Of a stretch of 64,000 bases of DNA, positions 1 through 64,000 are shown piece after piece. The first letter of the stretch is position 1, and each line of letters starts with the position of its first letter. The translations under genes and the position numbers were made by a program. Origin of the DNA: Cetorhinus maximus (lineage: Eukaryota); the NCBI RefSeq assembly GCF_964194155.1, contig NC_135881.1, positions 133,300,001 through 133,364,000 on the forward strand, in the 5' to 3' direction. The notes under the pieces are model-generated. The model saw only the letters and a list, made by a program, of their open reading frames with translations, was not told the origin of the DNA and searched no databases.

Positions 1-741
1 TTTTTACAGCCCCGTTTCTCGCCATGTTAAAAACGCATGTTTATCTATTGCTTTAGTCTGAGAAAATTAAGCAAAGTTTTTCGTTTACGTAAACAAATCC
101 AATGAGTCAGATTGGAGTGTTTTAATTGGGGCCAACTGGCTTGAATGTTTTAAGCCTTTTTAAGACCTAATTGTTTCACGTTATTTGGAATAACTTTATA
201 AAACGATTCTTTCGGAAGTTCGTTAAAGTTAAGACTAAAATTGCCCACAGAACGTCAACTAATTTGTTGCGATGCCCCCATTTAGTTGACCACTGGATCT
301 CAGACACATTAAAAACTAACTAACGACTAAAATATATTTGTAAGTTCAAATTTGATTTTTTTTTTATATAAGATGAATAATAACTGCACTGGGCAAATGG
401 TGTCAAACATCTTAAAGTAAAAGATGAGAGGATCAGCGTTTCGTACTTTGAAAACTTTTCTATATATTTCACGTTTTTTTCCCCGAAAAGAGCGCTGGAA
501 CATGAAACATCACTGGATTCCTTAGAGTATTATTTATTGGCTGTGCTGTGTTTACTTTGGACCCTGTGTGCAAATATGTCCTTCTATGCGGTCCGCTTAA
601 ATAACTGCAGAAAGCATTCGTGGTTTGTAACTTATCTGACAAGTTTAGAATGTGGCTACAATTGACTCCGGAGCGTGGGCCCGTGCTATAAACTATAGTA
701 GGCATTAATTTTTACAGCATAGCTCACGCCCAAAAATAAAA

Positions 742-755
742 AGTTCACAAGGTCA
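742..755 (+). promoter_or_regulatory. Perfect DR2 nuclear-receptor element (RARE-type) in the HoxA10 intron
   Basis: AGTTCA-ca-AGGTCA preceded by an A-rich run, about 100 bp into the intron. Confidence 0.6.
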
Positions 756-856
756 GAATAAAACCCCCTTTGTTACGCTTGTTGGCTGTACCTGCCACGT
801 CTACCCGTTTCTGAGTGCTGGCTGTATAAACTCCCCTCTGCCTCTTATTTACCTAC

Positions 857-1616
857 CTTTTGTTTCTTTCTCAGGAGAGTTTTTACTGCTTTCTGAAGGG
901 ACTGGAGATGACTCTTCGTTCGCTGAAGAAGCCGGAGCTTCTGCCTCTTCTCTTTCCGAACTGCAGGTTAAATGGCCGGGGGATGTCCCTTCACTTCCTT
1001 TTCTCCCCAACTCAGTCGGGGTCGAAGCTGAAGAAGGGGGTGTTCCAAAACGGATCTGGGACTGGGGTACGAATGGAGAGGCCCCAACCTGCCCCGTGTT
1101 GTTATAAAGTGTCTGTTTGGATGTCGGATAGGCTTGGGACAGACGGAAATAGCCAGGGACAGGAACCCCGCCGCTAGTAGTCGTGTCACTATTGGAGCAC
1201 GAATCTGATGTTAGCCTTGGGAACGTGGAAAGATCTGTTGCTGCTGCGCTTTTGGGACATTTCTCCGAATCATATAAACAATATGCATTCTCTTCTTTGA
1301 TATTCTGGGGGAAGGAACATGCTGCTACTTGCTGGGTTGCAGGTTGTTCCATGCGACAGGACCTTGGGGGATCTGACCAGACCTCCATCCCGCTCATGTA
1401 AGGATGAGAAGTCAGGACCATATTCTGAGAGTTGCTCTCGCTGCGTTTGCTCAGAGAAGGGAAAAGTCCACAGTTCTGGGTGCCGTAAGACAGCTCAGAG
1501 GCAGGCGGCAGGTACACGCTGCTGTTGGGGTAATAGGTTCCTTCCCCGCCACGGCCCACGCTGATCAGAGAATCTACTAAAAAGGAGTTTGCAGACGGGC
1601 TGTCTGAGCATGACAT
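857..1616 (-). CDS. HOXA10: Homeobox protein Hox-A10, coding exon 1 (homeobox exon lies outside the window, below position 1)
   Basis: ORF 849..1616 begins MSCSDSPSANSFLVDSLI and contains IKEENAYCLYD and VPVPGYFRLSQAY, motifs of Hox10 exon 1. Donor AAAG|GTAGGT, exon ends at 857; 760 nt, phase 1. Lies next to HoxA11. Confidence 0.95.
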
Positions 1617-1667
1617 TGTTGTGGGGTAATTTGGCGAAAGCAGAAGATATCCAGTTCAGGCTGACAT

Positions 1668-1900
1668 TTCTTGTGCAAACACGCTGAATATGATTAGAGA
1701 TACCTCCGCAGCACGACAGGCGGAATGAGCCAATCGAATGGCACAGTTGGACATAAGCCCCTCCTCCACGGAGGGCTGCGTCACGAGAACTGCAATAAGG
1801 TCACCATATGTATTCGGTAAACTGCAAAAGCCTCTAAATGCATCTTTATTTACTCGGTTCTACTTTATTGGAATCACGTCCTTCAAATAAAATAAAAGCG
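1668..1900 (-). promoter_or_regulatory. HoxA10 proximal promoter / 5' region
   Basis: CpG-containing segment immediately upstream of the start, with a CCAAT box near 1730 and a CGTCAC motif near 1779. Assigned mainly by position. Confidence 0.45.
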
Positions 1901-4900
1901 GGGCTCCAATGTGTAACGGGGTATCACCAGAAGGTTCAGCAATGCATAACGCGGCGTTACTGAGTCATAGGGGCAATCCGTTTATTATTTTAAATTGTTC
2001 ACATATGAAGTTGACAAAGGAGAAAGTTTTAGCCCTGTTATTATGCAGTTTTAATCACACGCTAAGATTCCCTGGCGGCTACAGGCGAGAAAACATGAGT
2101 AATCTTGACTTTCACGGGTCTGACTGGGATTAACTCGCCGGTTGCTGCTACATTTTCACAGTCCTCACTATAATTCTGATCCACACTGGGGCTCTGCTGA
2201 TTGTTACTTCCAGTACTATCCTGTGACGCGTGGTCTGAACATACAGCCGCTAGATTGCATTTCTAGTTTGATGTTTGTAGTCTAAAGTTTAGTAGGTTAA
2301 TGCAACGTGCTGTAGCTCTGTAGGTTAAGTGTAGAAGGTCAGTGACAACAAACTAATAAAGTAACATAACCCATTTATTTCCTTTCCTCTTCTATTTCAC
2401 CAGTATTACATATTAGAAGTTAATTGAGCCTTGACCATTTCTGATATTTTATACTTACCATCTCAATAAATCGAAACATTTTCAAAATGTTTTAACCATG
2501 TGTTCTTCGGCTGTCTGGGCTACAGTAGAGAGCATTTACCACATCTATAAAATCGATCTCATCATTTCGTCTTAAAAAGAGAAAACAAGGCTGTTAAACA
2601 GAAATTTACAAGACTCTCAGCTACAAACCGGTCAAGTTTAAGACAAGGCGCTCAACAGAAGCTTCATCCAGAGTTCCTCTCGCCACCCTATCCGAAAGGT
2701 AACTGTTGAAAACAAAGTCAGACAGGAAAACTGCAACTACCCTGCCTCTGTTTCAGGAGGGAAGCGGGAGCTTCGGTTTGTGAACTTTTCTTTGGAATTG
2801 GGGTGGCGTTCAAGGACAAATATAGACCAAGTGACGATATTATCCTTATTATTAGTGCCAGCAGAAGTTAAGTGATATAGGAATTAAGGAGTAAGCCATC
2901 ATCCCATTATCCCCGCTCCCCAACCCCCACAAATAAAAACATCTTGGCCAAAGGAAACGTGCGTGTTTACTAATGCGTGCGGACAGTTTCTCTTCGAATT
3001 GATGATTTTGTGGCATATCTGTACAATGTGACATGTATCAATGCGGCTCCAAATAGGAGACCTGCTATCTCTACTTTGTTCGGCCACCTCTGTAATCAAG
3101 TGCAGCCAACAATGACGCTCTCAAATGTAGTCCTTAGCTTGGGATCGGGAGTAAACAGTGTGATTTCACAGTGACAAAGGACTTAATCTTCAGTCTCTGG
3201 CATTGCTGCGTTTTACTGAGAGTTCATTTTAAACCGCCCGCGAACTTGTCCCCACCACCAGCAAACCCCATCTCTGCACTATTATTCCAATTGTTGTTAT
3301 TTTAACTTCTGGCGCTGGAATAAAGCTCAGAAAATGTTGCTAATCCAAAGCAGGTTATTCAAAATATCGTTTGTGGTAAAAGCCAGCGGGATGTGAGGGT
3401 CGGTCTTGCACGCATCGTGTTTGCTAAGGGGCCGTCTCAGAGGATCCCTTATTCTTGCTTGTTTTTTTTAAACACAAACAACTGCTTAGAATTATCACGG
3501 TCGTCCAGAATACCTATAAAAACTTAAATGTGCTTTATTAAAAAAAAAGAAAATTTTCCTTTTGCGGTCCCACTGTGCCCATGACACGTATGATCACGGG
3601 AGCATACAAAGATTTAATGGGAGGGAAATAACAATTGTCATCTATAACAGAGTCTCATATATAAAGGCTCAAGCTCCTGTACACCAAATGCTAACTAGCA
3701 GCGCGTTTATGTGTTGAAGGGAGGGTATTTATCTGGTTCTCGTGGTAAATATATCATTGCTTAATACATTGATTCCATATTTGGATAATTTTATTCGTGC
3801 ATTTTTGGATGGGTAATGGGCTTAAACGTTTATAATCCAGTATCCCAGTAAAACTGTAACGGGGATAGGAGATTGGCTGCTGCAGTTTCTAAGGCCACTG
3901 CAGTCATTTCTGGACTTTATTGGTAGTAACGGGACGAGGGCCGTGTGACTCCCTGTATACATTAAAAACACACGCACCGGGAAGTCATTGAAACATGAAG
4001 GACTTGCGGGGGGAAAAAGTTTCTTCCCTAGTTTCTAAGGTGTCGTAACTCCTCATTACGGCATCGTTAACAGTAAAGAAATATGATTAACTCTGCCGAG
4101 AAGGAGCTAGGGCAGATGAAATGGCTTCCCCGTGTAACATGACAAAAAAATATAAGAAATAGTTTTAGGAGCCGCCTAAATCCGCCTGTTGTGCACCATT
4201 TCTTGTGGCGTTTAACACATCCCCCTTGACATAAGAAAGAATAACGAAGACAATTTTCTCTTCGCCAAGCTGTATCGATCGTGGCTATTGCAAGATTTCT
4301 CCATTTCTCCTTCAACGCTCCAGCAATAAACAAACGTCTTGAAACATTGCATCGAATGAGGTAAACGATATGTTGTCCAGCCAGTGGTGAAAGAGCGAAC
4401 GTAGAAAGCAGTGGAGTCAGTGGTGGTTCCCTGGTAAATAAGTGATTTCAAAGCCTGAACAGAGCAGGCTGACCGCACTCATAGCTCGGACTCGTTCTTA
4501 GCCTAGATCGTGAACTTAAGACTGAAAGACAGACAGAACGGGTCTTTCACTGGGTTTTCCTAAATAAAGATTCGAAGAGAAGTCTCATGTATCCACCTCT
4601 TGCCGCCCTGAGTGAGATTACTTGCAATTATTTACCTCTGATTTCATGGACAAAATGTATGTAACACTTTGTGAAGTCTTAAAGAAATCGCCTCACTCTT
4701 CAAGTGTACGCGCCATTGTATGTGCGCAGTAAATTCTTTTCAGTCTACCAACTAGAGCAAGTACTTGCCATCCGTGAACTCTGTTTTAACGTAAATCCCC
4801 TTTTTCTTACAAAAATATAATTCTCTATGATTCGCTAAGGTTGCTGGAGAGGTCAAAGAAAGATAATTGTTTTGTGCCTCAAAAATAAATCTGAAAACAA

Positions 4901-7900
4901 TGGCGTCCTTTAACTTGCTGCGTATTAAAACTGTTTTACAGTCAGACATCTGAGATAACTATAGTTTGCCCATCAGAATATTTTTTGCAAATAGATGTTT
5001 TAAAGTAAACTTTATGGAAATGTGTAGGTTATTGTGGATAAAAAAACACTGAAGACTGACAACCCCACGGTATCAGTGTCTCGCTTTTTTACATTTGATG
5101 TTTTAAACATAAAGTACATTAAAACAGAAAAACACTATCCTGGAATGATTTTTTAGAAGTTTCCCAACGGGAACTTTATACAGAGTTTTCTCTTAAACCA
5201 CAAACTAAAGGACTCAGGCCGTAGTCAAAAAAGTTGAAACAAAGAAGTCAAAAACGTGTCCTTGTTGAAATCACTTAAAGCTTGCGTTTCATTAAATCTA
5301 GAATTCTAAATAATTTGTTGAATTGCCGCCGAATGCAGGAAAAGCGATGTGTTTTGGGGTAACTTATTGCTCAGAATAAACAAAAGCAAATATTGCTAAA
5401 ACAGAGAGAAGCAAATCGCTGTTTAAACAATCTTTTTGCCAAATACATTCCAACATAAAGAAACGGGAAATAGAGTCTGAAAACAGAGGGGGGGGGGGGA
5501 CTTCTATCGTTGCACAGCAAATTTGATTAAAATATAGAATAACAACAGAAATGGGAGCATGACTGTTTAACGCGTCGGTATAATAACAACATTAATCCCA
5601 GTAAATAATAAAGCCTATTTGCTCAAATAGATCAGGAAAGATGCCTCGAATAAAATATAAATATAATTCATTTGTTTTATCTTAACCTATTTCAGTTCAG
5701 CAATTTTACTTTGTCGTAATTATCTGCTCGGGATCCCCTTAAGAAATGAAAACAAAGGAATAGCGATGGAAATTTGTGATTTGAAATGAATCGTCCGAGT
5801 TTGAATATGAGCAATGTATAACATTTCACAAGGTGAACGTTCTAAATGTGAAATGGAAGGCTCATGTTCCTGGTGAAAATTATCATCACTTACGCATCAT
5901 TTTATATATCAGCAACAGTTTCTGTCAATCAAGGTTGTTCAATTAAAAACTCTTCTAAGAACTCAAAGACAACGTTCCGATGGAAAGAGGGTGGGAGACG
6001 GTGTTGTCAGGATTTAAAATCTATTATCTAGATTGAATAGAGTGGATTGTTTCCTGTGCAGCATTATGAATGACACGTTGATGCTGGCTCCATTTTTTAA
6101 AAAAAAGAACGAGAAGTCTTACAATGATTCAGATGTTAATTTCTCTTCAAAGATTACAGGTGAAAAACGTTCAAATTTGCAGAAACCACGCATACAAAAC
6201 ACATGAACATAAACATAGAAAAGCGCCGACACGCTCAGATATCCACTCCCATGTCGCTTTATAATTAAAGAGATTTTGATTGGATTTTGTTAAAATGCGG
6301 AGCGGCTTTCACTTACTTGAAAACGTAGCTTGATGTTAATTTGTATAATTTACAATCAGATTCAGGAATTCTGATTTTATTTGGCATCATTCTATGTAGA
6401 TGAGTGCGCAGCTTTTTTTTATTCGCTGACAGAATTGCTCACTGGCTTTATTCCCCCCAAAAAGCGGCGATTCAGTCGCTTAGGCCACGGTGAAGGTGAC
6501 GCAGCGGGGGTCAGGTCACAAACCAAAAGAATGTCCGTGTTATGTACCACGTCGAAAATAAAGTCGCGGTGTAAAATATACAATTACAACAAATTTCCCA
6601 CATTAGTCTCCTGTGTAGAACTGCACTGATTGAAACGCTATCATTCAATAGTTTGATACCTCCGAACAAAGAAGGATTTGTGGTATCAACGCTCAATTTA
6701 AAGTCGTTCAATAACATAACGGAATGACAAATGTCTTAGAGCAAAATGCAGTGTAACTTCTTCAAATATGAAGTGTGCACACGCTATTTCTGTTTAATAT
6801 ATAGCCTCAATGATCCAGAATAAAGTAAACGTTAGCTTTTCACTATTGCATCTCCCTCTTGCAAACAAAGAACCTACTGTAACCAGTGCTATCATCTTTT
6901 GCAATTCATAGCTGTAGAAACAAGGCTGTCCTTCAGCAAAATATTTTTAACGTACATTATTATTTGGCTTGCGGAGTTCAGTAGTTGCACTGCGGAAGTT
7001 TGTATGCAAAGTAATGTGTGCGAGGAGTTAACTGGAAAATGCCTTTGAATGTGAATAATTTAAAAATGTAGCTAGCTGCACAAAATGAAGAACTGTTACA
7101 GTGCGTTTTCCCTGAAATAACGAAAGAAGTGAGCTAATCTTAAAAAAACCATGAACGTGCAACCAACTTTGGGATGTCTAGACGGTTCTATTTTCCGAAC
7201 AGTTAAGTTAAAGCTCACAGCGGCAGGTCGGGGCGAATGTTTGTTCTTTAGTTCCTCTTTCTGTTTCTTATTCATCCCTCACTGTTGCAAAGTGTTGGCA
7301 ATCACACGTGCAAAATCTTCACTGTTTCTATGTCTTATTTGGGGATTTATCCAGTTTTACATTGACGAAACCCTAAACTATTTAACGGACTGTTTAATAC
7401 TTGCATTGACTTTAAAAGTTGCTATTTTGGCAATTGCAAAACATGAAATGTTTTTTGTAAGGCCAAATCTCATGTTCCTAGCAAAAGTAAAGGGGGATTG
7501 CTGAAGGCGTTTCTTTTTAAATATATAGTTTTTTACAAATAGGCTACTACTGACATTGTGCGTCTATTGTGGGAGTAAACGCGAAGATAATAATTGCCCG
7601 AAGACACAGAGCCCTATTATTAGTTGTTTTTATTAACTTCTGATCATCAAAATCATTTAGTTCTGTAATACCAAATTGCACTTTTTACAGCGAGGAAAAC
7701 CAGAATGAATCACTGGCGTGCTGTTGTGCAAGTGCTGATCCTAGACCCAGAGGGCGCTGTGGCCTAAAGTTGCCTCAGCTTCTAACTCGGATGCATTAAA
7801 TATTGGAGTTGCACTGATTCTTGATGGGAATATGCTGCGTGACATGCATCGAACACTAGATAACGTTTTATTAAAATAACAAGCACGTAAGAATTGGAAG

Positions 7901-9781
7901 TTGTTTTTGTCCTATCGTCTAAAATAAAGGGATAAACTGAGAGGGAAAAATAGTATTGCAAATATACACTTGAAACATTACCCGGGCTTAGAAACTAAGC
8001 AACTTGCAATTTAACCAAAGCAAAAAATTGGATTAAAACCAGACGGCAATTCATGTATAGCTTTTTTTTAACCAAACCTTTTACTAGATAAGTACGCTCA
8101 CGTAAAATGACACATGTATATACGCAAGCACACAGTGAACAAAAATACATGATATGCACATTTTACTTCCAATGCATATACTACAAGAATTCAACGCATG
8201 TAGCTTGTGTAATTTTAGCTAGGCCATTTATTGGAGGGAAGCGTTGCCGAAAGAAATGTTGAACTGGACAAGTTTGATCTGTTTCCCTGCACCTACAATT
8301 TAAGACCAACACGCATAATGTTCACAACAAACTTGCTTCAAAATGCCACGCAAATTGTGTTCAGTTAATAATTTCGGAGCTAAAGTTAAGTCTTATTAAA
8401 TGTTCTGCATCCAATTGCTTTACTGGAAGCTATTTTATTTAATTCTTACTGCCTTTGTTAATTAGTTATTTATACTAAAAACCATAAAATATTCGAATGG
8501 AAAAATATGCAGAAAAATACTCTGTAAATATAGATTGCATTCACTTCTGATTTAACCGTTTAACACTGTATGGTGCATGAAATAGAAATAAGCTGTTGTC
8601 TTTTCAATTTTAAAAAACCCTAAAATTGCAACAAGTGCAATGTTTCTTTAAATTTAAAAAGTTAACTTTTAACTGAAGAGAAATATCATTGCCCGCCATG
8701 GCATATAAACGGCAAAACTCAAATTAGTGCATCAGGCAAGCTTCACGATTCAGTCGGAGATTTAACTTTCAATCAATATTTAAGAAACAGATAAAACCGC
8801 CAGAATGGACTATTTCTTTAAATAAACGGTTGAAGTGTTTTTTGTGTAAACGGAGGATGCACAAGAAAAGGTAATACGCAAACTACAGAAATGTGTTGGA
8901 TATTGAACCCAAAACCTAAGATCGATGGTTAATTTGAATTTTATCTGAGGTTTTAAACAACGCATATGATTATTTAGGGATTCGAATCCTAAAAATACAA
9001 ATGCCTCGGTCGTTGAGAAAAAAATTAATTTCACATTGCAAATTAAATTGTAAGAACAAATCTGCCGGTGTTTTATGATACCGTTTAGTTGATACTTTCT
9101 AAAAGAGAAATTTTGCAACATCATACAAAGACAGAAAATGTAGAATAAAAAAATGTAAAAGCTTAATTCCTGAATCAAACCTTAACCCCGTAACCCGCAA
9201 ATCTGACAATAAACATTTTATGCCGTTACTGTTATAAAATGGCTCACCGTAGGTGTTTTACTTAAACGATAAGCTTATAGTATTGTCTACCCTACTTGCT
9301 AAATTCCATTCCAGTCTGCTGTGAAATGAAACCGCGCAGTTCTCCTTTCCCCGAGCTTTTTCCGATGAAATAAAAGAAATTTCAAAAGGGACTTTCAGCC
9401 CTCCAATCCCTAATTGCTACATTAACTGAAACATAAAACCTGTGATATTTATTTCGTTCACACCAGTGTAGTAACACTTATCAAGCGGGTTGAAAAATCT
9501 TTAAACTATTATATGGATTTTGGTCGAATAAAACGTCCATGTTGTGTCTACATGGGAGTCTACTCACCTACCTTTGTTAGCAAAAAACGATTATTTTGGA
9601 GCTCTTTTGGGACATTCCGACCCTATTGGATTTAATGTGTCTTGCGAAGTTCTTCAGCGTTCAATTCGGATTAAAGAAGCGAACATATGTCTTTTGGAAC
9701 TCGTGCTTTGGAAAAACGATGGACCAAGTATTTCTGCTTAGAGGTTTTTGCTGCCCAAAGCGGCTTTGACATTGATCTAAA

Positions 9782-9800
9782 TGGCGCCACCATGTGGACC
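9782..9800 (-). promoter_or_regulatory. CTCF-like motif between HoxA10 and HoxA11
   Basis: Minus strand GGTCCACATGGTGGCGCCA closely fits the CTCF core CCASYAGRKGGCRS. Mammals have a CTCF site in this interval. Confidence 0.55.
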
Positions 9801-12521
9801 AAGCGTCCTTTGAATTAATTCATTGTCACAGTTCTCTGGTGTGGCAGCACAAAAACCGAGAACGAACGCAAAAAGATATCCAGAATGTCAGAACAGCTAA
9901 AACCGAATTATTTGATTACGTTCACTGCATTTGCAATTCTAGATTGCGGCGTTCTTAGAAATATGCAAAGAGCCACATTAAACAGGCTTTATGACTTGTC
10001 CTGCTGTTAGTAACCACAGCAACAGAGACGTTTCCTTGTCATTTGCTTTGAATGCCACAGCCCCTTAATCCGGTGCAACGCTGATCTCAACTCCCTCTTC
10101 TGTAGAGCTAAAAGCTACACTCAAAGCTTTAATCACAGCCAGTATTGTCCATTATTAAAACAACCTCGCGTGCAATATCAAGCTTCCATGATGCCAGATC
10201 ATAACTCGCTAGGAAGTCTTGATCAGTCTCTTACAATTTGTGTCGGGTCCCGGCTATCTCCGGCGGGAGTCTAACCACTGTGCAGAAGCTTCAGGCCTGA
10301 TTATCCCTTCACCCCCCAAGGTTAGAGGTGACGTCCATGGCGCAACAGAAGTTCAAAGCCAGGAAACAAGGAGGAAAAGAGAATGCAAACTGGCTTTAAA
10401 AATATTGTAATACAAATGAAAGGTGTTGCAACCATTGCTAAACCAGGACCCTTACAAACCCAGTCAAACGCAGTGGAATGTTTGCCAGTCGGGGAGCTTA
10501 AATCCGCGATATTATCCAAATTACAGAGTCAATTCTTTTTTTCAAAATAAACTAAATTTAAATTAACACGAGTTCTGGCAATTCAACCGATTTCTGTCAA
10601 GTTGTTTTCAATTATACCACGAAGCAGCGAACGGGAGTTACATTGCCCAAAATCTGATTTGAATGTCTAGGTTTCCAGGAAATAAACCAAAGAAAATCAT
10701 ACCCATGTATGTAGAATGATGTGGAATGTTATCCAGCTTTAATGATTGTTTGTTACGTACATGAAATGCACAATAATACAGCTCTTTGCAGGTGTTTTAG
10801 GTTCCGCCTTGAATACCCGGCAAAGTTGAAGAAGCCTACATTGATCGTCCTTAAGAAAAAGCAATTGTTTCCACCTTGTATCCCACTGTGCGCTCGCTGA
10901 ACGTATACATGCAAATCTTACACCCTTTTAGTCAAACCGATAAATATAAATTATCTACAAATGTTAAGCAAATGTCGGCATCACATTGAATTAAACAGCA
11001 TTTGATTAAGACTTTCCTTTCAAGGAATTTGCATTTCTTTTCAAAATCTAAATGTTTAATGTAAAAAAAAGCACCGCGATGTGCGGTGCATGTTCCAGCC
11101 TCCTTAATAAATTTCAGTGTTTTCCATATTGATCTAAAATTACCCCAAAAAAGGCAAAGGCAGACACTCGGCCACTGTCATCTATCGTTTTTATGTGAGA
11201 GTACAAGGAAATCACCTACTTTAATGTAATGACGGAGACCACAATGAAACATTTAAATTAAATTGGTATAATAAACAAAACTATTTTTAAAGGCTGGTAT
11301 ATATTATCAGGTAACGGGTAGGCGATATTTGTACAATGCGGCCTATAGGTATATCGGCCTATAAAAAGATTATACGGTGAAGTACAGGAAGTGTTACCAT
11401 TGTGCAATAAAACACGTATGTGTTCAAGGAAAATAAGTTTCTGTCTTTGGTTCACACGGATAAAGATGGCTTCAATATTGTAAGTACTGCAGACTTGTCA
11501 TCTCTTGAAGGAATCCGTGAAAATAATAAATGCATGAGCAGCAGTTTTTAAACCCTATTCCTATTTAAAACTGTCAATACACATTCATATTGTACCAAAA
11601 GAGCGATATATTTACAATACTTTGTGCTCAAGTGTGCCATCATGGGTAGCATCTCTTCTCTTTGAAAAGTTAAAAGTAAAAACTGCAGTTGCAAGTTACG
11701 ACGCACATTATGTCAAGTACAAGTAAACACTCACGGATTGCTTCTACAAGCACAAAATAGCCTGTTTTCAAAAATCGTATTATTCCAAGCTATGTTTTTA
11801 ACGGTAAAGTGTTTATATAGAGAGTACCACGGCAAAAAGGTACAACTTTACATTCTGAACAGAATTTAATTACACTTGCTTATTTTGGTGGCGATTATGA
11901 ATTTAACACAAAAACGCCTTTGAGTCCCATCAGCAGCCATCTTATGAGAATGAATTCCAGGTTGGATATTTACATGCATGCTCTCCGTTTGGGATAGTGA
12001 AGGATAGGGTGGGAACTATTCATCGGTAATTATGGGGGGAAAACCCGGATTTATTGTAGAGATGTAGGTTTTAATCTGCCTTTCATACAGAGAAGTTTCA
12101 GTGTCCTAAGGGCTGATGAGCAGGCATTGTTTAGAGAATTGTCGCGCTAATTTCTCCCACTGACGGAAGGTTCAGTTACAAAAGAACGAGGCTGGTTGCT
12201 ACTCATTGCAACTGAAGATTAAAAATATATATACCCAATAGTTGTGATTGATAGTGAGCGCCACTGAAAGCTTCCTAATCTAAAGCATGCGCACGTTTTA
12301 TTACTTTGTTTTTATATTGCAGCTGGTCCACAACAGTCAACTCGTTCTCCTAGGGCTCCCATACACAGGTCCGTTTTCATATAGAAGCTGCGTTCTTCTT
12401 CGAATTAAGACAAATCTGTTTCTCTGAACTAAATCCAAGCATTCACCTTGGCATCTCAACAATAATCTCTCGAGACGCCCTTTGTACAAAGCATGTAGAT
12501 CCCACAAGTGAGAATATAATA

Positions 12522-12592
12522 GTATGTGTATATGTGTGTATGTGTATATGTGCATGTGTGTATATGTGTGTATGTGTATGTGTGTGTGTGTG
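12522..12592. repeat. (TG/TA)n microsatellite in the HoxA11 3' UTR
   Basis: gtatgtgtatatgtgtgtatgtgtatatgtgc...tgtgtgtgtgtg. Confidence 0.85.
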
Positions 12593-12812
12593 AAACAAAC
12601 GATGAACATTAATTCCAGTTAGTTTTTAAAGTTGAAACTAGACGTCCCAATTAGTTTTGCAAAGTTGTCCGGCCTGTCAAAACTGTACCAAAGTGTCTGC
12701 TCCCAAACTCGAACTTGAGTTTTATTTTACCTCTGCATTCTGCCCTGGTCGCTTTCTTCGTTGAAGGCGAAGTTAGGAAGGAGAAATGCCTCTTTGGAAT
12801 CTAAGTCTAATC

Positions 12813-13045
12813 TCAAAGCAATGGATTCGTGGTGTAATATTGAAGGCGGTCCCTGTTTAACTTCTTTTCCTTCATCCTCCTGTTTTGAAACCAAATTTTA
12901 ACTTGCCGGTCGGTTAAGTTGAGCATCCGGGAAAGTTGCAGCCGCTTCTCTTTGTTGATATAAACACTGAAAAAAAATTCTCTCTCCAGCTCCCTGATCT
13001 GGTACTTGGTGTAGGGGCACCTCTTTTTGCGTGTACGCTGGCCAC
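12813..13045 (-). CDS. HOXA11: Homeobox protein Hox-A11, exon 2 (homeodomain)
   Basis: Acceptor tacAG|GT at 13045. Reads (S)[76 protein letters not shown], with TGA at 12815-12813. Confidence 0.97.
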
Positions 13046-14265
13046 CTGTAACAGGTAAACAGTGCGTTAAACTTTGATTGTGAGTGAGAGGAACATAATC
13101 TTTTCATGCGTTAATACACGCTTTGCTGTGAACGCATTCACAGGGGTGGGGAGAGGGGTGGTGGGGGGGGTAATTCTCCATAGCTCCTGATTTTCACGCA
13201 ACAGTTTTTTTCCAGGGGGTGCCCGGAGTACAGAATTGTTCGCTAAAGCATTTTCTTTTCTTTCATATTTTGCCTAGCCTTTGGAATAAAAGATGGCTGC
13301 CTCGATCGGGCACTGACTCTAATGTTAAATTGAAGCTGGAGTACTCTCATTTCAACGATATACTTCAAAGTTACAGATGAGCTTCCCGTAGCCAGGGGCT
13401 AGCTACATATTTTTTTTTTTAAAAAGAGAAATGATTTTGAAAGGTGAACAGTTCCACCATGTGTGCATTAAAGGCAGAAAATGGATGAAACGAAAGAGGG
13501 TTAAAAAATAAGTTTTATTTTACCTGAGGAGTTCAAAGTAAAAAAGGGCTGGGGAATGGGAAACTTGAAGTGTCTTTTTAAAAAATGCTGGGGAGCACAG
13601 ATCAGTTCCTTAAGGGAGGGGACTTAATTCTATAGTCATTCCGCGTTGCAAAACTCAACATGGAGCAGTCTTCAGAAGTAATATTACAGCATTAAGGCTG
13701 CGTCGATCAGACGTCCAGCTATAAAATGTGATTATTAAATAAAATACGGTCACCCGGCCCTGAAATAAGTTTTTATGATGGAAAGCTCTATGCTGGAGGT
13801 ATTGCAGCATTTATACAGCTGTTAAAAATGTCATTTTGCCACATTATGTTTTAAAGCGGTTACTTATGGAACTGAATACAACCTATAAATAGAGTTTTTG
13901 TGTCAACACGTGTGTTTTATAGAAATGTTGAGCTGTATTAATACACGCAAAGATCGCAAGCCGCCAAAAGCCAATTTTCAAAATTTTGCACCTAAGCACA
14001 TAAGTGATCAGATTTTTAACCCCAATCTCACTTTTTGAGGTGCTGGTGGAAGTATTTTAATGCAGCGATTGGCTGGAGTTATTTCACGGCCAATTTCAGA
14101 GCTGAACACGTGATCCTGTCATTTATATAAAAAAGTTTTGTTGGGAAATTACAGGCCATCCATAAACCCCCTTATATGCTTATAAAACAGCACATAAAAA
14201 TTTTAACAGCAGCGCGCGAGATCGCAAAACTTTCTCTCACAAGAGTGGGCACTGACTCTACCTAC

Positions 14266-14875
14266 TGGAGTTGCTGCTTTTCTCTTCATTGTTGCCGGAA
14301 GAGGACTCCGGGCTGCTGCTCCCGGGGCTCGTCTCTTTCTCCGCGGACACCCTGGAAGTCTCCGAACTTGAGGTTGCCGCAGACGGCACTTTATCTGGGC
14401 TCTTCTCCCCGCAGTACTCCGACTGCTGATTCTCACTGGAACCGTAGGCAGTCTCGAAAAACTGATCAAATCCTTGCGGCAGGACCCCGTTCCTGCCCAC
14501 CGGGTTGTAGAAGCTGGAAGACGCGTTGGAGCTGGGGTGGTAAACGCTAGCGCTATTTTTCATTAACATCTCGCCCATGGTGCTGGCAGGCAGGCATTCT
14601 CTGTGCATCAGCTCCTCTGCGGAATAGCAGTGGGGCAGATTGCCCCTGTGATGCCACTTATTGGAAGGATCGATGGCATAGTCTCTGAAGGTAACTTCTC
14701 GCACAGGTTGAACCTGGGGGATATTGGACGAGTAGGAGTATGTCATGGGGCGAGAAGCCGGTGTTTGGGGTAAAAAAGAAGGCAGGCTGGAGAAATCCGG
14801 ACCCGAGACATAATAGGTGCAGCTAGGCAAATAAAGATTAGAGCCACAAGAAACCCGCTCATCAAAATCCATCAT
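14266..14875 (-). CDS. HOXA11: Homeobox protein Hox-A11, exon 1
   Basis: [39 protein letters not shown]...[12 protein letters not shown]...[16 protein letters not shown]. Donor A|GTAGGT at 14266/14265; 610 nt, phase 1, joins exon 2 in frame (280 aa). Confidence 0.97.
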
Positions 14876-14879
14876 CGCT

Positions 14880-15110
14880 TGCTTGGGGTCCCCTAGCGCA
14901 AGAATAGCTTGCATTCGCACAGCTAAACATGGTCCTTAGATGCTGCTGCCTCTTTGAAGCTGATCCGCGGAGTAAAAATTTGGAAACGTAAGCTGACGTG
15001 GAAATGTATCTCCATACATCGCAGGGACAAGCTAGTCATGTGACCAGATGCCTGGAGAAATTGACATGCATCACTTTGGATTCCCCCCTCGCACCAGGAG
15101 CGCAAAGCTC
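14880..15110 (-). promoter_or_regulatory. HoxA11 5' UTR / proximal promoter
   Basis: TGACGTGG (CRE/E-box-like, ~14993) and GTCATGTGAC (E-box, ~15035) just upstream of the ATG. Confidence 0.45.
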
Positions 15111-18100
15111 TTTACATCTAAGCTCTGCACATTTCTAAAGAGGGAAATGAAAGCTCGAATAATACTGTGAAGGTGTTCAGCCTTCACACCAGAGACGCAT
15201 TTGGCACATTTACTTCACGTCGCTCCAATAAGCTGATTAGAAGCGAGGGTGGACGTGGAAAAAACACGTAACGATTTCCGCAGGGGAAATGTAGCAAAAA
15301 CTGTCTATTTCCCAGAAAGAGCGGTTGTTGACCTATTTCACATATATTGGTTCTGCCGGAATATCGTTCGGCGTTTTTTTAATGTGCAAATAATTCCCTC
15401 TTGTTTTCTCGTCCTTGCCATTTTAATGAAAGAAATATCCACAGTTCGCCTGCACAGAATTTGAGAAATCACTCATGAATAAAGACTAAGGCTCTATTAG
15501 AAATCTTACCGAAGTGTATAACGGTGAGCGTGCAACCTTTAAATGGCTAAATCATGCTTTATGCAAAATACTCTCCCTATCTTCTGTGAAAGAAGATGAG
15601 AGCAGACAATGATCCATAGACCACACAGAGGCATGGGGAAGCAAAGTTTGACCGTCTACAAGTTCGACATCAACCTACGCTTGTGTTTTTGTGAGTGTAT
15701 CCAAATCAATATTAGATCATTTCCCCTCTGCAAAATTGAAGCCGTGCAAATCTGCCAAAATATTTGAGGTGAGCAGGATTTTTTTCCTCCCTAAGAATGT
15801 TATTCTGCTTCTTGCTTGTCACAAGCGGGCATGGTCACGTTCAACTCCACCACATACAAACACTTCGCCCTCAGCCAAATTATATAAACCAGTTATCCGC
15901 TTAGGTGGATATCGAGGAATGTTAGCGTTAAAAAATCCAATGCGCAGCCCAATTTCACGTTTCAGACAGAATTGTTGTGAACACGTTGCTCCAAATCGAA
16001 CACTTGCCCTCATTGAAAACAAGTTTGGGATGAAGCAGCTAGACGTGAACAAAAGCGGATAAAAGGAATGCTGCTTTATTTGACATTGGCCTTTGGTGCA
16101 ATTTTCCATATTTCTATAAAGTGTCACCATGGACAAATATGCACCAGGCTCAGCTTTAGTGCATGTTGAGATGTTTTTTAATAGTTTTGGTTTAGCGAGT
16201 GTTATATTCATTGAAGAACAGCCAATAAATTGCATTTTATTTCGGTATACTATCTCCGTGCAACAATTTTTATGATTTAAATACACGCTACGAGCCTGAA
16301 AGCTATGCGATGAATCCTGATGTGTTGAAAAGAATGGGACTGTGGAAGAGAGCTGAAGTTAAACTTTGCCTTAGAATTTGTCACAAATTAGCTTTTTGCT
16401 GTTCCAAAAACAACTGCGCAGTGCCAAAACAAACAGGTTTCCTGGGAAAAAGGACCTTTGCCATAAACATTTGCCAGAAAGACCTTCTATTTAAATTAAA
16501 TTCCATGCAGTAAAAAAAACTCTGCACTTAGGGACCATATCACTAACAAGTTGACAATTTCATTTTGTTTTCCTAACTGTTTCGTTATGATAAATAGAGA
16601 CCAACGAGATGCAGTCTTCGAAATGCCTGCATCGAATATCTTATCCATTTTTCTAACCTGTTGTAACCGAATTCAAACGCTATAAAATAAGGCCAGCATA
16701 CAATACAACAATTTTAGATACTGAAATCACTAAGAATATTAATATAATTATATATAAGCACCATATTCGACAGTAAGGCTTTGGAATATCCATTATAAAG
16801 GTTATTCATGCAGTTCAACTATTCTTCATTACACTTACCTATAGAATTTACATTACATCACTAAATGGTTATTTAAACTCTCGTTAGAAAACAAATTTAT
16901 TTGTACTAAACAGACTGGTACAGGAAAGCCATAATATGCGAATCGCTGCAAATTTAAATGTTTAGGAATAAATCAAATAGTCTATTAGATTTTAAAACTC
17001 AACAGGATTGACTCGTAATCAGCAATTTCGCAATCTCCGTGTTCAAAATTATTTAAGTGCGATGTGGAATATGTTTAAAGGTTTAGGGTTTTTGAGTAGG
17101 AAGAAAATCCGAAAGTCGGTGGCACCATCTGTCGCTGTATGGATGGCCAAATTCCGACACATGTACAGTTGTCTTCATAATATAATGAAATACAGGACGC
17201 CTATGAGAACCGAAAGCGGGGGGTTTAGTTTGACCTGCGGTTTGAACAGCAGCTTTGACAAGCCGCTTCAGCAAGAACCCCGGAATAGGCATCATAGCTG
17301 ACCAGGGGTGAGCTGGAGACGCCACCTACATGGAATCCCTGACATTCCCAGCTAACATGAGCAATCAGGCGTCCTCAAAAAGAGACAAGGACTCGGCTTT
17401 GTCTGATAAAATCAGACTCAGTTTTAGAAGAGTAAGTTTTGAACTGTACACTGCGCCTCTTTGCAAGGCGCTGGACAAAATGCTCGTTTCTTGTCTCCTT
17501 CCCTCTCTCCGAGAAGGGAGGATTCTCCGTAACTGTATTGCTGTGTGTGTTTTAAAGCAGCTTGCCGATGATGTTTCAAAGGCAATAACAGAAGGGACGT
17601 TGCTGCTATTTAATAACCATCCAAACGAAAAGGGAAGCTGGCGATTGCGCTCCCGACTAAATAAAAGCCGATAAATGAGCCAGGGTCTGTCCACTACCTT
17701 ATTCGCTTCGCCATTTTCCATCCATCTGCATTTCCCAATTATCACCCCTCTATTCAAGGATCGCTTTTTTTTTGTAGTGACTTTCAAATACAGATTCTGG
17801 GTCAGATTGACTCATGTCGTCATTTTCAGCCTTTACTCGTATAGTTATTTCCAAGAATGTATTCATGTAAGACTAAAGAGATGGTTCCAGAAATGAAATA
17901 GACTTACCTTGTTGATGTAATATCAGGCATGCAGTGCGGGACATTCGGTTGATATTCGATGTGAATGAAATGTAATGTAAATACAGGAGTTTAAGGAGAT
18001 CAGTGAATTATTGCGGCGCAAGCTATTTTCCTGCAGGAGTCCAACTCAACGGGAGGGCTGAGACCCGGATGAAGCTGAATTTCTGCACACTGATGTGTAC

Positions 18101-21100
18101 TTCGAAGCTTTGCCGCAGTTATTGTCAGAAACGGAATCGGATTTAAAACTCTATTGTTAAAGTTTGAAAATAAAAACAAGCACCAAAATAAGATTGTGGT
18201 AAGAGAAAGTCTTCACTTGAGTTATTTGACAGCTTTGCGGTTTAAGGGCGCACAGCCCCTGCTTAACATTGAACTTCAACTCTGAAAAAATGCTGCACAA
18301 GTCTAAGAAATTTGCTTTTTAAAGGTGAGAGCTATATCGTGCGAAATGAAATTGAAGTCATAATGAGGATGGCTTAAATCAAATGTTCATCTGGAAAAAA
18401 AAGATAAACATTTCGACGAGCCCTGTCGACATTTGCAAAGTCGATCGTGTCATTAATTGTAATGTAATGAAGCAGTGAATTAAAATATAATTCGCCGTGC
18501 ATGGATTCATTCATTTTAAACTATCACTATCCACCGGCTAAAAGTTAATAACTATATTTGTAGCCAATAGATTTTTACTGTTACCCTAAAGGCAATCAAT
18601 ACGGCATGAAAACGGCCAGCCATATTGTCCTTTACAGATTTTTTGCAGGAAAATGTATTCGCATTAGTTCTTCAGTTCTTCCCACGAATTACATTGCACG
18701 TTACTTACCACCGTGCAAGTTAAGTCACATATGTCTTAATTGCCTGCAACCTCAAACGCCCTTAACTATCCTACACCCCAAGCCAATTTTCTAACATGGA
18801 ACTCATTACTGCACTATCACTTTTGGTAAAACGTTGCAAAGGAGAAAGGTATCTTCATGGACAAGAGAAAGTGGACTTTTCCTGACCAGGCTTCCACATA
18901 TAACATGAAAAATTCAACTGAAGTTATTGTTAGATAGTAGTTGCTGCCTGTTAACGGAACTCTTCCACATGGTTGTAATACTTCATCACAATTATTATTT
19001 CACAACATTCGCTGACTTTGAAATTGGCACAGCCCACTGCGAGCATTGAAACCTTCATGCATTTTCGGGGCAACATCATTCCACATTTGAAGTTAATGGT
19101 GTGAAATGGAATAAACTGAAAACTAAAATCCTTTCTTGGCGGCGGTGATTGTGGGGGTGGGGGTGGGGAGGGGAGTGCTGTTGTAGGAGTTCTGCAATGA
19201 TTTTATTTTTCCCCGATTGCCAAAAAAAAAAGTCATGAATCTCAGGCTCTGCAGATATTGGCCTCAGAAAAGTGCGTTTCTTTTAACGAAAATCCATCTG
19301 ATTTTCTGTGGGTGGTTGTTTTGTGCCTTGTTCAGTGACAAGGACAAGACAACGGTCCCTGTCGGCCATTTTCATGCCCTAGTGTCTCGGAAATTCCTCA
19401 GAAAGTTCATTCAAGAGAAACAACTTCAAGAAATGAGCACTATATTAATTTTTTTTTAAAAAACCGCCTTGAATTGATAAAGAACATTTATGTAAGGTTG
19501 AAAGAACATCCCAAGTAATAATAGGTACAGCCTCCAAGTGGGTCACACTTGAAGATAGAAACTGAGGCTGAATTGCATGGTTTTCTTCCATTGTTATTTC
19601 AGCTGAAGCACGGCAGATTTATTAAAATGATCCTGAAATAAGAGATTGTGCATAAAACACCGTGACCTACAGCTGGGCAAAATTAATATTTTAAACTTGT
19701 TTTTCTAATATTCTTTTTGTGTCCAATCAAAACCAGGATAGCACAGTAATAGTCTCGCAGGGGCACGCGCATTTAGTAAGGATTTGCAATGAAGGTAACA
19801 CGGTTTGTAAATAATAAGCGAGCATTTTACACCTTTGAGTAATTTGAGAGGATGTATCTGCCTGTATCTATCTATGTACCTATATTTATTTGTGCGTGCA
19901 TTCATGTGCGATTCGGAATGTATCACGTTTGTTATGGTAAATGTGTACTTCAATTCCGGATTCTTTTAAACTCCTGTATATTTCCCCAATAAAATTGTTG
20001 AAACTCTTTCGGGTATTTTATTATAAAGCTTGTTGCAATTATTTAAATCATTTCCGTAACCTGGAGCCCAAAATGTTAAGCTGCCCAATACGTCACGAAG
20101 AAAACTCTGAGCCGGCACCTTTTTAACACACTGTATGACAAAATAAATGAGACATTAATTAATACTGAGCCTTCCCCTCTGAATAATTTAGGCACAGTCT
20201 TCCGAATATCTGTCCTTTACTTTCAAATACACCCGAACAATGTTTCACTTCCCAGCATTTTTTGAGCCTATGGCGTGAGATTGTATTTTGAGCTAAACGT
20301 CCATTATCACTTTAATACGAAATGCTAATTTGAAGATAAATAGGGGGTTCATGTCGTGCTTTTGAACTTGGTGTGCAAGATAATCAGAAAAATGGAGCTG
20401 CCGCAGCCACTTTGCAGCTATGAGTTCAGCACTTTAATAGCGGGGTTCAAAACAACAGTTTGAACAAACCCAATCATAGGCCAATGGCAATTTTCAGCAG
20501 AATTTCCTTTCATGAAAACAAATAATAAAATAAGATTTTATGTTAGCAGGAGCCTCTCCTCTATTGCAATATGAGAGGCAGGCCAAGCAGTCGTGAACAT
20601 TGAAATAGCGAGAAGGGAAGCAGAGTTTCACTTGAACTGACCGGTTTTGAACTTGAAAGATCTTTACTTTGAACTTGGCTAGAGGAACTCAGCTTGGAAT
20701 TTCAGAACTATCTTCGTTAAAAAGCGCTGTACTCACCTCCAAATGTAGCAAAAGCTGAGACACGAGTGTACGAACTATTTTCCTGCACATTTCGAATAGA
20801 TTCTTCCAGCTTTCTAATCTTTAATCTTTCAAAACTGGTCGGTACTGAAAAATGCACAGGTGCTGGGGTTCCTAAAGCCTTTTTTTATCTTTCCAGTACC
20901 CAGTTGCCGTACCCATATGAACACAGAAGCGACAGTCTTCTAATTGCACCTAATCTTTGGCAGCTTAGCATATTCCAAACCGTGGTGTGATGCAGTTGTC
21001 TCCCAGATGAACATTCAGGACCCACACACGTAGCATACTAAACTTGCAAAGTGACAAAATGACTGAATCCCTTTCAATTGAAAGAACACATGGAATAACA

Positions 21101-24100
21101 ATGAAATACTGAATTCGTGTTCAATGTCAACACGAAAACTGACCGCGACTGTGTGTACCAGAGGGGACAGGGTGAACCGTGTTTTAATGAAAGCTACAAT
21201 TAATGAATTGCATACGCCCTCTTTCTGATGCTTTATTAATGAATTATGTAAATGACTTTGGATGACAGTGGTTCAGAATGCAGTTATATATTTTTCTGGT
21301 TGTGGGGCTCAACAAATGTTTTGAGGTCAATGGGCAAAGTTCAGATCACGATATGCTGCGTCGTTTTTTAAGAGTGTGTTTTCATACAACTGTGAACGAA
21401 TTTACCATTGGAACTTGTATTTAATCTGTTTACATCTGCCCAAGTAGAGACGCAGAGCTTAAGTTTTACTGCTAATTCAGTAACTATTTGAAACAAATCA
21501 CATTAACAAAGAAATGAAAACCATTCTCTGATATTGCATTCTGTATGCAGCTAAATAAATAAGATGTAGTAGTACAAATCTTCGAACGTGATTATACAAA
21601 ACATTTTGGCCTGTACTATTACGGCAAACCATTAAACAACAACGCTACACCACTGGAAAACTGAGTTATAACCATGCAAAAATATAGTTTAAGGTGATTG
21701 AAAATATTACACTTGGTCACAGAAATTAAATGTACTCCATTAAAGAACGAAAATATTTTTTTTTTGCTTTTGCGACATATAATCTTTAGTGCAAACACAG
21801 ACTTGGAGGTGCAAAACAGTACTGTTAAATGTAATGTTTTATTTTATGTCCAGCATAGAACGTCCGGTGAGTGGAACGGATGGACTTATAATTTTATGAA
21901 AATCTCGAGTTGTAGACCGTACACAATATGTTACGTTACATTAAAGGATATTTTTGGATGTGCGATATTATGGTATGTTATTATGCCCACATATTTACAC
22001 ATCTGCATAGTCATCTAGAATATACTTAACAGTGTTTGCAAATGCTCAAACTTTAGTTTTTTTTAAATCATTATCAGCATTAATAAAAGATTTCCACGAA
22101 TTGAAATATATTTCCCCGCGAAATGCAACAAAATCTATTAGACAATATTTTAATTATCCCTCGTGCTAGTTTGTAAACTTAGCACTAATTACTCAGATAA
22201 AAGTGAAACATTACATACCTAAAATGCCCTGCAGCATAACCTGCCCTAAATATTAGTTCAATTGTTATTAGCTTAATACCTTATATATGTGTGTTTATGT
22301 GAATATACAGAAATATACGTATATATAGCAATATAAAATAAAACCGCTTATTATATGTAACATATAAACATAGAATTTGCCCGTTTACTTTATATATAAA
22401 CACATATATTAAATAATATTCATATGCATCTATTAATATACACGTATAATATTAATATTCGTAAATATGCGTTGGCAGGTCGTCTGTGAATTCGATGTTT
22501 GAGGCTGCATTAATGGCCTTGCTTGTGTGCTACATATTTTCATGTTTTTTTAAAACAAAGCTCCATATCTGTGCTTTATTTTGGACACGTAAACGGTTCA
22601 GTAGGTCATGGATGCTATACGTGTTCCTATATCCCTAATTTCTGAAGGATTCCATTTTTCCGATCTATGTTGCCACCAATGTTTCGTCTAGTATATTCTA
22701 TTATTGTATTATAGGTATGTTCTATTCTACATGGGAAGAAAGCAAGGGTGCGTCCAAGCAGATTTGATTTAACTAGAATCAGGTATGTTACAAAAATATC
22801 ACTGCATTTATACAAGCAGGTCCGCCGCGGCGCAGGAGCGTTTGGTTACAAATTTTATAGTAAATTCAACAATTGCATAAGCTGCCTGGCGAAATTTTAT
22901 TTTAAAAATATAAACAGCCTTTTCAAAAAAGTATATGTACCCTTCTTTGGGGGCGGGGCCGGGGTAGTGGGTATAGTATTAAACATTCTCTTCAAGCTGT
23001 CTGTGGTTCATCGTTGAATTCAGGGCAGGCATTTTAGATAAATATTGTTTTGTAATGATTCATACTAATCATTAAATGCGCACTTCTTTGGTACTTATTA
23101 TTAAGAATATTACGTTTTGGGTACACTTATTGTATAATACGAAGTTAACACAAATACATAAACCGTGCTTTGTGGTGTTTATATACAGTTTCCTACACTG
23201 AATGATGTACGACCTCAGAATTGATAGCGTGGCTGCAGCCGCGTGAAAAAAAAGCAAAATAAATCAAATAAACTATTTTTTTTTAAGATGAATGAACCCA
23301 ACAACTGCAAATTGAACAATCACTCCAACTTAATGTAATAAAAACAAAGGCACATGGATGTGAATATTTGCATATTTTAAAGAAGTGGAGTTAAAACTAG
23401 CAAAATGAAATTCAAAACTACATTGAAGACATGTCCAGGTTTTCATCCGCCTTCGATTCTTGACAATGGCTTCTTTGTTTCTTTTTCTAATGTTCGCTAA
23501 TACATCAACAACTAATAGGCAATGCTATAATTATAGGCGATTCAGCGAATAAAGCCCTTAAAAGTTCGTTTAATAATGTTTTGTTTCATGTATTTCTCTC
23601 GCAATGTTATGCCTTGTGTGACATTCTAAAGTGACATGTGTGAGCTTCTCCGTGAGGACTACACAGGAGACCATTACCAAGGCTAATTGCGGCACAAATT
23701 CAATGATCCAAATGCATTATTGTTTTTACAATAAACTAGTTTAATCGCTCGTGTTCGCCACTGTACTCATAAAAGGTACATTTATTTACTGTAAATAGAA
23801 GTTCACAGTTCAGGATGAATGCATTGGCACAGAACGATCGACAGAATTGAAAGCTAAATGATTATGTTCTAGAGTGTCTGTTCCAATTGATTGCATTTCC
23901 TGCTTTGCTATGCTTATAAAGGTAACATTGGCAATATGATTCATTTTACTTGAACGGTTATCTTGCAATAAATTAATAGCAAGAAATGACTCGGATAATG
24001 TGAATGTGCCATTGACTGCTCGTTCTCATCTTTTTGCCTCTAGTTTATTTTACTTAAAGCCCAGGAACGGCAAAAGAAAACATGCTGAAAGAAGGCTCAG

Positions 24101-25585
24101 CACTTGATTAATTTCTTTGGAAAGCACTGATAATTTTCAATTCCATCTATAAAACCAATCAACAATGGATACTCTTAACTAATAAACACTGGCTAACTAT
24201 TTATTCTTCTACTTCCGTGTAAATAGAAATCTTACGATATACTTCAACTCGGTGCATCTAGAAAACAACGATATTGGATCATTAGACCTGCCTTGATCAG
24301 AGAGAATGTGGGTGGTTCTCTGCAAGTACTTTCCAACAAATATTTCAACGGATTTTACAAGAGGGTGGCGTGATTGGTTCGAACACGTCATGTGATGAAT
24401 GAGAATTTTTTAATCCCACAACATTTTGACAAATCAGCTTTTATTTTTGCCACAGACATCTCTTGGTTTGCGGCTTGGGCTGCGTTAAGAAAGGACACAA
24501 GCGAAAATAAATGAATTGTTTTGGTCTGGGCATTACACATTTAACATTGATTAGAAAATAAGTGTGACAAAAACTCATTGTTTACATGAGCGACCCTGCT
24601 TAGGTTGGTCACAACTAGTAAGTGCAAGGAATACATTTCTACAATATCCACGTTAAAAACAGTACGATTCGCATGCCTATGAAATTTCTCTGTAATTATG
24701 TATTTTTAAATGAACATTTAAATAGCCACAATGTTTGGTTGGTGCAAAGATACAAATGCAGATAGACGTATGTTTCTGCTCTCCGCTGAAAATATATGGA
24801 ATTTCACTTTCAGTTATTCACAGGTTATATCTGAAATGATGTAGACTGCATACTTTAGAAATATCTAGGTACAATTCTTAAAATCTCGGGCTATTTCTAG
24901 CCAAATTCCATAATACCATTGACACGAAAAAAAGCTAAGCGACTGCTTTAGTTTTGTGAAATTCCATGTTAAAATATGCAACTATTTAATCGGGGGCTGT
25001 ATAGGAGTATGAACGTGAATTGATGAACCTGACCACCAGATTAGCAGAAGCAGATAGACGAGATGCAGATAAAGACAGAGAGATAGAGTGATGCTAGAGC
25101 GAATGTGGACAGACACGGCTGATCAAATATATATTTTAAACGCCATTAAAGTAAAACTATGCATTTCACAAATGTGACAGTAATCAACTTTATCCGATCA
25201 GTTTGGTTACTCTTTTGTTAGCTGTCTTACTGAGGCTGAGATTTAAACCCATCACGAAAATTAATTTACAAACCACGTTATCACTGCCCTTTATTTATAT
25301 TGATTGTACACCTTCGCGCTTGTCATCCAATACCAGAAGTTGGTGATTGTTTTTGATGATTTTATTATTTATATTAAGCGAATAATTCCCGACGAACCAT
25401 TGAAACAGGAACATTTTAAATAATTTCTCTGAGCGTTTCCACAATTTGGATAATGCGTAATTAATTGTAAGTATTACTGACCTACATCTGACGGTCCCAG
25501 TTCACCCTTTGCTCTTTTATTGTTGAAACAATTATGTTTGGTTGCTCGCTTGCTCAAAGCCCGTATAAAGGAATATCCGCAGATT

Positions 25586-25604
25586 TAACAGTAGATGGCG
25601 CACT
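25586..25604 (+). promoter_or_regulatory. CTCF-like motif between HoxA11 and HoxA13
   Basis: TAACAGTAGATGGCGCACT is a near-consensus CTCF core, just beyond the HoxA13 3' end where mammals have the 11|13 site. Confidence 0.65.
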
Positions 25605-26110
25605 TGCTCTACCAATGCACTTCATGACTATTCATGAGCTGTTAATAGTCAAGGTCAAAGACTATCTGTTTTCGTCAAGGTCAAGGTTTAAGCCCCCCTC
25701 CTAACGCCCTGCCTCCATATTAAAACCAAAGGGTTTCCAATATTTCCAATCAGAATATGGAGACTAATCCATTGCCTTTAAACTTTCAGCATATCCTAAT
25801 ACAAACTTAGGGATCCACTTCCAAAAAGCGGTTCTATCATAATTGTCGTGATACGTTTACTGGTTTCGATTAAAAGCAGCAGGGAATATTCTCGGATGCC
25901 TTTAGCTCTTAGCAATTTTTTGATTATTTCTAAAACTTTAGTACAAAAGCATGATTTCAAAGTATTTTAAACGTCTAAACCAATGGCCTGGTTAACATTA
26001 AGAATAAATCTAGCTGGCCCATACTTATTCCTTTACATTTTGTTTCAAAAACTGTTAGCTGGCGTCATGTTCCTTAACAAAAAATTCGACGCTGTTGTTT
26101 ATGAACATCT

Positions 26111-26116
26111 TTTATT
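26111..26116 (-). terminator. Candidate HoxA13 polyadenylation signal (AATAAA)
   Basis: TTTATT on the plus strand about 1.1 kb past the stop codon. Other hexamers exist, so the choice is not unique. Confidence 0.4.
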
Positions 26117-27211
26117 CGTGAAATAATTTGTTGTAATGCAAGTAATTCACTAGATGTAAAAAGACAATAGGGTATACAAATTAAACAGCTGCATAATAAT
26201 AATGCAAGACATTTTAATTTCATGATTATCATTCGTGATTTATTTTGTTAACTATTATTGGTATATATTAACTAAGCAGGAGGTTGCATGCAGATATAAT
26301 AATGCAGTATTTAAAAAAAAATACAATTGCACGCAGATGTTATCACCTTTAGGAAGAAAGCTGTGCGCCTTAAGTCTGCGTGGAGGCTAATGCTATGTGA
26401 AGTGGATAATATAACAAGCAGACAGAAAATACTTAATATTTAGTTCATTTACACGGGAGAGGGTGGTTCCATGTTTGCAGACAGATCTTTCTTCCACTCT
26501 GTAGAAAATGGCAATCTACTCTGCTATTTAATTACGAAAGCGTGGATGCTCCTAAATATATACATAAGACGAAATGTAGAATGCTAGAATAGTACGTATT
26601 TACTTTCCCATATACATTGCTATTTAGAATATACTCTTCTTTCTACCTGTACATTAATATCTTTAAAGACAGCGCATCCCATCCAAAGAAAATGTAGTGC
26701 GTAAACATACATTTTATTATACATTTCACGATATATCCCATAGTTTACCTGAGGAAAAAAATTATCATGCACTCGAGCTTTGTGTTAACCAGAACCTTTT
26801 CCAGCAATACACATTTTCTTTAGGTGCTTAGATTACGTTAATGTGAAGGGACTACTTAAATCAAATGGGTACATTTATTCTTTTGGAGTGATCTATTTTG
26901 TATGCAGTAAACAATTAACCCCGCATGGTTTCTATTTCAAAACAGCAACCCTTTAGATTCTGGATTAACGGGTTTCATTTGCTTTTGGTGAACATTAGTT
27001 GTTTTGACAAAATCTTTATACAATGTCTCTCCGAGATATTTACTTGTGTGTTTCTGCCTTTTTTTTGTAAAAGAAAAAGCAACGAGCAGGCAGAAGGGGA
27101 AAAAAATCTAGCATCAAGAAAATGAGCTGTGGTGGGTTTTTTTCTTCAGGCTGAAGTCAGTTGTTCTTAATTTTTTTCAGATGAAGTCCGAACGTATCTG
27201 GAATTGTCGCA

Positions 27212-27456
27212 CTAGCTGTTACTTTTCAGTTTAGTAAGAACTTTCTTTTCTTTGACTCGTCTGTTTTGAAACCAAATAGTGACTTGTCTCTCAGAAAGGT
27301 TAGTTGATGCCGATATCCTCCTTCGTTTGTCCTTGGTGATGAATTTATTGGTGGCATATTCCCGCTCAAGTTCTTTCAACTGAACTTTGGTGTAAGGCAC
27401 TCTTTTCTTTCTCCCACGCCGAAAAGAGCTCGCATCGGAAGGATGCGAAACGACGT
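27212..27456 (-). CDS. HOXA13: Homeobox protein Hox-A13, exon 2 (homeodomain)
   Basis: Acceptor cttcacAG|AC at 27456. Reads [81 protein letters not shown]. Confidence 0.97.
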
Positions 27457-27886
27457 CTGTGAAGAGGAAACACACCTTATTATCCAAGGCATTTAGCACT
27501 CGCCACCGAATAAAAACTGGAAAAACGGGAACTGACGCCGGAGTCAAGTTGAAGATTGCGCCTTGGGGATGTTATACCGACTGTGATTTTTTTTTTGCAA
27601 TACATTTTTTACAGCAGAAAACATCATTTTGAAAGCGCGTGAGAAATTGAGGGGTAATTCTGAAAAATCGTGCAAAATAATATTTAGGCAGTGCACTAAA
27701 CATGAAAGTTTATGATAACATATTAGTACCGGTATTGGGGAATTACGCATATAATTTCTTAATTATAATCTCTGCTACACATTACCCCAGTTACCCGTAT
27801 GTATTTACACACCAGAATGCTTTGTTCCCTTCATTGTGCTAGTTCCTCGTGATAATTGAAAGACTCCTGTGTTTATCTATACTTAC

Positions 27887-28535
27887 CTGGCAGGCTTGAT
27901 TTCCAGAGGTGAGTAGCTTGGGGTTGTTCTTTCGAACAGCAGACTTGCCCGTTCCACCCATTGGTAATTGCCCAGGGCTGATAGCTCTCCATGGGTAATA
28001 ATGTCTCATGTCTCGGTTCCCCCGGAGCGCTGATGGTGGGAACCACAGGTACGTCCAAATAGCTGGGCATCGGTTGGTATGGCCCTGCGTAACCTTGGTA
28101 GAAAGCGAACTCCTTAGCTCTGGAGGTGAATTCCTCGCCGGCGGACGTGTCCATATATTTGTCGGCAGGATAGCCGGACAAGGTGGAGGGCTGAGCACAG
28201 GACTTGATGCTGCTATGGTGGCTCATTCGGCAGGGATAGTAACTGCTCCCAAAGTATCCATAAGGAAGGGCAGCACTGGACGAAGTTTGAGCAGCAGGAC
28301 AAGGACTACACTGTTTGACAGGTTCAGCAATGCCAGAGGCTGGCACTTCACTCGACGAGTAGGCAGAGCTGGGGGCTAGGGATGCTGGATGAGCCATCAA
28401 ATTCCTGCATTGATTCGCTGTGAAGTTCCCTCCTGAAAATCCATCCATGTTTTTATTAATTTCATCCAAGCTATTGTCGTAGACGAACATCACCGTGTCG
28501 ATCCAGCGGGGATGAAGTATCACGGACGCTGTCAT
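27887..28535 (-). CDS. HOXA13: Homeobox protein Hox-A13, exon 1
   Basis: [21 protein letters not shown]...[10 protein letters not shown]...VKQCSPC...[15 protein letters not shown]...[16 protein letters not shown]...HLWKSSLP. Donor CCAG|GTAAGT at 27887; 649 nt, phase 1; spliced protein 297 aa. Confidence 0.97.
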
Positions 28536-28539
28536 ATCA

Positions 28540-28700
28540 CGTCCACCATTGAGACTAGTGGCCGTTTTAAAAGCCCCTAAGACTGAAAAGAGATACTGAA
28601 TCTCTCAGACTTAGCAGCATTGACGCGCCAGTGTCGCTGGAACTTGCCTCCTCATTGGCTGCGAGATGACCACATGATATGCAAAGTAGATGATAAATAC
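28540..28700 (-). promoter_or_regulatory. HoxA13 proximal promoter
   Basis: CCAAT on the minus strand (attgg, ~28654), E-box CACATG and an octamer-like ATGCAAA near 28670-28686. Confidence 0.4.
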
Positions 28701-31700
28701 ATGAAGAATAAAAAGGTAGATACTCCATTAGTTTAATAAAGCAACGTTTGGGTATTTACGTGAATGAGTGACTGGAATAAAATACATTTCCTAAAATAAC
28801 AAAATGCTAACGGTGCACAAAATAAACCAGTTCTTTGTGGGCGTCAGATTGGTGGCGGTAAATGAAAACGCGTGGCCAGGCTCGAAAAGGCATTATTTTG
28901 CATGTATACAAAACAAGACAAAGCAAAATCTGCTGGCGTTTGAATGTATCAAAATGAATAACTCACATAATTGTGAGGCTATACCACATCAAATACTTGA
29001 AATGCTGGTGGCTATATATTTGTGTATTTGATCATTGTGCCCGCGTTTGAGGTTACTTCTGCATAGATGTTTATACAATTCATCCTTTTTATAATCTATA
29101 TCTCTGATCAATGAAAATGCACTTTCTTCTGAAAAAGATTGCCGTTTAAGCAAAACTTGACATTAGGATGGGCTAAAACGACACCTTTCCGGCTTTTTTG
29201 CATTTCGCTTCATGAATAAAATCTCAAGGTGCTTTAAACCAATAAGAAAATAACATTTAAAGAAATAGGTAGCAGCAGAATTTTATAGTGAGAAGGAAAC
29301 ATCTGCATGACCTTTGTATTGCTTCTTGACATAACTCGTTAAAGCAAATAGCAATAATGCCGAAGAACAGCCCGAAATTATTCCAGAGCCTAGATTTCTT
29401 AATCCGTAATAAACATTTGAAAGAATACATCTTTTCGCTCTGCGTATAATATTTGTCATTAAACTAAACACCAGAACAAAGTTTATCAAAGCAAATCACT
29501 CTACATTTCCGAATCCATCTTATATAGCAATGAAATTAGTTTGAATTTCCATTCGCACTGACCAATCAATATGTTTACTTACAATTATAACAGCAACATT
29601 TTTCGCCAGCCACAAGTATAGGAATATTCAGATCTAAGGACATTTATAAGACAGATAAGGGTATCCACTAATTCCTTGTTTGCCGTTTGCCAGCCGCGAT
29701 ACAAAAGTATTTAAATAAATGTCAGCCTTCTTACTTCCCCCGCTAATGCAGCCGCTTCGGGTTAACTTGCTTGCTACAAAATGTGTATTCATTCACCAGG
29801 ACCATAATTCACACAACTGGATTTCACATTGAAATATCAGTGCACGTGTTTTATGAGTACCTGGCACAATTAAATTCATGGAAAAGGGATAAAATGTGAA
29901 TTATTTAACAATATCTAGCACATGGTTAAGTGGGCTAAAATCCATAAATATGATTTGTTTTATAATATGTAGCACATTGTTAAAGGTGTTATTTGATAGA
30001 TAAATATCAACCATGTTCTAAATGTAGTTGAAATTAATTTGCTGCGATTTGGCGAAAAGCGAGGTTATAAACCCCCTTGCTACAGCCATCTATTACATGG
30101 TGAGGAAGGGTAGCTGGTGAAAATGCATTAAAAAAAAGCAGAGATGTAGCCGGTATTATTCGGGTGGCATGGGTCGTCACAAAAGGTGATTTTTAATGCA
30201 ATTTCAGTCAGATAATTGTATATCAGGTAGTGTAATGAGTGGAATGAAAACCATCTCGGATCAGGCGAACTCGTCAAGCTTGTTTCACTAAAGTTGTTTG
30301 TCCTTTTTCTTCTGCAACATGATCCAATGCCTGTAGTGATGCAGCTGTTTAGAGCAATCATTTTACAATTAAAATGCCGATTTTCTTATTCTTTGCAATT
30401 CCCCTCTCTCCCTCTCTCTTTAACTCTGTTTCATGTTTATCTCTTACTTTCTCTTCCCTTCTCTTCTTGCACCTTTTCCATATTTCTTACAGGATTCTAA
30501 TACTGGGATCATACAATCGCTCGAGAAACAGCTGCCCGGCGTTCCTTTAAACTTATTTTAGATATTGGAAGTGATACGAACCTTGATGAATTAGGAGCAC
30601 TGGCTCTATGCTGCTCCCGACCAGCGTTATTGAAGCCGGGACGCTGAATTCCAATTATGTGGAATATAAACATCCTCCGCCGACTAACGTGCCATGAAAT
30701 AGCGAGATTAAAAACGTCTCTCCACCGCATCTAGAGATTCTCTACATTATCCCCCCTTTCGGAAATCCACCGAAAGTGTCCACCGTTCTCTGGATTATAA
30801 TTCTGTTAAGATATCGAGGTATTGTCACAACATTAAACGCTGCAGCGAAATCATGACAAGCCAGAACAGGGATGTTGTTACTTTTATTTTCTCAGTGTAC
30901 CTTTAATGGTTACTCTTTCATTTCCATGACCGATGAGTATCCTTGCAGTTTATACTTGAGTGATAATTATGTGATAACATCATTTGTGTTCGAGTGTATC
31001 TGTCACTGAATGACAATGCTTCGCCTTCCTCACATGATTATGAGCTGGTGGAATTCCTGAGTGTGAATCTAATATAGTTGGTGCAGCATGATTTTCCCCT
31101 TGTAATATAAACATATAGTTTTATTAGAACTTGTTCTGGCGATTCAATATGTTGAAGGCGAACATTTTTTTCACGTATTTCTTCCTTGTTAATCGTTAAA
31201 ACCGCATCCGCAATGTTAATCTCAGAATCTATACCGAAGAGGTTATTCAAAAATTCTACGTTTTCTTCCCCAATGACCTGTCTAGAAACGAAAAAAATGA
31301 CCACCGGCTGTGTCGTTTTGGACTGCGTTTTAACTTGAAATACATTTGAACCTCAGCCTGACTCGGCATCGTATTTAATTCCCCATTCTTGAATTAAGAA
31401 AACATTGCCCCTCCCCCAACAAAGTACATATTAAATTGAAACAAACATTCGGCTGCATACTTAAGTAATAGGTAGAACCTCTAGTGTCTTCCACTTCCAA
31501 AAAGTCTTGTGCTATTGTATGTGTGCTTTACAAATGCAAACTGTTACATATTTAAGCGGCCACATTGCGGATTATACTACAAAATGGCAGCAACCAAATG
31601 GGCAGCTCTTTTACATACGGGTTAGACACGGCTAAAGGCCAAGGTCAAGTTGAAAGTTGCAGTCTAGCCAATGTGAGTGCTGTCATTCACGCGTTGACGA

Positions 31701-32499
31701 CCCTGTCTGAATTCTTATAAAGGCAAGCCGTGAGAATTGACTTTTTCATTGCCGTTTTGTTTGTTTTCTTTTGTTTTCCACTCACAGCCCTCCAAATGAA
31801 AAAAAAAGGTTCCACTGACCATACCGTCTTCATTTCCAGGCTGTTTCTGCATGGCTGGCAAAAGGATGTGAAATGGATGCAGTCGTTTTAAGATACATTG
31901 CAAATTATATAGCATTGCATCCGGTTTAAATGCACTGTTTACAAAACCTCTTGTTTTGAGCTATTTGCACTGGAGGCCCGTCACTATTATTGGAAAAGGT
32001 AGGGGTATTCTGTAGAAGATCATGTTACGCTAAAGTACTGAGGGTCGTGATGTGCTGTAAAGTGTTATCTCCAAGAATTGGCTACAAACTATCTACAGAT
32101 CAGGACATCACCAGTAAGAACTATTTGTCCAGAGAGGTACTGTATGCTGCTATTCCGGATATGCTCATGCACTGTAGGACGATAATAGAAATAAATCTTC
32201 TTTATCTAATTATTGTCTGCTATTTCGTTCAATAAGATCCTTATATATGCTTTAACTGAATCACAGAAAATCCATGCTAAAGCACTCGACGTCCTAATCT
32301 GTTCAGTGTTTTCAGTCTAGTTGTGCTTGTTTTGTCAGGCTAGAATTGCGGATAAATATCGCATAGGTGCGCTGTATGTGTGTCTCGAATCAGGACGGTG
32401 GCTGGGGTAAAACGGCAAGCACGCTGAGTGGGACATATACACATTGGTTCATAATTTGATGCGGCCTAAAGCATGTCCAAGAGTTATTCTTCAGTAAGA

Positions 32500-32587
32500 A
32501 TTCGTATTTTGATTCGGCGTTTTTTTTTTGTATCAACATAGAGTACAGGCATTTGGGATCACCGAGACCTTGATTTGCCATTTTCAC
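32500..32587 (-). pseudogene. Possible degraded exon 3 of the HoxA14 pseudogene
   Basis: cttacattAG|GTG AAA ATG GCA AAT CAA GG resembles VKIWFQNQR with small deletions. Correct strand, phase 0 and order, but the match is short. Confidence 0.3.
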
Positions 32588-34989
32588 CTAATGTAAGTAT
32601 TTACGAGACCCAAGAAGCTTGTGTATTTAAATCCCCCAAATTCTTTATTATGAATAAAGATTTCCATATTATTCCAGTAAAATGTCTCCGAATATGTATT
32701 CAATCGTGATTCATTGGAGCAATAGAATTTTTTTAATTGTTCAACATAAATTTGTCATTAAATAATATAAAAATAATATATTAACCATATTACTGTTAAA
32801 ACCTGAACCCTTCCTACATTAAGCTTTCGTCCAAGGGCACCATAGAATGAAATATCCTCTGTTTCTTTTACTGTGGGCGTTACATAATAGGTTTAGACTA
32901 TAGCGTGGATTCCATTTATCATACCAAAGAACTAAACTGCCTTACGTGTATTTGTTATTGTTACATCAGAACATTTCTAGAACTCTTTGTGGCAATGTTT
33001 TCTGTTTTATGTTGCATTTGTTTTCAGATTTGATAATTAGTTTTGCATGATTTCCAGCTAAATATACCTGAAGATGAAATAACATGCACACACAGGTGCT
33101 CTGGGAAATGTATTTAAATATATCATTTTATCATGCATTTTATATTTTCGTTATTTGTTCCCTTCATTTGCCAGTTAACAGTTACAGATAATATGTAATA
33201 ATTTAACGACTAATTTAAATAAATAATTTAATGGGTGTCGTTTTGATTTCTTATTTTCTACCACATGGGCCATATGGTAAATCCCACCACTTATACTCCA
33301 ATATCAGCTGTCCTCCACCCACTGCTGCTACCAGTGTCTCAAACTTTAGATTCTACAGGTTAAACTGTAAAGCAACATCTTAAATAAAACCAACAAAGAA
33401 GCTATTTATCCTTGTGTTGCTCTACTGCAGATGTATTTCTTAGGTTAGAATTATTTCTATGGCCAAATTAATCGCAATAAAGTATCGTGTTATTGCAATG
33501 ATCATTTTCCTCAAACAATTAAATTGCAACATGCTTACCATGAGTTTTGCTAGTTGTATTTGAAATAATTATACCGTTATTAGATTAACACGGGCACCTC
33601 CACAAGCTAACATACCCTGCCAAGCATTCCATATTACTTCCCTGAAATATTTCGAAATTCTATCCGGAAGCCCGACTGAGAGCTATCAAAATGATCAATC
33701 AGCCTCGCTTTGCATGAGCTGCTAAATCTACAATATCATAAAATACATATCTACAAATATATTTACACTACAGCTCGGATATGGTTTTCTTTTATCTCTT
33801 AATTCTGGCACAGTTCGAATACATTCAGTCATCATTCTGAACGCTGCCTCCTGCCCCGTACCATTGAGCAACTGCGTAAGACAGACTCTGTAGGTGTATC
33901 ATTTATCCTTGGAGAACAACTTGTTACTTATAAGAATTGGGTTTGGCATAGCTGGCCATACCAATATTCCTAACGTATTTATATCACTTCAATTATCAAA
34001 CCGTTTCAGAACACAGCGATATTACAAATGTTTCGCATATTTATTGTGCTGGCTTCTTTGGTCAATGGCACACATTCACAGACAATATATTAAAAAGTGA
34101 ACAAACTTCGATTTTCATATTTCCTGATGTCAGTCCATCATTCGAATAAAATGCTGTATATTCTTACCAACAAATATATGTAAAGAACAAGATAGGCACT
34201 TGAATTATAGTAAGTGACAGCATTGAATTGTTGGTACGCATCTGACTAGGTTCTTCATATTGGTTTGAGCAGTTTACGCTTTCCATTCTATCACCTTTAT
34301 TATGCACAGTAGGTGTGTATACTCATTATGCTATTATTGCAAAGTAAAATTGTATGCCAGTTAAAAAAGTCAAGTGCATTGCAACAATTGTTCATGGAAC
34401 TGTTGCAATATACTTATCACCAACAGTCTAAAAAGATTATCAGATCATTAGCGAGACCTTTGTAAAAGATTGGAAAAATCAATCACTTTTTATCGAAACT
34501 ATTCTAACATATTCAAACAAACGTCAACTGAAACTATAGTTCAGACTATAAGAAAACTTGAATTATACAAGATGAACTTAGAGTCTTGCTAATTGACGAC
34601 TGAATTCAAAATTCGCCTCTCATTTAAAATGTTTAGAACCAATCGATATCATTACAGATAACATTGTTTTGCTTCAAAAAATATTACGTAGTTCTGGCTT
34701 CAAACCGAATTACATGGTCACTTCCGCGTTTTTGGCACCATTTGCAAACATTTACCAAAGGTATTTACATATAAAGATTTGTAATTGTAAAGGTCGGGTC
34801 TTAGCGCTGCATCCCACAACTAAATCATTAATTTCAGTTTGCTGGCGACGGATGAGCCTTTATTGTTCTTGATACTGATCTTGTAGCCAGATCTTTTGCC
34901 CATCAAGAGAAAATGTTACCGGCGTGGACGCCCGTTACATAACTGAGCCCGCCTGGAACATTTTTGACTTTGAACCTCCTAGCCCTTAC

Positions 34990-35179
34990 CTGTTGTTCTG
35001 CTAGCCCCAGTTTTGCAACAGTTATTTTTGCTGCTGTATTTCAAGAGTCAGTAAGCAGGTTTCCTCGAAAGCTCTCGAAAGAGTTGTGCAGTCTGGGGTT
35101 TGCTATGATGGATTCTTTTCTTCCCCTGTGTGTACTGAGCTGTGTGGGTGGGCAGACCAGGGTGAATGAGCTCTCGGGG
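34990..35179 (-). pseudogene. HOXA14: HoxA14 pseudogene, exon 2 (first 44 codons of a split homeobox, two frameshifts)
   Basis: Acceptor tttacAG at 35181-35180. Reads PRELIHPGLPTHTAQYTQGKKRIHHSKPQTAQL / SRAFEETCLLTLEIQQ / KITVAKLGLAEQQ then GTAAGG. This resembles the Hox14 homeodomain as recalled (RKKRxPYSKQQIxELExAFEENRFLTPEIRLNISxKLGLTERQ), with the diagnostic intron after Q44. Same strand as, and upstream of, HoxA13. Confidence 0.85.
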
Positions 35180-36045
35180 CTGTAAACTAATAATATCGCA
35201 TTATTCGATTCAACTATTTTCATTATTATGTTTATTATTTATTATAAACGGCCGTACAATATACGAAGAAAACGTTCATTGTTTTAACTGAATATATATA
35301 TATATATCCATAGTGATGTTCCTATAGTATAAAAGCCTCTAGGCGTTATGTATGCACAATGAATGCAAATAAAATTTTCCAGTACACATATGAATGCGCA
35401 GATGTCAGCTTTGTGGTAACTTGAATTTACGATCTCAAACCACGAACATTCCGTAAACAACTGCCACCTAAAACCCTATATATGGTTTTAAATTCATGCG
35501 AGACAAGTGTCTCTTCAACCCTATTGCAATAAGCGTACGCAAATAGATACAATCAAATTATACGAATTATATATGCGTTCCCTTCTAAGCGACGGACACC
35601 AACGTTCATGGTTTGTGTATAAAGTATCATTAGACATGAAGATATGTGAATCAATACCAACCAGAAAACAAGAAAAACGATATTGTTGCTCTGCGATATA
35701 ACTGGTGCCCACACTATATGAAAACAACCTTTCTCACATTTAATAAGTAAAATGTCAAAACTAAACACCAAGGTTAGTTTACTGTGACACATTATACATG
35801 TTAGTAATTGCGGGACGGTGAATTTAATTTCACAGTCTTTAACAAGAGATATCATTTATTTGTTTTCCTTTAACGACGCAACGTTTGCATTGGCATTATT
35901 ATTATTTTCTGCTACATTTTGTAACTCTGTTACATATCCCTGCTATGTGCCAAATAATAAGTAATATGTTTAATATTAGATGACTATATACTTAACAAAG
36001 ATTGCTTTCTGTGGGTCTTGTTTACACAGTATGATGACAAGCTGG

Positions 36046-36261
36046 ATGTGAGAACTCCAATTCAAGGTGTCTTGATGCTATTTATTGTTTAGTGTTTTGA
36101 ATTTTCAACCATAATATTTGATTCCTTGTAGTTGCTATATATATATAAATATATATATAAACCTATATATAGCAACTACAAGGAATCAAATATTATGGAT
36201 GAAAATTCAAAACACTAAACAATAAATAGCATCAAGACACCTTGAATTGGAGTTCTTACAT
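36046..36261. repeat. Near-perfect 98-bp inverted repeat with a 20-nt TA-rich loop
   Basis: Arm 36046-36143 is the reverse complement of 36164-36261 with two mismatches. Confidence 0.95.
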
Positions 36262-37429
36262 ATATATATATGCGAAAACAATTAACTAAAAGGTATTATG
36301 ATAAATACAGGTGCACAGGTTTCCTCAACATTTTTCTATTTTGTATCGTTGAATGTACTTAAATTAAACTATACATTCCACCTTAATAAATCATTAATCC
36401 TTGGGGCAAGAACATATTGTGTATGTTCAATGAATGGGCGCTCATATTACTTAAGGTGCACTTCAACACTCAACTGCAAAATATATTTATACTCGAATAT
36501 TAATCCTTTCAAATCAATTCATCGGGTGCTTAAGAACAATTTACATTATGACACGGGATATTTAAACAAACTATCTTCTCAGCGACTGGTTTCGGTTTTC
36601 TGTATAAACATATCGAAACAAACATCTGCACATTTTCGTTCACAACTGCCTCTGAAAGTCTTCAATGACTTTTATACGTTTTAGTGATAGAGGTAGCATA
36701 AAAGATGATCGCTTTATTTTCTCTTTTTCAAACCTGTAGGTAAAATGTTGCCCGCACAGTAACAAACATCTCGTCACCCACCCAGTGAACTGTTTAAAAA
36801 TTATGTCATACATTAAGTCGTAAAATGATAATCTGTTAATATTGTTTTGGGCACTTGAGTGGGGGATAGTATCAACATAAAGTTTTACTATCGCTTTTAG
36901 ACTGAAACGTTTCTTTTTGTCAATTTATGATGTCTAAATGCAACACTCTGTCAACATTATACCACACACGATCTTAATCGTGAGCTGGGCTCTCGGTTGC
37001 TTCACGGAGGTAGATTGAAACTGCAATATTCAGCAGATATTTGAAATGAAGTGCTCCACGCCGAAAATTAACTTAATATATCCGCGAGATAACTTGCATC
37101 AGGCAATGCAGGACATAAAAATAATCAATGTATATGCAAAGGAGAAATAAGGCGGTGAGAAGGCGCAAAATTATTGTATCGTTTTTCTTCTGGTCACTTC
37201 ATGGATGTGGAATTATTTTCGGAATCATTTAGTAATAATAAACTGGCCTGTATATATTTCTGCAAAATTTCACATCAGCTGTTTTATTTTGTCATTTTAG
37301 TTCATTATCTCTTTATCGAGTCTTTCTAAGTCAATCTTAGCATAATAATGTTATGACTGCAACTGTTATAAATTGATCAGAAATTAACCCCAGTCATAGT
37401 AACTCGTTCTGTTAGCAACCCCCCAACAG

Positions 37430-38010
37430 ACCTAAGGAACGAGGGTTATTAATTACTCCTTCTCTCCAAGTGAAGAGTGAGTAATGGTAACGGGTTATCC
37501 TCAGGTCTGGTTCATTAGTATCAGTCTTAGTTTGACCAGTGAGATTAGAGGGCCGTGGGAACCTATAGCTTCCTGATAAGCACGGATGACCCCTGCATGT
37601 TCAGCCCAGGCTCGGGTCGGGAAAAGAGCTTTCGGAAATAACTGCAACTCACAACCACTTAGATACTGCGAGTAGCAGGGACTCCACTGTAGAAAACTGA
37701 TCATAACCGAAGGGAATCCGTGCTAAACTTGAAACGCACATGGGAAAGGATAATATCCAGCACTCTGTGCAGAAGGAGCAAAAGTAATGTGCCTATAGTT
37801 CACATTACCAAGCGAGATCATTTCTATATTTACCCTTGTAATGGCACAGCTTTCCCACTAGATGTCTGCAGAGTTGCTTGAAGCTGTTCAAGAATCTTTC
37901 CTGAATTTTAAGTTTTGTCTCCAAAGTTTGCAGTCACTATACTTGGTATACTGCGTTTGGATGTGTCTAGGTAAACAGCCTCTATGTACAGAACGCCATC
38001 TTTTACCATG
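37430..38010 (-). pseudogene. Possible degraded exon 1 of the HoxA14 pseudogene
   Basis: GC-richer block upstream of exon 2 with broken frames encoding SAGYYPFPC, RIPFGYDQF and SPCYSQYLS, similar in style to posterior Hox N-termini (HoxA13 [13 protein letters not shown]). Boundaries approximate. Confidence 0.35.
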
Positions 38011-41000
38011 CTACCAAAAGCAACCATTCTTGTCACTGGATATATATCCTGCACCTACGCAAATGTATCATTGTATTACAATGTGTATGTTTAAATAGCA
38101 GGGTAAAACCGTCTCTGGTTAATCTTTAATCTGTTCGAGTCAAGGACACTGAGGCGGCAACCGCATTTACATTGCCAGATGCAAAGTGTGATCCGGGATC
38201 AGACATGTTAACTTGCATCGAAGTCCAGACGCACGTTTACCTTTGAACAGAATTGTGCAGTTTACATAACATGGGTAAAACCGTCTATGTTAGAGCTGAG
38301 TATATGAAATATGGCTGGACAAATGGATCTGATCCAGCTAATTTAGCACAGAGACATGGGAGGTTTGAGGTTTATTGGTCGTTACAATGGGCAATGCACC
38401 TAGGCTTTCTTCAAAGACACCTACATTAGACTTTTGAACAAATATTTAGTCTCTAAGTAATAAAATGCTTAGTGCCGAATAAATGCAGTATCTTTGCTAT
38501 CCCGGCCCGGACTAGTTTAAACTTGCTAAAGCAGTTATTTTCTGCCCTTCCTGTACTTTTTATTAACATTGCCTGTTCTGTTGCCCAATGTCCAACTGCT
38601 CAAATAACCTTTAAGTAACAGTATGCTATCGTGGACCTCGCATTATTTTCGACCGAATTGTTAGTAACGCGGCTTTCAGATTTATTTCCGTTTGACTGCA
38701 GTCGGAAAACGCAACCGCCGCCCACTGTATGTGACTACAGCATGGTTTAATTCAGGTTTTAGACTTCGTTTTAATTAATTTTAGTAAATTATTGCGGAAT
38801 TCGTAAAAAAAAAGCATCAAATTAATCAATAATTTACTTAACCAATAAGCAGGGCTTTACTACGTTTTTGTAGAAATAATTCATGATTCGTATTTCGCGT
38901 TTTGGAAATTTTAAGACAAATTAAAATCCTCTTTTGTCGAAACTAATTCGCTGACTTTTTTTTAGCGCCTACAATTTTTCTGGACCCAGTGAATCCATGA
39001 TAGGTTTTGGCCTTATATAACGATGTGTACGGAGGGGAGAAGTGAGAGGACAACCTTCAGTGAAGTGTAACATGGATCAACATCAACTGGACAGATTTGA
39101 GATTCTGCTTCTGTTTGTTTCTGATTGCATTTGACCACGTGCTGCCAAATGCCCATTTCGTCACTTTTTGGTACGCGGAATGTGTTGCTTCTGAGAAATT
39201 CGAAGCATATCGGTTAAAACATGGGAGCAGGGGCAAACATACCCGCAGCTAATCGGCTGTAAAGTATTCGGCTATGTCAGGAAGGTGTTTTATTATCACT
39301 AAGAGTGTTAGGCGCAGTCAAGAGAAAAGAGCAAGATGCTGAGATTATTGATCCTTTCATCATCGGTGATATTTCTTACAGTCAACAGTGGGGCAGGAAA
39401 CTCTCACAATCTAACAATATTTGACGGCTTTCGCTATTCCACATCCAATTCGCCAGAGTTTTCCAGTGCTCACAAATTAATTGCAACAATATATGCGCTG
39501 GTTACAGAATGATTATCTCAAAATATTCATTTTAATGGCCTATATGTTGCGTTCACATTTCCGAGGACTTACTAATCCCATCATTTCATGTTACGCTCGT
39601 AAAATCTTTAAACGAATGGAATTTGTAGTTCAAACGTGTGGTTACTTCCACATTGCCATGCACCCCAGGAAGTCAAAAATCTCTTGAGTGACTGTGTTAC
39701 CATTACAGACTATAAAAACGCACTAAAAGCTATGAATCATTGTTGAGATTAATGTCAACATATAGCGTAAATGAAAGAGGACCATTTCAGCTTTGTATTT
39801 GATCATTGTGGATAAGTTAATGTTACATTCTATATATTCAATAGCAACAAATCGCAGTATTCTTCAGATTTCCTTTTGTGTCCCGCGGAGACCTTGTATA
39901 AATTACATTTGTATCAAGCAGAAAAATATATTCCACTGGTTAGAAATCTCACTTATGTTACAAACATAATGCCTTTGTGAAAAATGCTACTATGTGAAGC
40001 ACAAGACCCGCCAATAACAAGTACAGCGTTTTCTGATGGGTAAGTTATGGGTTGTTCTTAAACGTTTATTTTTTACAATGCAACTCGTTAACTTGTAGAG
40101 TTTGCGAAGCAGACGAATTTGGATAAATCCGTGTGCCTTAATTACTTTAGACGGAGATGAAAACCAATTTTAAAAACCTGGCTTGTTTCTTAACTATAGA
40201 GAACTTTTTGCACTTAAATAATTCACTCGCGCATCGTGTCAGGCAATTATAATAAGTTTAGTTTTTAGGAGAAACACGTATTTTTGCCTCGGCCACCTCT
40301 TAACTTGCACCGCGGCTCAAAATGGTCGACGATCGACTCAGATCCCACCATCCGATTGCTCGCAGTCTCCTGAAATTCTAATCGATTTTCTTAAGTTAAT
40401 TTAAACGGAATCTATGCTATTCCAGTTGGTTCCTAAAGAAACCACCTGAAAGCTGCTTTGTACGCTGTACTCTCCGTTTGCCTAATAAGTTACCTGAATT
40501 GTTTTAATGGTGTTTCACTTTTGAAAAAGAAACGAATGGGATTGTGTCAATTTCATGTACATTCCCATTGCTCTTGCGGTCTTTAAAGGCGCTTTAACAA
40601 CACTAGTGCAAAAAGTCGACAAGCTTAAATTGTTCGTTTCAATCATAAGCGCGACAACTTCAATATATCATTTTTAGCGACGAAGGAAGTACTGTAAACG
40701 CCTCTGATTAGAGCAGTTTAATTGGCACGAGGAAAATATGTAATATGGGACATGTGGGTTTTGCCAACTGGGGTTTATTTCCATTATTGTTCAGTAATGC
40801 GGATCAACAGTAGGGGGAGCACGAAGACAGCGAGTGATACCGGGGCTCCAAGGCAGCATGAAGCACAAAGTGGAGGGAGCTTTGGTAGTCTTTCTAAAAC
40901 GATACTGACAAGCAAAGGCTAATGTGTGCTTGCCTCGTACTTAATTCAACCGTAGCATAAGCAGAGGTCTTATTTAGCCTTGAAACTCTTTGAACAATTG

Positions 41001-41562
41001 TATTAATATTATCTTTTAAGTCTCCCTTTCAGGATTATTTCAAGGGGAATTCAATGCTCCAGGGCCATTTGTAATTCAATACGGAGGATATAAAAATAGA
41101 AGCATTTGTTATGGTCACATTTATTTTTATAATTCCTGTGTTTACGCGCTATGCGCTTTTATTGTAGCGCAGAACGTGCAAATTGATATATGAATAATAT
41201 ATAAACAACCATGTAGAATGTAATTGACGATATATTGTCATATCTTTTTTCAACTGTTGGGAACTGATCTTTGGTAACAGATATACACAGTGCAATTTGG
41301 AATCTCAAAAAGACACCAAACATGTTTTAATCGCGCCCGTTTCACTGTTTATCTGTCAGCAGCTGTTACAACAGGGAACTAATTAAGCGTGTACAATTAG
41401 TATCGACCCAGAGGGAAGACAGCTAATACCAAACCAATCTTATACGTTAGATACTGAAAGGCTATCAGGGGACTGGAAAACTGGTTCGCAGCCAATCCCA
41501 TAAGCAGCTATTGTAAAAGGACTAGATAAGGGGTACTCAGCCAATCTCAAACATGGAGATTG

Positions 41563-42060
41563 TAACAACTTACTTTTATAGAGCACTTTTAACCTAGGAA
41601 AAGGTCCCAAGTTGCTTCACGGGAGAGCAGGTCAAGATTAACACAGAACCACAGAAAGGCATGTCATCAAAGGCTTGGTGAATGAGGGAGTTTTAAACTC
41701 GCGTCTTAAAGAGGAGGGGGAGGTGGAAAGGTGGAGAGGTTTAGGAAGGGAATTTCTGAACTTGGGGCCTGGACAGTTGGAGGCACAGCCGTCAATAGCG
41801 AGGCAAGGAAAGATGGGGATGTACAAGAAGACAGAATTGGAGGAACGCAGAGTTCTCAAATGGTGTAGAGTTGGAGAAGGTTACAGGGATAAGGACAGGT
41901 GAGGCCATGGGTAATTATGAACACAAGGATGAGAATGTAAAATTTGATTCATTGCTGGGCCAATGTAGACCAGCAAGCAGAGGGGCGATGAATGAACGGG
42001 ACTCGTTAAGGTACGGGCAGCAGAATTTTGGATGAACTCAATGTTTTTCGGGGTGGAAGA
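41563..42060 (-). mobile_element. L2-clade LINE, 3' fragment
   Basis: Reverse complement resembles the 3' end of the L2 copy at ~58400-58890 (PSSxxLWNSLPK-type coding end and 3' tail). Confidence 0.6.
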
Positions 42061-42904
42061 ACATTGGACTACCTCAGGGGATCAAATGGCAGATACATTT
42101 TAAAGTTGCTGCAACAGTATTTTTAAGACTGCAGTTACAATGTAGCTGGATACTCCAACCGATAGTTGCGGGAGTGTGATGCCCTGAATTATGCTGCCAT
42201 CTGCACAACACCATAAATTACACTGGTGTCAGCGGCAATGCTTTGATGCAGGGGAGAGCTTTGTTTCTGTAGCCATTAATTATCTGGACATCTTTAAAAT
42301 GTAGCTTCACGGAGTTTAGTGCACTCAGTTGTAAGATCAGCACCTGACCACTGAACTCTACTGACATTTTTTACCTCACTGCGCACCCTAAAATTTCTTC
42401 ACATCCATGCAAAGTGACAATATCAGTTCACCCCTTAGAATATGAAAATCACTTAACTAATGCTCAGCCAACCCTATACACTGGACCCTGGAACAGTACC
42501 ATTGCACCAGATGGAGGTATACTCAAACAATCTCATACACAAAGCATTGGAAGAATACTGGGGAGCCCTCTATCTTGATGTCCAAGCAATCTCACACACT
42601 AGGCTGCGAAAGAATATTAGGGGACTGGCTAATGACCCACCAGTATCATATATCATACACCAGATATCAGGAAGAGTATAGACGCTCCAATTCTAATCCT
42701 TGGCTAATCATATCTACAAGATTCTGAAACTGAAGCTAGATAACTAATATTCAGCTATCCTCAGACCCTAGACATTGACAGATTATATAAAACAACAGAG
42801 CTAATTGACATCTAATGTCACAAAGTACATTATGATAAAGTATTAAGGGATAATAGACCTGATACTCATTTGCCAGCAACCAGCAAGGAATCATATACTT
42901 AAGT

Positions 42905-43007
42905 TAAAACAGAAAATTCTGGAAAAACTCAGCAGGTCTGGCAGCATCTGTGGAGAGAGAAACAGAGTTAACGTTTCGAGTCTGTATGACCTTTCTTCAG
43001 AGCTCTA
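42905..43007. repeat. Short shark interspersed repeat (Penelope-associated terminus type)
   Basis: aaaacagaaaattctggaaaaactcagcaggtctggcagcatctgtggagagagaaacag. A diverged inverted copy lies at ~63830-63930. Confidence 0.55.
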
Positions 43008-43424
43008 CTGGTAGAATATCAAAGGATCAAATAGCTAATATTTAACAAATCAAATACATTATACCAATGGGAAAAGTATCAGGCTCTAATAGTTCCAATA
43101 CCTAGTCAATTTCATAACAGGACACCAGAAGAGTTTTAGCAATTCAAGACCCATCCAATCTGACAAAAGTAAGCAGAAACAAACTATCATAGGTTCAGAA
43201 GTAAACTACTGAGCTTGGCGACCACCTGACTACATGCTATACATAAGTGACATAAGGTAAAGTTACTGGCAAGCACCTTCCGGATGATAGAGAATGACAC
43301 AAAGCAAATTAGGAGAAATAGGTGACCAGCCAGAATGGGAGTCATGGGTGTACAGGGATCACAAGGGTTACAGTTTTTAATACATTTAGTGGTTTAGTTG
43401 AGGGGGAGGGGTGATGGTGGGGTT

Positions 43425-43660
43425 GTTGGCTAGGACTCCAAGAGAAATCCCTTCTCTTCATCAAATTGTGTCATGGGATCTTTGATGTCCACCTCAGCAG
43501 ACCTGGGTTTAATGTCTTATTCAAAAGATACATGTGACAATGCGGAACATACTCTGAATATACTGAAGTGATTACTTGCTCAAATCCACAGCAGATATTG
43601 AATCCACAACCTTCTGCCTCAAAGGAGAAAATGCGAAAAAAGGACAGCTGATTTGATACT
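43425..43660 (-). mobile_element. Partial DeuSINE-like (SacSINE1-type) SINE
   Basis: catgggatctttgatgtccacctcagcagacctgggtttaatgtcttattcaaaag matches the copies at 51400-51720 and 62402-62830. Confidence 0.5.
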
Positions 43661-44793
43661 TGGTAAATGAACAAAGGGATTTAAGAGCCGATCCCATGTT
43701 TGCACACTCTTGGCAAGGAACAACATCCACAGGGAGTGCAATGCATGAAATTTTGTGCACAAAGCCTGTGGTTTTTCATTCATTCATTTTAATAGATGAA
43801 AAATCACAGGCTGTGCACCTACAATTTCCTGCATTGTGCTTCCTGTGACTGCTGCTTCCTGCTGGGACTGCAGAATCAGCCCTTTAGGGTCCAGGTACAG
43901 AAGTCATTAAAAATTAGCTCGCAGGTGTAAAGAGAGCCATTTAAATGTTCAAAGAATGCTGGACCTCACAACAAAAGGTATCACGTTTAAATGCAAGAAA
44001 GTTGTAAAGCACTGTTGGGATCTGATTTGAAACATTCTGCTCAATTTTGTGTACATTTTATAAATTAGGAACACTTTGTACATGCTTTGTTGTTTCTGCT
44101 GTTGTTCATCCTGCACTAGCTACTATTTTTGTTATTGTTGTAACTGCTGCCACTTTCATCTTGTGCTTTTTGGCCAGGATCTCCCTTGGATCTCACAAGG
44201 GAAAAGATGGCCTATTCAGCTTCAGAATGTGAGACTTGCCTTGCTTGAGGTGAGGAATTTCCCTTTCTGTTACATCATCTCATGAATATTTTGCACCTTC
44301 ATGAATATTCAACTGTTCAAAACTGGATTTAATCAAATTAAAAGTGAACGATGTATATTGTTTCATTAAAAAAATCTTAAGTAAGATTGTTGCTTCCCAA
44401 GAATGGCAGATATGGTCAGGATGAGGATGAGATATTCCCAACTGAAGTGTTAACTTTGAACAATAGGTGGGATTAAATCAATCTATGGCCCACAATTATT
44501 TTTATAATTATCTGCTTAGAAGTAGGCTGTGCAATACTTACGAGTCCAGATTCACAAATTACATTTATGAAGGGGAATCGTTAATGCCATGAAAATCTAC
44601 AGTAGATATAAATGAAGAACAAGCACAGTACACAATGTTAATGGGTACTGCATATGAATGTGAATTATACATTCCACATTAATGGGGATCAGGTGTGAAT
44701 GAGAATCAAACATAATACTAAATGACAGTGCTTCATGCAGTTAGCTTGTGTTTTTATGTTTTGATCTGTAAAGCCCAGTAAAGTGCACTCTAT

Positions 44794-45418
44794 GGGCAGA
44801 ATTTAACGCCTCGCGCGCCCAACCCAATCCGGCATAAAATAGTGTGAGATATGTTGGTTGGTGGAGGATTGAAGCGTGTCTACCGACAATTAAGATGGCA
44901 ATTAAGCCCATTAATGGTGCAATTGACTTCAATATTTCATTGCCTGTCCAACCTCATGGTTGGCAAATGGGCGAATTGGCCAGGCGGCCTTTGCATTTTT
45001 CACCAAACCTCATCCATGGGTGGGATGAGATTTCCATGATGTAATAAGATAAAATTAATTTCCTGTGGGCAGCATTTTCATTAGTTAAATTTTCAGGTGA
45101 TTGATTATGATGCATGGACACTTTATTTTCAGCTTTTGTAACCATTTTTGCTTTTTCAGGTCTTCAGCTCCCTGATGCAGTTCTCTGCCTTCAGGGAGCT
45201 TTCTGTCAGCGCTGGCTGCACCTGCGTTGACATCATCGCCTGCCCTCTTCCTGTCCCCATCCCGGCAGTGCTGAGCTTTTCAGCGTGTGTTTCACGCTGG
45301 CTGACTGTTAATTGGCCAGCCAGCATGAAATCGCAGTCAGGGGCCAATCACGGCCAGCGGTCCATATCCCAACCACTCCTGCTGATTGCGCCTGCCCACT
45401 GAGCTGAAAATTCAAGCC
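44794..45418 (+). mobile_element. Non-autonomous Harbinger-type element (MITE)
   Basis: Ends GGGCAGAATTT...AAAATTCAAGCC with a 3-bp TSD TAT/TAT. Both subterminal regions resemble those of the Harbinger at 47590-51202. Confidence 0.75.
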
Positions 45419-45524
45419 TATGTGTAATTATGGTCGGCCAGCTTATTTGAAGTTTTGGCATGAGCCTCACGTACAATGTGAAACAGGTTGCCTGGCAATA
45501 CTTTGTGGCTTTGATTGGGTTACA

Positions 45525-45775
45525 TTGAGTCTACAGCACAGAAACAGGCTATTCATCCCACTGGTCCAAGCCAGTGTTCATGCTCCATATAGCTTCCTCC
45601 CACCCTTCTTCATCTAACCCTATTAGTATACACTTTTATTCTTTATTCCTTCATTTGTTTATCTAGACTTACCTTTAAATGCATCTAGGTTATTAGCCTC
45701 AATGATTTCTTCTGGTAGCACATTCCATGTTCTTACTATTCTTTGGGTGAAGAATTTCTCCTAAATTCCCAGCTG
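45525..45775 (-). mobile_element. CR1-type LINE 3' end fragment
   Basis: ggtagcacattccatgttcttactattctttgggtgaagaatttctcctaaattcc and tttaaatgcatcta resemble, on the minus strand, the CR1 ORF2 C-terminal FFxQRVVxxWNxLP...FK region. Confidence 0.5.
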
Positions 45776-47337
45776 GAAACACATGGGCCATTAGTTGGTA
45801 AATTTGAGTTGGTGTACCTTGGCAGCTTCCTTAATTTTCTCCCACACCTGTTTCCACACCCTGTGGGCATTTAATGGAGTTTTGAACCTGGTCATCACTG
45901 TCCGCCAGACTCTGTTGCAGCATTGCCTTTTGAAGAAGCTGCCCTGGAATGCCAAATGCAAGAAACCCTTTCATGCCCTCTTCATGCAGCCGCAGTTATT
46001 AAAGGGCTGAAGACCCTTGCTGCTCCATCACTAAGCTAATGACTACGTTTCCTGATATTACATTAATTGTGTCAGATATTGTAATATTGTCAGACATGTT
46101 TATTCCTCAATAATATTTGGAAATGTGAAAGTGTGTATTGAGAATTCTTGCAGCCTTTATATAAACTTACATAAGCGTTGTTCCCATACTGGGTCTCCTA
46201 TTGTTATGTAGCTTCATCCTTTCAATTTCTCCATCATCCTTTTTCAGCAAGCCTTGTAATGGCTGATGAGACACATAACTACCCTCCAGTGAGTTCCCAG
46301 CAGCAGGCCCAATATGAACCAAGAGGCCCCTTAAACTCTTAAAATTCAACAGGCCTCTAACTTTCAGTGGGGTTAGTCCTCAACATTCAGGCAGATGTAA
46401 ATCTCACAGCATATGGCTCCTGCTGGGTCCACACATAGATCTGAAAATCTATCCTGGTACATATATGGGTATGGAAGGTATATGAATAAGGAAAAAAATA
46501 TAATGCATTACAACCCCAATTTTGCCAGTCGCAACACCACTGGCAGCAAGTGTGACTAGGAAATATCAGGCATGCAGTTTTGTGTGAGATTCTCAATCTG
46601 CCCCATTTTCTGATGGGTGATTATGGGGAGCTAGAGCGAGGCACACTGCTGAAATCCATAAGTCTCACTTAAATGTCTAAAATATTTAATTAGGATGTTT
46701 TGTCATATTATATGAGTTTAGGCAAGACTCCACCCACAGAATTATCCTCCAAACTGAGCAGAGTGAGTGCTGAGCAGATGAAGCATGTTCAGTACTTCTT
46801 CTTAATGACTTCTTTTATTATTTATTTTTAACTTTTTAAGTACAAATGCTTTTTTGACTGGAGTGCCTTTCCTTTCCTGCATTAACCATTTGGTAAAGTT
46901 ATTTTGGTGCCCTTGCTGCTACTCCTTTGCAGTCTTTCAATTTTCTATGCTTGTAGTTACAAATCCAATTTTCTGCAGTAATACAAATAGGCCCTAAGAA
47001 GTTAGGGAGGATGGGACTGACTATATCAATGACTATTATTTTGCATGATTGAATTAAAGAACTTAAGGAGAACTGCTGCATTTATATTCCTGCCATAGCT
47101 TTAGGCCCCATGTTTATTAACCACATCATTTGTTCCTGGACACGCCGGGAAAGATTTGACTTCATTCCAGACTCTGTGGCTGAACAATACCAATTTCTGC
47201 AGCCTAACATATAGATGACTCCATAGGCTAGGACAGCTCTTCCAGTTGCTGTAAAGATCACCATAGAATTAAGTTTACAGGATACCAAATGAGACATCTA
47301 CCATATAAACCAGTCTGCAATGCATTCCTCTATAAAT

Positions 47338-47589
47338 GGGTACAATAACATAATGGCTATGTTACTGGACTAGTAATTCAGAGGCTTGGCAAATAATGAA
47401 GAGTTATGAGTTCAAATCCTGCAGGAACTAGGGAATTCAGTTAATCAAATACATCTGAAATGAAAAGCTGGTATTAGTATTGGGACCAAAGAATTATCAA
47501 TTTATTGTAAAAACCCACATGGTTCACCAATGTTCTTTAGGGAAGGAAATCTACTGTCCCTATTCGGTTGGGCCTATATATGACTCCAG
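47338..47589 (+). mobile_element. tRNA-derived SINE, 5' part (interrupted by the Harbinger insertion)
   Basis: Degenerate A box and B box GAGTTCAAATCC (~47408). Body aaaacccacatggttcaccaatgttctttagggaaggaaatct matches the reverse complement of the LINE 5' end at ~55010-55306. Confidence 0.75.
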
Positions 47590-50500
47590 GGGCAGAATTT
47601 TTCGCTGAGTTGGCGGGCACGCACCCGACCCACTCAAGCGTAAAATAGCGCGTGATGACGCCAAGTGAGCATCCCGACATCATCGCATACTTGCGCGATA
47701 TTTTGGTCGGCGGGCACAAGCAGGAGTCGGAACTGTGCCCGCCATTAAGATGGCTAGTTCAGGCCATTAAAAAGGCAACTGATGCCAATTTTACATTGCC
47801 TGTGCGATTTTGCACTCATCGCATGGGCAAAGCGGGCAGGCGGCAAGCTCTCAATTTACAAAACCTCATCTACGGGTGGGATAATAAGGGTCAGCAGCAT
47901 TGACAGCTTGAGTAGTGAGGAGTTTGGTAGATAGTTTGCAGCTGGTTACTTATTGGTACTTGGCACTTCATCTCTGTTTGGGGCTTCATTCTTAGCATTT
48001 CCAGGCTTCATTTCTGGACTTATTGGTGTCTCCAAGGACCCCGGAGGATTCAGACCATGTGGACTTTTCCAGCTATCAGGCAGCCTTCTGTAACCCTGGT
48101 AATGGGGATTGTGGTCTCCGCTGGATGCACCTCCTCCGAGGAGGAAGAGAGGGGCAGAAGGGAGAGGAGGCCAGGTGTCCCAATGCAGCTTCCAGAGGAG
48201 TGACCTGGGGGAGGAGAGGCACAGGCACAAAGGGCGCAGGGCCAGCAGGAAGTCCAAGGCATCAGAGGCCGCAGAAGTCGCCACTACCCTGCTGCCAGGG
48301 TTTACAGGCGGCGATGCAGCTACCTCAATTTGTCCGAGGTGCAACGCCGAAGTAGGCTCCATGTCTCATTTGTCAGACGATTGGGCCTGAGATCACCTCC
48401 AACTGTGCCTCCACAAGGACAGTGATAGAGAGAACCATAGGTCTTCTGATGATTCACTTCTGATGCGTGGACCGTTCAGGGGGAATGCTACAAAACTCCC
48501 CAGAGCAGGGGTCACCGACCGTGGTCACATGCAGTGCTCAGCACAGTCTGGCACTGGCAAGGGGGGCCCCACTGGAGGAGGGAGATCTTGGCACGGCTGC
48601 ACAGGCCACAGATCATGAATCCGGTTGTGAGTCTGCAGAAGGGCACAGCGAGGAGAATGCTGAGGGCGTGGAGGCAGACCTCAGTAACCTCCAGGGAGGC
48701 AGGGACACCACGGATGCCTTGATCTAATGCTCCTTCGGCTGGGCTGCCAAATATATGCTACCATCTCATGCCAGGGCTGCCGCCTCCATCCCAGGTGTCT
48801 GAAATTACTCTTTCATTTGAACCCAAAGTCCACTCAGTGCCTGTGCAATAAACTTTAGAGCCACCCAAGTCCAGCATTACATACTGGCGTACCCTGCACC
48901 ACATTAAATAAAAAAGGTGAAGCACACTCAGGCCATTATGGCAGAAGAAAATTTATCTCATTTTGACATCCCAAACAAATTAACAAAAACCTCTCTGGTC
49001 TTCAACCCCAGATCAGTAAACATAAACAAAACATTGCACAACAGAAGATTGCCCATGACGAGTCTCTCTTGTGCTCACGGTGCCTTAAACTTATGTTTGC
49101 GAGTGTTGCGTCTTGATGCTCCCCACTCGTTGGCAGCGGCATTGGAGGCAGCCGGCTGACTCTGCTGTCCTGTTGGCCTTGATGACCTTGGCAGTCACCT
49201 TCTGGCCAGTGGAGCCTGTGCTGGCACCTCCTGGGAGGGAACAGCCAGTGCTATGACTGGCATCTCCCCAATCACCACAGCACCATCAGATGCCATGGCC
49301 ACTGGCAGAAGGGCGGAGGAGCTGCTGCCCTCATTCAGAGCACCCTGAGAGGAGACCACAGAGACAACAGGCAGCTCGTGCGCCAACGTGAGGTCGCTCT
49401 GGACCTCCCTGCTCACTGTTGATGGACAGGCACCTAGCTGGGATACTGAGTGCCTCATCCATCTCCCACACTGGCACTGACCACCTGAAGTCATTGCCTG
49501 TGTGAGGGGTTGCAGGTCTAAGCGCATCCCAGGAACCCCTGATTCTGTACCTGGAGCTGCCTCTCCATGAGAGTTACCACTCTCTCAATGGAGGAGGCAA
49601 TGCGCTCGGCAATGAGGGTCAATGCAGTGCTCACGCTCTGCATGGACTCCTCCGTAACGGAGACTATGGCATGCCTACCCTCACGGATCTCTGCCAGATC
49701 CTCCTGCACATCTTGCTGGACATCCAGCATCTGTCGCCTAATGGGTGGCTCCAGAGGCTCAACATCTGCCTTCGGCTCAGCATCGTCCTGGTCTCCAGCA
49801 GTCCTCTGACTGCTGGCGCCCTGGGCACTCTCTGCCTCTGCCTGCACCTCAAGTGCGTGTGAAGTGCCCTCACCGCTGCACACCAACATTCTAGCCAAAG
49901 ACCTAATGTCCACGGAGGTGCTGATATCTGCGCTGGTGCCTGGTTCAGAGAGCGGGTATGACGCTTGTGCATCTGGAGCCTGGCAATCCTCTGGCATCAG
50001 GGGTGGCTCTTTGGGGTCATACAATTGAGTGCATGCTGGCAAATCTAAAGGAGAACAATGACAAGTCATTAGTTTAAGTCATCACACTGTCAATGCGCAT
50101 GCCAGGCCCCCTGGTGAGACACTGGAGATCTGCATTGTCTTTTAATGATCAATGGGGAATCCAGTTTTGAGGCTCCCATCAATAAAGAGATTACACAAGA
50201 ATGTTTGCACCATCCAAAACTCTCACCTCTGTGCACTGCAGTCTTACCTTCACCTGACACCTCAGCCTCTCCGCGGCCAGTTGACCAAGCTGCGTGCTGC
50301 TTCTCCATCTCCAAGGCAGCCTGCTCTTACCTTGTGAGGAACTGGGAGATTTTGGGGGCCTCTGCATGTCCGGGACCTCTCAATATTGTTATGGGATGTC
50401 TTCTGCTGAAAGGACAGAGGAGCATTGATTAGTTCACTCTCATTGCAGCCTGGCCAACCCCACCTGAGGAGCACCTTGCAGGGCATATCCAAGTCGTGGT

Positions 50501-51202
50501 CCTAGAGCTGCAAGGCTCACCCCTTTGGCCAGGTCCGGCAGTTGACACTCAGGCTCTAACACCCCTGAGCTCCACGGGGGGTGGGGAGATGGCCAGATGT
50601 TAACACTGTAACACATTGACGCATGCCAACACAGTACCCACCCTTCCTGTAGTAGGTCATTAAACTTCTTGCGGTACTGCACCCAGGTGCACCACACCAC
50701 ATCATGGCTGCTGAGCAGTACTGCCACCTCCTCCCAAGCTCTTTCTGTTAGGTGCGGTGGCCTCCCCTTTCCATCCCTGAGGACAGGGATGTCCCTCCTG
50801 GCAGCCACCTTCTCCAGCAGGACCGCGAGGCACTCATCAGAAAACTGGGGTGGCTGAGTGCCCACCTGACCTGCCCTCCCGCCTGGCACCTGCAGCCACA
50901 CTGGAAGCCATAATTTCCTGTTGACAACACCAAAGATGTCTTCTCCACTGGCAGCCTTCCAGGAGCTTCCTGGGCCATTTTTAAACCGGCTACTGGGTCA
51001 CCATTGGACCCGGTGGCCAACAGGCCCCCGCCCCTGCTCGGCCCTTCCCAACCGGTGAGGAGCCACATTTCATGCTGGGTGGGCCTTAATTAGCCCGCCA
51101 GCATGAAATTGCGGTTGTGGACCGATCGTGGGTAGTGGCCCATTTCCCGGCCACTCCAGGGCCCGCCGACTGCACCTGCCCACCAAACTGCAAATTCTGC
51201 CT
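47590..51202 (+). mobile_element. PIF/Harbinger DNA transposon, internally deleted and degenerate
   Basis: TIRs GGGCAGAATTT / AAATTCTGCCT, TSD CAG/CAG. Plus-strand transposase remnants YPAARVYRRRCSYLNLSEVQ (~48285) and ASTRTVIERTIGLLMIHF*CVDRSGG...VVTCSAQHSLALARG (~48407-48565). Convergent minus-strand Myb/SANT-like gene. Confidence 0.9.
50640..50901 (-). pseudogene. Harbinger Myb/SANT-like DNA-binding protein, first exon remnant
   Basis: PQFSDECLAVLLEKVAARRDI...AWEEVAVLLSSHDVVWCTWVQYRKKFNDLL is typical of the trihelix/MSANT partner protein of Harbinger transposases. Further remnants at ~50260-50380 and ~49200-50050. Confidence 0.75.
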
Positions 51203-51360
51203 CAGATCCACAGAAATTTGATTGACTCTTAACGGCCCCCTGAAACAGCCTAGCAAACCAATCAGCTGTCTCAATGACAAATAGGGATGATCAATAAGTA
51301 ATGGTCTTGCCAATGATGCTTTCAACCTGTGTATGAATCTATAAAAGAAACAAATGAATG
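51203..51360 (+). mobile_element. tRNA-derived SINE, 3' part with LINE-shared tail
   Basis: Resumes at (c)agatccacag...ttgactcttaac...cctagcaa and ends atagggatgatcaataa...tgaat, matching the 3' tail of the LINE at ~52050-52110. Confidence 0.75.
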
Positions 51361-51399
51361 ATCACTTTTCCAGTGTAAAAGAAAGTAGAAGACAACGAG

Positions 51400-51720
51400 C
51401 TTTTAAAAGAAAGAACCTTAATTTATATGACACCTTTCATGACTGCAGGTCATGCCAAAGCACTTTACAGCAAATGAAATACTTCTGAAGTGTACTCAGT
51501 GCTATAATGTAGGACACATGTCATTTAATTCGTACACAGCATGGCCCACAAACAGCCATGAGATAATAAGCAGATCATCTATTTCAGGTTTGGCCGAGGG
51601 ATAACTATTGGCCAGGACACTGGGAATAAGTCTCCAGCTCTTCTTTGAAAAATGTCATGTGACTTCCATTATTCATCTGAGAGGGTGGACAGGGTCTAGG
51701 TTTTCATCTTATCTTCGACA
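51400..51720 (-). mobile_element. DeuSINE-like (SacSINE1-type) SINE, 3' two-thirds
   Basis: Minus strand has the Deu-domain-like gtgtcctggccaata...tatccctc and gtgtcctacattatagcactgagtacacttcagaag, followed by an L2-like tail. Confidence 0.6.
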
Positions 51721-52043
51721 GGCTTCCCAAGTGTTCAAGGCATTAAAACCTACATAAGCATCACGGCTCCTCATAGCCACCCCATCTTCTACATGAACAC
51801 AAAGGATTTGCACACAGTTGCTGTTCTGATGATATTTGACCGCATTAAATGCACATCACTGACCATTATGCAGGAAGCAATATGACACTTGCAATACATG
51901 GCAGACCACAGATCTAGCATTTTTGGAAGGAAAAGATACACTTAGGGGATGGCTGTTAGGAGACTAGGGTTAACCTCTAAATCCATGGTGACTGCTTCAC
52001 TGAGAAGCTCCTGAAGAGGAAGAGCACTTTCGGCTAGAAATCA

Positions 52044-55000
52044 TTTTTCTTATTCATTCACGGGCTTCACTGGCTAGGCCAGCATTTATTGCCCATCCCT
52101 AGTTGCCCTTGAGAAGGTGATGGTGAGCTGCTTTCATGAACCGCTGCAGTCCATATGGTGTAGGTGCATCCACAGTGCTGCTAGGAAGGGAGTTGCAGGA
52201 TTTTGACTCAGCGACAGTGAAGGAACGGCGATATATTTCCAATTCAGATTGGTGAGTGGCTTGGAGGGAAAATTCCAGGTGGTGGTGTTCCCATCTATCT
52301 GCTGCCCTTGTCCTTCTAGATGGCAGTGGTTGCGGGTTTGGAAGGTGCTGTCTGAGGAGCCTTGGTGAATTCCTGCAGCGCATCTTGTAGATGGTACACA
52401 CTGCTGCCACTGTGCGTCCTTAGTTGAGGGAGTAAATGTTTGTGGATGTGGTGCCAATCAAGCGGGCTGCTTTGTCCTGGATGGTGTCAAGCTTCTTGAG
52501 TGTTGTGGGAGCTGCACTCATCCAGGCAAGTGGGGAGTATTCCATCACACTCCTCACTTGTGCCTTGTAGATGGTGGACAGGCTTTGGGGAGTCAGGAGG
52601 TGAGTTACTCATTGCACGATTCCTAGCCTCTGACCTGCTCTTGTAGCCACAGTATTTATATGGCTAGCCCAGTTCAGTTTCTGGTCAATGGTAACCCCCA
52701 GGATGTTGATAGTGGGGGATTCAGTGATGGTAATGCCATTGAACATCAAGGGGGGATGGTTAGATTCACTCTTGTTGGAGATGGTCATTGCCTGACACTT
52801 GTGTGGCGCGAGTGTTATTTGCCACTTGTAAGCTCAAGCCTGCATATTGCCCAGATCTTGTTGCATTTGGACATGGACTGCTTCAGTATCTGAGGAGTTG
52901 CAAATGGTGCTGAACATTGTGCAATCATCAGCAAACATCCCCACTTCTGACCTTATGATGGAAAGAAGGTCATTGATGAAGCAGCTAAAGATGGTTGGGT
53001 CGAGGACACTACCCTGAGGAACTCCTGCTGAGATGTACTGGATGTGAGATGACTGACCTCCAACAATCACAACCATCTTCCTTTGTGCTAGGTATGACAC
53101 CAACCAGCGGAGAGTTTTCCCCTTGACCCCATTGCCTCCAGTTTTGCTAGGGCTCCTTGATGCCACACTCGGTCAAATGCTGCATTGATGTCAAGGGCAG
53201 TCACTCTCACCTCACCTTGGGTGTCCAGCTCTTTTGTCCATGTTTGGACCAAGGCTGTAATGAGGTCAGGATCTGAGTGGCCCTGGTGGAACCCAAACTG
53301 GGCATCAGTGAGCAGGTTATTGTTAAGCAAGTGCCGCTTGATAGCACTGTTGATGATCCCTTCCATTACTTAACTGATGGTCAATAGTGGACTAACGGGG
53401 CGGTAAATGGTCGGGTTGGATTTGTCCTGCTTTTTATGAACAGGACATACCTGGGCAATTTTCCATATTTCCAGATAAATACCAGTGTTGTAGCTGTACT
53501 GGAACAGCTTGGCTAGGGGCGTATCAAGTTCTGGAGCACAAGTCTTCAGTACTATTGCTGGAATATTGTCAGGGCCCACAGCCTTTGCAGCATCCAGTAC
53601 CTTCAACTGCTTCCTGATATCACGTGGAGTGAATCGACTTAGCTGAAGACTGGCATCTGTGATGCTGGGGACATCCGGAGGAGGCCGAGATGGGTCATCC
53701 ACTCGGCACTTTAGCTGAAGATTTTAGTTATCTTTTGCACTGATGTGCTGGGCTCCTCCATCGTTGAGGATGGAGATATTTATGGAACCCCCCTCTCCAG
53801 TGGGTTGTTTAATTGTCCACAACCATTCACGAATGGATGTGGCAGGACTGCAGAGCTTAGATCTGATCTGTTGGTTCTGGGATCGCTTAGCTCTGTTTAT
53901 CACTTGCTACTAATGCTGTTAGGCTCGCAATTAGTCCTGTGTTATAGCTTCACCAGGTTGACACCTCATTTTTAGTTATGCCTGGTACTGCTCCTGACAT
54001 GCCCTCCTGCGCTTTTCATTGAACCAGGGCTGATCCCCTACTTGATGGTAGTGGTAGAGTGGGGGATATGCCAGGCCATGAGGTTACAGATTGTGTTCAA
54101 GTACAATTCTGCTGCTGCTGATGGCCCACAGCATCTCATGAATGCCCAGTCTTGAGTTACTAGATCTGTTCAAAATCAATCCCATTTAGCATGGTGGTAG
54201 TGCCACACAACACGATGGTGGGTATCCTCGAAGTGAAGGTGGGACTTCATCTCCACAATGACTGTGCGGTGGTTACTCCTTTCAATATGGTCATGGACAG
54301 ATGCATCTGCGGCAGGCAGGTTGGTGAGGATGAGGTCAAGCATGTTTTTCCCTCTTGTTTGTTCCCTCACCACCTGCTGCAGACCCAGTCTAGCAGTTAT
54401 GTCCTTTAGGACTTGGCCAGTTCGGTCAGTATTGGTGCTACCAAGCTACCCTTGGTGATAGACATTGAAGTCCCCCGCCAAGAGTACACTCTGCACCCTT
54501 GCCACCCTCAGTGCTTCCTCCAAGTGGTGTTCAACATGGAGGAGCACTGATTCATCAGCTGAGTGGGGGGATAGGTGGGGGGCGGTACTTAGTAATCAGC
54601 AGGAGGTTTCCTTGCCCATGTTTGGGCTGATGCCATGAGACTTCATGGGGTCCAAAGTGGATGTTGAGGACTCCCAGGGCAACTTCCTCAAAAATGTATA
54701 CCACCTGTGGTATACTGTGCCGCCACTTCTGCTGGGTCTGTCCTGCCAGTGGGACAGGACATACCCAGGGATGGTGCTGTTGGTGTTTGGGACATTATCT
54801 GTAAGATATGATTCCATGAGAATGACCATGTCAGGCTGTTGCTTGACTAGCCTGTGAGACAGTTCTCCCAATTTTGGCATTAGCCCCCAGATATTAGTAA
54901 GGAGGACTTTGCAGGGTCGACAGGGCTGCGATTTCCGTTGTCATTTCCAATGCCTAGCTCGATGCTGGTGGTCCATCGGGCTTTGTTTCTTTTTTGTGAC

Positions 55001-55306
55001 TTTGTAGCCATCTAATACAACTAAGTGGCTTGCTAGGCCATTTCAGAGGGCAGTTAAGAGTCAACCACATTGCTGTGGGTCTGGAGTCACATGCAGGCCT
55101 GACTAGGTAAGGACGACAGATTTCCTTCCCTAAAGGACATTAGTGAACCAGATGGGTTTTTACAACAATCGACAATGGTTTCATGGTCATCATTAATTCC
55201 AGGTTTTTATTGAATTCAAATTCTACCATCTGCCTTGGCAGGATTCAAACCTGGGTCCCCAGAACACATACTAGTCCAGTGACAATACCACTATGCCATT
55301 GCCTCC
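52044..55306 (-). mobile_element. Apparently full-length CR1-group non-LTR retrotransposon (single degenerate APE-RT ORF, tRNA-like 5' head)
   Basis: Endonuclease fragments KLGELSHRLVKQQPDMVILMES and LDLILTN...SNHRTV. RT fragments KAVGPDNIP, QFGF, ALDINAAFDRVWHQG, GVPQGSVL, MFADDC. Tail ends in (TGAA)n plus an A run. Confidence 0.9.
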
Positions 55307-56091
55307 TAAGCATCTGTAAGCATCTGTAGCTTTTCTTCAGCTGCCAGTTTTACCTACTAGAAAAGTATTCAGAACTGTGTGTAAAAGAGCTTCGCAGGAA
55401 ATAATGCCTTCCAGAAAGGGTGGGTATTTCCAACTCAGTTTTATGCCATGCTAGATGGATCTTGCAAAATAATGTGTGCAGCAGTGAAGAGTATACTTAT
55501 TGTCACCCTCCCCTGATATCAGCAAGCCTATTTCTAATTTTCAGCCAGGTATGAAGGACCTGGATTACTGCCTTGACTCAGTCAGTGATTTCTCACCATG
55601 TAGCTTTCACTTTTGCTTTTACTGGAGCAGGGCTTTTAATTCTAAATATGAATCCTTTGATGCATTTTCAACAGAGCAAACTCCAACCCTGCCACATCAA
55701 AGGAAACAATCTTGTCCAGATGTCTCCACTTTGCAGTGTGTGCAATTAGCTCACATTTCTGCCATTACTGCAAGTTACCTTTTAATGGTAAATTGGAATC
55801 CTTCAAGAGCTGCTGCCTAGGTAGATTTTACACTCTCAAGCCAAGTCTGCTAGCAGACAAACTCTCTTAACGTCTCTTTGCCCATTCAAATTAGGAGAAG
55901 GGAATCCCATCATAAAACTCTGCAAACGTGGGGCAGCATAATTCTATTTTTCTTTGAAAAATCAGGGCTCATGTTTAAAGTTAATGTATTACCATTACCT
56001 CCAAAAAGTAAAAGTAGGTGCACTCAGCACACTCAAGTGTTCTCTACAAATAGTTAAGCATTGTGTTTTCACATGCCTACAAAAATATAAT

Positions 56092-56874
56092 GACCCAGAT
56101 CTTCTGTTCTCCAGAGGATCGTATCCCAGGGGTACTCCAGAGATGCACTGGGGGACCCCTCAGAGGTCTCCATGCAAAGACTGCACAGGAATTGCCGGGG
56201 AAGTTTTAACTTCCGTTGGGCAATTACCCTCCACGTGGAACCCTTCGAAACTCCGATTTAAAGTCAGAGACATCGGATGATTCCAATTTTCTTACCAGAA
56301 TAGTTACCCAGGAAAAGTTAGAAGGATTAAAACCAGTTCTAAGTTCTGGGTAACTATACTATTGAGCACCCTACCCACCCCTCACCTGCCCCACTGGACC
56401 CCCCAACCCTCCTGATGTCCCTGATTGCCCCCCCAGCCCTGACCACACGACTAACCCCCACCCCCGACTAACCCCTGACCCTCCAACTAATCATCACCCA
56501 ATCATCCCATTCCTGATTACCCCCCAGCCCCTTGATTTCCCCCAAACCCCCGACACCCCAACCCACCCTAACCCCTTATTCACTTACCTTACACACTTAC
56601 CTCCCCTCTTAGCGTGTCAAAGTGGCACTTAAACAAAGGGACATTTAAACACACCGAAACATGGCAGTCAATACCGTATAAAGGGGGCATATCTTCGTTT
56701 CCCCTGATGCTTCTACACTGCACTGATATCCTCCAGGAGCAGCTATGCTCCACATTTCTCAGCAGGCCCAAGTCAGAAGCCCAGACAAGAAATGTGGAGT
56801 TCCAGTCCAAGGTAAGAAAATAGGAACGGAGTGGCAATCCGATGGTGATTGCCACTCCATGGAAGATTTGGCCC
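56092..56874. mobile_element. MITE with a 3-bp TSD (Harbinger-like) and a C-rich core
   Basis: Ends GACCCAGATCTTC / GAAGATTTGGCCC, flanked by AAT/AAT. Internal hairpin ggagtggcaatc-7nt-gattgccactcc at 56828-56858; low-complexity C-rich tract ~56370-56580. Confidence 0.55.
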
Positions 56875-56974
56875 AATGTGGGTTTGCTCAGTATATCTTA
56901 ATACGCCCATACATTACACCCTTGCAGTCAGTTACATAGGGGGAATTTTAACTTTTTGGTATTAGTGTATGGCT

Positions 56975-58889
56975 TCTCTTTCCTGCTTCCTCCACTCTCA
57001 CTCAACAAGTGCAAGGAGCACGTTGACTTCTTTGAACCAAAGATTAAGACCATCTATTCAGCTGCCTCTGCTACTTCCTTCCCTTCCCCAGCTACCAAGC
57101 TAAATTCACATAAGATCCCCCCTCTCCCTCAATCCTGACCTCACATGTTCTCTAATTTGTCTCATATCTCCCCTCATGCCCTCTCTGAGCCCATCTTGTG
57201 CATGGGACCATGCCCTCCTCAACCCCCACCCCCATCTTGCTCTCTCAAACCTATTCCCACCAAACTGCTGATCATTGAACTTCCTTTCCTGACACCCATT
57301 AACCAATGCTATCAATGGTTCCCTCTCCTCAGGTACTGCCACCCACTCCATCAATTCCTCCATCAACATCTCCTTCTCAAAAAAGCCATCCTGTTCTTGT
57401 AAATTTTTGTCCCATCTCCAACCTCCCTTCCCTTTTCTTTGGTCATGCTGTCGCCTTTCTAATCCATGACCATTTTTCCCACAACTTGAATCCTTCAGTC
57501 AGGTTTCCACCCCAACACTCCAATGACCCTTGTCAAAATTACAAATGGCATTCTACGTGACTGCGACTAGATCCCTTTTCATCCTTCCCAACCTGTCTAT
57601 GGCCTTTGATATGGTTGACCATACCATCCTCCTTCAATATCTCTCCTCCATTGTCCTACTGGATGGGGCTGTCCTTGCCTGTTACATTTTTATCTATCTA
57701 ATTGTTGCTAGAGAATTACCTGCAATGGATTTTCTTTCTGTGCCTGCTCTGGTACCTCTGGTTGTCCCAAAGCATCTATCTTTAGCTCTTTCTTATATCT
57801 CAGTCACATGCTGCCCCTTGGTGACCTCACTTGAAAACATAATGGCTGGGATTTCCCACCACGTGCGTGACGGGATCTGCCACAGGAGACTCGGCAGCCC
57901 AGCCAAAAGTCCATTGACTTTCGGCGGGACCATTTGATCCCGGCAGCCGGTATGGCTGGAAAATCCCGCCCAATGTCATGTTTCACAACACCCTGCTCTA
58001 CATCACCACCATGTCTCTCAGTCACTTTGACTTATTGCATTACATTTTTGATATCCAGTATTGGATGAGCACAAATTCAGTACAATTAAATATTGGGAAG
58101 CCATTGTCTTCAGTTCCCACCACAAATTCCATTACATTACTATTGACTCTATTTGCTCCCATAGCAACTGTCTGAGTCTGTTCCAGACTATCACAACCTT
58201 GGTGTCTTATTTGACACAAGTTGAGCTCTGTCCCCATATCCTCTCCATCAACAAGGCTGCATCCATCCAACTCCATAATCATGCCGGTCTCTAACCTGTT
58301 TCAGCTCATCTTCTCATCCATGCTCCTTTTTTACATATAGACTAGACTATATTTCATTGCTCTTCTGGGCACCTCCTTCCATGCACCCTCAATTAACTTG
58401 AGCTTGTTTATAACTGCTGCTCATATCCTTACTTGCACTAAGTTCCATTCACCCATCACCCCTGTGCTCACTGACTACATTGGTCTGGCAATACCTCAAT
58501 TTTCAAATTCCCATCCTTGTTTTCAAATACCAACATGGCCTCCCCGTCTCTTCCCTACCTCTGTAACCTCCTCCAGCCTGCAAGCCCTTCTTTGAATTCT
58601 GGCCACTTTTTCATCACTCCATCATTGACAGCTGAGCCTTCCAGTCTTCAGCTGCCTTGGTTCTAAGCTCTGGAATTCCATCCCTAAATCTCTCTCCCTC
58701 CCTATCTCTCTCTTCCTTTAAGACACTCCTCAAAATTGATATCTTTGGCCAAGTTTTTGGTCAATGTCTTAGTATCTCCTTATGTGGTTTGATGTCAATT
58801 TTTGTATGATAATTCTCCCATAAAGTGCCATGAGACACTATACTATATGAAAGATGATGTACAAATGTAATTTTCTTTTGTTGCTGTTG
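56975..58889 (+). mobile_element. Degenerate, 5'-truncated L2-clade LINE
   Basis: Remnants PISNLP, LSMAFDMVDHTILLQYL (LDLSAAFDTVDH motif), DIQYWMSTNSVQLNIGK and SPITPVLTD; L2-type 3' end finishing in (ttg)n. Confidence 0.8.
57844..57971. mobile_element. 128-bp MITE inserted in the L2 element
   Basis: GGCTGGGATTTCCC...GGAAAATCCCGCCC imperfect TIRs, AAT/AAT TSD; CpG-rich relative to the host L2. Confidence 0.7.
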
Positions 58890-59735
58890 GACGGACTAGT
58901 CAAACCCATCAGTGCCACAGTGGAACATAATATGATTAGTCCTCATGATAGCTGCCATGGAAGCTCAGATTGTGGCCACCTTAGCTTTGGGGGATAGTGT
59001 TGAAAGGGGCTTCCAGGATACCACTCCTGTTCTCCAGTAATACCCCAAGAGTGCTGAGGTGCCATTCCAAGAGAATGGCCTTGCTTCCGATGTAGAGGCT
59101 CATGAAGATCTTTCTCAGAACAAATGCATGTCTACTTCCCCATCAGGCACTCCACCAATGACCTTGAATTGCAGGTAGCCAGCCAGCCCAGACACCTGCA
59201 AATCACACCAAGGCGCTGCATTCTTCAGCTGGTCTCCTCTAGGTCCAAAGCTGCTCGAGATGGCCTCCAAGACCACTTGGTGTCCTCAATAGAAGCTTAA
59301 CAGCCTTCCATCTACTAAACTGCAGCCACAGGGAAGGCATCATATTGGAGCACTAGCATAAGGAAAAAGCTTGCTAATCAGACATTAAAGGTGTCCAAAA
59401 GAGTAATTGGCTATTTTTTTTGCCAAATTCTGACACGATTTGTTTGATAAATTTGTATTTTGATTGAGATTTGATGGTGGCTTTTGACGTTGCTGTGAAG
59501 TAAAGGAAAGCAATCAGATGCTGGTTATAAAGATTGTGACACTGTCGTATAAAGAAGAATGGGAGTGTGAATTTAGTTTAAACATGCCTCAATGAGCTTG
59601 CCAGGTAGAGCATGTGGTGGGCTCTTGTTGTAACTGCCCCTCCCCCACTTCTCTTCCCTCTCCTTCTCCTCCTCCCTCTTCCTATTCATATTCCTCTACT
59701 TGTTGCTGCACAGTTGGTCATAGAGGTTGGCCCCC

Positions 59736-61296
59736 TTTTTTTTATTCATTCATGGGATGTGAGTGTCGCTGGCTGGACCAGCATTTATTATTCATCCATA
59801 ATTGCCCTTGAGAAGATGGTGGTGAGCTGCCTTCTTGAACTGCTGCAGTCCAAGTGGTGTAGGAACACCCAAAGTGCTGTTAGGGAGGGAGTTCCAGGAT
59901 TTTAACCCAGCGACAGTGAAGGATCAGCAATATGTTTCCAAGTCAGGATGGTCAATGGCTTAGAGGGGAACTTCCAGGTGGTAGTGTTCCCATGTATTTA
60001 CTGCCCTTGTTCTTCTAGATGGTAGTGATCGTGGGTTTGGAAGATGCTGTCTAAGCAGGCTTGGTGAGTTCCTGCAGCGCATCTTGGAGCTGGTATGCAC
60101 TGCTCCCACTATGCGCCGGTGGTGGAGGGAGTGAATGCTTGTGGAAAGCATGCCAATCAAGTGGGCTGCTTTGTCCTGGATAGTGTTGAGCTTCTTGAGT
60201 GTTGTTGGAGCTGCGCTCATCGAAGTAAGCAGGGAGTATTCCATCACACTCCTGACTTGTGCCTTGTAGATAGTGGACAGGCTTTGGGCAGTCAGGCAGT
60301 GAGCTACTCGCTGCAGGATTCCGAGCCTCTAACCTGCTTTCGTAGTCACAGTATTTATATGGCTTGTCCAGTTCAATTTCTGGTCAATGGTAGTCCCCAG
60401 GATGTTGATTGTGGGGAAATTCAGTGATGATAATGCCATTGAATGTCAAGGGGCGATAGTTAAGTTCTTTCTAGTTGAAGGTCATTGCCTAGCACTTGTG
60501 TGGTGCAAATGCTACTTGCCATTTGCCAGCCCAAGCCTGGATATTGGCCAGGTCTTGCTGCATTTGGACATAGACTGCTTCAGTGTCTGAGGAATTGCAA
60601 ATGGTGCTGAACATTGTGCAATCATCAGCGAACATCCTCACTTCTGACCTTATAATGGAAGGAAGGTCATTGACGAAGCAGTTGAAGATGGTTGGGCCGA
60701 GGACACTACCCTGAGGAACTCCTGCACTGATGTCCTGGAATTGAGATGATGGACCACCAAGAACCACAACTGTCTTCCTTTGTGCTAGGTATGATTGCAA
60801 TCAACAGAGAGTTTCCCCCTAATTCACATTTACCCCAGTTTTGCTCAGACTCCTTGATGCCACACTCGGTATAATCCTGCCTTGATGTCAACAGCAGCCA
60901 CTTGCACCTCGCCTCTGGAGTTCAGCTCTTTTGTCCTTTTTTATTTATTCATGGAATGTGGGCGTCGCGGGCTAGGCCAGCATTTATTGCCCATCCATAA
61001 TTGCCCTTGAGAAGGTGGTGGTGAGCTGCCTCCTTGAACCATTGCAGCTCATGTTTGAACCAAGGCTAAAATGAGGCCAGGAACTGAGTGGTCCTGGCTG
61101 AACCCAAACTGACCATCAGTGAGCAGGTTAATGATGACCCCTTCCTTTACGTTACTGGTGATGGAGCGTAGACTGATGGGACAGTGATTGGTCGGGTTGG
61201 ATTTGTCCTGCTTTTTGTGTACAGGACATACCTGGGCAAACATATTGCCGGGTAGATGCCAGTGTTGTAGCTGTACTGTAGCAGCTTGCCTAGGGG
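59736..61296 (-). mobile_element. Second, 5'-truncated copy of the CR1-group LINE
   Basis: Collinear with ~52044-53520: GVPQGSVLGPTIFNCFVNDLPSIIRSEVRMFADDC and the same 3' tail. Confidence 0.9.
60937..61049 (-). mobile_element. ~113-bp 3' tail of the same LINE family nested inside the second copy
   Basis: Interrupts ttttgtcc|atgtttg, which is continuous in the first copy at ~53232-53246, and repeats the tail gctaggccagcatttattgcccatcc. Confidence 0.85.
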
Positions 61297-61384
61297 TCAC
61301 AAAGTAACTTTCAACTGATAGAGAAACCAGGCTGGGGATGGGGAATATGAAAGAAAAAAAAGAAAGGCATGCATTTATAAAGTG

Positions 61385-62401
61385 CAGCTGTTTCCAAACT
61401 GTGGGTCATGACTTCAACTGGAGTTGCAGAAACAGCAATTGGAGTTGTGAACTTCCCATCCTCCAAGACTTCATCCTGTACTGAGGCCCAAGCAGCTTCT
61501 GGCCAAGTCCTTGCCTTGCTTGTTTTGTCTTCTCAAGACTATTTAAAAATGTCGCTTGCATGGTCACGGCCGCACACGGGCTTGGCTCTCACATCCGCCA
61601 TACCTCCCTACTGGCCACCACCTGCTGGCCAACCTGTGTTTGTTGAGGGGGAGGGGCTAATTACAATGTGTGTAGGGGGTAGAGGAGAGAGGCTGAATAC
61701 AGTGTATATATGTGGGGTGTGGAGAGGGGTTGATTGCAGTGTTTGTGTGTTTCTGTGTGGTGGGGAGGTAGGAAAAGAGCATCACTGAGTCTTATCACCG
61801 GGGAAGGTGCAGATCTTGGCTGAAACCTCAAGAGCCAGTGACTGCCAGACATTATGTTCTATGCATGTACAGAAACACTCCACTTTCCCCTTCCATTTTT
61901 AAGTAAGTTACTTACCTTGTGAATTAAATCCATTTTATTTTAAAACTGCAGTGTTTATACCAGAATCCAAAGTGAAACAGCAGCCTCAGGGACTATAAAT
62001 ATTATCTTGTGTTATTTGAAATCCTCAGTAGAAAATTAAAAGTTTATTTGACTCATCTCATGTTAAAATCAATGATCCCAGATGGTCTTTAGGGAACTTT
62101 GGTGGATTCGGCTATAGATCAGTAATGCTGAACATCAATAATATCCACTACTTGCTGGCCAAGATCCATGAGCTGGAGTGGCTCAGAAGAAGTAATGGAC
62201 TGGTGAGTGCTTAAAATAATAACATTTTTCAATGTAATTTAGAAAGATTTTCATTTTTATATGACATATCATATGTTGATCTATAATATGCAAACTTTAA
62301 TAAAATGCTGAATATTACTATGCTACTTTATTGCTGGTTTGCTTTCATTAAGTTTCAGGTATTAAATGGGGTCACATTGGAAACTTGTTTGGGAAGCACT
62401 G
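61385..62401. mobile_element. Non-autonomous hAT-like (Charlie/MER5-type ends) element inserted in a SINE tail
   Basis: CAGCTGTTTCCAAAC...GTTTGGGAAGCACTG termini; diverged 8-bp TSD ataaagtg/atgtaatg. The flanks rejoin into the DeuSINE-like 3' tail. Confidence 0.55.
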
Positions 62402-62830
62402 ATGTAATGCTTTTCACGTTCACCAGCATCTCAAACTGCTCTACAATGATGTACTTTTTAAAATGTAGTCGCTGTTGTAATGTAGGAAACAAATCAGCCA
62501 ACTTGCACTCAGCAAACTCCCACACAATCAATATGATAATGACCAGATGATCTGTTCTTTTGTGGTGTTGACTGAGGGATAAATATTGGCCAAGATACCA
62601 GGGTTAAATCCCCTGCTATTTTTCAGGTAGGGCCATGGGATCTTTTGCATGCACCAAAGCAGGTGGACAAGGCCTTGGTTTAACATCTTATCCAAAATAC
62701 AGTGTCGACAACAGTGATGTGATCCCTTAATGTTGCAGCCTTGAGTTTTGTGTAGAAGAACAAGAGTGGGACTTGAACCTGGAACCTTATGTTTCAAAGG
62801 CAAGTGGGTTACCAGCTGAGACATGGCTGA
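62402..62830 (-). mobile_element. DeuSINE-like (SacSINE1-type) SINE with tRNA-like head
   Basis: B box GGTTCAAGTCC on the minus strand (~62769-62779); Deu-like core cttggccaatatttatccctcagtcaacaccac. Its extreme 3' tail is at ~61355-61384. Confidence 0.65.
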
Positions 62831-63829
62831 TACTTGAATATGCAATACAACATGCGTGTTGTCATTGGCACCCTGCACTCTGAGGAAGCCAGCCATGAAC
62901 AGAAAACCGTGTATTCACCTTGCTTGTACATTGGTGTACTGAGAAATGTGAGATATTGCTGATGTCACATGTTGCAGCTTGAAAGGAGTCCATGACATAA
63001 ATGCTGAGGGTCACGGTGACCTTGACAGCACAGGCAGTACTGCCCACACCTTGGTTTGAATAAAGATTTGTGGTTGCAGCAGATAGCAAAGTTCAGTGAC
63101 AGCCTCCTTGGTGAAGAAAAGCCCTTCCTACATTGATCCTCAATAAAGCTGATAGAGGATAATTGCTCCCTGAAGACCCTCTGTGGATATAGCTTCCTCT
63201 TCAGTGACCTTCTTCTGCTTCCCCTGCAATGTGTTGTCTTCTATGCTAGTCTCTCTTTTCCTCCAGCCTCAAAGGCAATTCTATGACACCATCCAAGTGT
63301 ACAACCAAACCATTTGTGAATCAAAGAGAAACAAAACCTCCCTGTGCAAATAGTGAACTTTCCAGGGTGATACAATGCAACGAGAAAAGTCTACAAGACA
63401 CGCAGTGGCCAGAAATAACAAAGCACAAACTAATCTGTAAGCACAGCATGACCTGTAAATGTAACTGTTAAAGGGCCTTCCTGCAGATTAGAGCCATGAT
63501 GTGCTGTGCATGTTCAGCATATGGTCAGTAAAGTGCTGGGGTGGTGCAAGTTAGAAATCAAGGTCCTGCAAGAGTCATAGGACCCAATTTAAGTGTATCA
63601 TTCTCAACTCAGAATGCTGGCGTGGCAGTGCATCCTATCGCAATGCAACCTCCCATACAATAGGGTATGCGCGACACCTCCAGCTAGAAGTCTCCATGCA
63701 TCTCCTAACATCCATACTAGGTATTTAGCAGGCTGCTTACCAACCAAAGATAAAAACAGGCACTACATGGCCAAATTTCTAGGTCTACAATTTTCAGTAA
63801 AATTGAATCCATTTGTTCTGAATAACAGT

Positions 63830-63930
63830 CTATTTTCTCTCTCCACAGACGACGAATAACCTGTTATGGTTTTCCAGTTTTTTCTGTTGTTGTTTCAGAT
63901 TTCCAGCATCTGCAGTATTTTGATTTTACT
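63830..63930. repeat. Diverged copy of the short shark repeat seen at 42905-43007
   Basis: ttctctctccacagac...ttttccagttttttctgttgttgtttcagatttccagcatctgcagtattttg. Confidence 0.5.
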
Positions 63931-64000
63931 TAATCTATTTTACATCATTCCTTGTGGTTTCATAGAAAATATCAAAGCCTGCTAAACTACCCCCGTAAAA

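Follow-up and report, generated by a model that had tools for sequence, protein, structure and literature searches.

Probable remains of a three-exon HoxA14 gene upstream of HoxA13 in the shark Cetorhinus maximus

The window analysed here, a stretch of 64,000 nucleotides, covers the 5' end of the shark HoxA cluster, which is encoded on the minus strand. The intact HoxA13 gene, whose exon 1 shows 95% identity to HoxA13 of Mobula, is followed by two more posterior Hox genes that we read as HoxA11 and HoxA10 from their order and sequence. Evx1 is found on the opposite strand at C3:133,456,121, about 92 kb past the window. Upstream of HoxA13 lie the remains of a split-homeobox gene, here termed psi-HoxA14. 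An inverted orientation of HoxA13 exon 2 was considered and rejected, as this exon sits on the minus strand. The features of the locus are listed below.

27212..28535, minus strand: HoxA13, intact (exon 1 28535-27887, exon 2 27456-27212), the 3' neighbour of psi-HoxA14 and 6.3 kb from its exon 3
about 34842..34898, minus strand: exon 3 remnant of psi-HoxA14, with helix 3 reading WLQDQY and an in-frame TAA at 34862-34860
34899..34989, minus strand: former intron 2, about 91 nt long where HoxD14 has 166 nt
34990..35179, minus strand: exon 2 remnant, 16 residues plus homeodomain residues 1-44, with three frameshifts and one extra codon
35180..37431, minus strand: former intron 1, 2252 nt, GT and AG both kept, containing the inverted repeat
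36046..36261, no strand assigned: inverted repeat in former intron 1, two 108-bp arms with 6 mismatches
37432..37821, minus strand: exon 1 remnant, scores 98 and 90 against HoxA14, phase-1 donor kept
37833..37886, minus strand: HoxD14-like N-terminal trace upstream of the ATG, in a frame different from that of exon 1

The original prediction was confined to the stretch 34990..35179 on the minus strand, where it described three peptide pieces in three frames between an intact AG acceptor and a GTAAG donor placed after homeodomain residue 44. The pieces and both splice sites are present as described. The AG occupies 35181-35180 and GTAAG starts at 34989, delimiting an exon (35179-34990) of 190 nt, and the donor follows homeodomain residue 44 (ERQ/VKIW, the slash marking the junction). 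The CAG/GTAAG junction is common to this exon and to the intact HoxD14 gene of the same genome. Frameshifts are located at about 35150 (35147-35153, near the 5' end), 35085 and 35030; together with one extra codon they account for the 8 nt by which the exon exceeds its HoxD14 counterpart of 182 nt.

Alignments were computed with a frameshift-aware aligner written for the analysis (BLOSUM62, frameshift penalty 12), which was needed because a profile HMM search of six frames gave a single weak match, in exon 3 (E 0.097). Pfam contained no family matching the three single-frame pieces, and no Rfam match was found in the 64-kb window. In the frameshift-aware alignment to Hox14 proteins that the original prediction had proposed as a check, exon 2 scored 103 with coelacanth HoxA14 and 95 with lungfish HoxA14, as against 67-77 with 14 HoxD14 proteins and the genome's own HoxD14 and at most 48 with 30 other homeodomains of the genome (the 30 fetched among 45 matches). 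The homeodomains of HoxA13, HoxA11 and HoxA10, which lack an intron at residue 44, score at most 43 on psi-HoxA14. The observed exon 2 score was reached by none of 2000 dinucleotide shuffles for each of three queries, among them a HoxD14 query scoring 77; the shuffle maxima were 44-48, the lowest of them for coelacanth HoxA14.

The predicted extent thus corresponds to a real exon, but to the middle one of three: exons 1 and 3 had been missed. Both were found by scanning 28.7-47 kb with the same aligner. In exon 1, an ATG at 37821 aligns with Met1 in the HoxA14 records from coelacanth and lungfish, and the phase-1 donor TTAG/GTCTGT at 37432 has TTAG/GTCAGT as its HoxD14 counterpart. The scores with the two HoxA14 proteins exceed all of 1000 shuffles each (maxima 59 and 44), whereas 13 of the 14 HoxD14 proteins score 29-49. 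The remaining one, from Narcine (P0015), scores 70; it was considered as an intact chondrichthyan HoxA14 and rejected, since it aligns as HoxD14. The exon 1 frame is interrupted after 32 codons by a TAG at codon 33 (37725-37723) and further by a -1 frameshift near 37580, and about seven codons are lost near the 3' end. A HMMER search with the 73-aa open frame of this exon gave three matches of 3-7 stretches each, and the two examined were repetitive. Upstream of the ATG, the trace at 37833..37886 scores 30-45 with the first 30 residues of six HoxD14 proteins (equalled by 0-13 of 1000 shuffles). This could mean that HoxA14 originally had some 30 more residues, or that its records from coelacanth and lungfish are short.

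Exon 3 encodes WLQDQY in helix 3 instead of WFQNQR, so that position 52 still has the group-14 Q and F49, N51 and R53 are lost; the in-frame stop comes five codons on, counted from the closing part of WLQDQY. Its scores with Hox14 proteins are 39-52, compared with at most 39 for other homeodomains; each of the 13 proteins tested has its top site here within 18 kb, and none of 2000 local shuffles reached the score for the four proteins shuffled. In an ungapped comparison with HoxD14 DNA, 31 of 54 bases match. Intron 2 keeps its donor GTAAG and has lost its acceptor AG, ending in ...TTGATGGG as against ...TTTTTCAG in HoxD14. The AG nearest to the lost acceptor (34894-34893) is out of register; a cryptic AG is present 97 nt past the second donor, with a pyrimidine fraction of 0.56.

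Each of the three exons is the top match within the real 12.3-kb region, and in 100 shuffles of that region no exon's score was reached for either HoxA14. The three matches have the correct order, strand and splice phases, the phases being those of the genome's own HoxD14. Exons 1 and 3 are each interrupted by a stop, the frame is shifted in exons 1 and 2, and the exon 3 acceptor is lost. There is no open frame across the three exons, and neither of the two marks of a functional Hox14 gene, an open frame and WFQNQR, is retained.

The inverted repeat of former intron 1 has 2 mismatches in 95 positions of its outer arms and a folding z of -26.6, and no other copy was found in the genome. It is likely a young local inverted duplication, with an assembly artefact as a possible alternative. 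A skate-only stem-loop upstream of Hoxa13 is described in the available text of PMC2746220.

The gene order HoxA13, psi-HoxA14, Evx1 parallels the order HoxD13, HoxD14, Evx2. The genome yielded a single intact Hox14 exon 2, in the HoxD14 gene between HoxD13 and Evx2 (contig C11), which encodes a protein with 98% identity to a white shark record. No trace of HoxB14 was found in the 30 kb upstream of HoxB13 (best exon 2 score 41), and none of HoxC14 in the 20 kb upstream of HoxC13, where the best exon 2 score (42) is the edge of HoxC13 itself; for both, deeper decay or a greater distance is possible. The 66 kb past position 38000 hold no second Hox14 trace. Posterior homeoboxes also occur on four short unplaced contigs (C370, C3314, C4306 and C2726) that likely belong to the HoxC cluster, and the Hox13 gene of these contigs has simple repeats upstream.

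psi-HoxA14 is located about 4 kb inside the Hox domain, which is CpG-rich and contains hardly any interspersed repeats. Up to 42 kb, all 21 of the 2-kb bins have an observed/expected CpG ratio of 0.67-0.96; the 11 bins farther out have 0.12-0.34, and interspersed-repeat matches (against ten other loci) start almost all after 42.9 kb. The domain edge lies near 41500, where the ratio falls from about 0.85 to at most 0.35 within 500 bp and repeats start soon after. The distance from HoxA13 (28535) to Evx1 (133,456,121) is about 128 kb, repeat-rich beyond 42 kb; HoxD13 and Evx2 are about 18 kb apart. Outside the domain, the region 48000-51100 holds a GC-rich element whose Myb/SANT-like match is weak (E 0.0007, below the cut-off). 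It has a second copy in locus L040, and we take it to be a likely decayed Harbinger-type transposon. The regions 52050-55300 and 59700-61300 are multi-copy and contain reverse-transcriptase-like and endonuclease-like frames; presumably these fragments are LINEs.

Summed over three exons, the scores are 248 and 236 for the two HoxA14 proteins and 145-196 for the 14 HoxD14 proteins, a comparison without guide bias because every protein is aligned in the way that suits it best. Position, exon 1 and the summed scores indicate that the remnant at 34842-37821 is almost certainly a HoxA14 pseudogene. Exons 1 and 3, together with the location between HoxA13 and Evx1, back the original assignment of the locus as psi-HoxA14 upstream of HoxA13. 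The placement of psi-HoxA14 in trees follows the guide used for its read-through. With coelacanth HoxA14 as guide it groups with HoxA14 (100/99), and with HoxD14 as guide, for exons 2 and 3 alone, it groups with HoxD14 (94/99), on a long branch in both cases; in the latter tree a grouping with HoxA13 is not rejected (p-AU 0.28). Diagnostic columns read with HoxA14 guides are 10 vs 3 and 11 vs 3 in favour of the HoxA14 type, a count that leans to the guide, and with HoxD14 guides those of exons 2 and 3 are about even (2 HoxA14-type vs 1-2 HoxD14-type).

The HoxD14-guided tree and the even column counts are what could be expected if the remnant were a decayed copy of HoxD14. The exon 1 scores of HoxA14 against those of 13 of the 14 HoxD14 proteins point the other way, as do the HoxA14-guided columns with their lean to the guide. 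A copy of a neighbouring HoxA homeobox is at odds with the low scores of HoxA13, HoxA11 and HoxA10 and with their lack of the residue-44 intron, and any copy would have had to land at the exact HoxA14 position with its introns kept; we therefore regard an origin other than from the HoxA14 orthologue as very improbable. The joining of frames could also create a resemblance by chance, and Pfam is silent on the single-frame pieces. This explanation is refuted, to the point of being hardly conceivable, by a z of about 20 for exon 2 and by the correct order and phase of three exons that match independently.

A protein search with residues 1-150 of coelacanth HoxA14 returned two of 20 candidates, from coelacanth and lungfish, and none from cartilaginous fishes. 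This absence carries little weight because the search was insensitive, the caecilian HoxA14 being missed as well. Hox14 proteins P0002-P0016 are misnamed in NCBI (Hox-A4-like, hhex-like, Hox-B13a-like, Hox-D12-like, Hox-C8-like and others), and for this reason name searches miss the group.

The identification of psi-HoxA14 leaves the question of its present role. A set of 16 Hox14 proteins has 43 invariant columns. In 42 of these psi-HoxA14 retains 24 residues, and of the 75 bases fixed by the code it retains 56 (p = 0.747); this neutral-decay test uses the invariant Hox14 columns only. At this rate, chance alone would leave all four bases of the two exon 2 splice dinucleotides intact with P = 0.31, and three or more of the four splice dinucleotides, three being the number observed, with P = 0.40. 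Because formerly fixed coding bases survive equally, the surviving splice sites of exon 2 are no sign of RNA function. The original prediction had argued from intact splice sites amid decayed codons to ongoing splicing; the chance expectation and the lost exon 3 acceptor undermine this argument. The psi-HoxA14 sequence itself neither requires nor rules out splicing.

A transcript joining exon 1 to exon 2, with a cryptic or read-through end, could still be produced and act as a non-coding RNA in posterior HoxA regulation, like bowfin hoxd14. The retained GT and AG of intron 1, the GTAAG of intron 2, the cryptic AG past the second donor and the location within the CpG-rich domain are compatible with it, and in bowfin the hoxd14 pseudogene yields a spliced transcript, with expression in fin buds, vent and tailbud, according to the available text of PMC8423624. 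We nevertheless consider such a transcript unlikely. Splice-site survival equals the neutral-decay expectation, the exon 2 acceptor has a modest pyrimidine tract (0.56, vs 0.61-0.78 in three working acceptors), and the split-homeodomain junction is not usable in the bowfin manner: the shark locus keeps the donor and has lost the ancestral acceptor AG and the helix-3 motif, whereas bowfin keeps the junction and WFQNQR. Moreover, gar hoxd14 appears in the same partial source as a pseudogene without transcription evidence. Somewhat less probable still is that the old exons were kept as DNA and now serve as an enhancer or boundary for HoxA13. Their distance upstream of HoxA13 is 6-9 kb, within the CpG-rich domain; turtles and some crocodilians also retain conserved remains of HoxA14 exons (PMC11600591, in part), and a conserved element found 5' of HoxA14 in coelacanth occurs in skate and horn shark 5' of HoxA13 (PMC2746220, in part). 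Against this, about a quarter of the formerly fixed bases have changed and several indels have accumulated; no CTCF-like match occurs in the psi-HoxA14 locus or at the 41.5-kb edge (the two found elsewhere were equalled in 7 of 100 shuffles), and slow mutation alone may account for the persistence. The account we favour, with good though incomplete confidence, is that the three-exon HoxA14 remains stand at their ancestral place, broken, and that they likely undergo neutral decay, selected neither for a protein nor for an RNA function. That the locus is inert is likely, judging from its sequence.

A HoxA14 pseudogene of the horn shark was reportedly described by Powers and Amemiya in 2004. Three exons and WFQNQR define group 14, and Hox14 pseudogenes are noted in several cartilaginous fishes as probably independent losses (available parts of PMC3509897). 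The elephant shark (Callorhinchus milii) has kept HoxD14 along with A14 and B14 pseudogenes (PMC3707753, in part), which bears out the caution in the original prediction that the gene was probably not new. Both that A14 pseudogene and psi-HoxA14 are decayed group-14 genes of the HoxA cluster in species with an intact HoxD14 (PMC3707753 and PMC3509897, in part); the elephant shark differs by its B14 pseudogene, of which the searched interval upstream of HoxB13 held no trace here. HoxA14 in skate and horn shark is doubted in the available text of PMC2746220, whereas all three exons are traceable in the present genome. The available text of PMC1845163 does not mention HoxA14.

HoxA14 is present in lungfish and coelacanth (PMC3038165 and PMC7875771, in part). 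The coelacanth (P0016, 'Hox-D12-like' in NCBI) and lungfish (P0138, 'HoxA14 homolog') proteins are 62% identical in exon 1 and are the top scorers on exons 1 and 2 of psi-HoxA14, with which they share start, exon phases and split homeobox. In contrast to these intact genes, psi-HoxA14 has a decayed helix 3, no open frame and no last acceptor. Caecilians have HoxA14, and turtles and crocodilians have pseudo-exons (available parts of PMC11600591) that are, like the shark remains, long-lasting, frameshifted, interrupted by stops and located at the 5' end of HoxA; their loss differs in being an independent event in tetrapods. Bowfin hoxd14 resembles psi-HoxA14 in being a Hox14 pseudogene with stops and a retained split-homeodomain donor (PMC8423624, in part), but it belongs to the D cluster, not the A cluster, and is known to be spliced and expressed. 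Given the published chimaera, turtle, crocodilian and bowfin cases, as far as these sources go, neither a HoxA14 pseudogene nor a spliced Hox14 pseudogene is new. An exon-by-exon account of shark psi-HoxA14 was not found in the passages of the Hox14 literature searched; Powers and Amemiya 2004, Ravi 2009, Kuraku 2008 and Hara 2018 may contain one, and we make no priority claim.

The decay of psi-HoxA14 at formerly fixed sites amounts to 0.31 substitutions per site (Jukes-Cantor; 0.18-0.50), a value that best-fit alignment makes smaller than the real one. When paralogous homeoboxes of clusters A, B and D are compared, 153 of 250 fourfold sites differ (Jukes-Cantor 1.27; 0.99-1.70, both lineages); the pairs are not independent, and those with the four short-contig loci were left out. 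Setting 0.31 against the per-lineage synonymous distance of 1.27/2, we roughly place the death of HoxA14 midway between the cluster duplications and the present; the dead period could cover from about 0.2 to 1.0 of that time. The estimate leans towards a loss after the chimaera split and is also compatible with a single stem loss. It is unlikely that psi-HoxA14 both met its end inside the shark lineage, apart from the chimaera loss, and constitutes a second protein-less Hox14 locus yielding a spliced non-coding RNA (exons 1-2) that acts on HoxA13.

The history of the locus may be pictured as follows. After the vertebrate genome duplications, sharks would have kept HoxD14 and lost HoxA14, the latter being kept in lobe-finned fishes. 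Frameshifts, stop codons and the loss of a splice acceptor would have broken the shark gene, with neutral decay thereafter. CpG dinucleotides decay in methylated DNA, and the Hox domain is probably unmethylated in the germ line, which would result in fewer mutations. A slow neutral rate is reported for the elephant shark (PMC3964593, in part). psi-HoxA14 is likely still readable because of the slow mutation of cartilaginous fishes and its location in a CpG-rich, nearly repeat-free domain.

The significance of psi-HoxA14 is modest. Its surviving splice sites are shown not to indicate RNA function. If shark embryos do splice it, psi-HoxA14 would join bowfin hoxd14 among Hox14 loci that outlast their proteins as RNA. 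As a complete three-exon shark HoxA14 fossil with mapped lesions, it provides a basis for asking whether cartilaginous fishes lost this gene once or several times.

What the first reader, a model, noticed from the sequence alone, without database searches (positions are those of the whole stretch)
52044..55306. LINE with a tRNA-like SINE head and no ORF1, plus a matching head+tail SINE
Seen: the 5' end of the 3.26-kb element (minus strand from 55306) reads GGAGGCAATGGCATAGTGG...GGTTTGAATCC, i.e. Pol III A and B boxes. About 300 bp of SINE-like body follows, and the endonuclease domain begins roughly 100 bp later, leaving no room for ORF1. The SINE at 47338-47589 + 51203-51360 has the same head and body joined directly to this LINE's 3' tail. 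Established: SINEs usually share only the 3' tail with their partner LINE, and CR1-group LINEs normally have ORF1. Inference: either an autonomous element that adopted a SINE head as its promoter, with the SINE as its internal-deletion derivative, or a SINE that captured an EN-RT ORF. I cannot tell whether this is already catalogued.
Basis: partly seen in the sequence, partly recalled or inferred. Interest (0 to 1): 0.7.

Follow-up and report, generated by a model that had tools for sequence, protein, structure and literature searches.

The report
Shark Zenon LINE with tRNA head
This is a broken copy of an abundant, recently catalogued jumping gene of sharks and rays whose full-length form begins with a tRNA-like promoter normally seen only on short passenger elements, and whose short partner is the same element with its protein-coding middle deleted; whether that promoter really drives it is untested.

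Summary
Observation confirmed and not a chance junction. The 3.26-kb element is a decayed elasmobranch Zenon LINE: all 7 shark/ray Zenon consensus rows in the supplement of PMC13343379 (5 species) open with the same A/B-box head and body and run into the pre-endonuclease stretch; the 3 coelacanth/hagfish rows do not. Contigs of three other organisms cover the whole element deeply and show the head+tail SINE joint. 'No ORF1' is the published norm for Zenon, so that part is ordinary, and Zenon deletion derivatives are known in moths (Persaeus). What I found no paper remarking on is the tRNA-like head on the autonomous LINE and the SINE being its bipartite derivative (10 searches; Repbase/Dfam not searchable). 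The window's SINE carries an older, dogfish-type head, so it is a cousin, not a derivative of this subfamily. Pol III transcription of the LINE is inferred only: intact boxes in the consensus rows, a weak TTT deficit (2 vs 8.2), no expression evidence. The scan noted the same family twice before on other DNA.

The parts
55235..55306 (-). tRNA-like head with A box (55298-55288) and B box (55251-55241); about 20 nt deleted in this copy
   Evidence: same head opens 7 of 7 elasmobranch Zenon rows
55017..55234 (-). body shared with the SINE (5' UTR of the LINE)
   Evidence: alignments; window motifs in 6 of 7 elasmobranch Zenon rows
54911..55016 (-). linker before the endonuclease; A-rich stretch, then a basic open stretch in the EN frame; published rows carry an out-of-frame AUG here that this copy has lost
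   Evidence: whale shark protein P0001 covers the same stretch
52099..54910 (-). broken single EN-RT ORF (APE endonuclease, RT, C-terminal region)
   Evidence: two stops checked are not shared by most laid contig depth (places 53372 and 54178)
52044..52098 (-). 3' UTR and decayed poly(A) end
   Evidence: poly(A) in loose ends at 52062-52070 (table 7)
47338..47589 (+). SINE, head and first part of body; Squalus-type head, boxes decayed (1 and 2 mismatches)
51203..51357 (+). SINE, end of body joined directly to the LINE 3' tail (last codons plus 3' UTR)
   Evidence: same joint in contigs of 4 of 4 runs (table 5)
47590..51202 (.). later insertion that splits the SINE: short terminal inverted repeats, CAG duplication, Myb/SANT-like frame; probably a Harbinger-type DNA transposon (label recalled)
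   Evidence: Pfam Myb_DNA-bind_5 E 6.7e-4, below the gathering score
59736..61296 (-). second, 5'-truncated Zenon copy (84% identical over 1210 nt) with a short Zenon 3'-end piece (about 60937-61049) inserted in it

Best explanation
The element is a dead copy of the elasmobranch Zenon LINE, a single-ORF EN-RT retrotransposon of about 3.3 kb with a poly(A) tail (shown). In the shark-ray lineage its 5' end was replaced by, or fused to, a tRNA-derived head with internal A and B boxes (shown as a family trait; origin inferred). Most likely that head is the element's promoter: Pol III transcribes the whole unit from an internal promoter that every full-length copy carries with it, the EN-RT protein binds the 3' tail and inserts it by target-primed reverse transcription (inferred; the last step from established LINE biology). 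Because promoter and RT-recognition tail sit at the two ends, one internal deletion, from the end of the body to the last codons of the ORF, yields a complete tRNA-headed SINE at once, which then spread as its own family (structure shown, order of events inferred).
For: Family trait: 7 of 7 elasmobranch Zenon rows (3244-3314 characters for five of them, 2886 and 3096 for two) start at the head, 0 of 3 coelacanth/hagfish rows do (first 400 characters only); both boxes are kept in rows whose spacer between them differs. Summed contig depth stays above 3.4e5 in all 26 bins from 52027 to 55328 in three runs and is at most 163 in the 4 flanking bins; one contig spans 54800-55145 with 73 differences. 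SINE form: 10 of the 15 listed joints skip from 52094-52111 to 55019-55054, in all 4 runs; in the window the SINE's body and tail alignments overlap, leaving no foreign middle. Head is an acquisition: the intact invertebrate-type relative L001 has a 1004-codon ORF and no A/B pair upstream; 0 of 9 related loci with upstream DNA show one, though 3 of these hold under 50 nt upstream. Zenon-masked DNA is 0.018% of the chimaera genome against 0.7-6.8% in seven elasmobranchs, so no high-copy SINE with this head sits in the sister group. Pol III read-through, weak: no run of 4 or more T is shared by the two window copies over 1444 columns; TTT occurs 2 times against 8.2 expected in identical columns (Poisson 0.012) while AAA, CCC and GGG are at expectation.
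Against: No transcription start, polymerase or expression evidence: only contigs were available and the RNA label of X15 is a guess. This copy has three T runs of 4-5, and the count is at expectation under a first-order model (3 vs 3.2). The T4 test on shared columns is not significant (0 vs 1.5, P 0.23). Of 14 headless control LINE loci, L022 is as TTT-poor or poorer (0.41 vs 0.59 for this copy) and L011 and L022 are T4-poorer; some other pyrimidine-ending codons (Tyr, Asn, His) also lean to C. ARAGORN and Rfam find no tRNA in this copy; the relaxed ARAGORN hit is unspecific (3 of 9 controls also hit). A Pol III transcript is uncapped and the EN frame has no AUG before its first motif, so translation needs an unusual route. 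The window's SINE has a different head subtype from the neighbouring LINE.
Confidence: 0.55

Rival explanations
1. Same anatomy, other mechanism: Pol II makes the coding RNA (host read-through or a promoter in the body), and the tRNA-like head serves the LINE as a folded 5' end, for example an RNase P-type cleavage signal that releases a defined 5' end as the 5' ribozymes of R2 and RTE do; its Pol III activity matters only for the SINE.
For: ORF-less 5' processing signals are known in LINEs (PMC5786205); the moth Zenon derivative Persaeus spreads without any Pol III promoter (PMC6740152); T-run evidence is weak; A and B boxes coincide with the D and T loops, so keeping a fold would keep them too (established knowledge).
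Against: The rows show a long, variable stretch between anticodon arm and B box, more like a SINE promoter than a cleavable tRNA (inference); TTT is selectively scarce in shared columns.
Confidence: 0.33
2. SINE first: a tRNA-headed SINE that already used the Zenon tail donated head and body to the LINE by template switching; the SINE is the donor, not the derivative. This concerns order of events and is compatible with either promoter model.
For: The window's SINE carries an apparently older head subtype than the LINE beside it; SINEs with Zenon tails arose repeatedly in butterflies and bivalves (PMC6685494, PMC11481361); the body bins carry more summed depth than the EN-start bin (not a copy number).
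Against: The LINE's SINE-like part ends exactly at the SINE's body/tail border, automatic under deletion but a coincidence under capture; the Squalus LINE rows carry that same older head; almost no Zenon-masked DNA in chimaera.
Confidence: 0.2
3. Chance: a SINE fragment next to a 5'-truncated LINE, or a consensus-building artefact in the published rows.
For: Both parts are very abundant; only 1 of the 32 listed contig pieces spans the junction.
Against: Same junction in this genomic copy, in 7 of 7 rows from 5 species and in an independent contig; head and ORF begin and end together with the depth profile.
Confidence: 0.02

Closest known systems
Elasmobranch Zenon LINEs (CarCar_Zenon-1, ScyCan_Zenon-1, RhiTyp_Zenon-1, HypSab_Zenon-1, SquAca_Zenon-1/2/3; PMC13343379, Genome Biol Evol 2026)
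   Same: Same 5' sequence, about 3.3 kb, single EN-RT ORF, no ORF1, poly(A) tail; head subtype closest by eye to the CarCar and ScyCan rows.
   Different: Nothing in structure. The paper's main text has 0 occurrences of 'tRNA', 'promoter' and 'polymerase' and does not describe a SINE; the head and the derivative SINE are not remarked.
Persaeus SIDE and its partner Zenon in Lepidoptera (PMC6740152)
   Same: [quoted passage not shown]
   Different: Persaeus has no tRNA homology and no Pol III promoter; here the 5' end is a tRNA-like head, so the deletion product is a bona fide SINE shape.
Bipartite RTE/Vingi-derived SINEs such as Bov-tA, AfroSINE, SINE2_Gav (PMC5786205)
   Same: SINE shares both a 5' and a 3' part with its LINE.
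   Different: There the tRNA head is added to the deleted derivative afterwards and the LINE itself has none; only RTE and Vingi were found to contribute 5' parts. Here the autonomous LINE carries the head.
RTE-1_DAn and relatives (passing mention in PMC5786205)
   Same: A LINE containing a tRNA-like sequence that hits many SINE2 elements.
   Different: Other clade; position and function not given in the text I read. It shows that tRNA-like sequence in a LINE is not without precedent.
Known shark SINEs HE1 (V-SINE, partner HER1) and SacSINE1 (Deu-SINE)
   Same: tRNA-headed SINEs of sharks with LINE tails (PMC3747384; PMC5499810).
   Different: Other partners and bodies as described; window body motifs were not found in the three SINE-paper supplements searched. 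Direct sequence comparison with HE1 was not possible.

Membership tests
Zenon (CR1 group) | Sequence identity with labelled Zenon consensus | tested here: met
   Two window body motifs each hit 6 of 7 elasmobranch Zenon rows and no other row; a motif at the EN start hits the HypSab row (first 400 characters of each row only).
Zenon (CR1 group) | No ORF1; single ORF with APE and RT | tested here: met
   EN homology starts 397 nt from the 5' end; RVT_1; rule stated in PMC13343379.
Zenon (CR1 group) | Poly(A) tail | tested here: met
   Loose-end consensus at 52062-52070; A-run at the end of copy 2.
Zenon (CR1 group) | RT clusters with Zenon in a phylogeny | not tested
   No labelled Zenon RT was among fetched proteins; nearest hits are mostly unnamed, one from Branchiostoma, at 39-42%.
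tRNA-derived SINE (SINE2) | A and B boxes at tRNA spacing | tested here: met
   LINE head 0 and 1 mismatches; SINE copy 1 and 2 mismatches.
tRNA-derived SINE (SINE2) | Homology to a named tRNA / cloverleaf | tested here: inconclusive
   No call by ARAGORN default or Rfam; relaxed hit unspecific; copies are decayed.
tRNA-derived SINE (SINE2) | 3' tail shared with a partner LINE, multi-copy | tested here: met
   69 of 101 columns; joint in contigs of 4 of 4 runs.
tRNA-derived SINE (SINE2) | Transcribed by RNA polymerase III | not testable with these tools
   Only contigs were served.
Bipartite internally deleted LINE derivative (SIDE) | LINE 5' end joined to LINE 3' end with no foreign middle | tested here: met
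   Overlapping alignments at 51257-51281; joints 52094-52111 to 55019-55054.
Canonical CR1 | ORF1 (esterase) and no poly(A) tail | tested here: not met
   No room for ORF1; poly(A) end; contrast stated in PMC13343379.

The most novel reading that the evidence does not exclude
An autonomous, protein-coding 3.3-kb retrotransposon that is transcribed end to end by RNA polymerase III from a captured tRNA promoter, has purged T runs from its sense strand, is translated from uncapped RNA without an in-frame AUG before the endonuclease, has persisted since the shark-ray ancestor to reach several percent of the genome, and produced its own SINE by a single deletion.
Probability: 0.38. Interest if true: 0.82.

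Novelty: new variant of a known kind. Interest (0 to 1): 0.55.

Why it matters
LINEs are taken to be Pol II elements and tRNA heads the mark of non-coding SINEs. A LINE family at 0.7-6.8% of seven elasmobranch genomes that carries a SINE-type head as its fixed 5' end makes it directly testable whether Pol III can drive an autonomous retrotransposon and how such RNA is translated. It also gives a one-step route to a new SINE (delete the middle), the reverse order of the model in PMC5786205. Practically, published Zenon genome fractions probably include an unannotated SINE masked by the same consensus (inference).

Tried and rejected
No assembly is held for this window, so the genome-wide junction count could not be run. 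ARAGORN and Rfam: no tRNA. Metagenome scan with the EN piece: 86 pattern matches, 0 confirmed. Metagenome scan with alignment A1: 38 loci, none with the head or body by blastn (best E 0.15) or a tRNA by ARAGORN. 17-mer scan of viral contigs: 1 match, L039, nothing beyond the 17 letters, chance. 22-mer scan of prokaryote genomes: 0. Search of 1.84 billion representatives: no closer shark protein among the best 150; best identity stays P0001. Body motifs in full texts: 1 unrelated maize paper; in supplements of PMC7245038, PMC4824008 (one file not searched) and PMC5786205: 0; PMC5499810 supplements unavailable. A recalled likeness of the body to AmnSINE2 could not be tested: 2 papers name it once each, listing only. 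Idea that T-poor control loci L011 and L022 might also carry tRNA heads: no A/B pair found upstream. T-run test on this copy alone: uninformative. Depth ratios were not used as copy numbers. Flavi_NS1 hit at E 0.061 in the insert is below cut-off and ignored. No RT tree was built.

Full report
1. The observation. The minus-strand element 55306-52044 reads as described. An A-box/B-box pair (consensus patterns recalled) lies at 55298 and 55251; it is the only pair in the window on either strand and appeared in 0 of 300 shuffles of the element. Against this, ARAGORN and Rfam call no tRNA, and the relaxed ARAGORN hit is worthless because 3 of 9 control regions also hit. Homology to intact EN-RT proteins starts at 54910, 397 nt from the 5' end (probability 96%), so there is no ORF1. 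The ORF is broken but gives Pfam RVT_1 in two frames and weak endonuclease hits. The SINE halves align to head and body (163 of 257; 69 of 89) and to the tail (69 of 101), each above all 300 shuffles. A 3.6-kb insertion with a CAG duplication splits it.

2. Is the junction a family trait? No assembly was available. Contigs of 4 public runs (coded organisms A, B, C; X1 may be the window's own source) were laid at 80% likeness. Summed depth is above 3.4e5 in all 26 bins from 52027 to 55328 in X1, X5 and X9, and at most 163 in the 4 flanking bins; the tool warns this is no copy number, but the repeat plainly starts at the head and includes the EN start. One of the 32 listed pieces (over 1.2 million not shown) spans 54800-55145 with 73 differences, an independent copy of the junction. 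Ten of the 15 listed joints (15,122 not shown) skip from 52094-52111 to 55019-55054, the SINE form, in all four runs. None of the 24 listed loose ends (18,334 not shown) marks another 5' end at the EN start, which is weak evidence. Two stop codons of this copy that appear among the 40 listed differences are read otherwise by about 95% of the depth in X1, so the decay is private. A whale shark protein, P0001, holds the same pre-EN stretch.

3. What it is. Nearest full-length proteins are 39-42% identical over the C-terminal 341 residues, mostly unnamed, one from Branchiostoma. A search for CR1-Zenon in sharks led to PMC13343379. I read parts 2-3 of 8 of its text and passages, searched its supplement and read part 54 of 58; consensus cells are cut at 400 characters. 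It reports Zenon from five elasmobranchs, coelacanth and hagfish, says Zenon universally lacks ORF1 and has a poly(A) tail, and that elasmobranch Zenons were not yet in repeat repositories. All 7 elasmobranch rows start with this head and body and continue into the pre-EN stretch; the 3 other rows do not. Two window body motifs hit 6 of these 7 rows each and no other row. Zenon-masked DNA is 3.2-6.8% in four sharks, 0.7-3.0% in three rays and 0.018% in chimaera. Intact ORF2 is rare: 0/2313, 3/612, 1/1419, 0/59, 0/396, 1/294 as printed, one cell unreadable. The whale shark preprint names a 'CR1-Zenon like LINE' once (10.1101/443036, passages).

4. The SINE. It is LINE 5' part plus LINE 3' part: the body alignment and the tail alignment overlap at 51257-51281, and the tail starts in the last codons of the ORF, as for Persaeus (PMC6740152, part 1 of 5 and passages). 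The published rows and the tail share a short TCAA at the two breakpoints (by eye), which would suit a template jump but does not give direction. Two head motifs of the window's SINE occur only in the 3 Squalus rows, while the neighbouring LINE has the white shark/catshark type by eye. So the SINE here is an older cousin, and head subtypes have turned over in the LINE. I prefer deletion over capture because the LINE's SINE-like part ends exactly at the SINE's body/tail border and because chimaera holds almost no matching DNA; dating is needed.

5. How it works. Shown: fixed head, single ORF, shared tail. Inferred: the head was gained in the elasmobranch line, since coelacanth and hagfish rows lack it and the intact relative L001 (1004 codons) has no box pair upstream; L001 is not shown to be full length. 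Inferred, about even odds: Pol III transcribes the whole element. The test available was terminator avoidance. This copy has three T runs of 4-5, at expectation under a first-order model. In the 1444 columns shared with the second copy no T4 is common to both (expected 1.5, P 0.23) and TTT is 2 against 8.2 (P 0.012) while AAA, CCC, GGG are normal. But 1 of 14 headless controls is as TTT-poor as this copy and 2 are T4-poor, and C-ending codons are favoured in several amino acids. Verdict: suggestive only. Translation is a further puzzle: the EN frame has no AUG before its first motif, and 6 of 7 rows carry an AUG about 50-65 nt upstream in another frame (by eye; frame checked on the HypSab row and on P0001). 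The main rival is Pol II transcription with the head acting as a folded or cleavable 5' end.

6. Against what is known. ORF1 absence: known. Zenon deletion derivatives: known (Persaeus, no Pol III promoter). SINEs with Zenon tails: known (PMC6685494 and PMC11481361, passages). [quoted passage not shown] Shark SINEs HE1 and SacSINE1 have other partners (PMC3747384 passages; PMC5499810 part 2 of 6; PMC7245038 passages and section 7; PMC4824008 supplement search only). I found no text on a tRNA head of shark Zenon or on this SINE in 10 searches; 'tRNA', 'promoter' and 'polymerase' occur 0 times in PMC13343379 and in its preprint.

7. Earlier notes of this scan. Two findings on other genomes reached the same reading; I saw them after my own identification (notebook) and count them as no added evidence. 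Look-ups by sequence and by relatives returned nothing.

8. Verdict. Real, family-wide, a known family with an apparently unremarked 5' architecture: new variant of a known kind, interest 0.55. The surprise rests on the promoter question, which is open and cheap to test.

Noticed in passing
window 47590-51202: Insertion with short terminal inverted repeats, CAG duplication and a Myb/SANT-like frame (Pfam E 6.7e-4) but no transposase seen; probably a non-autonomous Harbinger-type element (label recalled).
   Followed up: partly
window about 44790-45420: Short element related to both ends of the 47590-51202 insertion (70% over 144 and 130 nt); looks like a miniature derivative of it.
   Followed up: no
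window about 51390-51800 (-) and 62440-62700 (-): Two related SINE-like copies (67% over 251 nt) that resemble the Deu-domain SacSINE1 type (recalled, not tested).
   Followed up: no
window 36046-36261: Hairpin with 108-nt arms, 94% complementary, (TA)-rich centre; possibly a MITE or an inverted duplication.
   Followed up: no
window 60937-61049: A Zenon 3'-end piece of about 110 nt sits inside the RT region of the second Zenon copy.
   Followed up: partly
window about 62040-62205 (+): Exon-like open frame ending at a GTGAGT donor site; suggests the elements lie antisense in introns of an unidentified host gene.
   Followed up: no
window about 62850-63350 (-): Broken frame that looks like a Harbinger-type transposase fragment (recalled); Pfam found nothing in three frames.
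   Followed up: partly
window 55016-54911 and Suppl. Table 2 of PMC13343379: An AUG out of frame with the endonuclease is kept in 6 of 7 elasmobranch rows and starts whale shark protein P0001; may be a short overlapping uORF or a frameshift entry to the EN-RT frame.
   Followed up: partly
window 55278-55700, runs X5 and X9: Single contigs of organisms B and C match the 5' flank (17 differences in about 415 nt) and end 20-29 nt inside the head, hinting that this insertion predates their split; too short to count as bridging.
   Followed up: no
L011 279-3137 and L022 1051-2679: Two distant LINE loci without a detectable head are strongly depleted of sense-strand T4 runs (2 vs 10.7 and 0 vs 4.6 expected); unexplained.
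   Followed up: partly
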